Assembly: GCA_963924565.1 (NCBI GenBank)
Contig: OZ004613.1
Span: 14,694,001-14,758,000 of the forward strand
Direction: 5' to 3'
DNA length: 64,000 nucleotides
DNA from: Ascidiella aspersa
Lineage: Eukaryota
Part shown: piece by piece, positions 1 to 64,000 of the stretch
How positions within the stretch are numbered: the first letter of the stretch is position 1
How the letters are laid out: every line of letters starts with the position of its first letter
Position numbers and translations under genes: made by a program
Notes under the pieces: model-generated
The model's input: only the letters and a program-made list of their open reading frames with translations
What the model was told of the DNA's origin: nothing
Database searches by the model: none

Positions 1-784
1 TGTTTTAATTTTATAAATGGTGCTCTTGTGTGGTCAGAAAGATTGTGTGTTAGATAGTCTGTCTGTTTTATTTTTTTGGTTTCGTCTGTGAACATGTAAA
101 TACGGTCTATTCTGGTTGCGGTGTTTCGGGTGATTCGTGAATATAGTATTTTGTTTGGGTGGTGGAGCCGAAATATGTCCGTTAGTTTGATGTTGTTTTT
201 GATACTACTATCCATCATTTTACATCTCTATGGATTTTGGTGTACGTGCTTTGTCGATCGATTTCTCTCTCTACAAAGTTAAAATCTCCTAAAATTATTG
301 TTGTATCGTGTTGTGTTTTGGATATGTGTTTTTCGAGTGTGTTCATTTCTTTTATTCTTTGGTCTATGTTGTGTTTTCCCTATCCTGACTGTAGATATAC
401 GTTTATGATTCGGATTGATTGTTTTATGGGTTTGTTGTTTTGTTCTTCTAGTTGTATTTCATGTATTTGGTTTTATAGAATGATGTCGTGTTTTATGGTG
501 TATTTTTCGTTAACATTTGCTTTTACAAGAATTGCTGTTCCCTTAGGGCAGCGTGTTTTGCCTGTTGTTAATTCAGTGTTGGTGTAGGGAATAAGGTTTT
601 GTTTTGTTGTCCAGTCCTTTAGTTTATTTTGGTCGATTTTGTGTGTTTCTTGTAGGGTTAGGATGTCTATCTTATTTTGGTTAATAAAATCTGCAAGGGG
701 ATTTAGTTTTTCGGTCATGCCACATATATTTACGGACGCAATACATAATGGAGACGACATAAGAGTGGAAGGGAGGAGAAGCAT
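1..784 (-). pseudogene. Family A ORF2, AP-endonuclease domain (frameshifted)
   Basis: ORF 473-784 MLLLPSTLMSSPLCIASVNICG...LQETH; further APE motifs in other frames. Confidence 0.85.
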
Positions 785-887
785 TTAAAACGGTTGTTGC
801 GGTTTACGTTTCATCGACAAGGTGTTTACATTTCTACGTCGGTCGGGACCGACCATCGGTACGAGATTTTACTTTCGAGCTCTTAGA

Positions 888-2439
888 TTACATCTTCTTC
901 CTCTTCTTCTTCTTCTTCTGTGTTTTCAGTGATTATTTCTGTTGGTTGGTTTTCTTTTCTTCGGGTTGGTTTCTTTGGCGGTGTTTGTGTGTTTCTTTTC
1001 CTTTTGTTTTTACTTTTGGCTTTGTGTTTGTTTTTGAGTGTGCTTTTGTACTTGGTGAGCCGGCTTCTATGGAGGCCAAGAGGTTTTCTTCTGGTATGTT
1101 TGCGTTACTTGATTTTTTTTAGTTTCTTCTTTCGTCTTTTCTTTGTCTTTGGATTTCCGCGCGCCACTCTTGTTTGGTTTGTTGTGGTGCTTGGGGGGGT
1201 CGGAGTGATTTTTCTGGTTGGTGATGGTTTCTGGCTGGAGTTGGGGAGAAGAGTGTGAGAGGAGTGGGGGGATTTTCATGTAGGAAGGATGGTGGTGGTG
1301 GTGGGAATGATTGTTGTTGTTGTGGTTGTTGTTTCTGGTTGTTGGTGTTCTGTGATTGTGGGGATGTTGGGGCTATTGGGTTGTTGTCTTCTTTTGGAGG
1401 CTCGTTTTCTTCCGGGGGTTTGGATATGTTTTCGGGATCGGATGTCCCGAAGGATTTTTCGGAGGTGGAGAGGTTTGTTTTCGAGCTTTCGTCATCTTCT
1501 TCGTCTGAGGTGATATCTATTATGATATTCTCTGATGAGCTTGCGTTTCCGTTTTTATTTTGTTCCGGTGAGGATTCTTCGAAGGCCTCGTTTAGTTTCT
1601 CTATTTTCTGATTTTCGATTTCAAACCTCCTTAGTTCGTTTTCGAGGCCTGGTGATTTGGGTGGTATGTATCTGTTGGTTGGGGTGGAGGCTAGTCTTCC
1701 GGCGGTGATCGGTGGGTACGTTCTGTTGTATTCGGTTTGGTTTGCTTGTTGGCTACTGTTTTGTTGTATCGGGGAGGAGTTCGGGCATTCTTTCATGATG
1801 TGACCGGGCATAAAGCAGAGTCGACATATTTGTGGGGCAGGACAGTTGTTTTTGTCCAATGCCCTCGTTCCTTGCAGTTTCGGCACACTGGGCCGAAAGA
1901 TTCTCCTGGTTTTGTTATTTGGATTTGACGTCCTGCGACTGATATTTCCGGTACTATATTTTTCAATTTAAATCTTCCAGGAAGAGGTTGACATATCCGT
2001 TTAATTTTCCGGAGTGTGATCTGTGCTGACAAAAGAAGGCTCTTTTTACTGTGCCCCATTGTTTGTCTTTTGCGAGTGTGACTAAGTGTGTGAAATTCCA
2101 TTCGAATGGGACTGGAAATAACGTTATCTTTGTGTGTGGTTTTTGGGGTTCGTGTGAGGTGGCTGTGATGATTGTGTGACTGTTTATTCTAATTCATTTT
2201 CCATCTCCATGTTGAGTCGTTGCTTATTAAATTTTTCCCTATGGCTCTGCTCGGCGAAACTAATTTCGAACATTTTTTGTGCTCTGTTGAGCGATCGTGC
2301 ACCTATTATATTGTCGTTGTAAGATTTAAGGGCGTTTTCATTGTCGAAGAGGCCCATAAAGTCGAAAATTGTAAAATGGTCCGTTCCAGTGATTTGGATG
2401 TTTAGGGCTCTTGGGTGTGTAGTCCGGTCTTTTTTCCAT
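888..2439 (-). pseudogene. Family A ORF1 (zinc-knuckle nucleic-acid-binding protein), frameshifted
   Basis: RALNIQITG..GARSLNR, PVPFEW, IQITKPGESFGPVCRNC, acidic/Pro-rich tail ending EEEM* at 888-890. Confidence 0.8.
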
Positions 2440-2886
2440 TTGGATTGCTGTTTTTGTACCGATGAACAAATTTGGATTTTTTCCCGCTAGATGGCGGTAA
2501 GGAGGGTGCGAGCCGCTAGATGGCAGTAGAGTTTTAGTAAATAGAAGGTTCTCGGCTACCAGTCAGAAAGGAAGGAGTAGCGAGCATGGGCGAATAGATC
2601 AGCAGAGAGGGGGGAGAGCGATTACACGAGGTGGGCGGTACGGGTTGCAGTATACAGTTCTTCGGTTTGTTTGGGTCGATTAGAAAAATAAACAAGGTTT
2701 GTGGGGTTTACGATTTGGGATATTGTAGGTGTCTGATTCGGTCACGGGTTTTTAGGTGTTTGGGCGTTATTTGTGACAGTGTGGTTGCCGGTCAGAGGTC
2801 AACCACAAGGGCGAATTGAGCGGGACCTACTAAGTGTGTTTCGCGTAGAGGGCGCTAGAGAGCCCGGAGCTCCGCTGTATTTTCAG

Positions 2887-4095
2887 TTTTTTTTTTCTTT
2901 ATTTTTTAGGCAAAAAACTCAGATTTTAGTCGTTGGTATTACTTTAAACCAAAAGGATACCCATGTAATTTTATCTATTATACTTGAAACGAGGGCTTCC
3001 GCCTCCGGACAACCGTCTACCACTCCTTCAGAAGGGAGTGGCACGAAATCCATTATGGGAGGGGAGGCCTTTTTTTCTCTTTTTGATTTATTGGATAAGA
3101 ACAGAAGTTAGAAATGATAAAAAGGAAAATTACAACGTAAAGGTTAGGAGGCGATTTAAACAGTTAACAGTTACGGTTACATTAACGGATGAAGTTACGT
3201 TTACGGTTACGGGCTGGAGGGAAAGAAGAAGGAGAAACATCATGTTATATGATTACTCCCTCACAATTCCTACCAAAGCTAGTAGTCTGAGTTGTGTGGG
3301 GGCTTTGATGTTCCGTTATTTCTTTGTTTGTGGTGCTTTGATTTTGGTTTGTGTGTAGCTTCTGGGTTTTTTTCGTTGTACGTAGGGTCTTTTGCTGGCT
3401 CCAGATCTGTCCGGTATGTTGCTTTGCGGTCGATTGGAAGATTTCCCTTGTTTTGGAGTGGGAGAGGGTTTTTCTTTGTCCTGTGGTTCTTCTTCTATTG
3501 ATTTGTTGCCAGGTTCTGGGATGTCATAGGTGGTTTCGTTTTGTGTGTCATCAGTGCTGTAAAGTCGTTGTCGTTGACGTTGAGTTGTCTGTTTTCAGTT
3601 TCCAGAGTTCTTGAACTTGGGCATACAGTTGCCCAATGGCCTGGCTTGTTGCATTTCCAACAGTTCTTGTTGTTGTGTTGTTCCCAGGATGGGAGGATTG
3701 TAATTTTTTGGCCGTGTAGAGAGATTTCGCTGGGGATATTTTGGCGGTTTGGTTTATCGAGGTAAATCTTTACGAAAGCATTTTTGATGTTGGGATATTT
3801 TTTGTGGGTGCATCTCGTTGCTAATTTTATTTTTCCCATATTGAAGTCGCCAAGCATTCTCATAATATCTTTGTTTTCCCATTCGCATGGAACGGGGTGA
3901 AGCGTTATTAACTCCCATGGTGGGTGAGGGTCCTGCGAATATACTGAGAATTGTTGTTGATTGTGTTTGATCAAAGGGCATCCTTTGAAGTAATCATGAA
4001 TTTGCTGTTTGAGGCTAGCTTTATATGTGACGATTTCAAATATTTGACGCTTTTTATTGACGGTTCTGCATCCTTCTATATCCTCTAATTTCTTT
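2887..4095 (-). mobile_element. Tx1-like family B, apparently ORF1-only (HAL1-like), 5' part lost by deletion
   Basis: ORF1 GCRTVN..LHPVPCEW..CWKCNKPGHWATVC, ending KK* at 3316 after a frameshift; ~415 nt with no recognisable APE/RT; AATAAA (2898-2903) and A-tail (2887-2896). Confidence 0.7.
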
Positions 4096-6843
4096 TTTTC
4101 TATAGAAATCGCCCCAGAAGAAGGCACCGTGTGCGATAAGGTAGGATATTTGTCGTTCTTGATTAGTAAATAAAATTTTTTGAGTTTGGTTTCTTAAAAG
4201 TAATTTTTGCCAGTTTATGTTATCGTCCGAGTTTTGCATTTTTATTGAAGTTTCTTGGGCCGTAATTTCGTTTAAAGTTTGGTATATGGTTTTTAATTTA
4301 GATTTGTTCCAATCGAATTCACTGTTTTGAACTTCAATTTTTTGGTAGTTATCCAGCACAAATTGCCAAGTTTTTTTTTTTTTTTTTCTTTTTGGGTATG
4401 AGTTGTTGAATAATTTGGCGTTTATTTTTCTAATTTTAAAGCTAATCTGATACAATGACCAGTTGTGGTATATTTCAATTGGTTTAGTTATTCGACTAAG
4501 GTATCGGATTCTTTCCATTTGAGCCGCCGTAAATTTGTTTTGAATGATGATCATTTTTAAACCTCCTTTGTTAATGTTAGATTCTAATTTTCTGCGTTTT
4601 AGAGGCTGCAATCTTTGGGGGTGCCAGAGAAATTTATTTATTAAAAATTGAAATTCCTTAATGAGTTCCTTAGTTGGTATTTTTATTCTAGCTATATGAA
4701 TTATTTTGGAAACTAATAGAGAGTAGATGATAGTAATTTTTCCAAACATTGTTAAATTTAAATTTTCGTATTTTTTGATAATTGCTATAATTTGACCTCG
4801 GACCAGATCCCAGTTTGGTTTGTTATTATTGTTGTTTTCATTATAAATTATTCCGAGGATTTTAATTTGGTTGGTGAAGAATTGATTATATTTAGGAAAT
4901 AACAACGATTTGAAGCTTTGGACAAGTGTTAGTATTTTGGTTTGATTTAAAATTTGGCCCGTAATTTGTTCATATTTATCCAATTATTTAAAAAGTTGCG
5001 TAATTGAATTTTGGTCAGTGACAAAAAAAGTATTGTCATCTGCGTATTGTTGTAATTTTAAAGTGTTTGTTCCAATTTTGAATCCTTTTATTGTCCACCA
5101 ATGCAGATATATAAGAGCATGGATAGGGAGCAGCCCTGACGGACTCCTCTTTTTATTTTAATTTCGTCTGAATTTTGGCCGTTAATTTCTATTTTACTAA
5201 TTATGTTTTTATATAGGATAGAGACCCATTTGATTAGATTTTCCTACGGATTCTAAAAATCAGATTGTGGTCAGCGCGATCGAAAGCTTTTTCAAAGTCC
5301 GTAATTAGTAGTGCCAAATTGGTGTTTTTTTCCCTACTGAATTCTATCGCCGAATTTATATTGTAATGTATTTCTTGCATTTGTCGAGATTTAAGGCCAC
5401 ATTTTTGTGCCGTGTCAATTTGGTTATCTATTTGTAGTATTAGTCTATTTGAGATTATTTTGCTTAGAATTTTGTAGTCTGTATTTAGTAAAGAAATGAG
5501 TCTCCAGTTAAATTGCCAATTTCATGTTATCTGTCATTTCATCAAGAATTAAGAGTGATTGAAAGGTTTTATAAAATTCGCTGGAAAGTCCGTCAGAGCC
5601 TGGAGTGGAATTATTATTTAGTGAATTTATTGCTAATATTATTTTATTTTTGGTTATATAAGGGGAGTTATTATCGTTGTTATTTACTAATTAATCTAGT
5701 ATTTTTTTTGTTCTTGGTAATTTATCTGGTTGTTTGTTGCCCAAAGATTGGAGTAAAATTGGTGTATGGTGTTTTTGATTTCGTCTGGGTGTGTTGTTGT
5801 TTGGCCTGCGTTGTTTTTTAGTTGGTATATTCCTGTTTTTGTTTGGTTGGATTTCTCTAGCGAGAAGAAATCTTTAGTCGGTTTTTCGTTGTTTCCAATA
5901 TTTTTTGTACGAGACCTAATTTTGTGTCCTTGGTGTTTTTGCGTTTCTATTTTTTTTAGTTCTTGTATGATTTGTTGGTGTCTTTTGTTTATATTGGGGT
6001 TGTTTTGTTGAAGGAGGTTTATGGTGCGTTCTAGTTGTTGCTTTAGGTTTTGTTCGGTCTTTCTTTCTTGTTTAATCTTGTATTTTGACAATTTTATTGT
6101 GTGGTTTTTGATCCTTTTTTTTTAATTGTTCCCACCATTCTAGTTTATTTTCTAGAGTATTTTCGTCCTTAAATTCATGTATAAGTTTTTCAATAGACAT
6201 CCGGTAAAATTTGTCCTGTAATAGTGAATTGTTTAATTTTCAGTAGCTTTTGCCGTATTTTTTATTTTTGTTGATTTGGATCGTGATGGTTGGAGATTGG
6301 TTATGGTCTGTAAATAAGGCTAGGTTGTGGTATGAGTTTTTTATTTTTTGTATCAAGGGGGCGGCGACATAGATTCTGTCGATCGATCCGGGTTGCGGAT
6401 CGACTTGTTACGTGTGTGTAGATTTTTTTTTTTTTAAGGGTCAATAATATTAAAACGTTGTTTGATTTCTTTCCAATTTTTTGCATCCATTCTAGTCTGG
6501 GTAATTCTGGTCATTGTATCGATTTGTTCGTATGTAAAGTTAAAATCTCCTAGGATAATTATGTTTTTGGTGTCAAGGTTAGAAATATACTTGGCAATTT
6601 GATTTTGCTGTTGTTTTCTAATTGTAGGTTTAGCGGGATTGAAATACAAATTTATTATGATAATTTTTTCGTTTTGGTGTTGGTTTAGAAGTTCTAAACA
6701 GTGAATTCTATTTTGTTCTATAATTTTTGTGAAATTTGGCCTAGTTTTTTCCTAATTCCTTGTATGTTTAATGTTGCTATATTTAATTGTTGCAGATGCG
6801 GGTTGAATGGAGTTGCGGAGGGGAAGAAAAAAACCGACTACAT
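4096..6843 (-). pseudogene. Family C ORF2 (APE-RT), copy 1, frameshifted
   Basis: ILGDFN, TRIDR, WKLNNSLL, DFEKAFD, GVRQGCSLS, YADD, GGL motifs. Confidence 0.9.
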
Positions 6844-6844
6844 T

Positions 6845-8050
6845 TTAGGAGACTGTATGGTTGAAAACCCCACTTGGAGGTCCGGGATTTATAGATGGCG
6901 AAAAAACTGAAGGATCAGATGGGGAGAGGGATCTTGATCTTGTTCTTGATTTGTTACGTTGTTTTTTTCATTTCATCGGCTGATCCGGAACTTCTGTCGC
7001 TTTTGGTGGTCGGGGTCGAAGTGTGCTCTGGTTCTTCCGGTAGGGTTGAGGAGATTTTTTTGGTTGCTGGTTGTTAATTTTTTTCCGTTCCAGGTCTTTA
7101 ATTTGCAGTTTTGCCAGTTTGTGTACGGGGGTTAAGATGTGGTCTTTTTCAACCGGTGTGGGTGAGGTAGGTGGACGGTCATCAGACCGTTCCGAAGACA
7201 AATAGAAATCGTCTTCTTCGTCAGATGAGGAAGGTGTATCAGACAACAGAATTACTGGTGGGTCCTCATTTTGTGTTCTAGGCTGGGTTATGATTATGGG
7301 GACCGTGATGTCCGAAGGGTCTCTCCACCAGAGCTACCTGCTTTATTTTTTTTCCGAGAGTCTACGACTTGTAATAGGTTATTAATTTGCGCCGTCTGCG
7401 TCAGTGGAGGGAAGTTTTGGGCATTGATAATCGGTGATGTATTGGTGGGTGGTGCTCGGTCGCCATTGGGGCATCTGTTTGCCCAGTGACCCCGTTCTCC
7501 ACATTTACGGCATTCTGTGGGTCCTTGTTTTTGTCCAGGTTTAATGATTCGGATGCGATTTCCGAATATGACTACCTCGTCCTGGATGTTTTCCATATTT
7601 ATTTTATCCATGTATAAGTGATAGAATCCATTTCGTATATGGGGGAAATTTCGGTGGGTGCAAGGGGTTATTCTCTTAAGTGTGCCCCAATTAAAGATTT
7701 TAGCAATGTCCTGCAGGTGCTCGAGTTCCCACTCACATGGTACGGGTACGAGTGTAATTTTAGTGAGGGGTTTTGGCGGTTCCATACTGGTTAGATTGAT
7801 CAGTTGATTTTGAAAGTAGAATCTTTTTCCGGATATTAGTTCATGATGAATATTAATTTTGTCACATAGATTGTTGAAAGTTAATTGGAATACTTTATGA
7901 AGTCGACTTATAGTGCGACATCCTAGTATTTCCGTTTGAATGGATTTAAAGGGCTCATGAGAGGATATAAGGTTTAAGCAATCTTCTAAGGTGAACTCAT
8001 CGGGTGAGTCAGCTTTAATGTCAATTGTCTTCGACAAGAAGGCTTTCAGA
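6845..8050 (-). pseudogene. Family C ORF1, copy 1
   Basis: GCRTISR, EPPKPLTKITLVPVPCEW, CRKCGERGHWANRC; ~170-bp internal deletion at ~7320 relative to copy 2. Confidence 0.85.
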
Positions 8051-8172
8051 AGTTGTCATGACGGTTATATCATGATAGTAGTAAATAGTTACGAAAGTAT
8101 ATATATAAATATGCTGTTGATACCAGGTATAGTATATTTAAAACAGGTTCCTCTGGCAATATATATTATTTT

Positions 8173-8222
8173 CTACCAACGTTTCGGCTTGCTATCCGGC
8201 AAGCCTACGTCAGGGACTGACA
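8173..8222 (-). ncRNA. Hammerhead motif in the 3' pLTR, core mutated (CTGACGT)
   Basis: Reverse-complement copy of 9191-9240, with perfect stem II GGCTTGC/GCAAGCC and GAAACGTTGG. Confidence 0.6.
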
Positions 8223-9190
8223 CACAAAGCCAACAAGACACAAAGTAAAATCACAATAAGAAAAAAGGAGATAAAAATGTGCGAGACGCGTTCAAAATTC
8301 TCAGCGATAAAACAACGTTCAAAATATAAAGCGATAAGACAACGCGCAATTTAGAGGTTATCTTTTAGCACCTGTCGGTACGGCGCTGGAAACAAAACGT
8401 CCGTTTTGATATTCATCGTATCCGGCGTTCGGTGTATCTGCCAGGATTCGCGAAACAGATGTTTTCGGTAGTCGCTCTCTCTAGCAAGAACAGTGCCCCC
8501 ATCGAAATTAATATCGTGTAGACGACTGCAAGCGTGCTGCGCCAAGGCTGACTTCTTGGCGTCGTTGTTGTTCACATCGCGAATATGCTCTTTCACCATC
8601 GGGCAATCGCCGCATGGAATTGTATAAATGACGCCCTTCGTGTTGTTGACGTCTATTGGGTCTTTAGGATGAGACAGCAAGTGGCGTAACGTTGTAATAG
8701 GTTTTACACCAACTGCGATGCCGAAGTCCCGTAACAGGCGCCGCAGGACGTCCGTCAGGCCTGGAATATACGGTAAGGTAACGTACCCTTCCCATTTGGT
8801 ATCAGTAGGTGAGTTTGTCGTTGAGGTTGCACGGCTGTTGTCTCAGTAAGGACTCGCGAACCCGTCGAAGCTCCTCCTCTAACACGCCCGGTTCCGAGGT
8901 TAACCGCCTGGCCTGATCGAACAGCGCCGTTACCACTCCCCGCTTCTGGTATACAGGATGGTGAGACGTTAAGTTCAGGTACCTCCGTGTGCTCGTTGGT
9001 TCTCATCACCTGTACATCTAAAAATGGAAGTTTCCCATTAACCTGCTCCTCCATAGTGAAGATTATACTGGGCTCTAAGCTGTTTAAATGGGTAAGGAAC
9101 GCGCCCACCAGATGCGTTTCGAAGATGGCGAAAGTGTCGTCCACATAGCGTTTCCAAAATCTGGGAGGGTCAAGAAAGGTTGGCTTGTGT

Positions 9191-9240
9191 GTCAGTCCCT
9201 GAAGAAGGCTTGCCGGGATAGTAAGCCGAAACGTTGGTAG
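9191..9240 (+). ncRNA. Minimal type I hammerhead ribozyme motif in the Penelope pLTR
   Basis: CTGAAGA (9199-9205), stem II GGCTT(GC)..(GT)AAGCC, GAAAC-GTT-GG. Confidence 0.75.
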
Positions 9241-10745
9241 AAAGTGTATATATGTTGTCAATGTAGTCGGTTTTTTGTTTGTGGTGCGTGCACTTTTGGT
9301 TAACAGTCGAAAAAGCGCTAGGTGGCGCTTTTAAATATAAGGGTTTCGCCGATTAAAGGCGAAAGATATACACACAAAAAATATTACAAGGGCTACGGTA
9401 TGAAAAGTTTAAAGCGAACACTAAGGGGCAGTATATAACGAAAAATTTGGCAAGGGCTTCTCGCCCTTTATACAAAAACCTCTCGCGGCGGGGCCATCAA
9501 AGCCAATCAATTACGTCTTTTTTTTTTTTTTTGCATAGTTATCAGATATTTGAGTACAAGTCCTAAGGGAAGATTCCCCTCGTTGTATTGATCGTATTTT
9601 GGATATCATCATATTAACTATGCCTTCGGCCGCGCCGGTGTACCATGTCTATTTTATTTCAAACCACACCATATATACAACGGATAGAAAAAAAAAGGTT
9701 TTGCACCAAAATAAATTGAAAACATAACATAGTATGGGTATTGTTTAGTGATATTACCAGTTTTGGTAAACATGTGGAAAACAATAAAAAATTAAGGGGG
9801 GAGAAGAGGAAAAAAAAAAAAGAAAGGGGAGGGAGGCAGTAATTATATAGCTAGTTCAAGTTATAAAAATAAAGAAAATACGAAACAAAAAAAAAGAAAC
9901 AAACAACAGAAACGAAAAAGAAAGTTCATCATTATGTTTTAGTTAGAAGTATATATAACATGTTGTATTATATTTACAGGTTCAAAGAAGAGGAGGAAGA
10001 CAGAGCAGCAGCTAAAAGCTCCTCCGGGCCCGCGATATCAAGGATCTCGTTCGCCTTTGTACAGCCGAATTTTTGGGTGAGATCTGATATAAAATTTTTG
10101 AATTTACAAATAATCTTATTTGTTATGTCCTGTTCAGTTTGCGTTTGATTAAATACGTATTCATTTCTGGTTTCTAAATTGGTCTTATAGTCAATTAGGG
10201 TTGCTTTAGTTTGTTGGAGAATTTTTAAGTTAATTGTATAATCTTGGAAATCTGTTAAATTTTGGTTGAAAAGGATACTGTCACGGTCCGGTAGGAAATT
10301 TTGATTATAGTTATTTAGAGTAAATTGGTTTATGTTTTGGATAATGTTTTTTTGTTAATTCGCATTCTATCATTATGTGTTCTATGTTGTCAGTGTGCTT
10401 TTGGCAGAAATTACAATTTAGTTTTATTATGTTGCCAATTTTATTTCTAAAAATTTGTTGTTGTCTATTAAAATCGCCCCAAAAGAAGCCATTGTGGGCA
10501 ATTTTATAACTAATTTGTTTTTCATAATTGCTGTATATATTTGTTTTTTTGTCAGTTTTGAGTAATAATTTGTTCCATGATATCTCTTTATTGTTGTTTG
10601 TAAGTTTTAGTTGTGTTTTGATGGAAGTAATGTTGTTGAGAGTGTTATATATGTCCTTAAATTCAGAATTTTCCCAGTCAAAAGTGTTTTCATATTCATT
10701 AATTTTTTCATAATTTTTCCAAATAAAGGTCCATTTTGGGTTGGG

Positions 10746-10972
10746 TGTTACTGACAAAATAACAATATTTATATAAGTTTTTTATGCTTCTCTGTCAAGT
10801 GCAACCATGCGTTACGGTATGTTTCCTTTGTGTATTTCGGCTTTGTTTTCGCACCCCTTTTTAGTGCAGTCTTTGTTCACTTTCTGTTGCAGTCTTCGTA
10901 TGGCAGTTATCTGTTGGAATCGGCTAAGTTTGGTTGTTTATATGCTAGTTTAATGTAAGATAATTGCAATTT
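10746..10972 (+). repeat. BEL 5' LTR, truncated by internal deletion
   Basis: Near-identical to 14819-15044, then jumps directly into gag; PBS lost. Confidence 0.85.
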
Positions 10973-10999
10973 TAAGAAATTAAACGTAAGGCCAAGGAA

Positions 11000-13900
11000 G
11001 AGGAGGAGGCACTGAGAGTTATGCTTGAAGAAGAAAAGGCAGAAGTTGCCCGCAAAGGACGGGAAGAAGAGGCCCGAAGAAGGCAAGAAGAGGAAGAACT
11101 TGCCCGCAAAGGACGTGAAGAAGAGGCCAGAAGAAGAGGCAAGAAGAAGGCAGGAGGAAGATGCAAATGCTAAGGTGAAGGTGCTCAAAATGAAAATGGA
11201 GCAGGCAGCATCCCGAAGGAAAAGGGAAGAGGAAAGGGCTGAGGCAATGTTGGCCAAGGCAAAATTGGTTCATCGGAAAAAATCTTACAAAGCACAGTTC
11301 AAGATGCAGCGTAAGAGGCATGAGGTTGACCTGGTCGCATTCGAGGCTGAACCGGTGGGATCCTGTGATTCTAGTCATGAATACAGGTTGAATCTGTCCC
11401 CACCAAATCAGATAGATGCTTCCAGGATGGGAAGTTCTGCTCACTTACAGCAGGCTGCCCGTGACCTGGCCCCGATAGACTATATGATGCCTGGTGAAAG
11501 GCAGACCACTCCTGCTTTCACCCCCTTGTTGCTGCCAGAATCAGCAATTGTACCGCAGCAGCCTAAGTACCCTGTTGCCCATCAAAAATCACCAAAAAAT
11601 GTATCTGCCAATCCAATCTTGCCTGTACCTTCACAGGCGCAACCTATGTGCCAACAAACTGACACGATGCAGGGGGCTTTCAGTCCTTCAATGGGGCCGG
11701 TCTCCTGCCACAAACCTTCTCTCTCACACGAGAGCTTCGCCAACATTCACTATGGAAAGGCCATTGTGGATTTGGTGAAGAGTACTAAAACCATGCTGCA
11801 TGGATTTACTTTGCCCAAAAGAGAGCTACCAAAGTTCTTTGGGGATCCAATGCACACACACAAACCACAACTTTATGAAGCGATTTGATGAGACTATCAC
11901 AAAGCATTTTCCTGATCCTGCTGTACAACTTCAGTGCCAAGGAAAGGCATATGACGTTGTCAGTGGGTGTTGTGCCCAGAGCCCATCCTAATTGGGTCTG
12001 GCTACTGCTCGTGAGTTATTAAAGGATAACTTTGGGCACACAGATTTAGTTGTAAATGCACATGTTAAACAACTGACGAATGGTCCTGCAATCAAGGTCG
12101 GAGACAAAGACGGTCTTCGTTCACTAGCCTCACGCATGACAAATGCTCTTATGATTTTTCAATCTTTGGGCTGTGAGTCTCAGTTAGACTACCCCCAATT
12201 CTTAGTTCAAATATTTCAACGATTGCCCGAGTACATGCAGTATAAATTTGCTTCTAAAGCCAGTTCGCTTTACCAGAAGACTGGCAGTGTGACATTCGGC
12301 GACCTAACTGCATACATTTCCAAAAAGGTGAAAGAATCTAACAACATTTTCGCTGATTCGTTGACTTCCGTTGAAGATAGGGAAACAAAGGACGAGCCAC
12401 AGAAGAAGAGCAAACATCTTGTGTTTTCAACACAAACCAATCCAAGCTCACCAAAACGAGTCCATGCTGAAAAATCTAGACCTCCAGAGCGGTCTAGGAA
12501 GAAGGATCCTCCACCCTGTGTGGTTTGCGCCAAACCGCATCCGTTATTGGTGTGTGATGAGTTCCAGAAGAAGGAACAGCTTGACCGCTGGACTGCGGTT
12601 AAAATTAACAACTTATGCTTCAACTGCCTTTCTCGAGGCCACAAAGCAGATAAATGTGTCTGCTCAACAAAATGTAAATCCTGTGGAAAATCACATCATA
12701 CCCTTCTACATAGTGATGAACAACAAAGGAAAGAAAAAACCTTTACGGAGGAATCTGACAGTCCTACAGAAGAATGTCATTCATATCTTGCTGTGACTAC
12801 ACCCAATGTTGGTAGGAACAGAGTTAGACTCAAGGTGGTACCAGTCCAAGTGTGGGGAAACGACCCGAATCAAGTAGTGGAGACATACGCATTACTGGAT
12901 GAGGGTTCGGACACAGAAAGCAAAGACTTCAGCTAAAAGGAAAACAAGTTACCCGGAGACTCGCTGGCATAAGTGGCAGTAGGGATCTGCAAGGATATGA
13001 GGTTGGGCTGTCTCTGAAAGGGATTCAGGAGACTGATTCAATCCATATTGAGGATGCCTTTACTGTGAATAGTCTACCTACACTAAAGGAGAGTATATCT
13101 ACAATGGAAGATGTGCAGCGTCATTCGCACCTAAGGGGACTTACCTTTCAAAAGTTGCCCAAAGCAGAAGTGGGTATTCTCATTGGGGCCGGTGCACAAG
13201 AAGCCCATTCCATTCGGGGAGTGCGGTATGGAAAACCAAGTCAGCCAACAGCCATTCAAACTGGACTTGGATGGACCCTAGTTGGCACTGATGCGCCAGA
13301 GGACAGCTGTGGTAAACGGTTTACCACAGATGACATGTGCCCAAACGGCATCTCTACGTCCGTTGAGGACAAAGGGGAAATCACTATGATCAATCCAACT
13401 GTAAAAAGGTGATCAATTCAACTGTATGATCAATTCAACTGTAAAACAAACAGCTTGCGTTACCATGTGAAGAAGTACACTGAGAAGACCGGTCATCACC
13501 CAAAAATGGGAAAACCAAGGAAAGTACTTGGTCGGGGAAAGCCACAAGCGAAGAAGGCTCGCCATTGCATTAATCGAAAGTTTGCGATTGGGTTTGACAG
13601 GACTGCCAAGCATTCTGGCAAATCTGAGGTTTTTACGGAACCAGGTGGTAGTGACGCTCTAACATTTCTGCTCAGAAGAGGGTCTACCATTAAACCCAAG
13701 TTCACTAACAAAAGAAACTTCATTCAAGCTGACCACGAGTTACATGAAAGAAAGAAAGCACACAAGACAGATGATGACAAGAAATTCTGGCGTGTACGAT
13801 GGCTTAGTGACCAGTTTTGGAAAAGCTGGTTAAAGGAATATTTGCCACTTTTGCAAAAAAGGTGGTTGGAACCGATGAACAACTTCAAAGTCGGAGATGT

Positions 13901-14030
13901 TGTGTTGGTAATTAATACTAACACAAAGAGAAGAGCATGGCGCCCATAGGATGGTTTAAGGAGGTCATTCCTGATCAGGATGGAGTTGTACGGAGGGTTC
14001 GAGTCCGAACACATGTCTCAAAGGGACATT
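11000..14030 (+). pseudogene. BEL gag-pol remnant (gag and protease; only scraps of RT and integrase)
   Basis: ORFs 11025-11888, 11992-12936, 13065-13412, 13455-13949; RT and integrase motifs survive only as short pieces. Confidence 0.85.
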
Positions 14031-14818
14031 CGAAGGCTGTGCTTGCTGGAACGTGGCTAAGTTTTTACTTTCGTTGCATGCTGTTTCTATTTGTAAGCTG
14101 CTCATTCTTTTCATTTCATTATCATATCCCTCTACATATGTCATTTTTGCAAACCTGTTGCTACCTATGTGAACCTTCATCTTGCTGTACTTTTTACTTT
14201 ACATGCCTGTGTTGTGAAGTTGTGTTATTTTTTAAATGCCAACATTCCGAATACCTTTCATATTTCATATTGCTGCCCACTACCCATTGTGTTGCCTGAA
14301 TGTTCATTATCAAGTATTATGGAGTTGCTTAAGATAGCCTACTGTGTGTTTCTATCAACATTTCAAGTATTGTGAAAATGGATTCTTACTAGTCCTTTAT
14401 GCTTACCTTTACCTCCTAATTTTCTTCATTTTGGTGGTCCTAATGTATGTTTTCATTTATTTTGAACGTGCTTTATTCTAGCCTTTACATGCCATTTTGT
14501 CATCTTCAAATTGCCTTGCCTAAACTTGTCATTGCTGTTTACCTCCTAGAACAAATATTGGTGCAAATTTGTAGTTTGATATGAAGCATTTGAACTGTGC
14601 ATTTTATGAAACTCCTGTCAGTGTCTTGTTGTATAACATTTGTGCCCTTGTTTCTTTTTCAGTCCAAGATTGCAATGTTCATTGTTAGTTTTATTGAGAA
14701 ACTTGTAATCGAATTTTGGCTTCCCAGCTGTTTCTTTCAAACAAAAAAGTTGTGCTCTTTTGTCCGCCTTTGTTTTGAAAAATGTTCTCCATGCTTTCTG
14801 ACATTTTTGGGGCCGGAA

Positions 14819-15474
14819 TGTTACTGACAAAATAACAATATTTATATAAGTTTTCTATGCTTCTCTGTCAAGTGCAACCATGCGTTACGGTATGATTCCT
14901 TTGTGTATTTCGGCTTTGTTTTCGCACCCCTTTTTAGTGCAGTCTTTGTTCACTTTCTGTTGCAGCTTCGTATGGCAGTTATCTGTTGGAATCGGCTAAG
15001 TTTAGTTGTTTATATGCTAGTTTAATGTAAGATAATTGCAATTTAGTTAATGTCTAGTTATGTAAAGTGTTTTGGTAACATTTTGTTTGTTGTTATTCTT
15101 TAAATGTTTAGACGATTAAACCAACACCGTAATGCTAAACACCTAGGTACTGTGAACTTCAGAAATCTCAATGTGTCCTCTACAGTATAATCCCAACATG
15201 TTCTGTATGATGTAAACGCCTTTCAATGTCATGATTTGGAATGAACCCTCTTTGGATACGAACTGTATTTGTTTATCCGTTGCCGAATTCGTGCACCGTT
15301 CTTTCACCTTCATCGCCATAATATAACACTGAAAACCACAGTTTGTGCAGTTTAGAGGACAGTTGTGAATTTCTGACTCATCGTGCCCGATGACGTCACC
15401 TACGACAAAGGCAAAAGCCTAGGTTTGCTAACTTGTAAGCCTATGCGTGACAGTCCTAAATTTTGGACGTCACA
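14819..15474 (+). repeat. BEL 3' LTR
   Basis: TGTTACTGAC...GGACGTCACA; matches the solo LTR at 47522-48152. Confidence 0.92.
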
Positions 15475-18400
15475 TTCGGACGGGTCGTTTTGGGTAATTA
15501 TTATTGAATATTTTTGGGTTTATCTTTCTAATTTTAAAGGCAATTAGTCGTGAAAAATTTGGTTCGGAGTTTCTATGGTTATTATATATCGAATTCTTTC
15601 GAGTTGTGCAGCTGTGATTTTGTTTTGTAGATTTATCATTTTAAGTCCTCCTTTATTTAAATCGGTTTCTAATTTTCTCCTGCTTATGGGTTCTAGAAGT
15701 TGGGGGTGCCATAGGAATTTGTAGATTAGTTTTTCAAATTCTTTGATGATTGTTTTTTCAGGAATGATGATTCTGGATATATGTATTATTTTGGATATTA
15801 TAAGTGAATTAATTATGTTGATTTTTCCTATCATTGTTAAATTTAAGTTTTTGTATTTTTCGATTACCCAATAATTTGACCGCGTTCCAATTTAATTGTT
15901 TGTTAGCGTTGGATTCGTTGTATTTTATTCCTAGTATTTTGATTTGGTCCGAAATATGTGAGTTATATTTGGGAAATAAAAGCGATTTAAAATTTTGGGC
16001 AAGTGTTAGTATTTTGGTTTTGTTTTTGTTGAGTGTTTGTCTTCTGATTTTTTCGTACGTATCTAGTTCCTTAAAAAGTTGTTGTATTGAATTTTGGTCC
16101 GAGATAAAAAAAGTGTTGTCGTCCGCATATTGTTGTAATTTGATTGTGTTATTTCCTAATTTTGTCCCTTTTATTTCAGAATTGGATGCAAATATGTAGA
16201 GAATCATAGAAAGTGAACACAGCCCTGACGGACGGACTCCTCGTTGGATTTTAATTTCGGGTGAGTTTTTACCGTTAATTTTAATTTTACTTATTATATT
16301 GTTATATAAGATAGAGACCCATTTTATAGTATTCTCATCAACCTGAAATTTGGTGAGAATTTTTTGGATTAGTTAATGATCTGCTTTGTCGAAAGCTTTT
16401 TCAAAATCTGTTATTATTAGTGCCAAGTTTGCGTGTTTTTCCTTACTATATTCAATTGCCGAGTTATTATTATAATGCATTTCTTGCATTTGTCTTGATT
16501 TTAGGCCGCATTTTTGGGATTGGTCAATTTGGGGCCGCAATTTATTTGTAATAATTTTGCTTAGTATTTTGTAATCTGTATTAAGGAGAGAAATGGGTCG
16601 CCAGTTTTTAATGTTATTTAAATCGCCTTTTTTAGGTATAAGTTTAGTTATAGCTAATTTCATATTATCCGTCATTTCGTTTTGGAGAAAAATGTTTACG
16701 TAGAGTTCGAATAGGTCGTTAATTATGGTTTTATAAATTTTTTTATAAAATTCGCTTGTAAGCCCGTCAGAGCTGGGGGACGAGTTGTTGTTTAGAGATT
16801 TAATGGCCGAAATTATTTCTACTTTTTGTATATAAGGGGATGTTACTATATTTTTATCAGGGGTATTGCAGTCGCTTTGATTTCCCAATTGGTTAAGTAC
16901 CTGTTGTTGTTTTATTTCATCTATTTTGTTTTGTTGTCCCCATAATTCCGTATAGTAGTTGTGTATTATTTTTTCAATTTTTCATGTTTTGTTTCAATTT
17001 TTAATTGGTTTATTCCTGTTTTCGTTTGGTTTTGTTGCTCTATACGGAAGAAATTTTTGTTTGGATTTTCACTATTTCCTATGTTTTTGATCCGCGATCT
17101 GACTTGTTGTCCCTGTAATTTGTTTTCTTCGATTTTATTAATTTGATTTATTATGTGTTTGTATTCGAGATTTAATTGCAAGTTGTCTGATGACAGTGAG
17201 TTTGTGATGTTCTTAAGTTGGTGTTGTAGATTTTTCTCGTGTTGTTTTTCTCGTTTTGATTTGTATTTCGAGTATTTTATTGTGTGGTTTTTTATTCTTT
17301 TTTTGAGTTTTTCCCACCACACAAGTTTATTTATTTCAGTAGATTCTAAGGTAAAGTCTTTTATTAAGTTTTGTATAGAGTCGCAGTATTTTTTATCTTC
17401 TAAAAGTGAATTATTAAATTTCCAGAAGGAATTGCCTTGTCGCTTTGTTTTATTTAGTTGTAGGGATATGTTTGGTGATTTTGTGTGATCGGAGAAAGTT
17501 ATGGGTATGTAGTTTGCATTTTTTATTATTGATTCGCTTACGTATATTCTATCGATTCTTGTGGCTGATTTGGCGGTTACGAAAGAGAATTCTTTGCCAT
17601 TCGGGTTTTGGTTTCTATATGCTTCAACTAGGTTTAGTCTGGTTACTAAATGAGTGATGGTGTCTTTTTGGTTATATATGAAATTAAAATCTCCTAAAAT
17701 GATGTTGTTTTTATTTTTTAAATTAAGTATGTGCTGTTCGAGTTTGTATGTGTCCGGATTTAAAGTGGGTATTAAAAATTGTGATAGTTGAAGTATTATT
17801 TTTAGTAGTTAGTGTTAAAGAGTGGATTCTGTTTTGTATTATTATATTGTGTTGCGTATTAAAATGTTTTTTTATTTTAGGGTTTATTAAAAGAATGGTG
17901 CCGGTTCCTGCCACGTACGGATGTATTTGGTGAGTTAAGTTTTGTTTGTTTGTTTTTATATAGTTTGCAATTTTGTCTAATTTTTTCCGTATTCCGCGTA
18001 TGTTTAAAGATGCTATATTTATTTGTTCATTTAGGTCCGAGTCAAGGCCAGGAGGGAGAGAAAGGGGAGAAGGAAAGGTAAGTAATTTATGTTGTGTCGT
18101 TTGGTGTCTTTTGTTTTCCTGGAGCAGATAAAAACTTCCCGTATAGTGAAGATTTTCCGCAGGTTTTTGTTATTTTGCCTTTCCGTTTTTATTAGAGGGT
18201 GTTTCCGTTCTTCCTCTTTTGGTTTGTGTAGATGTGTTGTCTTCAGTTGGGGGGTCGTTGGTTGGAGGTTGATTTTCTTCTCTTTGTTGATCGTTGTCGC
18301 ATGGTAGGTTATCCGCTTCGTTCTCTTTATCAGGAGAAATGTCTGCGTCAGAGCATTTTTCGGTTGTTACGGTTGATTCGTTTTCTTCAATTGGTACAAG

Positions 18401-19471
18401 TTGATTCTCTTGGGCGGGGTATTCGTTTGGATTGGTGACATATTTGGGGTTATGAGGTTGAGTGGTCCAAAGAAGTTACGGGATGGTCCTGGCTGATTGG
18501 TGAGATCGGCTTGTCTTTGATTTATTAAATTGACCATTTCGTGCACATGATATGATATTCGTCTGTAAGTGGGGGGGGGGGGGGGGGATTTTCGAGGTTC
18601 GTGTTGAGATTGGTTGATTGTGTTGCATCGTGCGAGAGTAATGTGGGCAGCGGTTTGCCCAGTGTCCACCAGGTTGTTCACATCTGTGACATCTCGGTCT
18701 TTCGTTCTCTTCGCCTGGTTTAATGATTCGAAGACGGTTGCCAACTTTGTATGTTTTCTAGTTTTACATCTTCGATGAACAAACAGGTGGTAAAAACCGT
18801 TCCGTATGGTCGGAAAGTTTCGGTGTGTGCAGGCCGTTATTCCTTTGAGTGTCCCCATTTGTATTTTTGTACTATTTTGTCCAATTGTGTTATTTCCCAT
18901 TCGCATGGGACTGGGACTATCGTAATTTTGGTCGCAGGTTTTGGTGGTTCCATTGTTGATAGTGTTAGTTGTTGGCCATTGTGTGAGCATATGTTTTTTT
19001 GTTTAAGGTAGGTGTCTAATTGTGTCTTGGCCAAAGGGTCAACGAAAGTCAGTTGATAGATGTGTAAATGTCGGTTTATAGTACGACATCCGATTATGAG
19101 GTCATAGATGAGAGATATGTTGTTGTCTTGGGTAATAATTTCAAGAAGATCTTCTAATTGAAAGTCTTCATAGCCTCCAACTTGGACGTTAATCGACCTC
19201 GTTAGAGAATAGAGAGAATCCATAGTGGTGATTAGCAATATGAAATCTTAGTTTTACATGCCGGGAAAGAAAGAGAGGCGATGTAAATTGAAAAGAGTGA
19301 GGTTTGTGGCGCTTACAAGAAAGAATAGAAGGGATTTAGGGATGGGCGAATATGAGTGTTATGGCGAGAGAAAGTAAAGGACAAAACACTTGTTTTGTCC
19401 TTTACTAAGTGAGACCTTTGGGTTCAAAGGTCAGAAAAAAATTACGTCACACAGGTGACGTAACAAAGAAA

Positions 19472-20556
19472 TATTATTTTTCGTTTTTATTTTGATGTCC
19501 AAAGGTATCAATTAATTCTGCGTTTATGTCAGGACCAAGAGACGGGTTGAGAAAAGAGTGTGCGTCCCCTGGGTAGTCAGCTGGGGAGACCAGGATCCCC
19601 CGGCAAGTCCAGTCTTCGGTTAGTGTCTCCCAGTTTGGGTTTCTTACTTTCTTGCTCTTCTTTTGGTGTTGTTTGGTGTTGGTTGAGTGTGGTGGTTTGC
19701 ATTTTCGTTTGTGCCAGAGGTAAAGACTGGGGAGTCGATATTTGTTAGATCACATTAGAATTCGTGATTTGTTAGTTCGTCATCAGCGTCGATGGCTGTA
19801 TCGCTTACGACATTATGCTTCGGGGGAGGAGGTTTTTCTTTGTTTGTCTGTTTTGTGATAGGGGATATAAGTCCCGATGGTCCTGGAAGGTTGTTTTGTT
19901 GGCGTTCGTTTATGACATTGACAAGTCTCTGGAGGTTGAGTTAGTTGACAACCCAGTGGTAGCTTGTGTTGTCTGCGAATATTGGAGCGTACATCTGTTT
20001 GCCCAATGTCCGGGTAGGCCGCACCGATTGCATTTTGGTCGTGTATTCTCTTGTCCAGGTTTAATAGTGCGTAAACGATTTGGTCTTGAATGTTTTGCAT
20101 TTGGATTTTCTCAATGAAATGATGGTAGAATCCGTTTCTCACATGGGGTATGTTTCTATGTGTACATGGTGTATTTTTTTTTAAAAATCCCCATATGTTG
20201 TGTCTGACAATTTCTTCAATTTGTTCCATTTCCCATTCACAAGGAACGGGTACCAATGTAATTTTGTTTAGGAGGTGTGTAGGTTCCATCACATATAGCG
20301 TTATTTGTTGATGACGGTTTACTGTCCGGCATCCTGTGATGTGGTCGATTTTGTTTTTTAATGGTTGGTATTGTTGTATGATGCTTAGGAAGTCATCAAT
20401 TAGAAATTCATTGGGAGAGTGTACCTTATGTTGACCGTTGTCATGGTATGTTTTGTTTACATGCCAAAGAGCATGTACGATAGTGGAGAGAGATTGCAGA
20501 AAGGAGAAAAAAAATAGAGACTTTATGAGGCGCTAGAGAGCGCACACAAAAATGTG
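19472..20556 (-). mobile_element. Tx1-like family E, short ORF1-only element
   Basis: GCRTVNR, KITLVPVPCEW, CTHRNIPHVRNGFY, knuckle; ORF1 ends PGDPGLPS*; AATAAA and A-rich tail ~19472-19495; candidate TSD ACAAAGAAA at 19463-19471 and 20557-20565. Confidence 0.7.
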
Positions 20557-20629
20557 ACAAAGAAAAAGGGCGGGAAAAAGAGTGACTCTAGAAAGTAACC
20601 CAGAAAGACTTGATGAGACAATTCACTAA

Positions 20630-21620
<991 letters not shown>

Positions 21621-22026
21621 TATAAAATTTGGGGCACTTGCGCAATCAAAAAAAAAATGTAGATGTTGTTAATTTTACAGATTTCGATCGCCTGTCGTCG
21701 TCTTCTGAAGCCAACGCAATCACTGTTTTGCAATACCTTCAGTACCCAATTGCCAAAAATTGGTTTTAAAGCTGGTCAAAAGAGGTAAAAAAATGTATGT
21801 CTAATATTTTGTTGTGCTTATGCAGATTATTGTAAAGGCGAAAACGCAACAGCCCCTCTTGGATCCGAGACGACGTAATATGCCACTCATAATTTTGGCT
21901 ATGTGTCGAAATGTAGTTGTTCGCCATAAGAATAAAAATGGGAAACCGTTTGGTTTGGAAAATTAGCGTTTAGCAAAATTTTTTATAGAGATTTTAAAAA
22001 TGTACGTCATAACAGTGCGTCTAAAC

Positions 22027-22459
22027 CAGGGGGTTCCCAACCTTTTTTGCTGCTCGTACGTACACCCCTTTGTCAGGCCATAGCAGATTTCCGTGACTCA
22101 AATACTGTGATTTACACTCTAGTTCTATTGAGGTGGATAGCAGACTGTTTGTAGCAGATTTACAGCAAGACTACATTGAATGCCCCCTATATCTTTGCAT
22201 TTTCTTCCAAACTTTGTGCTTTCAAATCTCAATCTCTTAAAGTTGGACAGCGCAGTTAAATAAACACATTGTTATGGACAATGAGGTTTCTTACTAAACA
22301 ACAACAATTATTTGCAGATAATTGTTTGTTTTTTCAAAGCAATGGCATAATATCATTTACAATTCCAAAATAAAACTGTAGGTCTACTGTAAGTTTGAAA
22401 AAGCTGCTATGTGGCCCTTGATGATCTCATACCCCCGAGGGGTCCCCGGTTGGGAACAC
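22027..22459. mobile_element. Non-autonomous hAT/MITE
   Basis: CAGGGGGTTCCCAACC ... GGTTGGGAACAC imperfect TIRs. Confidence 0.55.
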
Positions 22460-22991
22460 AACCCCAGGTAAGGAAAATCTAAGATTATAATCTTCAATGT
22501 GGGAGATCAGAATATGACTGTTACTTTTACCACTGATACTCGGGTATATGGGGTTAAACACCTCCTACTTAAAGGCATTTATGAAATAGTTAATCAATTA
22601 GGCGGTACATGCGCCGAAAACTTTCATAATGCCAAATACCAACAACGGTCCATTGTGTCGCAGATGGTGCATCGTTTCGGCGACTGCCAGGCAAGCGTTA
22701 GTCGCAAGTTTAATTATTTTTTATAGAATGCATTTGGTCTGTGTTTAATAAGTTGTTTGATATATACTGTGTAATTCTTGTAACAGGATTAATTACCAAA
22801 TAGGTATTGGTGTCATCATATTATCTAACATTACAATTGTGCAATTCAACAAAAAGATTATTTTACCGCATATGTATAGTGTAATCATTTTATCAAATAT
22901 ATGGCATTACAATTGTGCAATTCTTGTAGCAAGGTTACCGCGTGTTGTTGTAATCTTTTGATCTATCTAACATATATGACGACTTTGCAAT

Positions 22992-23900
22992 GGGGTTGTT
23001 TAGCCGAAACCAAAAATTCGCTAGGTGGTAGTAACTTCCGGTCATAAAGTGCACTTGTTATACTGGGTGACGATAGCGAAATCTAGTCTTTGTCGAGTTT
23101 GGCTGGTGTTTTATGTAAGGGATTAATAGCGGGATTATTGTGTGAACTTCAGGATAAAATAATGTTTATTTCTCTCTGCCCAAAGAAGCACTGCAGCTGC
23201 ACAGTAGTTTCATTTAGACGTGAGTGGCTAAAACTTTTGGTGAAAGCATTGCAATATTGTTATAGGAATGCTGCTGTCACTGTTGTGTTCCTGGTTGCAA
23301 AAATATGAAGGACATCTTTTTCCTAAAGACAAGTTGCTATGTAAAAAATGGAGAATTGCAATTAAGAGAGAAAATGCAGCATTAAAGACACTTAAAAAAA
23401 AAAAACTTAAGCTCTTCAATTGTTTGTTATGAACACTTTAAGCCAACATAATAATATGTTATTGCTTAAAGATCTCAACATGGAAGACGGAGGAAGCGGA
23501 ATTTGAAAAATAATGTAGTACCTTCTTTATTTTCATGCAGAGAAACAGTCTCAAAAGAAAGCAAAAGACAAAGAAATCAAAATCGCACTGTCTGTGATGT
23601 GATACCAGATGAAGCTTGTGAAATTGCAGTGTAGGTTCTATGGATACAGAAGTAACATCTTAATCCAATGATTCTGCTATTTGCCGAACAAATGCAACAT
23701 TTGCTACACAAACAGCTGGCCCAATGCTGTTGTGCAACAAAGTAAATTTTAATCTTGAAGTCTTTAAAAATGACAACTCTGCTATACTGTATTACACTGG
23801 GTTTGATGATTACTTACATTTTGATCTGTTTTTTAACATTTTGGGTCTCCTGCTACTTCAAATTTGAACTTCAACTTTTCCTTACCCTCATTAAGCTTTG
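22992..23900 (+). pseudogene. THAP-domain ISL2EU/Harbinger-like transposase remnant
   Basis: THAP CCVPGC..GHLFPKD..KKWRIAIKR (~23280-23380); DNSAILYYTGFDDY..F..IL (~23770-23850). Confidence 0.6.
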
Positions 23901-24288
23901 ACAAAATAAAGATCATCAAGATCTGGGCATCTTATTTGGCATATCTAAGGGAAGCATTTCAAAACGAAGCTGCAACCCGGTTTGAACCAAAAGATAGCAT
24001 AATCTTTTTGCCATGCATGATGTGTTTGTTTAGCACGCCTACAATGTTTCGTGGGCAGTCACAACTAGCATCAAAATATGTGGTAACGACGTATTGCTTC
24101 AAAAAGGATTCATGTCGAGCGTGTAATAGGCCTGGCAAAAACTTATAAAATTCTGCAGTCAACAATTCCACACGTCTTGCTTCCTCTTGTATCTGTTTTA
24201 TGTTGACAAATTTTCGTCGAAGTGTAGTGAATGAACTTCCATAATAAAAACATTTTATTGCTTTTAAATGGAATATTGAAAAAAGCAT

Positions 24289-25594
24289 GCATAACAGAAC
24301 AGATGACAAAGGATGCCGAAATATAAACCGCAACCAAAACGTTTTCCAAATAACTCTATCGGACATAGCAACAAAAGCGAAGGCAAAACCGTAAACTTCA
24401 ACTGTTAGCTGATAAAAGTATATTCGCCATGGAACCTCCAAGACAACTCACCAAAATAACGGGAAGGGACCAACTGGGAGACATCTCAAATCGATACAAA
24501 TGGGGCATATTAAAAAATATCCATTTCTGCACGCATCGAAATTTCCCGAACGTGCGCAATGGATTTCGTGCATATATAACCTAGCACCGGAAATTCATGT
24601 CTTTGGAAACCGAATAAGAATAATTAAACCTGGCGACGACACGAGACCAACCTGCATTCATTGTGGCGAAAAGAGACACTGGTCCAATCGTTGCCAAAAG
24701 CAAACAACAGCCAAAGCCAACCTCCCCCATTTACAATGAGGCGGACTTTCCCCCTATGAAAACAAACTCAAACGCAAATATGGTCGCCGTCTTTGCAGTC
24801 ATTAAAAACAAACAGAATGAAAGAAATACAACCCCACCTCTAATAATCCTGGACGATAAAGACACCGAAAGTGAAGGAAGAATCCACGAATCCTCCTCCA
24901 TCTCCACTGATAATTCCTGATGCTAACGCAGGTCCATCTAAAAACTCCATGGAAAAAAAAATGAAATAGCTTTTAACAACCTGCAAAAACTCATGACTAA
25001 TCTTAATGAAAAAGACTCCCTCCCCTCCACTAGCGGAAAGGAAAAAAGTGACGAGGAATTTTCAATCAACATATCGGAAGATTTCCTACCGTCCCTCTCA
25101 TCCTCGTCCCAGGGCTCCAAAGAAGACCCCCCTCTAGAGACAAACACTGACTCCCCAACAACATCAACGTTGGGAAAACGGGGCCCACAAAATTACACAA
25201 CACCAGAAAAACCTAAACCCAACAAAGAAATCACCACACCCAAATTAACTAAACTACAAATTATGGCTATGAACAAGGCACTGCTTATCCAAAACACCCT
25301 CGAAGACTTAGCAGACCAACCGGCCCCCAAAAAAACAACGACACAGGAAATACTTGGTGCCGCCACTACCCCCACTATTACCTGGTGAAACACCAAAACT
25401 ACTCACCCGAAATCCACGTCCACTCCTAACGACAAAAGAAAAGTGATCATCAAAAACGAAATAGGTCATCATCCACCTCTCCACCGCAGCAGAATAAACG
25501 GACAAATCCAAATGAAGACGACGAAGTAATTGAAGAAGTTGAACAGTACCTTCTCCACAATACCATCGACTAAAATAAAAAAAATAAAAATATA
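24289..25594 (+). mobile_element. Tx1-like family F, 5'-truncated ORF1-only insertion
   Basis: GCRNINR..FQITL, EPPRQLTKIT, CTHRNFPNVRNGF, CIHCGEKRHWSNRC; ORF1 stop 25571-25573 followed at once by AATAAA and A-tail; TSD AAAAAAGCAT at 24279-24288 and 25595-25604. Confidence 0.82.
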
Positions 25595-26999
25595 AAAAAA
25601 GCATCGGCTAAAAGAAACTCGAGTAGTCATCACTCCATTTGTATTATTTATTAGAGGTAGCATATATTCGCCAAAGACTTCATAACCCGATAAGTTATAT
25701 CATCAATCCGTGGAACAATGGAAAAGTTGTTTAGCAACAGCAAGGCAAATAAGCCGAGCATTTTGAAATTTCCGAGTTCATGGAAGTTTCAATATCCCCC
25801 TATATACAGCTACTTGCACGTAAGTAATCCATACAGTTTAAATTGTTATCCCAATTGACAGCATTTTATTTGTCAAGATTCACTCGACAAAAAGCTCAAC
25901 ACACGAATATGTGCCAACGGAAAGCCGACACCTTCCATCAGGATGGCACCGCAAGGACATTGAAAATCATGTGGAAAAACACAAAGCCAGTCGAGCAGAA
26001 AAACGCTTGCAACTTCCTAATGTTTGGTCTTCAAAACCTACGACGGACACGGCACAACCACCTCATCGGCAGGTAACAATATAAGGTTTATTTCGACAGA
26101 ATAGGTAGGTATTAAATATTTGTTTAATTTATAGCTACGGTTTACGCCAAGCTGCAGCTTTTACCAACAACCATCATTAAAACCCGGTTCAAGTAAGTAA
26201 TACCATCACTTACTTAATATAAAAATACCAATCTTCCTGTACAGACATCACAAGTTGCACTGAGGGATACGAAAGTACGGAAGAGCTCGAAGATAATTCA
26301 GCTGCATGTCACGACCCAATGCAGTCAAGCAACACTGACGACGTTCCGGAGCTGATGAACGTGGTGGAGGAGGTACATCCGTAATTTAATTTTTGAAACA
26401 ATTTAAATTTGAAACCGAAGCATTTGAGTAGTGGTGCTGTACACTTATTTTTAAACTTAAGAGTAAAGACGCGACATACAGCTCGGAAAGGGATTCGAAT
26501 GACGAAGACATGAGTGCTTGAGTAGATACGGCCTCTTCGCGAACTTATCTTAGTATTATTTAGGCCTAAATATATTTTGCATGTATTTATTTATAATGCA
26601 AGAAAAATTTTGGTAACACAGGGAGGATTCTGGAAAACCTCGTGGTCCCAAAGGCACCCAGAATAAGTGTACGAACGCGTGAACAACGAAGTACACTGCC
26701 GGTATAATGCCAATAATGAAAACTCTTATATATTTATAGCAGTTGTTTACTTTGTTTTAAATGTCAGAACGTACAGGAATTGCAAGGAGTATAAAGTGAG
26801 GACGTTGAACAACTGGGCAAACAGAAAAAACGTGGAAAACACATTACCTGATACAACATCTTCGCAAGAGTCGAAAGCGCCAGATTGCAAAACGCGGACG
26901 CAAATCAGATTGGTTAGTCTCACCTGAATTATTATTTTTTTTTTGGGAGGGCATTTTCTAAAAAAGTCATCAGCTATTCCTTTCTTGCAGATGCATTTT

Positions 27000-28960
27000 T
27001 TTGTCGCGCCAGGATCTCTTCGAAGATTATCACTAACGAAACCGTATCGGTCTTATCAGAAATGTATGTTTTTTTACTGCAGCAAAAGCTGGCCCATTTA
27101 AAAACAAAAAATTTGCATATCACGTTTTTGAGCTGTTGTTTTAGCCTGAATTTTAAACCATTTTTATTCGCATCGCAGGCTCGTTGCATCACAGTTGGCT
27201 ACTTCATCACACCGAAGTAAAAATTATGGCAGGGAAAAAAACGTGGAGTCTTTGCCGCACATATTGAAGAACAAACGCTCCACGAAATTAGGGAAGCAAA
27301 GCTACACTGCCTTATTATCGACGACTCGACGGACTCATCCGAGAATAAGCATTTTATTATGCTTGTTGAATACACGTTTGAGGTATGTATATTTAAATTT
27401 TATACTATTCTTTGCATAACCAATAATAATTTAATTTTAGAAAACTGCGAAAGTCAAATTCCTAGCCCTCATCGAGCTACAAGGGCTGTCGGCACAGGAC
27501 ATTGTAACAGCGATCGAAAAGTTTTATACGGAAAACAGGCTTCCGTTAAAGTATATGGTTATGCTAACCAGTGATGGTTGGACGTTCTAATGGGGTTGTG
27601 GCAAAGCTGAAAGTGAGTTACAAAAAAAACATTAGTTAGTTAAGCATTGCGGAGTTTATTATTTATTCACTCTTAATGGATGATACACTTTAGCGCTGAC
27701 TGGATAGCACATTGCGTAGCTCACCGACATGCATTAGCTGTAAAAGATGCATATGACCGTACACCGAGGATGCTTCAAATGGACCATTTAGTTAATTTGA
27801 TTTTTACCTATCGTACTCGATAAGTTTAGATATTGTTTCAATAAAAATATATACTACATATGAAAACACTTATGTTTATTGTACAGGTCTCACTTACACC
27901 GCGATGCTATTTTAAATGTTTCGAAGCTAGGGAGAAAAATGGAAGCAGATAACAGCGATTGCGGACACACAAATAACCCACCTTAACAAACTAACAATCC
28001 TTTAGAAATTTCCTTGTTCTGAATGCATACACATATTTGGGCTTCTGGACCACATTAATAAATTTTTTTAAAGGGAATTTAGTAATCCGTTTAGAGCAAG
28101 GCAAAATTGGCATGGTAATTTACTGGCACTTGTTTCTATATCTGTTTGTTTTCGCTACGATTGTGTATCATCTTCCATTTCAATAGGTTATTCCATAATG
28201 CCCAGAGCCAATTCTGATAATGGCCAGCACATTGTAGAAGCGGTGAAAAAAGTGCAGGAAGGGAAGCTCGCAACTCCGACAGTCGAACGATCGATGCGCT
28301 CGAATGAAGATTCAAAATCAACAGAAGATGGCATCGCTAATTTGAAGGTGTCAACGTTATATAGCTAGTGTAATTGCTACTCCGCTTTGGTTAAACGTCG
28401 GACTAATTTTTTTATTTTCAGGGTACACACACATCTGATCCAATCACTAGAAGCTAGATTTTCAGAAAGCGACCTATTTGCTTGTTTTATTAAAATATTT
28501 GACCCCAAGAGCATCGAAACGCGTTTGGAGACGCTGAAGCTGGGAAATTGCTGGAAAAGTTAGTATTTTCATCGTTTACCTAGCGTTTTTCGTGGATTAG
28601 AAAGTTGATTTTGTACAGATATAACGCCCTGTTGGATGGTACTTGACCACCATGTTTGCCTACAACAGGAATGGAGAATGCTGCGCCATGAGCGCCCGTG
28701 AACTTAATAAAGACCAAGAGCACCGGTGGGTACTTTTTCTAACTTTTTATATAGCCAAAGTAGTATGACAACCAACAAAGGTCCTTCAACCGTAGACCTA
28801 AAGCGTAAACATAAAAACATTTGTCTTTCAGAAATCGACTGCAACTACACCCCATTTAGGTATGGTTGTCAGATGCGGTGGCGCAACGGTTGGGTCCAAA
28901 GAAAAGGAGAAGGCCTTATGAAGAACGCCTAGAAGAAATGGTCAAGTCTAAATAAAAGAC
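27000..28960 (+). pseudogene. Degenerate hAT-like transposase remnant
   Basis: DDSTDSSENKHFIMLV (~27320), MLTSDG, HCVAHRHALAVKDA (~27710-27750). Confidence 0.55.
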
Positions 28961-29079
28961 AGACGCCACGCTTATCATGAAAACGCATCAACATTCCTTG
29001 CTGACGACACCCGTGAAGAAGAGATTTTTATTTAATATTATTAATTCGTTTTAATTCTCGCTATATTTCTTTTTGCTTT

Positions 29080-30120
29080 TTGCTACCTATTAAAAGGAAT
29101 TCGAAAGCCATCTCTCTTACTGCTAATCTTTGGTCTAATATTAAAATGCAATCATTTCAATTGGTCAATTTGGTTATTGCTACAAAAGAAGTTAATGCTG
29201 CACATACTGCTCAAAATATTACTTCGTGATTTGAAGAAGTGTTAGCAGAATATGGAGTTTTTTCACCGTTACAGATTGTGGCAAATATTGTTGCAGCATG
29301 TAAACATTCTAGATGTGCGGCACACACGTTGCAACTATGTTTGAAATGGGGCTTTACAATTTTCCCCAAATAAAATCAGTAATCGGAAAAATAGGTATTA
29401 TTCCTAAATTTAACAAAGAACATTTATTTTTGCATATCCAGTTTAAAATGTCCTCTGAATCCAGTCAGGCATTAGGAAGTTTTTACAAAGTACTGAATTC
29501 ACCTCATGCACACGGGCTTGTTGTCATGGATGTTGCAACGCGGTGGAACTCTACATAAAGATTGAGTTCTTTGCAACTTATGTTAGACAAGTATTAAGTG
29601 ATAGGGCTAAACATCTGGAAATTGTTTGCTAAAAAGTTGTTATGTCTCCATTGCAAATGTGATTCCCATTGTCAAAGGATTGCACGAAAAACTAGTCCCC
29701 TTAAAAACAATCCATATGTCAGGCAATAAAACAGAAGTTTTCCTTTATCTCTTTGACAGTGATTGTGTAACATCAAACAAAGGAAACTATTTTGAAAGAA
29801 GCCATGTGGTACAAGTAAATAAAAGATTTTACAATAAGTTGCAAGATATTTTGAATGTCAGAATCATCTTATGCTGTATTTTACCAGGTTAAAGCCTCTA
29901 TGGAGTCGGAGCTGTTGAGAGTGGAGCAAACATCCACCGAAATCCCTGCAGCTCAAATGGACCAGATTGCTGGCCTCATGGCTTTTGGGGCTGAGGCTGG
30001 GAATTCCAGCAGTGATGAATATCAAGTTATGAAAAGATGTGTGGCACAATATGCCAGGGCGAAAGCATGTAAGGAGCCGGTAGACATTTTGAAATGGTGG
30101 CAACAATTTTTTATTGAAGA
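29080..30120 (+). pseudogene. hAT (Ac/ZBED1-type) transposase remnant
   Basis: AISLTANLWSNIKMQSF, HTAQNI, MDVATRWNST, DILKWW. Confidence 0.7.
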
Positions 30121-31344
30121 CTGTATTCTTTTTCCTATACTTTTAATTTTTGTATTATGTTTTGTTGGTACTGTTTTTTTTTCTTTTTTTTTATAGGATC
30201 CCTAGTGAATATATTCTATTGCAAGTAGTGGTAGATTAAACAGATCCAGCCCGCTATTTTTCTTACAATTGGATGAATTCAACGACGATTTTTGCTGTGC
30301 CCAATTATTAGTTTACGCTCACTACATCTCTTGAAACAGCATAAAGGAGCAATATTTATTTTTGGAACTTCAAACCACTTGCTAGGAAGAAGATATCTTG
30401 AAAGCTTTGAAAGTGTTTTTGCCCCTCATGTATCCATCCATTCGTTTGTTTGATTCATCATCGCTTTGCTTTAGCAATGAAAACTCTACCTCAAAGGCTG
30501 CGAGAAGTGTTGCAAGATGTGGTAAAAATTGTCAATCATATTTGTGTAAACGCAACAAGATCCAGACAACTTGGAGATGATTATAAAGTTTCTGTCAACA
30601 TGGTGTATAAACAGACTACCATTTGTTGAAACTACAGGGAAAAAAAACCAATTGGTTATATCGTACCGGTATCATATCTCGCTAGTAGGCATGTAGGTGT
30701 GACATACATTATAGGGGGGTAACCAACTCCGACAAATAACGGATCTTAATATACTTGAATTAGAAGCACTTTTTGTGTTTATTTTAATAAATTGCTCTGT
30801 AAAAAACTTCACATAAAAATAAAACTTAGATTGTCCAATTTTCTTCTGGGTCAGATTGATGCAATTAAAGCTGTTGTACATTTGTCTGATCGAGGTAAAC
30901 AGACTTTTGACATTATTTTCAATCTGCAGAACACATTTAGGATAAAGGAGTGTGAATCGTTCCAAGTTCTGTAGAGAGCAGCATATAGGCTCTTCTTCCA
31001 AAAGGTTCGTTCCATCTAAAGCACGTTCAGAAAAATTGTTGAATCGGCACAAGTATTTGTGGTTTAATGACAGACACGCGAAAAAAAATTTTACAAGCGA
31101 AACTGTTTGATTTTTAAATAATTGCTCAATTATGCTGCATGCAACTCTTGGTTTATTTAAAGGCAACACTTGAAAATCCCTAACCAACATAACTTTTAAG
31201 GGGAAAACAGGACACATTATCCAAACTACCATATCTAATATAATTTTAGGTTGCATGAATAAGCGAGAGTGCACATTATATAACTCACAAAAGCTTTTCC
31301 ATACAATCACAAATCTATACAAACAATCGGATGACATTTGCATT

Positions 31345-34300
31345 TGTAGCGTTTGCGCTCCATATTGTTACCGGCTTGAAACCCCGGCCAACCTGTCGTC
31401 ACACCAGCCTCTTCACAGTTTATTGCCTGATCGTGTTTTCGTCGTTTGTCCGATTGTCACGATATTTAATTACCGCCAGCTGGAATGCTCTATATAAGGG
31501 ATTTCATTTTATACCAAAAATAGCAGTCTTGCATACTGTTCATTGTGGAGTCCAGATCGCGTACGTTATACGGAGGTAATTATTGTATGTATGTATCGTA
31601 AGTACCTGTAAGTACTGTTTGTCGTTCGTTTGTTTAATTGCAATAAATATTCTTTCATTGTGCTTAAAACCCACAATTGGTGACCCCGACGTGATATTGA
31701 ACACGCATTAATTCCTTCTGACTAACTAATATTCTGAAATAATTAATATTAACCTATTGTGTTGATTTAAATCTATTTTGTAACCTACGCTTTTGCACCT
31801 ATATTTAGTCTTATTTATCGTGTGCTATTCTTAAAATCGTTATGTCGAATAACTTTTCCGTTTTGTTTTCAAAGGTTTCAAGCAAATTTAAAGCTTGCAA
31901 CGCCAAAACTTCAACGCGGTATAGCTGCCATGCTATGTAATATAAGGGAAGGTAATGTTTTTCCGAAACCTAAGGGAATTAAATCGAACTTTTCCATTTC
32001 TAAGCTACCTCATACGAAAATAGGCTCTTTTTCTAATTTCTCCTTTCTCTAAAAAGAAATTTACAGAAAATGATGTTCTAATGCCATCGGTTCAAGTTGT
32101 TCCACCGATTGCACTGCCATTCTCGTCTACTGATTCAGTTTTGCAACCTGCAGCAGCTTCTTCAGCTGAGCCGCAGATGACCAACGACTTACCTTATTCA
32201 ACTTTCGAAGCCGCTCCATCGTCGTTTTGCAACACGGCAAAACCTTTAAATGTTCCGGAAAAATCTTTGCAGCCTGTTGCAGCAACGCCCAGCAGCAAAC
32301 TTTCAACTGGAGATGCGACGCCTCGTCAACCAACCACGCGAGTTTATTGCATCTACTACGTACGAAACACCTATGACATATGCAACTCTACGTCAAACTC
32401 TATTCGAAAGGTACTTTTAACCTATCTTTTTCACCTTTCTCTTTACCTAATCTTATCAGACAGGAATTCTTGTCGATCGATTGATGATTTTAAGTATCTC
32501 GATGACTGGTATCGTCCGCCTGACCTAACAGCTTGCAAGCACATCTTGCGAAACTGTTGCGACAGAAGCAGCACTTTCCTACGACGTTTACACCTGATGA
32601 TAACATAGTAAGCTTTCATAACTTTACCTTATCTATCTACGGCCTCTTACTATTCTCTAACCTTGACTATTCTAATCTTCTCTTCCTCTTATTCTCAGCT
32701 TTTTGCTAGTGTTCTTGATAGACGTTTTGTTAACGTTTTTGGGTAATTTTAGCGCCTATGGCTTAAAGTTATCGCTAACGCAGGGATGGGCCTTGCATAA
32801 TCAAATTGAATTTCACTAATACGCTCACGTAGGATGGCAGCTATAGTTTATTCGTAATTTTTGTGCGCGCTATGCATTGTCAAGTTATTGATACATGCCT
32901 TGTTTGCCTTTTAACGCACCACGCCTGTTTTTCTCTCTAAGCCGCCGCCATTGTTAGTATGTTGTTGCGTAATTATAAGCTCGTTTTAATGTTGCTATAT
33001 CAGTCGAACATTGCAGATTTAAAACCGCCTTTGAGCTAAAACTAAATTTACGGCATAGCTGTTCAGTCATTTGCAAAATTCCGTCTCTTTTTGTTAAGTT
33101 AAAGGTGAAACTTTACGTAAGAGAATATTCTTCTCTCGTAAACTATTCTCTAAGCCTATAAACAGATATATTTATCTTTCACACTTAACAGAAGTTGCGC
33201 CTTCTGAAGTGCCATTTCCGTTTGCAGCTAACCTGCAGTCTGGTCCTATATGGTTTACGGTGTTTGATCAGAGATATCACACCTAAAATAGCCTGACCGT
33301 TTTGTTTGTATTCCGGGCATAGATCCCGATGTTTTCAAGGCCACGTGATGCCTTTTAACCTTACTGACGGCTGAGGTACCGTCGCATGTCGATTTGGAAT
33401 AGTGTAACTTTTTAGTTTTTTAACCTTTACGCCAAGGTTAAAATGTCTGTCATTTAGGAATTACTTTTAAAATGGACAAGGCGTTAATTTTGTTTTCGAG
33501 TTTCAGAGATTAGCACCGTTTAACTTTCTTTATTTGGTATTCTAGAACGATAGATTCTAGGCATTTGACTGACGGTTTTTCCTTTGAACATTAAATTACG
33601 ATTTTTACGGCTCTATTTCTGGATTGTAGGCTGTGCATTTCTTGTATTCGCATGTTGTTAATCGCCGGTGTAAGTATTTTTACACAGATCGTTCAGAAAC
33701 AAAATACCAGCTCGATTACGGAGGGATTCTCGAACACTAGAAGGAGCAGTTCAGTTTCAGCTCTTTGACTACCCACGTGCTTCATCGTTGAACAACAGTC
33801 ATTTATGTTTCGGAGGTCGCCACCGTTCCTGACTTGTTCTACAAATAGCCGATCGACAAGGAGGACATGATCATCCCATGCACAATGTTTGACTTCCTGG
33901 AGGAAGAAGTCCAACATGGAGTCTCTCCCCGGACCTATTGCTTCAAAGACAAGGGGAGTGTGATGTAGCGTTTGCGCTCCATATTGTTACCGGCTTGAAA
34001 CCCCGGCCAACCTGTCGTCACACCAGCCTCTTCACAGTTTATTGCCTGATCGTGTTTTCGTCGTTTGTCCGAGTTTCCTCTTTTTCGATGCGTCGCCGAA
34101 CCGCATTGTCACGATATTTAATTACCGCCAGCTGGAATGCTCTATATAAGGGATTTCATTTTATACCAAAAATAGCAGTCTTGCATACTGTTCATTGTGG
34201 AGTCCAGATCGCGTACGTTATACGGAGGTAATTATAGTACTGTTTGTCGTTCGTTTGTTTAATTGCAATAAATATTCTTTCATTGTGCTTAAAACCCACA
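31345..34300 (+). mobile_element. Non-autonomous Gypsy-type LTR element
   Basis: LTRs 31345-31675 and 33964-34300 (TGT..ACA, TATA-like box, AATAAA); 4-bp TSD CATT; PBS at 31678; PPT AAAGACAAGGGGAG; no recognisable gag/pol. Confidence 0.9.
31678..31706 (+). promoter_or_regulatory. Primer-binding site complementary to the tRNA-Trp 3' end (extended)
   Basis: TGGTGACCCCGACGTGAT-A-TTGAACACGCA versus reverse complement of metazoan tRNA-Trp TGGTGACCCCGACGTGATTTGAACACGCA. Confidence 0.88.
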
Positions 34301-35691
34301 CATTTTTGCTTTTTAGCACAAGTCTAACATAAACAAACGAAAAATTGCCTTCCAGTGTAAAATAATTTCTGATATTTTTAGACATATAAAATGTGCAATG
34401 CATTTAAAGACAGTTTTGCCAGTAATTCTTGTCGGACACTGTTGTTACGTGTTTTATTTGACACCACAACATTATCACCGGTTGCTAATTATGCCGACTG
34501 TTTTTATGGCCCGCGAGGGATAAGTTCAGATTTACCTTTTTCTGAAAATTTATGTTTTCTGCTGAATCACATAAAAATCAGTTTCAAAACAATTGGACAA
34601 CATTTAGGGGCTCCGCAGACATCCTCCCCTAAAATTGCTAAAATATGGGACTTCCCCTTACACGATACTGTACGTTTTTCTTTCAGAACACAGTAGAAAC
34701 CTTGTAATCTTGATATTAAACAATGGCAAGAAAGCACCACAAATCTATTTTTGCTAAAGAAGAAGAACATGATTAATATAATGGATGCGACCTTTGTGAT
34801 TGGGTGAGGATTGTCCTTCGTTGATTTTTTGGTGTTTGGTGTAAAGCATTTATTTGCATTTTCTGGACTGCTCTCCCAAAAGTAAGAGTAAGTTTTGACA
34901 CTGGCGAGGGAAATTGGTCATGTAAATGCCCACATTCTATGAAAATGTGGCAAAATAGTTTCTTTGTCTAACGAATAATAAGAGTTAAGGATTGAGGTTA
35001 CCAAACTGTCTGCTGGTTGTTGGTATGAAATCTCAACGGAAGATGATGCAATAATACTTGAAAAGACAAAGTTATACCAGAAATCTTTTACTACTGAAAA
35101 AACAATCGCCCCTACTACCCACAATGTCTCCTGAAGAAATTTTGAACTTAGGATGTGTTAAAATTTGAAAGTATATTTTATATTTTTTTCAGCATATCGT
35201 TGACTTTCAATGCCATACTCTTCTTAATTTGGGCTTGTGCCATTTTTTAATGCGGGTAATCCATGTGAGTTTTTATATTTAAAAACAACAACAGTGTGCC
35301 AATTAGTATAAAAATACCCAAAGTGTTACATTATACTTGGTTTATTACTAAATTGTTAAATTTATTTTGCAATACTTTTCAACTTTTTGGCAGAATCATG
35401 TTGCTGTAATAACAGCCATCAAAATGCTTTACAGCAATGAAAATACTACACAAAATTAGAAAGGTTGTTATAGGTGTTTACATTATAGTAAAGTAAATAC
35501 AATAAAACTGCAAAAAGTCGAGGTCTACCAAAGCATGTATCATAAGAGGAAATTTTATTGGCAAAGATGGTATCTTTGAATTGTGTTATGTTTTGATAAA
35601 TCATCTGTCTTTGCCAAACTATTGAAATGGCCCCATCAGGGAGTATGGATAGAAGATGTGGTCATTTAACTTTAAGACACTTATGCTAAAG

Positions 35692-35961
35692 CAGGGGTTC
35701 TTAACCTTTATCGCCATATTACCCATTTCTGCCCAGATCAAAGTCTAACTACCCAAAATATTATTTATTTATTTATTTTGCTATTTTACCGTACTAAATA
35801 TGCAAAAAAGTTGGTTGTTTTAAAAGAACTCAAAACATAAAAAAGGTGTAAGTAATATAAAGCAACTTTACCACTTACATCTGTTACATCCATAATTTTA
35901 AATATTCTGGTTCTGCTGATTACCCACATGTGGGTAATTACCAATAGGTTAAAAACCGCTG
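35692..35961. mobile_element. hAT-type MITE
   Basis: TIRs CAGGGGTTCTTAACCT / AGGTTAAAAACCGCTG. Confidence 0.7.
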
Positions 35962-36919
35962 TTCGAATTCAGCTTGTTGGAAAACAAATTGTTTCGTAAT
36001 TTTTATAGATATCTTGAAATTGTAAGATGAAACACATAACAATGTCTAGAAAAAATTGTTCATTTTCGATTTTTCATGGCGTTGCTGTGTTTACATGAAA
36101 TTTACTTTGCGGCAAGAGAGCGCGCATGGGATTATACTACATCTTTTTTTGAACAACCAAATGTTGTTGTTACAAACATATAGCTGCCGAAGAAAATATT
36201 TAAATAAATAAATTTGGCATATACGAGAACATACCGCACTTTGGAATGCCGTATAAATGGTCAAATGAAAACTTCAATAAAGCGAAATTTAATTTGGACC
36301 TTAGTTCAAAAACAATCTGCTGTGAAAGGCTTTCGTAATCAAAGAATGTGTAAAGAAAGATCTATCCATCGTCAGCAGTACTACAGAGAGCAGTGCAACG
36401 CGTCATTATGAAACTAGACAGTTGTGTTGAAGAGCAACAATAATGGGAAAAAAATACAGGCAACAAATAAGAAAGTTGAATAAGCAATGCAAAAATACGG
36501 TAAGGTTAGAAAGCTGGAATTATTAAGGCTTGATAGTAGTTTTAAATGATTTAAAGTGACACAAAGAAAAACAACCAAAGACGTGTGTTGCACCCTGGAC
36601 TATTTCGCCGTTTTTGTTTTTGTTGAAAACAATTGTTTTGAGACTATACCTGGGTACTTATAGTTAGCGGAGCCGCCTTTTTCTTTACAAAATGGCAACC
36701 GCTTGCCCATCGCCCAAACAATTAACACCTTCGACCCGAATGAACTCATTGTTAGCCATATGGGCGAAGTTGACATACAGTTTGCGCCCCTCCACAAACG
36801 CGCCCTCAAATCTACACGATTTTTGAAATGATCAAATTCAATTATAAAACGGATTTGGAATGTTTCGTTTAAAAACCAAATGGACGCACACTGCTGCTGT
36901 GTTGCCGCTCTGATGAGCA

Positions 36920-38365
36920 GGAACACATTCTAGCGTCAACGCTGAGCCTTATCAAGAAAATGTTATTAAGGTCCGGGTCAGCTATTTGCCGCATCGGATG
37001 AAGCCTATGACCGTCGAACGCTATTTTGACCATAAAGTAGCCCCCTAGGGAACAATTAGATTCACGCAACTTACGCTCCGGTAAATTAGTCCTAGACTTA
37101 GATAGAAAGACGGAGCAATCCCATCGCAAAAGAAATAATGATGGGCCCCCGATAGGGGTCTTTTACGACGAGCAACCTGAGTGCTGTCGCTAAAGAACAG
37201 GGATAAAGAGGAGAGAGAGAGAGCAGCGTTGGAAAAGGAGCGGAAGAATGCAGAAAATCTCCCATCACTTTGGGGTGACCTCCACCATTCCTCCAGTACA
37301 GCTCTAACAATTGGAGAGCAGAGATCACTAGCCCCGGGGGTCGTAACCCCCCAAGACCCACACCGCAATCTGCTGGGGCCGCCTCGCACCAGACCTCGGA
37401 GACACGGCTCCACAACAACCTCCAGTTTGACGGAGAACGACCCCAACGTGTCGATCAGCTCCGGGAACGAGGAGGAAGACCAGATGAAAACTGAAGAACT
37501 AACACCACCCCATAAAGGTACTTACTACTTCTGCTATTGGGTTGTCTGATCTTGGGGTCGTTAGAAAAAGGCTGCAAAGCAACACGTTGGCTGCCCCGTC
37601 TTGCAAGGGCATAAAAATTCATAACCTCGATTGTGTCCCCAGGCTGCTGAAAAAAGACTACTACTCCTTCTTTGAGGGTCTCTCAGCAGCATTGTAAATT
37701 AATTCTCCCCCACCTTCTTAATCATATGGCAAATAATCATTTTTTGACAAACTTTTTACCCTTACCTTGACAAACATCCTCCAAAACCGACCCCTAATCA
37801 CCCTCACCGACACTTTCTGCACCCTTAACCCATACACTAAAACTTTTTCTCGCCGTAACTCCCAATCCCGCCTTGATCGCTTTTATGTTGGACCATGATA
37901 TATAGTTACCCTCAAACTAAACCGGTTAAAAACAATTCAACAGGACTATCATTTTAGTCAAAACGCAAATTGCATCCATAAAGAAATTGCTAAAAAACTA
38001 AACTTAGAAAAATCCAGAGAAAAACATTCGGATCTTGCATTACGGGAACAAATGAATCTTAACTACCCGCATTGAAACGTGAACTAAATCAATATTATCT
38101 GCTGGTTCAAATAAAATAGCCTATACACCCGCCGTGTCCAAAAAACACACATAAATTAATTATTAGATGATTTCCACAGCCCTCACACCACTCCCTCTAA
38201 ACTGTGTAAACTGGCAAAACAATACCTCCCCACATACCCAAATTGACCCCTTCTTCCAAAATCATACTCCAATTCCCGATCAACTCTATCATTCGCTCAC
38301 TCGCCACGAAATTCGTACAATAAGACCTTTTCCAACCGGTAAAACCCCTTGGGCCCGATTGCCTC
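36920..38365 (+). mobile_element. Heavily deleted L1/Tx1-like LINE (family G)
   Basis: Low-complexity ORF1-like tail (37181-37549); APE motif LTDTFCTLNPYTKTFSRRNSQSRLDRFYV (~37795-37890); A/C-rich strand bias. Confidence 0.6.
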
Positions 38366-39900
38366 AGCATCGAGTTTGGATATCATCATTAAAATCTGTG
38401 TTGGGTTATTTTTTTAGCAGTGCAACTGATTCGGTACAGTATTGTCTAGTTGTTAATAAGATGGATTGCCTTTATTTCGGCATTCACCTAATTTTCCGAT
38501 CTTGGTGTCAGTGTATAAAACCAAGATGCGCCCAATTTGTGCTGGATTGCTCGGAAAAATCTTGGAATCGTGAAATGCCAGATCCTAGTAAATTGCTTCA
38601 CAATTTTTTTAACAGACTTTCAATCCCATTGTGTAATACCAGCCAGAATTGCATTTTCGTTTGTGATGCTCCAGCAAGATCATCTTAATTTTTTAAGTCA
38701 CACACAGGCTGAACGATGTCAAATTGTGGGAAAATATGATTCTTTGTCAAGACATGTATGCTTTTTGGAAACCAACTGTCAGCCTAGAACCGATGAATTG
38801 TTTGCCTCACATTCGTGCTCTTTTCACCACAACGGGACTTCTGTACTCACAGAGTTTGGGATCCCCATGGTTTCTAGCTTTGTACTGGATTATATGCACC
38901 TTGTGTGTCTTGGTGTTATGAAACGTCTGCTTTCCTTTTGGAATGGATCAACTCGGTAATGTACAGTTTAATTAGATTTGGTAAAAAACACATTGTTTTT
39001 TCTATATTTTGCAGAAAAAGACATGCACAGCTTTCTCGATTTTCCATTAGACTTCTTGACAGTAAAATTAATGACCTAAAGAAGTAGTATATCCCAAAAG
39101 AATTTAATAGAAAACTTCGGCCCATGGCAGATTTATGTTATTGGAAAGCTGCAGAATTTAGAATGTTTCTGTTGTATGTGGCTTTGTAGTCCTCAAGGAC
39201 AAGGCGGTGTTACCAAAAAAAAAATACAAACATTTCATCAAATTTAGTATTTCAATTAGAAAATTGCTGTCACCATGTGGTACAAATGCAGATATCGACA
39301 GGACTCAAAATCTTTTAAGTAATTTTTGTATTGATTGCCCAAAACATTATCGTGATGGATTTATGTCATATAATGTGCACAGTTTAATTCACTTGCATGA
39401 CGACTATAATCTTTATGGTTCTTTGGAGCTAATTAACTGTTTTCCTTTTGAAAGCTATTTGGGTATGTTAAAACAATGTTTGCATTCAGGCTATAAACCC
39501 TTCGAGCAAGTGGGAACACATGCCTTTCAGCTTAATGAACTGTTTTAATATCAATTAAAAAGGAAACTTTCAATAACATCTCCAGGTTGTGTTTACAAAC
39601 ACAATGGTAATGGCATTTTATTACGGATGAATAGTGCAGCATTATAAAAAAGCCAAGTTGCTTAATGACTGTAGCAAGTTTTGCAAATTCAACCATTAAA
39701 AGGGGGTCAGTAATAGCTGAAGAATTATGCATCCAAGTTTTTTGTGGTTAAAAAATACAATAAAAGAGCTGTTTAAAACACCAGTTTCATCTTTCGCTGT
39801 TGGCATTTTTGTTGTGTCTAATTTAAATGATGATTATGATATTTTCCGTTGTAAAATGTTTTTTAATGCCTTATGGTAGAAATTTTGTCGCAATGGAGTT
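38366..39900 (+). pseudogene. EnSpm/CACTA(CMC)-like transposase remnant
   Basis: FVCDAPARS, FVLDYMHLVCLGVMKRLL, IPKEFNRKLR..WKAAEFR, SYNVHSLIHL, FPFESYLG. Confidence 0.8.
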
Positions 39901-41732
39901 CCTTTATTTAGTGCATTGCCAATTTTATAACAACATGTAGGCTAAATTCTATTACAGATTTGCAAGATAAAAAATGAACACTTTTGTATGTGTAAGGTTT
40001 GTACGAGGAAAAACATCTGACATAGTGTACAAACAATGAATGGTGGGTGAAACTCGTTGCAGATGGCCAGATAGCAATGTACAAAATTTGGTTAAGAATT
40101 TAGTAATATGTGAAGAAACTTGGAAGGTTTTTTTTCATGTAAAATAGTGTGTCAATCAAGTGGGGGTATATAGGCTACTTTGTGATGTATGTTTTACTAG
40201 CTTTAAATTTTTTATAAGCTTAAAAATATTGTATATAATACTATATACAAAGCACATGGTGGTGCAATACGTAGATTTTCATGCAAATTTATATTTTTTA
40301 ACTAATTTGCAGACTTATGCTTTAGTTGCATTGTTTTATAATGTGTATTTTAGATTCATATGATCGGTGCTTAACAAGAGCATATACTGCAGAAGAGTTA
40401 AATGGGTCTTCTGAGGATGTAGCCCCAAAGCTTTAAAAGTGCCCACGCTACAGAGGGAAAATGCTATTTCCCCTAAAAGGTATTTTAGATGTAGTGAAAT
40501 AATTTAGCACTTCTAGTGAGATCGAACATAATATTTCTGATTGGGAAACGACGTTTTTGCGGCAATGTTTGCTCAGTCAGTCAGTTCAAGGTGTTGGCTA
40601 GGACCGTTCGTAATACCAAATGCGTTTGCGAGATTCTCGATCGTTCATCCCTTCTCGCTCAAACGAGTAATGTCGCCTCTGGAGTTCGTTGTGAAGAAAG
40701 TTGTGACATTATTGAAAAGTTCTGATACCACTTAGTATTTTTCCTCAAGGCAAAGCCCACGTTTGTTTTACCAGCCGGCGTATCTTGGAGCTCTGGGTCT
40801 TTTATTGCTGCTTTCGCTCGTACAGGGTGTTCATGATTCACTTGTAAGAAGCTTATGTATGGGAAATGCTACAGAAACTGGAGCGATTGAAAATGTGCAT
40901 CATTATCATATCTTCTACGGACGTCGGCAGCTTCAAGCAAGCATAAGGTGTCGTCACACAAATGTATCTTCACGAGTCTTTGTTTAACAAGATTAGTGTC
41001 AGATGAGTATCCTATATATATATTTCCTTGTGTCGTACCATCAAATTATTAACTACTAGAAGGAACTGGGTTTATTAAAATACACACATACCTTCGCTAT
41101 AGACACAATAATGCCCAGTTGTTGGTAATAAAACAACGTCCGTAGTTTCATCCTGTATGGTGCTGAATTTTGTCTGTCTCATCAGTTTCTTTGAAGAAAC
41201 ACGCCGCTAATAAATTGTACAACACAATTTTCAAAAAATCCCAAGATTCGTTGTCCCTAAAAAAGAAACTAAAAGTTTCCCAATCGGCAATAATGCCCAC
41301 TTCTCTATTGCTGTCTAAAAACAAACTGCAATTGTTTGAACCAGTGTTCGCGTACAGTTAATATATAGAATAATAAAACAATTTTAAATTTGGGTACACT
41401 CTGCACGGATCTGTAATGTGAGCTTGACAATGAATATTCTCCAAAGATCGACGAGCTTGTATTATATCTTCTTCAATTAATGTGACTGAGAAGCAAATCA
41501 AAGCATCACTTAAGGTGGGACGCAATTGTTATCAGCTAATTTTTTTCTCGTTGGAGCATTGTTTTTTTTTAGAGTTCAGCTACCTCAGGCAGGGGTGGTG
41601 GGGTTGGCTCATATTATTTAGAACTTTCTTCGACCACCGACAGTGTTGTTGGGGCTGCAGTTTTGGATAGATAACAACGAGTAGCCGCAATCTAAACACG
41701 TCTGAAGCCCCTTCGAGTACTTAAAAAAATTA

Positions 41733-41950
41733 ACCTTATGGTACGAGAGTGCTGCAGAATCTCATCCACTCTATGCAAATGTGTTCTTGGCCCCTCCGAG
41801 CATTTCGGGTTTTTTAAAATCAACCTTATGGTCGGAGTGCTGCAGAAGTCTACAAACCTATGATGTCTCATCCACGCTATGATCTTTGATCCTCGTACAA
41901 TATTTCGTCGTATTTGACCAAGATAGCAGCTGCAAATGTGATCTTGGATC
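41733..41950. repeat. Short imperfect tandem duplication
   Basis: AACCTTATGGT..GAGTGCTGCAGAA..TCTCATCCAC..GCAAATGTG.TCTTGG occurs twice. Confidence 0.6.
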
Positions 41951-43524
41951 CTTCATTCGAAACGATTTGGTAATTGGTTTTCTTCGCTGTTTATTATTAA
42001 AGCACTGTGCAATGCATCTGAGAAATTCCAACTGACATCCGGTACGTAGTAGTAGTAAATCTCTTGCTAAATGTCCTCCACATGTAATAACCTTGTAAGA
42101 GTTAGCAATCCTGTAAGCCCAAAATAAAACTACGTTTATACGGTCGAGGTGCTAAGTTACACCATTAAACTGTGTTTGCGTAGGTTTCCTATATTATTTT
42201 CCACCAAAACGACTAGGAAACTGATTGTAGTATTGTTATGTTCCATCTCTTTAGTGAAGGTAGACTGGGGTGAACTGAACACGTCCAGGAATTTAACAAT
42301 GGAAAACTCCAAAACATGGGTGCTATTGCGATCCCATTATCTGTTTGTTTGTAAAACTCACACCATTGGACTGGAATGTGTAATGTTTTTAGAGACCTAA
42401 CACCAACACAGAAGCTTCTTGAGGCGACTAAATCCTTTGCTAAAAACGGAATCCAGAATTAGTTTGGAAGGTGTAATCGACTGGAATATGACGTCAAATG
42501 TCACCACCCACCATACAAGTGAGGTAAAAGAAAACGTGTCTGCAATGTCGGTAGGGTGCCAGGGTGGTCCAAGATTGACAGCATCGTGAGCCACATAAAA
42601 AATGCTATGCATGCCAAGGGCGGATTAATGGGTTTCGTTTGGTCTGAGCATAAAATGTTTAAAGATGACGCTGCCAGAACCTTGCTGCTCTCGCCGAAGT
42701 TGTTGTGTGCACATGAAATCGAGTGATAACGTGACTGGCAAAATGGTGGCGCGCATATATATTTTTTATCGTTGATTTATTTAAAGTTGCGAAAATTGTC
42801 ATGTACATATATGTGATGTTCGTATTAAAAAACGCAAAACAAAACGTAAAATAGCCATTTTACAAAGTGTCATATAGGACGTACTGCGACTTTAAACTGG
42901 TTTCGTATAGCCTGAAAAAAATGTAATTATAACTATAGGGCGATTATTTTTGTCACGTCAGAGCAATATGCGGTACGCGAACTTGCAGAGAATTGACTTT
43001 ATAGTTTTTATCTCTAATCTTATATCCTATTTTGGTACCTAGGTTTTCGTTTTTTTGCAATGTATTTTAAAAATGACAAAAATATTAACTAAGCATATTT
43101 GCATGAGTTTCGCATAAACCCGAAAAATAACTGATTTGTGTTCGACTGTATAGTCAAACATGTGGTTGACACTACTGCAAACAACAATTGTATTTCCAGT
43201 AGGTCAAAATTTAAATTTTTTAGGTCAAATAATCACCAAAATTGTATCAACAAAGCAAAAAAATGACTCGGCACTCTTTAGTGTTAAAAATGGCACCCTA
43301 GACCGGGATTAAACCCGTAAAGGTACGCATACTCGCGGTCTTCTAGACCCTTAAACAATTGTGATAACCATGTGGGAACGCTTTCTCAATGGATGCTAGT
43401 CTGGAGTCCAACGGTGTCCACCTGCGGCCGTGACCGTGCTGGCATGCGTTAATGGTTGATATGCTAAATGCAGATTAGAATTTTTTTTTACGACTTTAGG
43501 GATTGCAGTTAAATCAGTGTACGA

Positions 43525-43590
43525 AAGGGGTAGGCAACCTATGGCCCGCCGACCGGATCGGCTCGCCAATGTAATTTATCCGGCCCGAGG
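43525..43590 (+). mobile_element. hAT terminus
   Basis: AGGGGTAGGCAACC..CGCCAATGTAATTTATCCGGCCCG; related termini at 44263 and 53520-53564. Confidence 0.55.
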
Positions 43591-44262
43591 CTTCTTTGGA
43601 CAAACTAGACACGAGTCATTTACAAATACTTTTTGACTATTTTACCTCTAGGCAAGTGCGTAAAATTTTACGTCTGGTTCGTTTACGTTTTGAGCCTGTC
43701 TTTTGAGATCAGCGCGTCTCTTTACCATTGAACAGTGAAAGGCTGACAAGTGGGTTGCGAACAAACTGAAACCGTATTAAAAAATATTGGGTATATATTT
43801 TTGATTTGTTTTTAATTTGTGGCAATGTAATAAAAATTTGCACGAAATTTAAAACAAATGCCAGTATAGAAAAAGCAGGTCTAAAATTAACAGGGGTTTT
43901 TATGTTATAGGCCAGCCAGACATTTTCTTCGTCTACCATTGGTGGTGGTCAATAGAATGTGGCTAAGAGCATTAGAGAAGGCCCCCTAAAAATATTATTT
44001 TTGACAAATTCGCTATTTGTTTGCGCTTTGCGCTAACTTCTTCTATCTGTCTTTATTGAATTTTTGTCCCTTTGAAGTAAATCGTTAATCACAAAAGTGC
44101 TATTTATATCATCATGGCATATTGCGCGTTTATAACAATGTGCGATTATTTTATGTGCCTAAGCTCATTTCGATTAAATTAAAAGTTTTGCCAAATCTAA
44201 ACGTATAAGCGCTTCGCGCGATTAATCTGCATTTAGGTTCCATATTTTACCACGAGTTCATG

Positions 44263-44300
44263 CAGGGGTCGGCAACCTTTTTTACACTGCGGACCGGCCT
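44263..44300 (+). mobile_element. hAT terminus
   Basis: CAGGGGTCGGCAACC. Confidence 0.5.
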
Positions 44301-46299
44301 TAAAAACAACAAATATCCAGTAAAGGAAATTTACAACACCTTTTTTCAATGAACGAATTAAATTTCCATTGTTTATATAAGCATTGTTTGCATGATTCTG
44401 TTGCACATTGGGGTGGAGGGCACGCTTGAACATCAAAAACAAATTATATATGCATTTTTGGATGTTGTAAACGTGCTACGTAGGCTACTTAAACATTATT
44501 AGTAGGATTGATTCTAGACCATCGCCCTAAACCGGCTTTGTCTTTCATCGGTAATTAACCATAAAAAGCCACCAAAATCTGCAGCCAGGCACCTCCCAAA
44601 AAGAAAAAATGACAGAAAAGGGCCAATTCATAGTCACCTTGCACTACAACTCCTGTTTAAATAAACTTGTGGTCCTACTACATTTTGCCATTCTAACACC
44701 AGTTAGTAATGGCATCTGCTGGCCAATGTTTGCTAGTGGATGACACAAACAAACACCATATAAAATTCAGGACATCAATGAGATATTAAAAGCAATTAAA
44801 TAAAAAATACCTGATTCTACTTATGCATATAGCTTTAATTAAACCTTACTACTACTACCTGCTGCTGTTACTATTATACGAAAATAAATGCTAAGAAATG
44901 TTGTTGTCAGAACAGCGTTACCAACCAGCATAGTTAAATGTACCTAGTAAATACATTAACTAAAGACTGATTAAAAAGGCCATTCCAAAGATTTGTATAT
45001 CATATAAGTTGATTTTACCTAACTTGACGTTGACTTGTTGCAATAAAAAAAAATATTTTCTGGTGCCAGTAAAAACGAAGTATCAGCAGGAGCTAAAATC
45101 AAGTTATTCTGCTTTATTAGTGGTGTATAGTTAATAATCACTAATCCGGTAAAATAATCACCAAATATTGCCATAACGACAATTTTAAGATTCCTCTCCC
45201 ATAAGCCGTAATGTCAAAATTTACGTACTTTTGGGTCAGAGCTTTCTAATTTGCTTCAAAAACCGCTCACGCGTGCCACTAGGTGCGCTATCCAGGTTTC
45301 ATAGAGATCAGTGGTTGCATCTCGTAAGAGAACGAAAAAACATGATGATGGCACATCAGCAGTTTTAACTCCCAAAGAAGCATTTTGAATTCAAACATTT
45401 ATTCCCAACAGATAAACTAATGCAGGAATTATCGAAAAGGATTGCAGCTTATATGACAGTGTGAATAAAGTATTTAGGATCAATGGCTGCTGAAGACATT
45501 GCTGAAGGAGTTCGCCGCATATGTGAAAACTACACTAATGATTTTAAGGAACTGCCCTCTTACGAAAAAAGATGCGGAGACAAAATCCATGTGGCTCTAT
45601 ATAGAATAATCAAGGGGGGTTTGAATGTCGATAACTTCATTCATACGTTTGCTAGCTGTAAAGCTAGAAAATTGTAATCATAAGTATATCGTACCATGCG
45701 TCTATGTCATTTGGTTACTTTTCAAAATTAGACCCTTCTCTGGTAAACAACAACAGCCTTGGGTCCACAGTACCCTTAATCCGCCCGTGCTGGTCACAGC
45801 TCTATTTTCTTTTTTCATTCACTGTAATCGGTCTTTCAAAGCATTCTGCAGGTACTTACTTCTTTATAAGTTATTACTTCTAATAACTTAAAAGAGGGTC
45901 ATTTTTTCCCCAACGTTCTTTTATTCGTTCTGGGTTGTGTGGATTCATTAAATGAACTACCGTTTTTGTGACCACATTTGATCTATCTGTGCATAGTTTT
46001 ACAAAAATTTTTTAATTTTGTGTATTTAAAAAAACATCATCTCCTCCAACTGCTTAACCACCATAGAACCATTTGAATGTTGAAGGACTCTGTTTTAAAT
46101 AAAAAGTAGTATGTATTACCCCATTTAGTAGAAAGCTGTACATTTGGCGAACAACTTTTGCCCATTAGTGTCAAATCCAACTTCCTTAAAATCATTTTCA
46201 TTGTTTGGCCATCAACTTTTTTCTCCTGCAGATATTATAATACTTGTGATGAATATTACATATAAAAAACTGTTAATTTACAAAGACCCCAATGTTTTG

Positions 46300-49000
46300 C
46301 AACAATAAAGTTATCATTTCCGATAGTTAACTGGTGCTTTTAAATTACAAGGATAGATATTCTTTAGTTCGACCTGTGAAATACACACAGGTGACTCATA
46401 AGCATGGTACTGAGTGTCGAACACATGTGTAACATACAAAAGAACAATACAAAATTTTATCATCAGATATTACCATAGGTAAGTTTTCATGATGACCTAT
46501 TACAACAATATAATTTTGTTTGTATAATAATAAACAATGCTACCTAGTGAAACTTCATGTGGAACAAATACGTTCGCTAATAATGAGCCCATTCTTTTGC
46601 AATATTAGGTCAGCATGTTTTAAACTGCTTACCGACTCCACTATCCCGGTGAATTACCAAGCCATGTCAAAACACTGCTTTAATTGCTTTTTTGTTGCCA
46701 TTGATTTGGCAATGTTTTTAAAATTAAGTATATCATATGAGCATGTATTATGCCTGGCTTCATAGCGCATACAAGATATTGTGGTTAATGGTCCAAACTT
46801 TGCTATACATGTTGATAAATGAACCATGTGATGGTGTTTATTAATAAATTTTATTCCAGGAAAAATTTGTTTGTACAGCATGTGAGGCTCAAATATTAGA
46901 TCTTGAAGTTGAGCTAATTGACCAATAGATACAGCTGTGGAAAACACTATATCCATAATTCTGAGGAGTAGCAAAATAATTTCCTAGTATAGAACATCTT
47001 TAAATAAAAGTGGAAAGTTCGAATAAAACACCAAGATTGTGCTGCTTTTTGTTTAAATATTGTCTCTCATTTAACTTCCTTAAGCTATATGGTCAGCAAA
47101 ATTTGGCGACGCTTGTCTTTTGACTCAATCACACCAAAGTTGAATGAAGCAAGGCGGTTGTTAATTGTGATGACCTTTTTCACATACACAAGATAGTGCA
47201 ACACCAACGGGAACCACTCCTTCAAGTAAACATGCATAATGTCAAACGAAGAGTTTTCAACAGTGGTGAAATATTTTTTCTTGGATAATGGGCGTCAGAT
47301 GAAATTCTGATTCTTTAAAATTAGTTTGAATTTCTCCGCGGGTAGCATACCAAATTCTACACAAGTATGTTGCAGATGGGGACTGAAAGCCCAGAACAGA
47401 GTGTGCAGCTAAGGTATCCGCAACAAACATTGAAATTGTTCTTTTTAAACGACAATCATTTTCAATTAGGAATCCATGTTCACTTTCAAGCTCATGAAGT
47501 TCTTCAATGAATGGCTTTAATTGTGACGTCCAAAATTTTAGGACGGTCACGCATAGGCTTACAAGTTAGCAAACCTAGGCTTTTGCCTTTGTCGTAGGTG
47601 ACGTCATCGGGCACGATGAGTCAGAAATTCACAATTGTCCTCTAACTGCACAAACGGTGGTTTTCAGTGTTATATTATGGCGATGAAGGTGAAAGAACGG
47701 TGCACGAATTCGGCAACGGATAAACAAATACAGTTCGTATCCAAAGAGGGTTCATTCCAAATCATGACATTGAAAGGCGTTTACATCATACAGAACATGT
47801 TGGGATTATACAGTAGAGGACACATTGAGATTTCTGAAGTTCACAGTACCTAGGTGTTTAGCATTACGGTGTTGGTTTAATCGTCTAAACATTTAAAGAA
47901 TAACAACAAACAAAATGTTACCAAAACACTTTACATAACTAGACATTAACGAGCATATAAACAACTAAACTTAGCCGATTCCAACAGAAAACTGCCATAC
48001 GAAGACTGCAACAGAAAGTGAACAAAGACTGCACTAAAAAGGGGTGCGAAAACAAAGCTGAAATACACAAAGGAATCATACCGTAACGCATGGTTGCACT
48101 TGACAGAGAAACATAGAAAACTTATATAAATATTGTTATTTTGTCCGTAACATTAATATTTTTTCAAAACCATACTTTTTTTTATATCAACAGAATGAGC
48201 TGTTGCCAACAAATGAATATTTTGCAAACAGGAGTTACTGAAAAGGCAAGTTTTGTATGCTGGTGTAATAAAACATTGCTATTTCATGAACTTTGATCCA
48301 AGTGGATTTGCAAAGCCTGTGGGTTATCCTTATATAAAGGATGATTTTTATACACTCCATCATAATACGACTGCAAAACCCCATCTGGTGTTTTTTTTAC
48401 TTGTTTCAGATAAAAGTTTCTTAAGCACGGTAAGCATTGGAATGTCTCGGTGACAGAAACTTGGAACGAATTTATCAAGGTCTTTGTTATAACGTTGATC
48501 GATTTTATGGCCTAACGCAACTTCTGTTGGGTGAAATCATTTGCAGTTTTTCACAAAATAATTGATTTGTCCATTTTGTTGTGTAATTTGACTAAACAGC
48601 TGCCCAATTATTAACAATTGTATAAACATTACAACTGTACATTTCCACCAGATTTTGCCCGCATTTTTAAAATGAATTGCAAAAGACTGCCCTCCAGTAA
48701 ATGAGTGAACTCCTCTCATCATTTGAATTTTCACATGGAATTGGATCCGACAAATTGCTTGGTGTGATATTAACTGGGTCGTTTGAGATGACTGTGTTTA
48801 GTGGATGAATATTTTTTAAATGTCTTATACCACACAGCACACCCTTGTTGGCAGCATTTTAAATGACAAAGTTTGCCATGGTGCTTAATTCGAAGATGTT
48901 TTGAAAATCTTTTTATTTCTCACTTTAATTTATTTAGCAATATTTTTTTAAATATTAAATGTACAGCCTATGCAAAACAACAAAAAAGAATAAAAATTAA
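46300..49000 (-). pseudogene. Second EnSpm-like transposase remnant, interrupted by the solo LTR
   Basis: KPFIEEL..FVADTLAAHSVLGF..LCRI, FDIMH..EGV, KHHHMVH..KFGPL..CMRYEARH, KNIAKSMA. Confidence 0.72.
47522..48152 (-). repeat. Solo LTR of the BEL/Pao family
   Basis: Reverse complement of 14819-15474; perfect 5-bp TSD TTAAT (47517-47521, 48153-48157). Confidence 0.93.
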
Positions 49001-49799
49001 CTTACTTCTCATGGTCCACCAAAATGTCCAATGACGCAATTTCGGACGCCAGCATAGTTGCTTCAAATTGCACACCTTTAAAAACTGTCTAAAACTTTGT
49101 CATTTTGGACACAACGTGCAGAGCGAGCCTAGTTATTAAACAATTCGATTGTTTTTCTCGACTGCGATGGCTAATAGGAGCGTCTTCTGCTTTCGTTAGA
49201 TGGCGCGCAAATAAAAACTCTCTCATCGCAAGCAAACAAAAAAGTTTGTGTCGCGTTTTCTGCGTTTTAAATCGTAACTTCACTGACGGCCGTCAAAGAA
49301 TCAAAAACACCTGCGCAATAATTAGAAAGATTCATCAAAATGAATGAAGTTTTTTTAGAGAGTGTACGTAGAAAATGATTTTTCTGATTCGGTGAAGAGG
49401 CTTCTTGCCCGAGAACTAGTTGGCCTAGCTTTTCGAGGTTCTTTTTTTAATGTTACGTTGATGGAAGATTGAACAGTACCCGATGTCTTAAATTTTAAGT
49501 TCGGTAAACGGTTGTATAACTAGTTTGTCCATGTAAAAAGGTAGAATGCATATTTATTTAGATTGCTTAACCTAACCAAACCCAAATAATGGTCCGTCAG
49601 AACAGCGCTGAAGTTTTCCCATCCGTTTACCGAGCTTTAAAATTCGCGTAACACAATCTGCAAATTACCATACGATTAAATGCTATAAAACCGTACAGTA
49701 CTTTAAAATTTAACCAAACAAAAGTATGCATGTAGAAATGATATTTGCGAATATACTCAACGGGCAATATCTACTGATTGAAGTGACTTTGTCCAGAGT

Positions 49800-51280
49800 T
49801 CAAGAAGTTAAGGACAGGTATTTTAAGCAGCCTGCTCCTTTGGAGTCAAATAACACATAGGAAGCCGTCGTCAGTTCTCGTCTTCAGAGGCACTGCGCCT
49901 TCTTCTTACCCCGAACTACTCACCTACACTCGCTAAAACGATATCGATCAGAATTTTTAAATAAGAAAGACCAAGTAAATACCCGAACGCCCTAATAACG
50001 TTCCTTGTTTTGTTACCACTTCTGTTACGCCGAACGTGGTTGCAATATTGATGTAATAATGTATTGGAACGAAAACAGAAAAACAATTTAGCACCTCTTA
50101 ACACGAACTTGAATAAATAAATAAATAAAACTGCCATAGAGCGTGCATTTTCACTTAGTGGCAGTTTGACTTGATGTGGAACATGTACGTCTTTCTTGGG
50201 TACAAATGTTACAAAGTCCGTACAGCTAGAGAACTATGATAAAGGAGGTCATTTGCAGCATAAATTTTCCTTACTTCTTCGTAATCAGGGAGGCAGCTAA
50301 GAACTCCACAATGGATTTGTTGTTCTCCCACCCTCCTTTGCTAACATTGCCATCAATAAGCACGGAACGACGCCACTGTCTGCTGCCCTTTTGCAAGAAT
50401 TCCACCCGATCTAACATCAACACTTTCATCCATGATTTTACATCTTTGAAGGATTTGGCGCACATCTTGTAATTAAGCTCTGCCTCTCGTGTGGAAATGA
50501 GTACCTATCCCAGGGGAACTTTGTCAAGTGGTAGTAGCCACAGGTTTTGTAGTGGTTTTCTAAAATTTTGGCACAGCATCTTTTTACAACACGCTCAACA
50601 TGAAGCTGAAAACCATTCGTTGGAATAACATTCGCAGAACTCTAATGTTGGCTTGACGTATGTGGAGTACCTGCAGTACCCTCTCGGCTTGCAGGGAGCT
50701 CTTATCACTGGCCTCCGCAGTGAAGAACAAAACGAGAGCAGGTCATTGTTCCAAAATCCGATGCACACACTGGGCCACAGACAACCAACGTGTCTGGCTG
50801 GGCATGGTTTCGTAAACTACGAACTTTTCTGGAACTCAGCGTAACTTTTTTGCCTATTGGGAGACAACTTAAAATAATTGTATATGTCATGAAAGTTGTT
50901 CAGTAGTTTTTAATAAGACCTTACTTAAGGGACAAACAGATTTGGTGCAGCCGTTTCTATTCTGGTCAGAAGAGAGTTATCGCTATATCGTAATACCACC
51001 GTAAGATGTAATTGAGCGATTTTCTGTGCCAAGTGAAGTGATGGAGCTTGGTAAACTGCAAATATAATTTAAATGACCACGATAACCAACCGGCTTTTTA
51101 TTTAATGCCTATTCATAACTCGATTAAAACTTAAACTTAAACGCTTTACAGACAACAGACGCCTACCAAGTAACCTTGGCAATAACCCCTGGACTGATGA
51201 CAGTTCACAAATCTGCCGGATGTTACTATACATGGCACAAACAAAATCAACAGAGCATGAAGTGTATGTAATATTAATAT
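49800..51280 (-). pseudogene. hAT transposase remnant
   Basis: SQTRWLSVAQCVHRILEQ*PALVLFF at ~50720-50800. Confidence 0.55.
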
Positions 51281-51789
51281 GAGGAATTTTTATGGAAACT
51301 AATATGTTGAATTTAAAGTAAAAAAATTGAGCTTTTTTCTTTCAAAACAATCGGCTTTGATTGCCAAATGACGATATTCAGGAAAACCCTTTTAAAATTT
51401 AGCGTTCACGTAATATTTGGTGAATTTTATTAATATTAATTTTATTTTTTACTATTCTAAAAAAGTCGTATTGATTTCGATTTTTAAAACTAGATTCTCT
51501 CTGCAAAATAACCCCATTAAAAAACGTAGCGTAAATAAATACCTAGAAGTGGGATTTTACTGATTTTTTTAACAGTGTAGACTCCAGCCATACGAACGAG
51601 AAAAGAACAACATCAACGTCGGAATAAACACAGTTCGGAATCAGACCAACATAGGACTAACCTGATAGTCGGAGTACCGTCTAAATACAAAACGAGGCCT
51701 AAACAATTTACTTGTCCCGCCGCTTGAGTATTTCCTGATCAGAGCGGGGACTGTGTGTTAAAATGAGTGATTTAAGTTTTCTGTGAAAT

Positions 51790-52690
51790 GATTCAGCGCC
51801 GTTGGTTAGTTACAGTAGTTTGGTCATAGAGTGAAAGTTCCACTGCTGGTGTACCCTTTAGATCCAATAGCATTTGACGTAGTTTTTTAAATCCTCGAAC
51901 TTTAATGCAACTCTCTAGCAGTGACAGGAAGAATGCAGCGGTCCAAAGGGCTCCTTCTTCACCTATTTTGTCATGCGAAATTGTAGCCAGAAACGGGCTT
52001 CTGGGTTGTAAATATACGGTCCTGTTGAATGTTTCTCCAAATAGCCTGTTAAAAACTGAAAAAGGCACCCCTTTAGAGAAGCTCTTTGGTAGTCTGTGAT
52101 GTGGCGGTTACAGGGTTAAAGCCCAAGTTCTTTACTTTTTTCAGAATGTGCTCCTGATTTTCAAACCTTGAGGCAACACATCGCTGCAAAGTAAACATTT
52201 GATAGAACAACTTCGGAACCGTGAACAACATTCCATCAAAATGAACAAGACTACACAATTCTACAGCCCTTGTTAAACCTTCCGTGCACATTGTAACAGC
52301 AACCGCCCTGCCATCAACAGAAACTCGCACAACTTTGTGCTTAGCGGGACGGCACCCAGTTAAAAGATCGTGCTTCGCATTATTAAGTCAGTAAGCAGGT
52401 GGTGACTTCCAGTAGAAGTAAAGTCCTGCTCTTCTTTTTAAAGGTTCTTAAAATCAATCACTCTCCTTGGTTGTGTGGCTTACTTTCCAGCAACACGTTT
52501 TGCGGTACTTTTATCCGAGCTGATCGTCGACAGCCTTTACTTTTGTGAAGCGTACATTTTAAGTGTATTGCATTTCGTGATGCGGAATTTCGCAGATATA
52601 GATATCCATTTTCAGCCTTGAATACCTTTGAATTTAACCGCTGTCCTTCTAACAACATATACTGAAAAAACAGACTCATAAAACGTTAAA
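51790..52690 (-). pseudogene. MULE/Mutator-like transposase remnant with FLYWCH-type finger
   Basis: NGYLY..LKC..KGCRRSARI..HN; HFDGMLFTVPKLFYQMFTL. Confidence 0.7.
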
Positions 52691-53519
52691 TGCTTCACAT
52701 TCTCAGCACAGTGTAGGTAGTAGGTCTACAATATGGAAATAAGTAAAAAGTGTGCAGATTAAAGTTTTAAAACCCTGGTTAAAAATCTTTCTGCTGAACT
52801 CCCGTAATCCCTCCCATAAAAACGCAGCATTTGTGAGCTATTTGTTGGAATCCCAATTTGGAAATCATCCGAAAACCTTGAATGACCAAGTCAGACAATA
52901 ACACTTGAAACGACGCAGCAGAAGAGTTTCGCATAAAATTAAGAAATAATTAAATATGACCCACTTGTGCATTTTGTAGGGACGCCCTGGTATATTATAT
53001 ATGATGTAATATGTAATTTAACATGAACAAGGGTGCGCCAATTTTAACTGATTCATGCGTATCTATGGAGTTTTCGTTACATTTCTAAGTACTTGATGGG
53101 TTAGATAAGGTGGTGTATAAGCAGGGGCGTAATTCCCCGATTTTCAATAAAATAGTGAACGGATAAGAGACGCCATAAGTAATAGAAATTCTAAACAAAG
53201 ATCGTTTTTCCTGGGTGTTATTCGATTAGAGCGACATCTGCTCCGAGCTGTGTACCGCCAAGTCAGCAAAAATACAAGCACGTCTTGCATACTTACACCA
53301 ACATCGGATGTCTGCGCTAATAATAATAAAAAAAATGTTATACAATATATGTCCAATATGTTTGAATACGTTTTCCATTTTTCCGCGACGCACTTGGCAT
53401 GGCAGCCTTTCATGGCGCAACGTTAAAGAAGCGGTGGTCTAGTTCAAAATACAGCCTGAAAATTTTCCGCACTTACGTAGTTTAAAATAGTCAAAAAGTA
53501 TTCGAAATAGACTCAAAGA

Positions 53520-53564
53520 GGCGGCGGGCCGGATAAATTCCATTGGCGGGCTTGCCGACCCCTG
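53520..53564 (-). mobile_element. hAT terminus
   Basis: Reverse complement CAGGGGTCGGCAAGCCCGCCAATGGAATTTATCCGGCCCG. Confidence 0.55.
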
Positions 53565-54499
53565 TTAAAGATAACGAAAAAAAATCATCCACCGTTCGAA
53601 CTATTTTTATCCATATATGATGACAGGCTAGAAACAGAGCGACTCGAACTTGTTTTGCGCTATTCTATGTTTTTGTAATATTACCGTTGTATTGTTTGGC
53701 GTCACATCTTTTGAAACACTAACGCAATGTTTAATATTAAACTCTTTTTTTTCGTGCTTCTGATGAGCTACGCCAGACAGAACTTTGTTTAAGAAAAGGA
53801 TGTAATAATTGCAAAGCTGAAGATTGCAAACAGGGTAAATTACCTAAAGATGGAAGAGATTAAAGCTTTCATGGATGGATGAGCAGTGACCCCAAGTGAG
53901 AGTAAGAGAGCGTTTTAAATTTGAGCGATGAATCTCTATCCAGGAACTTGCAGCACGTATTCGTCAAGAAGTACCTTCGACTTTCCCAATCTATCATCAA
54001 CTTTATGGACGAAAGCATTACGGCGGACACGGTTTATTCATTCTATTTGAATAAGGTAACTTGTTCCACCCGGACTTTATCTTATTTTCGTAGAATCACC
54101 CGCAACTGCGAGCCTTTCAACCTTTTGGATATACCTTGTGACGTTTTTTTCTCTTGTATTATCAACCTGTTAGAGGTTTTTGTGCGTTTTTCTGTGTCAG
54201 ACCTTGCTAGAAGGTATTAGTCAGCAGCCGCTGTAACAAACAGTTACAGGGGCGTGTCTACTCCTATCTCTTGTTGTGTAAATCGCTATAAATCGTACTC
54301 TTCGCCCTAAGCGAAAGAGCGCCTCCTAACGTGTAGTTTGACTGCATAGTGCCACCTCATTGTAACCACCTTTTGCGCCTTTAACTCGTGTACCACCACC
54401 AAGTGTTTTAGCTTGGTCTAAATAAACGCTATCGTCTAACCCTTTGGAGCCTACTAGTGGCTACCCCGTGTGTGTATTAGTGTCTTAGTGTTAGCTTTT

Positions 54500-57325
54500 T
54501 CGTACCTAAGTGCGCCGGGTGACGTCACACGGACTCCCCCGCTGTACTTAGAGTATTTTTCGCCTGCCCGTTTTCCTTTTTGTAGCGAAGCTCCCGGCAT
54601 TTTTTTGGCCTCTTTAGCTCCATCTAGTGGAGATCACTGACTTTGTACTTTGTAATTTTTTTTGCGCATCGCCTTTTTCTCGCCCCGCTGTACTTAAAGT
54701 TTATTTTTCGCCCTCCCGGTCTTCGTTTTCCAGCGAAGCTCCCGGCATTGTTTTGGCCTCTCTAGTTCCATCTAGTGGAGACCACTGACTTTTGTACTTT
54801 GCAAATTTTTCGCCCCGTCCTTTTTCGCGCAAGTGACGACGTCACGCACACGTCACCCCCCCTCGCCAGCTCCAAATCGTATAGCTTCCGCGCCCCTTTG
54901 GACCACCACAGCCCCTTAAAAGCAACAGGACCGGACTACAGGCAGGATACAGCGGACGCTTAACGTCCAAATACAGGATATCGAATACTTCAACATAATA
55001 GACTTTCTTAAACTGTTCGACATGGACAATGCCCTTAAACCTTACAACCCCAACATTATCGGAGCCCGTACGGTCAATCGGAGACTCAAAATCTTTCAAT
55101 TAACATTCAAAACGAACCAACACCGCGAAAAATATAATAAAGAGAAAACTCCACATCGAACTGGAAAACGGTAAAATGGTCAAACTTCCATCCCATCAAA
55201 TTATTAAATTGCTGTCTTCAGAACCAGACAAACCCCTTCTCAAAGTTTCCCTCTTCCCGGTTCCGCTCGAGTGGACAGAGGACCATCTAAAAGACATTGC
55301 AAACCTTCTTCTGTACCCATAAAAGCCGGCCAGAGATCTACAATGGTTACGTAAATATCTTCCTGGACGCAGCCAACCCAAGCAACATCAAACCAGAAAT
55401 TACCGTAGCGAATCAACGCATCCAAACCGTTAAACCAGGCGAATCTTTCGGCCCAATATGCAGAAACTGCGGCGAGCGCGGCCACTGGGCCAACAACTGC
55501 CCGGCAGACAAAGTATGTCGTTTCTGCTTCCAACCCGGGCACTTCATGAAAGAGTGCCCGGAAGCCTCATCCATCGAGAAACAAATAAACAGATCAGAAG
55601 AAGACCCCCTCAATCTACGCCAGGAAAATGAATTCCCCCGCCTACACAAGAAGAACTCAACCCCAAAAAATCGTTTTAACCCAGGTGGAACAATAGATAT
55701 ATCAAAAATCATACAAAACCATGAACACCAAATTACTTTGAATAAACGGATTGACATAAGCCCACAGCAGGAAGCGGAAAAAAGAATACACAAGCTGCGA
55801 CAATTCCAACAAAATCAAAAGAAAGGCGACGGCCAACCACCTCCACCTCCAGAACAAAACAGCGAAAAAGAGAACACATTTCAACAATTGAAGAACAACA
55901 AATGAACGACGACCCGGACGGTCATTTGTTTATTCACGAATCCGACGACTCCCTACAAACGCTCAAGGAACTGGACACAGCAATAGAAAAGGAAAACGAA
56001 AAACCGACTCAAGTAATCGAACAGCATCAACCGAAACCGAGCAATGAAGACAACCACAACGAGAGAATCTAATCAACCTCCGATCACTTCTTCTATAAAT
56101 CAATTACATCATCACTTACAGCAACAAGAACGAAACAAAGACATTATCATATTAGGTGACTTTAATTTTGTTGAGAACGACAGCGATACAACCAATCCCA
56201 GAACAACAAACACAAAGGACAACAAACAATGGCAAGAAACTAAAAAAGCTTACAACTTATGTGATTCATTCCGACAAAAACACCCAAATTCAAAAGTATA
56301 CACAAGAGTAACCGCAACGGTAGCAACACGCATTGACCGGATCTACAACAAAGCCACAAACAAACTCATAATTGACAAAGCACACCATATACCGCACACA
56401 ATATCCGACCACACGCAAGCCCCATACATCACAATCCAAATAACAACAACAAAACAACACGGCAAAACCTTTTGGAAATTAAACAACGAAATCTTAAACG
56501 ACCTAGAATACAAAACACATAAAACAAAAACAATACAAAACATACAAACACAGAAAAACGAGTTCACCCATTCACCTACGCAATCGAAAGAAAGAAAAGA
56601 GAAAATAAAGAAGAAGATGATCTAAACGAACAACTAAAAACACTAAACACCAACTTAAACACAAACACAAAAAAAATAAACAAAGAATATCTCCATACTA
56701 TCGAAAAACTGAAAACGATCGAACAACACAGAATAAACGGCGCAAAGGTGCGCGCAAGAATCAAACTAGAAACAGAAAATGAAAAACCAGACAGACAATT
56801 CTTCCAACTCGAAAAAAAACAACAAGAAAAATCCACCATTAAACATATTAAAGACGAAATCGGAAAAATCATTAAAACAAGCGAAGGAATAAAGCAAGAA
56901 ATTTTCACTTTTTATCATAAACTCTGGGGACGCGAAGATAACCTAAACGCCAGACGACAACGAAGAATCACAATATATAACCCTCACAGAACTAACGTCA
57001 ACATAAAGGATCTCAATCGAAACTCAACACCAGGAATAGACGGCTTAACAACCGAATTTTATATAACCTTCTGGGAACAACTAAAACACGACATACAAGA
57101 ACTATACATGAACATCTACATGAATAAGAACATGTCTCAATCAATGAAAATAGCCATAACAAAACTACTGCCGAAGAAAGGACCCCAAAACTTACTGAAA
57201 AACTGGAGACCAATTTCCCTCCTGACTACAGAATATAAACTACTAACCAAGATAATTACCAAGAAACGTAAAACCAAAATTAAAGACAAAATTAACACGG
57301 ACCAAAAATGTGGCTTTAAAGGCAG
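54500..57325 (+). mobile_element. Tx1-like LINE A' (relative of family A), internally deleted and 3'-truncated
   Basis: 5' UTR with tandem monomers; ORF1 RTLNVQIQ..GARTVNR, PVPLEW, KPGESFGPICRNC and second knuckle; APE ILGDFN, TRIDRIY; RT start PGIDGL, NWRPISLL, QKCGF. Confidence 0.88.
54537..54828 (+). repeat. Two ~146-bp tandem monomers in the A' 5' UTR
   Basis: CCCCGCTGTACTTA..GCGAAGCTCCCGGCATT..CCATCTAGTGGAGA..TGTACTTTG at 54537 and 54683. Confidence 0.85.
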
Positions 57326-58479
57326 AACCAACGTCGCATTTCTACCTTGGAGTTTGTTGATTGCGCTGTTAATTTTCTCATAAAAATCTGCTAAATAACT
57401 GACATCTTGGTGGCAGGTAATTACATCTTTAGCAAGATCAGATTCTTCACCAATAAACTCCACTACACTTTTGTAAAGTTCGCAGTACCTTGAAAGAGAT
57501 TCGCCTTTCGACAACCAACGAACTTCCGTATGAAGCAGAAGACGCTCGAATTCTTCATCGTTCTCTTTGCACAGCTGTCGAAACAATCGGTTATTTTTGG
57601 CATTAGCTTTTATTCTGTTAATTGCGTTAACAGCAACACCCAAAGATTCTTGCAGACGTGGACTAAGGCGTTTGGCAACCAAATGCTGACGGTGTATCAC
57701 ACAATGCACAGTAAACAAATGGGGAAGTTTTTGCCGAAGTAAAGATGAAAACCCCCGATACCTGCCTACCATCGCTGGGGCACCATCAGTAGCGCATGCT
57801 ACTATATTTGTAAGAGGGATAGATTTGTCTTGCAAGTAAGCTAACAAAGTTTGAAATATTGTTTGGCCTTTAGTGTCTGTTTCCAAACACTTGCAAAATA
57901 AAAGCTCCTCCATAATTTTGCCTTCAAATATATAACGGACATAAGCCATTAGTAATGAATTATTGTCTGATGTTGTGGTTTCATCCAGTTGTAAGCTGAA
58001 AGAAGTTTTTTGTAGCACTTCATAAAGTTGTTCTTCAATGTTTGCACCCATTTCATCAATTCTTCGCTTTACGGTAGTATCACTCAGTGGAACTGCTTGG
58101 AGTACAGGTGCAGGATCTTTCTCCATCACAGTTGAAATAATTTCTTTAACAGCAGGTGCTACCAAACTTTGTAAGAAGCTATCAGTCCTTTGACGTTTTG
58201 GTCACCTTTTTTAGCAAAAATATTGCATTTGCTACTTTGAGCTTGACTCTCTTTTAAAGCTTGAAAAAACCCCATTGGCTTGCTTGCTTTGTCAGGATGA
58301 ATCCTGTTTAAGTGGTCCTTCAACCTTGACGGCTTCATAGCCTCATTACTGAGAGTTTTCTTACACAAAAGACACATGGGAAGTTGCATATTTGATGGAC
58401 ATGGTACAAAACCAAAGTTGATGTACTCCACAAGATAAGAACGGCACTTAATTTTTGCTTTTTTAGAATTAGAAGCCAT
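57326..58479 (-). pseudogene. Buster-type transposase (BED finger + DDE)
   Basis: CLLC..MKPSRLKDHLNRIH; QLDETT; CATDGAPAM; HCVIHRQHL; LLLHTEVRWLS; frameshifting deletion at ~58160. Confidence 0.9.
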
Positions 58480-59767
58480 AACCTTCCGCAATAAAATTAC
58501 TAAATTTAAAATAAACTAGAAAACAAAAAAGTAACAATTTAAGAAATCGCCGTTACTTTCTTGTACTACTATTATATATAATAAGCCTTCCGCTAACGCT
58601 ATAAGCAGCAAACTTGACATATTCTTCGTTTCAGGTCATGGCTCCAATCTGCTCTGCACAAATCAGTTTTTTGAAGTGCAGTACCCTACGACAAATAAAC
58701 GTCCGACTTGCAAGCTACCGATTGTCGAACGAAATTACCACGTGCTTGATCAGAGCACACTCAAAATCGCGCAGGCACACACGCATTTGCATTGCAACAA
58801 ACGACTCAAACCCGAGTTTCATGTTTGACCATGGTTTGACCTTTTTTTTACTCGTGCACAAGTCGAACAAACCAAAAAGTAGTTTAAGGATCCAAAACGA
58901 TTATAACGTTCGTTATGCGCCCCGGTTTATGCGCAGAACGCTATATGAAGGCTAAATGTGTGTAGAGAAACGCGTCTCCTATTTCGGCGTCTTAAACAAC
59001 ACACGCAGTTTGTATTTGAAACTTATTGATGAAATGAACGAAGAATCAAAGCTGGCACAATTCAAGGAGACGGTTTCTACACAAAGGCAACGTGTCAAAA
59101 CATTTCACATGTGGTACGAATTCAAATATTATGCTCACCAACTATTTGGGGGAACCGGGAGAAGTAATCAGCGTCACTTACTTATCAAACGCCTAAATAA
59201 AACAAGCAATTTAGCAAACAAGGCCTCATTATGACGTCACACATATAAACATAAACTTACCAAGACTTAAAGTTAAACAAATGAAGACAAGAAAGAGTGA
59301 GATGTCACTCTGACAAAGTTCACAAGAAAAGGCACTGCAAAACAAGAGCAGTGTCAATACTACATAAAAGACGTTATCTTATACACGAAGCCATATTTCT
59401 AGGCGAACTGACTACTTGCGGTAGTAAATTTAGCAAATGTTACTTTACATGTTGACATATTATTGACATATTGACATATTACCAAGGTTGCAAAACCACA
59501 TTATACACAACGCAACTCACCAAGAATAATCTTTGGTGTAACAAATACTTCAGTTTAAACAAAACGGCAGCAATACAACTTCCACCACGACAATCAATGT
59601 CTCATAGAATTCGGTAATTACTGGCAAATACGATGTAACAACGATCTTGATCGATAATTGCGCTCGGCCTTACCAATCGCCCCCTAAACAGTAAAATCGC
59701 CCCCAATTTCAAAAATTGTACAAATCGCCCCCGCAATGGCCAAAATCGCCCCCGTTGAAGAACACTG
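57326..59767 (-). mobile_element. hAT Buster/Charlie-type transposon, 3' end deleted
   Basis: TIR CAGTGTTCTTCAAC at 59767; flank CCCTAGAA fits the nnnTAnnn target; four AATCGCCCC subterminal repeats (59675-59753). Confidence 0.9.
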
Positions 59768-61081
59768 CCCTAGAAGACTGCCTAAACCTCATATCCTCAC
59801 ATGAGCCGTTTAAATCTATTCAAACGGAAATACTAGGATGTCGAACTATAAGCCGACTCCATCAAGTATTTCAATTAACCTTTAACATATTCACCAAGAA
59901 CTAATATCTGGAAAAAGATTCTACTTCCAAAATCCATTAATCAATCTCACCAGCATGGAACCTCCAAAACCACTCACAAAATTAACACTCGTACCCGTAC
60001 CATGTGAGTGGGAACTCGAACACCTACAGGACATTGCCAAAATCTTTAACTGGGGTACACTTAGAGAATAACCCCTTGCACCCACCGAAATTTCCCCCAT
60101 ATACGTAACGGATTCTACCATTTATTCATGGAAAAAATAAATATGGAAAATATCCAAGACAAAGTAATGATATTCGGAAACCGCATCCGAATCATTAAAC
60201 CCGGACAAAATCAAGGACCCACTGAATGCCGAAAATGTGGAGAACAGGGTCACTGGGCAAATAGATGTCCCAATGGTGACCGAGCACCACCCGCTAATAC
60301 ATCCTCGATAATCAATGCTCAAAACTTTCCTCCACTGACGCAGACATCCCAAATTAACAACCTAATAAAAGTAATAGACTCTCGAGAAAAAAATAAAACA
60401 GGTAGCTCTGGTGGAGAGACCCAAAAAACCCCACCCAAAAACCCTTTTCAAAAATATGCGGAGGAGCATGGGCACAGAATGTTAAATAAAACACCCCCAC
60501 CCCGATCCCCACCTCCCCAACATACAACAACACCGCCCCCACCTCCACCACCTCCACCAGAAAAAAACCCCGACCCCAAAGACCCGGGACCTTCGGACAT
60601 TACGGCCCCCATAAACACAACCCAATCTGGAACACAAAATGAAGACTCACCGGTAATCCTTCTGTCTGACACACCTTCCTCGTCTGACGAAGAAGACGAC
60701 TTCTACTTGTCTTCGGAACGGTCTGATGACCGACCATCTACTTTATCCACACCGGTTGAAAAAGACCATATCTCAACCCCCGTACGTAAACTGACAAAAC
60801 TTCAAATTAAAGACCTAGAACGAAAAAATTTTTTAGCACAAATAGAAGAAGAAAACAATGAAGAACCAACCAGTAAAAAAATCTCCTCAACTCTACCGGA
60901 AGAACCAGAACACACCTCGACCCCGACCACCAAAAGAGACAGAAGTTCCGGATCAGCCGATGAAACGAACAAAAAACAACGTAACAGATCAAGATCCACC
61001 TACCCATCTGATCCATCAGTTTTTTCACCATCAGTAAATCCCGGACCTCCAAGTGGGAATTTCAACCACACAGTCGCCTAA
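59768..61081 (+). pseudogene. Family C ORF1, copy 2
   Basis: LEDCLNLISSHEPF, PVPCEW, CRKCGEQGHWANRC, Pro-rich and acidic tail. Confidence 0.88.
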
Positions 61082-64000
61082 AATGTAGTCGGTTTTTTTC
61101 TCCCCTCCGCAACTCCCTTCAACTCGCATCTCAAACAATTAAATATAGCAACATTAAACATACAAGGAATTAGGAAAAAACTAGACCAAATTTCTCACTT
61201 TATTACAAAAAATAACTTGGACATCCTTACCCTGCAGGAAACCAACCAATTTAATCATACAATATTTAACAATTGGGCGCAAACAAATCAAATAAAACCC
61301 TATCTTAACATCCAAATCACCCCAAAAATACAAGGCACCGGCACCATTTTTCTCGTAAACCAAAATATAACAAATTATTACCAAATCACCCACAAAATTA
61401 TAGAACAAAATAGAATTCACTGTTTAGAACTTCTAAACCAACACCAAAACGAAAAAATTATCATAATAAATTTGTATCTTAATCCCGCTAAACCTATAAT
61501 TAGAAAACAACAGCAAAATCAAATTGCCAAGTACATTTCAAACCTCGATACCAAAAACATAATTATCCTAGGAGATTTTAATTTTACATACGAACAAATC
61601 GATACAATGACCAGAATAACCCAGACTAGAATGGATGAAAAAAACTGGAAAGAAATTAAACAACGCTTTAATCTTACTGACCCCTATAGAAAACTAAACC
61701 CGGACGAAAAAACCTACACACACGTTACAAGTCGATCCGCAACCCGGATCGACAGAATCTATGTCGCCGCCCCCTTGATACAAAAAATAAAAAACTCATA
61801 CCACAACCTAGCTTTATTTACAGACCACAACCAATCCCGAACCATCACGATCCAAATCAACAAAAATAAAAAATACGGCAAAAGCTATTGGAAATTGAAC
61901 AATTCTTTATTACAGGACAAATTTTACCGGATGTCTATTGAAAAACTTATAAATTAATTTAAGGACGAAAATACTTTAGAAAATAAACTAGAATGGTGGG
62001 AACAATTAAAAAAAAGGATCAAAAACCACACAATAAAATTCTCAAAATACAAGATTAAACAAGAAAGAAAGACCGAACAATACCTAAAGCAGCAACTAGA
62101 ACGCACCGTAAACCTCCTTCAACAAAACGACCCAAATATAAACAAAAGACACCAACAAATCATACAAGAACTAAAAAAAATAGAAACGCAAAAACAAGGA
62201 CACAAAATTAGGTCGCGAATAAAAAATATTGGAAACAACGAAAAACCGACTAAAGATTTCTTCTCGTTAGAGAAATCCAACCAAACAAAAACAGGAATAT
62301 ACCAACTAAAAACAACGCAGGCCAAACAACAACCAGACGAAATCAAAAAAACTATACACCAATTTTACTCCAATCTTTGGGCTACAAATAACCAGATAAA
62401 TTATCAAGAACAAAAAAAAAATACTAGATCAATTAGGAAATAACAACGATAATAACTCCCCTGAAAAAAATTTAGATAACTTCCCTTATATAACCAAAAA
62501 TGAAATAATATTAGCAATAAATTCACTAAATAATAATTCCACTCCAGGCTCTGACGGACTTTCCAGCGAATTTTATAAAACCTTTCAATCACTCTTAATT
62601 CTTGATCTAACCGACCTATATACAAACATTTTTATCCAAAAAGAAATGACAAATAACATGAAATTGGCAATTACTAAATTGATACCAAAAAAAGGTGACC
62701 TTAACTTAATAAAAAACTGGAGACCCATTTCCCTAACTAAATACAGATTACAAAATTCTAAGCAAAATAATATCAAATAGACTAATACTACAAATAGATA
62801 ACCAAATTGACACAGCACAAAAATGTGGCTTTAAATCTCGACAAATGCAAGAAATACATTACAATATAAATTCGGCGATAGAATTCAGTAGGGAAAAAAA
62901 CACCAATTTGGCACTACTAATTACGGATTTTGAAAAAGCTTTCGATCGCGCTGACCACAATCTGATTTTTAGAATCCTCCACAAATTCAAAGTAGAGGAA
63001 AATCTAATCAAATGGGTCTCTATCCTATATAAAAACATAATTAGTAAAATAGAAATTAACGGCCAAAATTCAGACGAAATTAAAATAAAAAGAGGAGTCC
63101 GTCAGGGCTGTTCCCTATCCATGCTCCTATATATCTGCATTGGACAAGTGCTAGCAAAACTAATAAATAACAACCGGCAAATAAAAGGATTTAAAATTGG
63201 AACAAATACTTTTTTTGTCACTGACCAAAATTCAATTACGCAACTTTTTAAGGAATTGGATAAATATGAACAAATTACGGGCCAAATTTTAAATAAAAAT
63301 AAAACCAAAATACTAACACTTGTCCAAAGCTTCAAATCGTTGTTATTTCCTAAATATAATCAATTCTTCACCAACCAAATTAAAATCCTCGGAATAATTT
63401 ATAATGAAAACAACAATAATAACAAACCAAACTGGGATCTGGTCCGAGGTCAAATTATAGCAATCATCAAAAAATACGAAAATCTAAATTTAACAATGTT
63501 TGGAAAAATTACTATCATCAACTCTCTATTAGTTTCCAAAATAATTCATATAGCTAGAATAAACATACCAACTAGGGAACTCATTAAGGAATTTCAATTT
63601 TTAATAAATAAATTTCTCTGGCACCCCCAAAGATTGGAGCCTCTAAACCGCAGAAAATTACAATCTGACATTAACAAAGGAGGTTTAAAAATGATCAACA
63701 TGCAAAATAAATTTACGGCGGCTCAAATGGAAAGAATTCGATACCTCACTCGAATAACTAAACCAACCGAAATATACCACAACTGGTCATTGTATCAGAT
63801 TAGCTTCAAAATTAGAAAAATAAACACCAAATTATTCAACAATTCATACCCAAAAAGAAAAAAACCCAACCAAACTAGGCAATTTGTGCTAGATAACCAC
63901 CAAAAAATTGAAGTTCAAAACAGTGAATTCGATTGGAACAAATCTAAATTAAAAAACATATACCAAATTTTAAACGAAATTACGGCCCAAGAAACTTCAA
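61082..64000 (+). pseudogene. Family C ORF2, copy 2 (APE open; RT frameshifted, YADD deleted)
   Basis: NIATLNIQG, LQET, ILGDFN, TRIDRIY, TDH; DFEKAFD; GVRQGCSLS. Confidence 0.9.

What the first reader, a model, noticed from the sequence alone, without database searches (positions are those of the whole stretch)
6828..9276. Perfect 17-nt inverted repeat bracketing ORF1 of family C: candidate long-range RNA switch for ORF1/ORF2 translation
Seen: AAAAAACCGACTACATT (sense; 9276-9260) lies directly before the ORF1 start once the Penelope insertion is removed. Its exact complement AATGTAGTCGGTTTTTT begins at the first base after the ORF1 TAA (6844-6828) and is conserved in copy 2 (61082-61098). Inference: the duplex would loop out ORF1 and bring the 5' leader next to the ORF2 start, which could support shunting, reinitiation or readthrough. 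I know of no description of this in L1/Tx1. Six of the 17 pairs are an A/T run, which weakens the chance argument.
Basis: partly seen in the sequence, partly recalled or inferred. Interest (0 to 1): 0.8.

Follow-up and report, generated by a model that had tools for sequence, protein, structure and literature searches.

The report
RNA fold-back bracketing a jumping gene's ORF1
A perfect 17-base match between the leader of a rare, now-dead LINE jumping gene and the bases right after its first gene's stop codon is real and probably lets the RNA fold back on itself, but whether this controls production of the second protein is still untested.

Summary
The 17-nt arms lie at 9276-9260 and 6844-6828 (minus strand is the sense strand), and the second arm recurs at 61082-61098. 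Arm 1 belongs to the family's leader: an independent copy elsewhere on the chromosome, without the 1.1-kb insertion, has both arms 17/17. There, arm 1 ends 54 nt before the probable ORF1 ATG. Arm 2 starts at the first base after the ORF1 TAA.

New points:
- **Reading frame:** in 3 of 4 copies ORF2 has no ATG of its own and continues in the ORF1 frame after that single TAA. Readthrough is therefore the most natural route to ORF2.
- **A set of helices:** the repeat is one of six nested long-range complementary pairs in this family, far above shuffles.
- **Covariation in one of them:** one pair in ORF2 (H6) shows three compensatory double changes across three related families.

Against a role for the 17-mer itself:
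- It never varies (6 of 6 instances identical), so covariation cannot be tested.
- Its arms are no better conserved than their flanks.
- Four relatives (E, G, K, r36) show no counterpart; in r36 the arm 1 stretch is absent.
- No RNA reads covered it.

Verdict: a real, non-chance feature and probably an RNA helix. A translational role is plausible but unproven.

The parts
9260..9276 (-). Arm 1 of helix H1, in the 5' leader of family C copy 1 (sense AAAAAACCGACTACATT)
   Evidence: The same 17-mer lies at the same leader position in copy 3 (L035 8097-8113). It is predicted mostly unpaired in the leader folded alone.
6828..6844 (-). Arm 2 of H1 in copy 1, starting at the first base after the ORF1 stop
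   Evidence: 17 of 17 pairs with arm 1 appear in the MFE fold of the native 2877-nt RNA.
61082..61098 (+). Arm 2 of H1 in copy 2. This copy is 5'-truncated at about 59760 and has no leader.
6845..6847 (-). ORF1 stop codon TAA of copy 1. In copy 2 it is at 61079-61081 on the plus strand.
   Evidence: TAA is the ORF1 stop in 4 of 4 copies. ORF2 continues in the same frame in copies 2, 3 and 4. Copy 1 has one extra T in the T-run.
8057..8059 (-). Probable ORF1 ATG of copy 1. The frame is broken soon after in copies 1 and 3.
   Evidence: The GTCATGACAAC context is shared by copies 1 and 3 and by relative L037.
8107..9239 (-). Insertion of about 1.13 kb of a multi-copy repeat into the leader. It is flanked by a 14-nt duplication at 9253-9240 and 8106-8093.
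   Evidence: inverted repeats I1 and I2. It is absent from copy 3. There is no Pfam or Rfam match.
9277..9517 (-). Upstream part of the leader and promoter-like region (TGACGTAA, CCAAT-like and TATAAA motifs read by eye). 9517 is where homology with copy 3 begins in copy 1, because another element's poly(A) abuts there.
   Evidence: Copy 3 and relative r36 stay homologous for at least 400 nt further upstream, so the true 5' limit of the unit is not settled.
6741..6753 (-). A-run (AGGAAAAAACTAG, codons of GIRKKL) that can pair locally with the U-run of arm 2. It is a possible alternative partner.
   Evidence: The local stem starts 6 nt after the stop, and its fold energy is not better than shuffles.
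6688..6712 (-). H2 5' arm (in the endonuclease domain, NRIHCLEL). It pairs with 4311-4335.
   Evidence: I3: 25 nt, 92%. The same pair occurs in copy 2 at 61409-61433 / 63910-63934 (I4). Both arms are identical in copies 1-3.
4311..4335 (-). H2 3' arm (after the RT domain, EVQNSEFD)
   Evidence: It differs from the E-like homologue at 14 of 28 positions, against roughly a quarter in the flanks (my count on the alignment).
6583..6601 (-). H3 5' arm. It pairs with 4359-4377.
   Evidence: I10: 19 nt, 89%. The 13-nt perfect core occurs only in copy 1; copy 2 has one mismatch.
4359..4377 (-). H3 3' arm
6507..6520 (-). H4 5' arm. It pairs with 4449-4462. In copy 2 the pair is 61601-61614 / 63783-63796.
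   Evidence: 14 of 14 pairs appear in the MFE fold of copy 2.
4449..4462 (-). H4 3' arm
5740..5753 (-). H5 5' arm. It pairs with 4606-4619, with one mismatch in copy 1. In copy 2 the pair is 62368-62381 / 63626-63639.
4606..4619 (-). H5 3' arm
5673..5693 (-). H6 5' arm. It pairs with 4889-4909. In copy 2 it is an 18-nt perfect pair at 62433-62450 / 63336-63353.
   Evidence: (I7, I8). Covariation with families E and G is shown.
4889..4909 (-). H6 3' arm (codons of KSLLFPKY in the RT)
16872..16888 (-). H6 5' arm in the related family E element of this window. It pairs with 15969-15985.
18170..18172 (-). ORF1 TAA of the family E element, with ORF2 also in the same frame behind it

Best explanation
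**What it is.** Family C is a low-copy, now defunct LINE with an APE endonuclease and a reverse transcriptase (L1/Tx1-like). In its ancestral layout ORF1 ends at a single UAA, and ORF2 has no AUG and continues in the same frame.

**Proposed helix.** In the RNA, 17 nt of the 5' leader pair with the 17 nt that directly follow that UAA. This helix (H1) would close ORF1 into a loop of roughly 1.3 kb or more. It would be the outermost 5' member of a set of nested long-range helices that organise this family's RNA.

**Proposed role.** Because of where it sits, H1 most likely acts on ribosomes arriving at the ORF1 stop. Once the first ~8 pairs are inside the ribosome, the remaining CGG + U6 part would stand at the mRNA entrance, about where known readthrough stimulators begin. 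That could favour readthrough into ORF2 and give a little ORF1-ORF2 fusion beside much ORF1 protein. The same U-run can instead pair with a local A-run, so a two-state switch is conceivable.

**Shown here:** the sequence facts, the in-frame layout, the excess and nesting of complementary pairs, and covariation in H6.

**Inferred:** that H1 forms in vivo, that it is under selection, and that it affects readthrough.
For: - **Exact repeat in the leader.** It is exact and lies in the leader in 2 of 2 full-length copies, which have different 5' flanks.
- **Not chance for this pair of regions.** No shuffle reached the observed score: 0 of 300 and 0 of 300.
- **Energetics.** The duplex is -21.6 kcal/mol and 17 of 17 pairs are in the MFE fold of both native RNAs. 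It is also the predicted interaction when leader and inter-ORF pieces are co-folded as two molecules (17 H1 pairs, gain -24.9 kcal/mol).
- **In-frame layout.** 3 of 4 family C copies, and relative E, have ORF2 in frame behind the single TAA. The Exo_endo_phos domain starts 23 codons after the stop, and the first Met lies deep in the domain.
- **Family-wide excess of long-range complements.** Copy 2 has 5 perfect runs of 12 nt or more against 0.88 expected, and 3 of 14 nt or more against 0.10. Copy 1 has 4 of 14 nt or more against 0.11, though 2 of those 4 are the insertion's own inverted repeat.
- **Nesting.** H2 to H6 are strictly nested.
- **H6 is kept across families C, E and G.** Three pairs changed on both sides. 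The covariation score is 0.190 against 0.085 in shuffles (0 of 500 reach it). 90.5% of cells are paired, against 36-50% when the partner is slid. The changes in the 3' arm are synonymous in KSLLFPKY.
- **H2's 3' arm diverged faster than its flanks.** It differs from the E-like homologue at 14 of 28 positions, about twice the flank rate.
- **Correlation, n = 1 each.** K has its own ORF2 AUG and no helix. E has UAA-C and no helix. C has UAA-A and the helix.
- **Weak cross-element hint.** The best helix between the L037 leader and the c5/c6 inter-ORF falls at the homologous site, with G-C where C has A-U (p about 0.02).
Against: - **No covariation for H1.** The exact 17-mer occurs 6 times in the genome, 2 in leaders and 4 after the stop, all identical.
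- **Arms not better conserved than flanks.** Arm 2 has 1 of 17 variable columns against 15 of 121 in the flanks. Arm 1 has 0 of 17 against 8 of 81.
- **No significant counterpart in relatives.** E p = 0.24; G p = 0.13 and r36 p = 0.61; K p = 0.91. r36 lacks the arm 1 stretch altogether.
- **Arm 1 in relative L037.** It differs at 5 of 17 positions, about the background rate.
- **Composition.** Six of the 17 pairs are A-U from an A-run and a U-run.
- **Spacer.** H1 starts 0 nt after the stop. The stems described in PMC3159437 (passages read) start 7-12 nt after it.
- **Stop context.** UAA followed by A is not one of the leaky contexts quoted there.
- **Scanning.** Ribosomes scanning the leader must open arm 1.
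- **No expression seen.** The bins covering arm 1 (9180-9520), arm 2 and ORF1 (6220-8069) had depth 0. Only 58 RNA reads were laid in all, from about 6% of run X3.
- **All copies are broken**.
- **No close relatives in other organisms.** ORF1 gave no hit and the RT at best 35% identity.
Confidence: 0.4

Rival explanations
1. The helix forms and is selected, but its job is architectural and has nothing to do with translation. Together with H2 to H6 it compacts the RNA. That could serve RNP assembly, cis-preference, stability or complete reverse transcription. Its position next to the stop codon would then be incidental.
For: - H2 to H6 lie wholly inside ORF2 coding sequence, where no recoding event is expected, yet they are as strong as H1.
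- H6 is conserved with compensatory changes.
- The intact relative G has its own 16-nt perfect long-range pair, nested outside H6.
- H1 has an atypical 0-nt spacer for a readthrough stimulator (PMC3159437, passages).
Against: - H1 brackets ORF1 precisely. One arm starts at the first base after the stop, which a generic compaction role does not predict.
- Relatives E, G and K do without an ORF1-closing helix.
Confidence: 0.2
2. The complementary patches are a mutational by-product. During copying of the folded RNA or cDNA of the master element, short template switches wrote or corrected one arm from the other. The repeats then mark past physical proximity and have no present function.
For: - The 3' arm of H2 differs from the E-like homologue at 14 of 28 positions, about twice the flank rate, and changes the protein sequence. 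It reads like an inverted copy of the conserved 5' arm with 2 changes.
- Several perfect runs occur in one family, while relative E has none above 12 nt.
- Templated correction would also imitate compensatory change.
Against: - Arm 1 shows no cluster of changes against L037: 5 of 17, the background rate, with no indel.
- The first 9 nt of arm 2 are shared with r36, c5 and c6, so they are old and not a fresh patch.
- H6 has kept pairing through three families at 65-75% identity, with synonymous changes.
- I have no direct evidence for such switches over 0.9-2.5 kb.
Confidence: 0.2
3. H1 is a chance match that copies 1 to 4 inherited from one master element. An A-run happens to face a U-run, plus 11 mixed bases.
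For: - Six of the 17 pairs are A-U run.
- The sequence is AT-rich (GC 0.35-0.38).
- There is no covariation and no extra conservation.
- Relatives lack it.
Against: - No shuffle of the two regions reaches the score: 0 of 300, maximum 31 against 39.
- Perfect inverted runs of 16 nt or more anywhere in the element occur in 0.01 per shuffle.
- Both perfect pairs of 17 nt or more, more than 50 nt apart, among the 25 pairs listed for the whole window are from family C.
- The placement at the base after the stop codon is specific.
Confidence: 0.15

Closest known systems
Long-range RNA-RNA interaction required for stop-codon readthrough in tombusviruses (PRTE-DRTE; Cimino et al. 2011, PMC3234231, abstract read)
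   Same: A complementary pair kilobases apart. One partner lies next to a stop codon that separates an upstream protein from an in-frame polymerase. A switch with mutually exclusive structures has been proposed.
   Different: - In the virus the distal partner is 3', at the end of the genome. Here it is 5', in the leader.
- In the virus the proximal partner sits in a stem-loop. Here it is the sequence directly after the stop.
- The virus case is proven by mutation and compensation. Nothing is tested here.
- The host is an animal retrotransposon, not a plant virus.
Readthrough stimulated by an extended 3' stem (alphaviruses, tobraviruses, Drosophila hdc and kelch; MuLV pseudoknot; Firth et al. 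2011, PMC3159437, passages read)
   Same: An in-frame downstream ORF, a stem of 10-14 bp or more, and arms that may be 100-270 nt apart. The G-C part of H1 begins at +9 after the stop.
   Different: - Those stems start 7-12 nt after the stop and both arms lie downstream.
- H1 starts at +1 and its partner is upstream, across the whole of ORF1.
- The stop context is UAA-A.
ORF2 translation in other LINEs: SART1 UAAUG coupling with a downstream structure, and human L1 unconventional termination/reinitiation (review PMC5972666, passages read)
   Same: The same problem: getting ribosomes from ORF1 into ORF2 on one RNA. RNA structure near the junction matters in SART1. The review itself raises 'looping' to bring the ORF1 stop and the ORF2 start together.
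   Different: - Those elements have an ORF2 AUG.
- In family C the only nearby AUG, 1 nt after the stop, is out of frame in 3 of 4 copies and is followed at once by UAG.
- No leader-to-junction pairing is described in the passages I read.
Genome-scale long-range pairing in retroelement and viral RNAs (Ty1 in-vivo structure PMC7969010, and tombusvirus large-scale folding PMC7498350; search listings only)
   Same: Several distant segments of a replicating RNA pair to form large closed domains.
   Different: Those are LTR elements or viruses with known roles in cyclisation, transcription or packaging. I found no LINE example.

Membership tests
Programmed stop-codon readthrough with a 3' RNA stimulator | The downstream ORF is in the same frame behind one stop and lacks its own start | tested here: met
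   copies 2, 3 and 4 (3 of 4) and relative E. Copy 1 has one extra T. The first Met lies deep in the endonuclease domain.
Programmed stop-codon readthrough with a 3' RNA stimulator | A stable stem starts about 7-12 nt after the stop | tested here: inconclusive
   H1 starts at +1, with its CGG core at +9 to +11. A local alternative stem starts at +7, but its fold is not better than shuffles (z -0.3 to -1.0). The spacer range comes from PMC3159437 (passages).
Programmed stop-codon readthrough with a 3' RNA stimulator | A leaky stop context (for example stop-CAA-UUA or UGA-CGG) | tested here: not met
   Family C has UAA-AAU-GUA. Relative E has UAA-CAA-AAA. The motif list comes from PMC3159437 passages and from recall.
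Programmed stop-codon readthrough with a 3' RNA stimulator | Compensatory substitutions in the stem | tested here: inconclusive
   All 6 instances are identical. The only hint is cross-element.
Programmed stop-codon readthrough with a 3' RNA stimulator | A fusion protein or measured readthrough | not testable with these tools
   No protein data. No RNA reads on the region.
Long-distance RNA-RNA interaction controlling recoding (Tombusviridae type) | Complementary segments far apart, one of them next to the recoding site | tested here: met
Long-distance RNA-RNA interaction controlling recoding (Tombusviridae type) | The distal partner lies downstream, in a 3' replication element | tested here: not met
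   The partner is in the 5' leader.
Ribosome shunt (CaMV 35S type) | A short uORF ends just before the 5' base of the stem, and an AUG follows the landing site | tested here: not met
   There is no AUG in the copy 3 leader upstream of arm 1 (sequence printed). The only uORF lies after arm 1. There is no in-frame ORF2 AUG. The definition is recalled.
Termination-reinitiation (SART1 or L1 type) | An ORF2 start codon at or near the ORF1 stop | tested here: not met
   The AUG 1 nt after the stop is followed by UAG and is out of the ORF2 frame in copies 2-4.
APE-type LINE (L1/Tx1-like) | ORF1 with a CCHC knuckle; ORF2 with an APE endonuclease and a reverse transcriptase | tested here: met
   zf-CCHC 9.2e-05, Exo_endo_phos 8.3e-13, RVT_1 8e-12. 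Clade (Tx1 or L1) was not tested.
Penelope-like element (the insertion) | A GIY-YIG endonuclease or PLE reverse transcriptase, and hammerhead ribozymes | tested here: inconclusive
   No Pfam hit at E up to 5 and no Rfam hit at E up to 0.1. It is a multi-copy repeat with inverted ends. A hammerhead-like core was seen by eye only.

The most novel reading that the evidence does not exclude
A LINE family makes its ORF2 enzyme as an ORF1-ORF2 fusion by reading through a single UAA. A long-range pairing between the 5' leader and the bases right after that stop would set how often this happens, possibly toggling with a local stem. The pairing would be part of a selected, nested long-range fold spanning the whole RNA of a clade of these ascidian LINEs. 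H6 covariation is the first evidence for that fold.
Probability: 0.2. Interest if true: 0.8.

Novelty: new variant of a known kind. Interest (0 to 1): 0.55.

Why it matters
How LINEs get ribosomes from ORF1 into ORF2 is still only partly understood, and the known answers differ between elements. Here, related families in one genome show three junction types:
- an in-frame single stop (C and E);
- a +1 overlap (G);
- a separate AUG (K).

The family with the in-frame stop in a non-leaky context carries a strong leader-to-stop pairing. If that pairing tunes readthrough, it would be a virus-like recoding control in an animal retrotransposon, with the unusual feature that the distal partner lies in the 5' leader.

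Separately, the nested helices, and the compensatory changes in H6, suggest that LINE RNAs can carry selected long-range structure inside coding sequence. My four literature searches did not find this described for LINEs. It can be tested directly by probing and by comparing sister species.

Tried and rejected
**Cross-species covariation.** ORF1 found no homologue among 1720 candidates. The RT found 24 proteins, the best at 35% identity. That is too distant to be useful.

**More family C leaders in this genome.** Only 4 loci exist: copy 1, copy 3, r36 and L037. r36 lacks the arm 1 stretch. L037 has no inter-ORF of its own.

**c5 and c6.** These copies carry arm 2 with a terminal T>C change. 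They proved to be 5'-truncated, ORF1-only derivatives without a leader.

**RNAduplex on whole regions.** It gave a sprawling, meaningless interaction. I replaced it with an ungapped helix score.

**Extra conservation of the arms.** Including copy 4 inflated the flank variability, because its 5' flank is a junction. With copies 1-3 only there is no excess.

**Local post-stop stems in C and E.** They are present but not better than shuffles.

**H6 in more distant families (51-55% amino-acid identity).** It is absent.

**Host RNA match for the 17-mer.** Matches with 2 or fewer mismatches (202) were fewer than for the reversed control (407).

**RNA-seq.** No reads on the leader, ORF1 or inter-ORF.

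**My early reading corrected.** I first took ORF2 to be in the +1 frame, with an in-frame AUG-UAG 'start-stop'. That came from copy 1's extra T and was corrected.

**Literature.** Searches found no LINE with readthrough or leader-junction pairing. I did not open any supplementary files. I recall, without a source in hand, that some fish L1-like elements have in-frame ORFs separated by one stop.

Full report
**1. Observation**

The 17-mer AAAAAACCGACTACATT occurs exactly three times in the window: 6828-6844 (+), 9260-9276 (-) and 61082-61098 (-). None of 100 shuffles gave three matches.

The element's sense strand is the minus strand for copy 1 and the plus strand for copy 2. Read in sense, arm 1 is at 9276-9260 and arm 2 at 6844-6828. 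Arm 2 follows the ORF1 TAA (6847-6845) without a gap. In copy 2 the TAA is at 61079-61081 and arm 2 starts at 61082. Complementarity ends exactly at 17 nt.

**2. Is arm 1 part of the element?**

Yes. The stretch upstream of the insertion (9260-9460) has only four matches in the 308-Mb genome.

One match, copy 3 (L035, same chromosome, about 177 kb away), is contiguous. There the leader runs straight into ORF1 with no insertion, and both arms are 17/17.

Copies 1 and 3 have different sequence 5' of GACGTAATTG (window 9517). In copy 1, another element's poly(A) abuts that point.

The insertion in copy 1 is about 1.13 kb (9239-8107). It sits between a 14-nt duplication, and its end is a multi-copy repeat. 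I could not confirm it as Penelope.

In copy 3 the probable ORF1 ATG begins 55 nt after the last base of arm 1. A two-codon uORF lies at +41.

Copy 2 is 5'-truncated near 59760, so it says nothing about arm 1.

One caveat on the 5' limit. Copy 3 and relative r36 remain homologous for at least 400 nt upstream of GACGTAATTG. So either the unit is longer than it looks in copy 1, or these are site-specific insertions sharing a target. Earlier notes of this scan describe such site-specific LINEs in what one note calls a sea-squirt genome; I did not verify the organism. Either way, arm 1 lies about 190 nt downstream of the TATAAA motif and upstream of ORF1.

**3. The family**

Pfam gives a CCHC knuckle in ORF1, and Exo_endo_phos and RVT_1 in ORF2.

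Only seven loci match the inter-ORF stretch, five of them on the same chromosome between about 14.23 and 14.76 Mb. All copies examined are broken.

The exact 17-mer occurs six times in the genome: two leader arms and four post-stop arms.

**4. The junction**

In copies 2, 3 and 4 the endonuclease domain (…LNIATLNIQGIRKKL…) is in the same frame as ORF1, behind the single TAA. Copy 1 has one extra T in the T-run.

The frame after the stop carries Exo_endo_phos from residue 23. It has no Met until deep inside the domain.

The AUG one base after the stop is out of frame and is followed at once by UAG.

Relative E (window about 19450-15400) has the same in-frame layout, with a different post-stop sequence. 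The intact relative G has ORF2 in the +1 frame, overlapping ORF1 by about 50 nt. The intact, more distant K has a 56-nt spacer and its own ORF2 AUG.

Readthrough is therefore the simplest route to ORF2 in families C and E. This is inference from layout, not a measurement.

**5. Would the helix form?**

- The duplex is -21.6 kcal/mol.
- In the minimum-energy fold of the native copy 1 RNA (2877 nt, insertion included) and the native copy 3 RNA (3692 nt), 17 of 17 pairs are present.
- Arm 1 is predicted mostly unpaired in the leader folded alone (mean 0.79).
- The U-run of arm 2 pairs locally with an A-run about 80 nt downstream, so the 3' half of arm 2 has unpaired probability near 0.
- When the two pieces are co-folded as separate molecules, H1 forms with a gain of 24.9 kcal/mol.
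- The local stem starts 6 nt after the stop in copies 1, 2 and 3, but its fold is not better than shuffles.

**6. More than chance?**

For the leader against the inter-ORF region, the best ungapped helix scores 39. Shuffles give 21.7 +/- 2.7 (maximum 31; 0 of 300 reach 39). Copy 3 gives the same score, and 0 of 300 shuffles reach it.

Among the 25 inverted pairs listed for the whole window (arms up to 3.5 kb apart), two are perfect, at least 17 nt long and more than 50 nt apart: this one and an 18-mer. Both are in family C.

**7. A wider pattern**

Family C carries other long-range complements that recur in its copies. Coordinates are for copy 1.

| Helix | 5' arm | 3' arm | Note |
|---|---|---|---|
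| H2 | 6712-6688 | 4335-4311 | 25 nt with 2 mismatches; identical in copies 1-3 |
| H3 | 6601-6583 | 4377-4359 | 13-nt perfect core only in copy 1 |
| H4 | 6520-6507 | 4462-4449 | |
| H5 | 5753-5740 | 4619-4606 | |
| H6 | 5693-5673 | 4909-4889 | 18 perfect in copy 2 |

Sources.

Copy 2 has 5 perfect runs of 12 nt or more against 0.88 in dinucleotide shuffles, and 3 of 14 nt or more against 0.10.

H2 to H6 are strictly concentric, and H1 forms a separate domain in front of them.

In the MFE fold of copy 2, 18 of 25 (H2), 14 of 14 (H4), 14 of 14 (H5) and 18 of 18 (H6) pairs appear.

Both arms of each helix lie in coding sequence. For H2 these are NRIHCLEL in the endonuclease and EVQNSEFD after the RT.

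**8. Covariation**

I aligned seven elements of three families: C x3, E x3 and the intact G. For H6:
- 18 pairs, with 90.5% of cells paired;
- 3 pairs changed on both sides;
- covariation score 0.190, against 0.085 in shuffles (0 of 500 reach it) and at most 0.063 when the partner is slid.

With three lineages this amounts to two or three events. The 3' arm changes are synonymous in KSLLFPKY, while the 5' arm lies in a variable linker.

H6 is absent in families at 51-55% amino-acid identity.

G has its own 16-nt perfect pair, between the end of the endonuclease and the WxLYQI region after the RT. That is the region used by the 3' arm of H4 in family C.

H2's 3' arm differs from its E-like homologue at 14 of 28 positions, about twice the flank rate (my count on the alignment). 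This fits either selection for pairing or templated change.

**9. What speaks against a role for H1 itself**

- H1 never varies.
- Its arms are no better conserved than their flanks among copies 1-3: 1 of 17 variable columns against 15 of 121 for arm 2, and 0 of 17 against 8 of 81 for arm 1.
- The best leader x junction helix is unremarkable in E (p 0.24), G (0.13), r36 (0.61) and K (0.91).
- r36 has lost the arm 1 stretch. L037's arm 1 equivalent differs at 5 of 17 positions, and its own junction is missing.
- There is one hint the other way. The L037 leader against the c5/c6 junction pairs best at the homologous site (p about 0.02), with G-C where C has A-U. But these are different elements.
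- c5 and c6 are ORF1-only derivatives.
- The first 9-11 nt of arm 2 (AATGTAGTC…) are shared by C, c5, c6 and r36 while the flanks differ. This could equally reflect post-stop context or coding.
- RNA run X3 gave 58 laid reads from about 6% of the run, and the bins covering the leader, ORF1 and junction had depth 0.

**10. Mechanism**

I favour a selected helix that acts at the ORF1 stop. A ribosome with UAA in its A site has taken in roughly the first 8 nt of arm 2. The remaining CGG + U6 helix then stands where the stems described in PMC3159437 begin (7-12 nt spacers; passages read).

Long-range pairing needed for readthrough is established in tombusviruses (PMC3234231, abstract read), but there the partner is downstream.

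Shunting and reinitiation fail their defining features here (see Membership tests).

I hold the translational role at about 0.3 and any selected pairing at about 0.5. The confidence of 0.4 is for the combined statement, taking its weaker half as inference.

**11. Literature**

Searches found no LINE with readthrough or leader-junction pairing.

The review PMC5972666 (passages read) describes SART1 coupling and L1 reinitiation, and mentions looping as a possibility.

PMC5893793, PMC7498350 and PMC7969010 were seen as search listings only.

**12. Verdict**

This is a new variant of a known kind, of moderate interest. The more solid by-product is the nested long-range pairing, with covariation in H6.

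Noticed in passing
window 6712-4311 (copy 1) and 61409-63934 (copy 2): Five concentric long-range complementary pairs (H2-H6) lie inside ORF2 coding sequence of family C. They are far above shuffle expectation. H6 is conserved with three compensatory changes across families C, E and G.
   Followed up: yes
L079+L080 (G000:C7:14765300-14769500), positions 2172-2187 / 4150-4165: The intact relative G has its own 16-nt perfect long-range pair between the end of the endonuclease domain and the WxLYQI region after the RT. It is nested outside H6. The 3' arm of H4 in family C uses the same region with a different partner.
   Followed up: partly
window 18170-18172; L079 1322-1374; L085 (sense) 2261-2321: Related LINE families in one genome use three different ORF1/ORF2 junctions: an in-frame single TAA (C and E), a +1 overlap of about 50 nt without an AUG (G), and a 56-nt spacer with its own AUG (K).
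   Followed up: partly
L035 (minus strand) and L036, upstream of GACGTAATTG; window 9517: Copy 3 and relative r36 share at least 400 nt of homologous sequence upstream of the apparent 5' end. The junction sits in a TTACGTC-N4-GACGTAA palindrome, followed by CCAAT-like and TATAAA motifs. Either the unit is longer than it looks, or these are site-specific insertions into a common target.
   Followed up: partly
L077 (minus) about 8745-7180; L078 about 6327-6549: c5 and c6 are 5'-truncated ORF1-only derivatives. They keep the TAA and arm 2 (last T changed to C), then skip ORF2 and end in the family's 3' region.
   Followed up: partly
window about 6735 and 4088-3070: Copy 1 lacks about 184 nt at the start of ORF2 that copies 2-4 have. 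Between 4088 and 3070 it carries about 1 kb not shared with them, including an ORF1-like fragment at 3761-3552.
   Followed up: no
G000:C7 about 14.23-14.76 Mb: Five of the seven loci matching the family C junction lie within about 0.5 Mb of one chromosome. Copies 1 and 2 are each followed by a D-type element that is only 78% alike, against 86-89% for the C parts.
   Followed up: no
window 8076-8065 (sense ATCATGATATAA): A two-codon uORF (AUG AUA UAA) lies 14 nt before the probable ORF1 AUG. It is present in copies 1 and 3.
   Followed up: no
window 8107-9239: The inserted repeat has inverted ends (32 and 28 nt arms) and a hammerhead-like CUGAAGA...GAAAC core seen by eye. Most of the RNA reads laid fall on it, including an opposite-strand joint at 8131/8170.
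   Followed up: no
window 9340-9319 (sense AAAAGCGCC ACCT AGCGCTTTT): A short leader hairpin is conserved in copies 1 and 3, r36 and L037.
   Followed up: no
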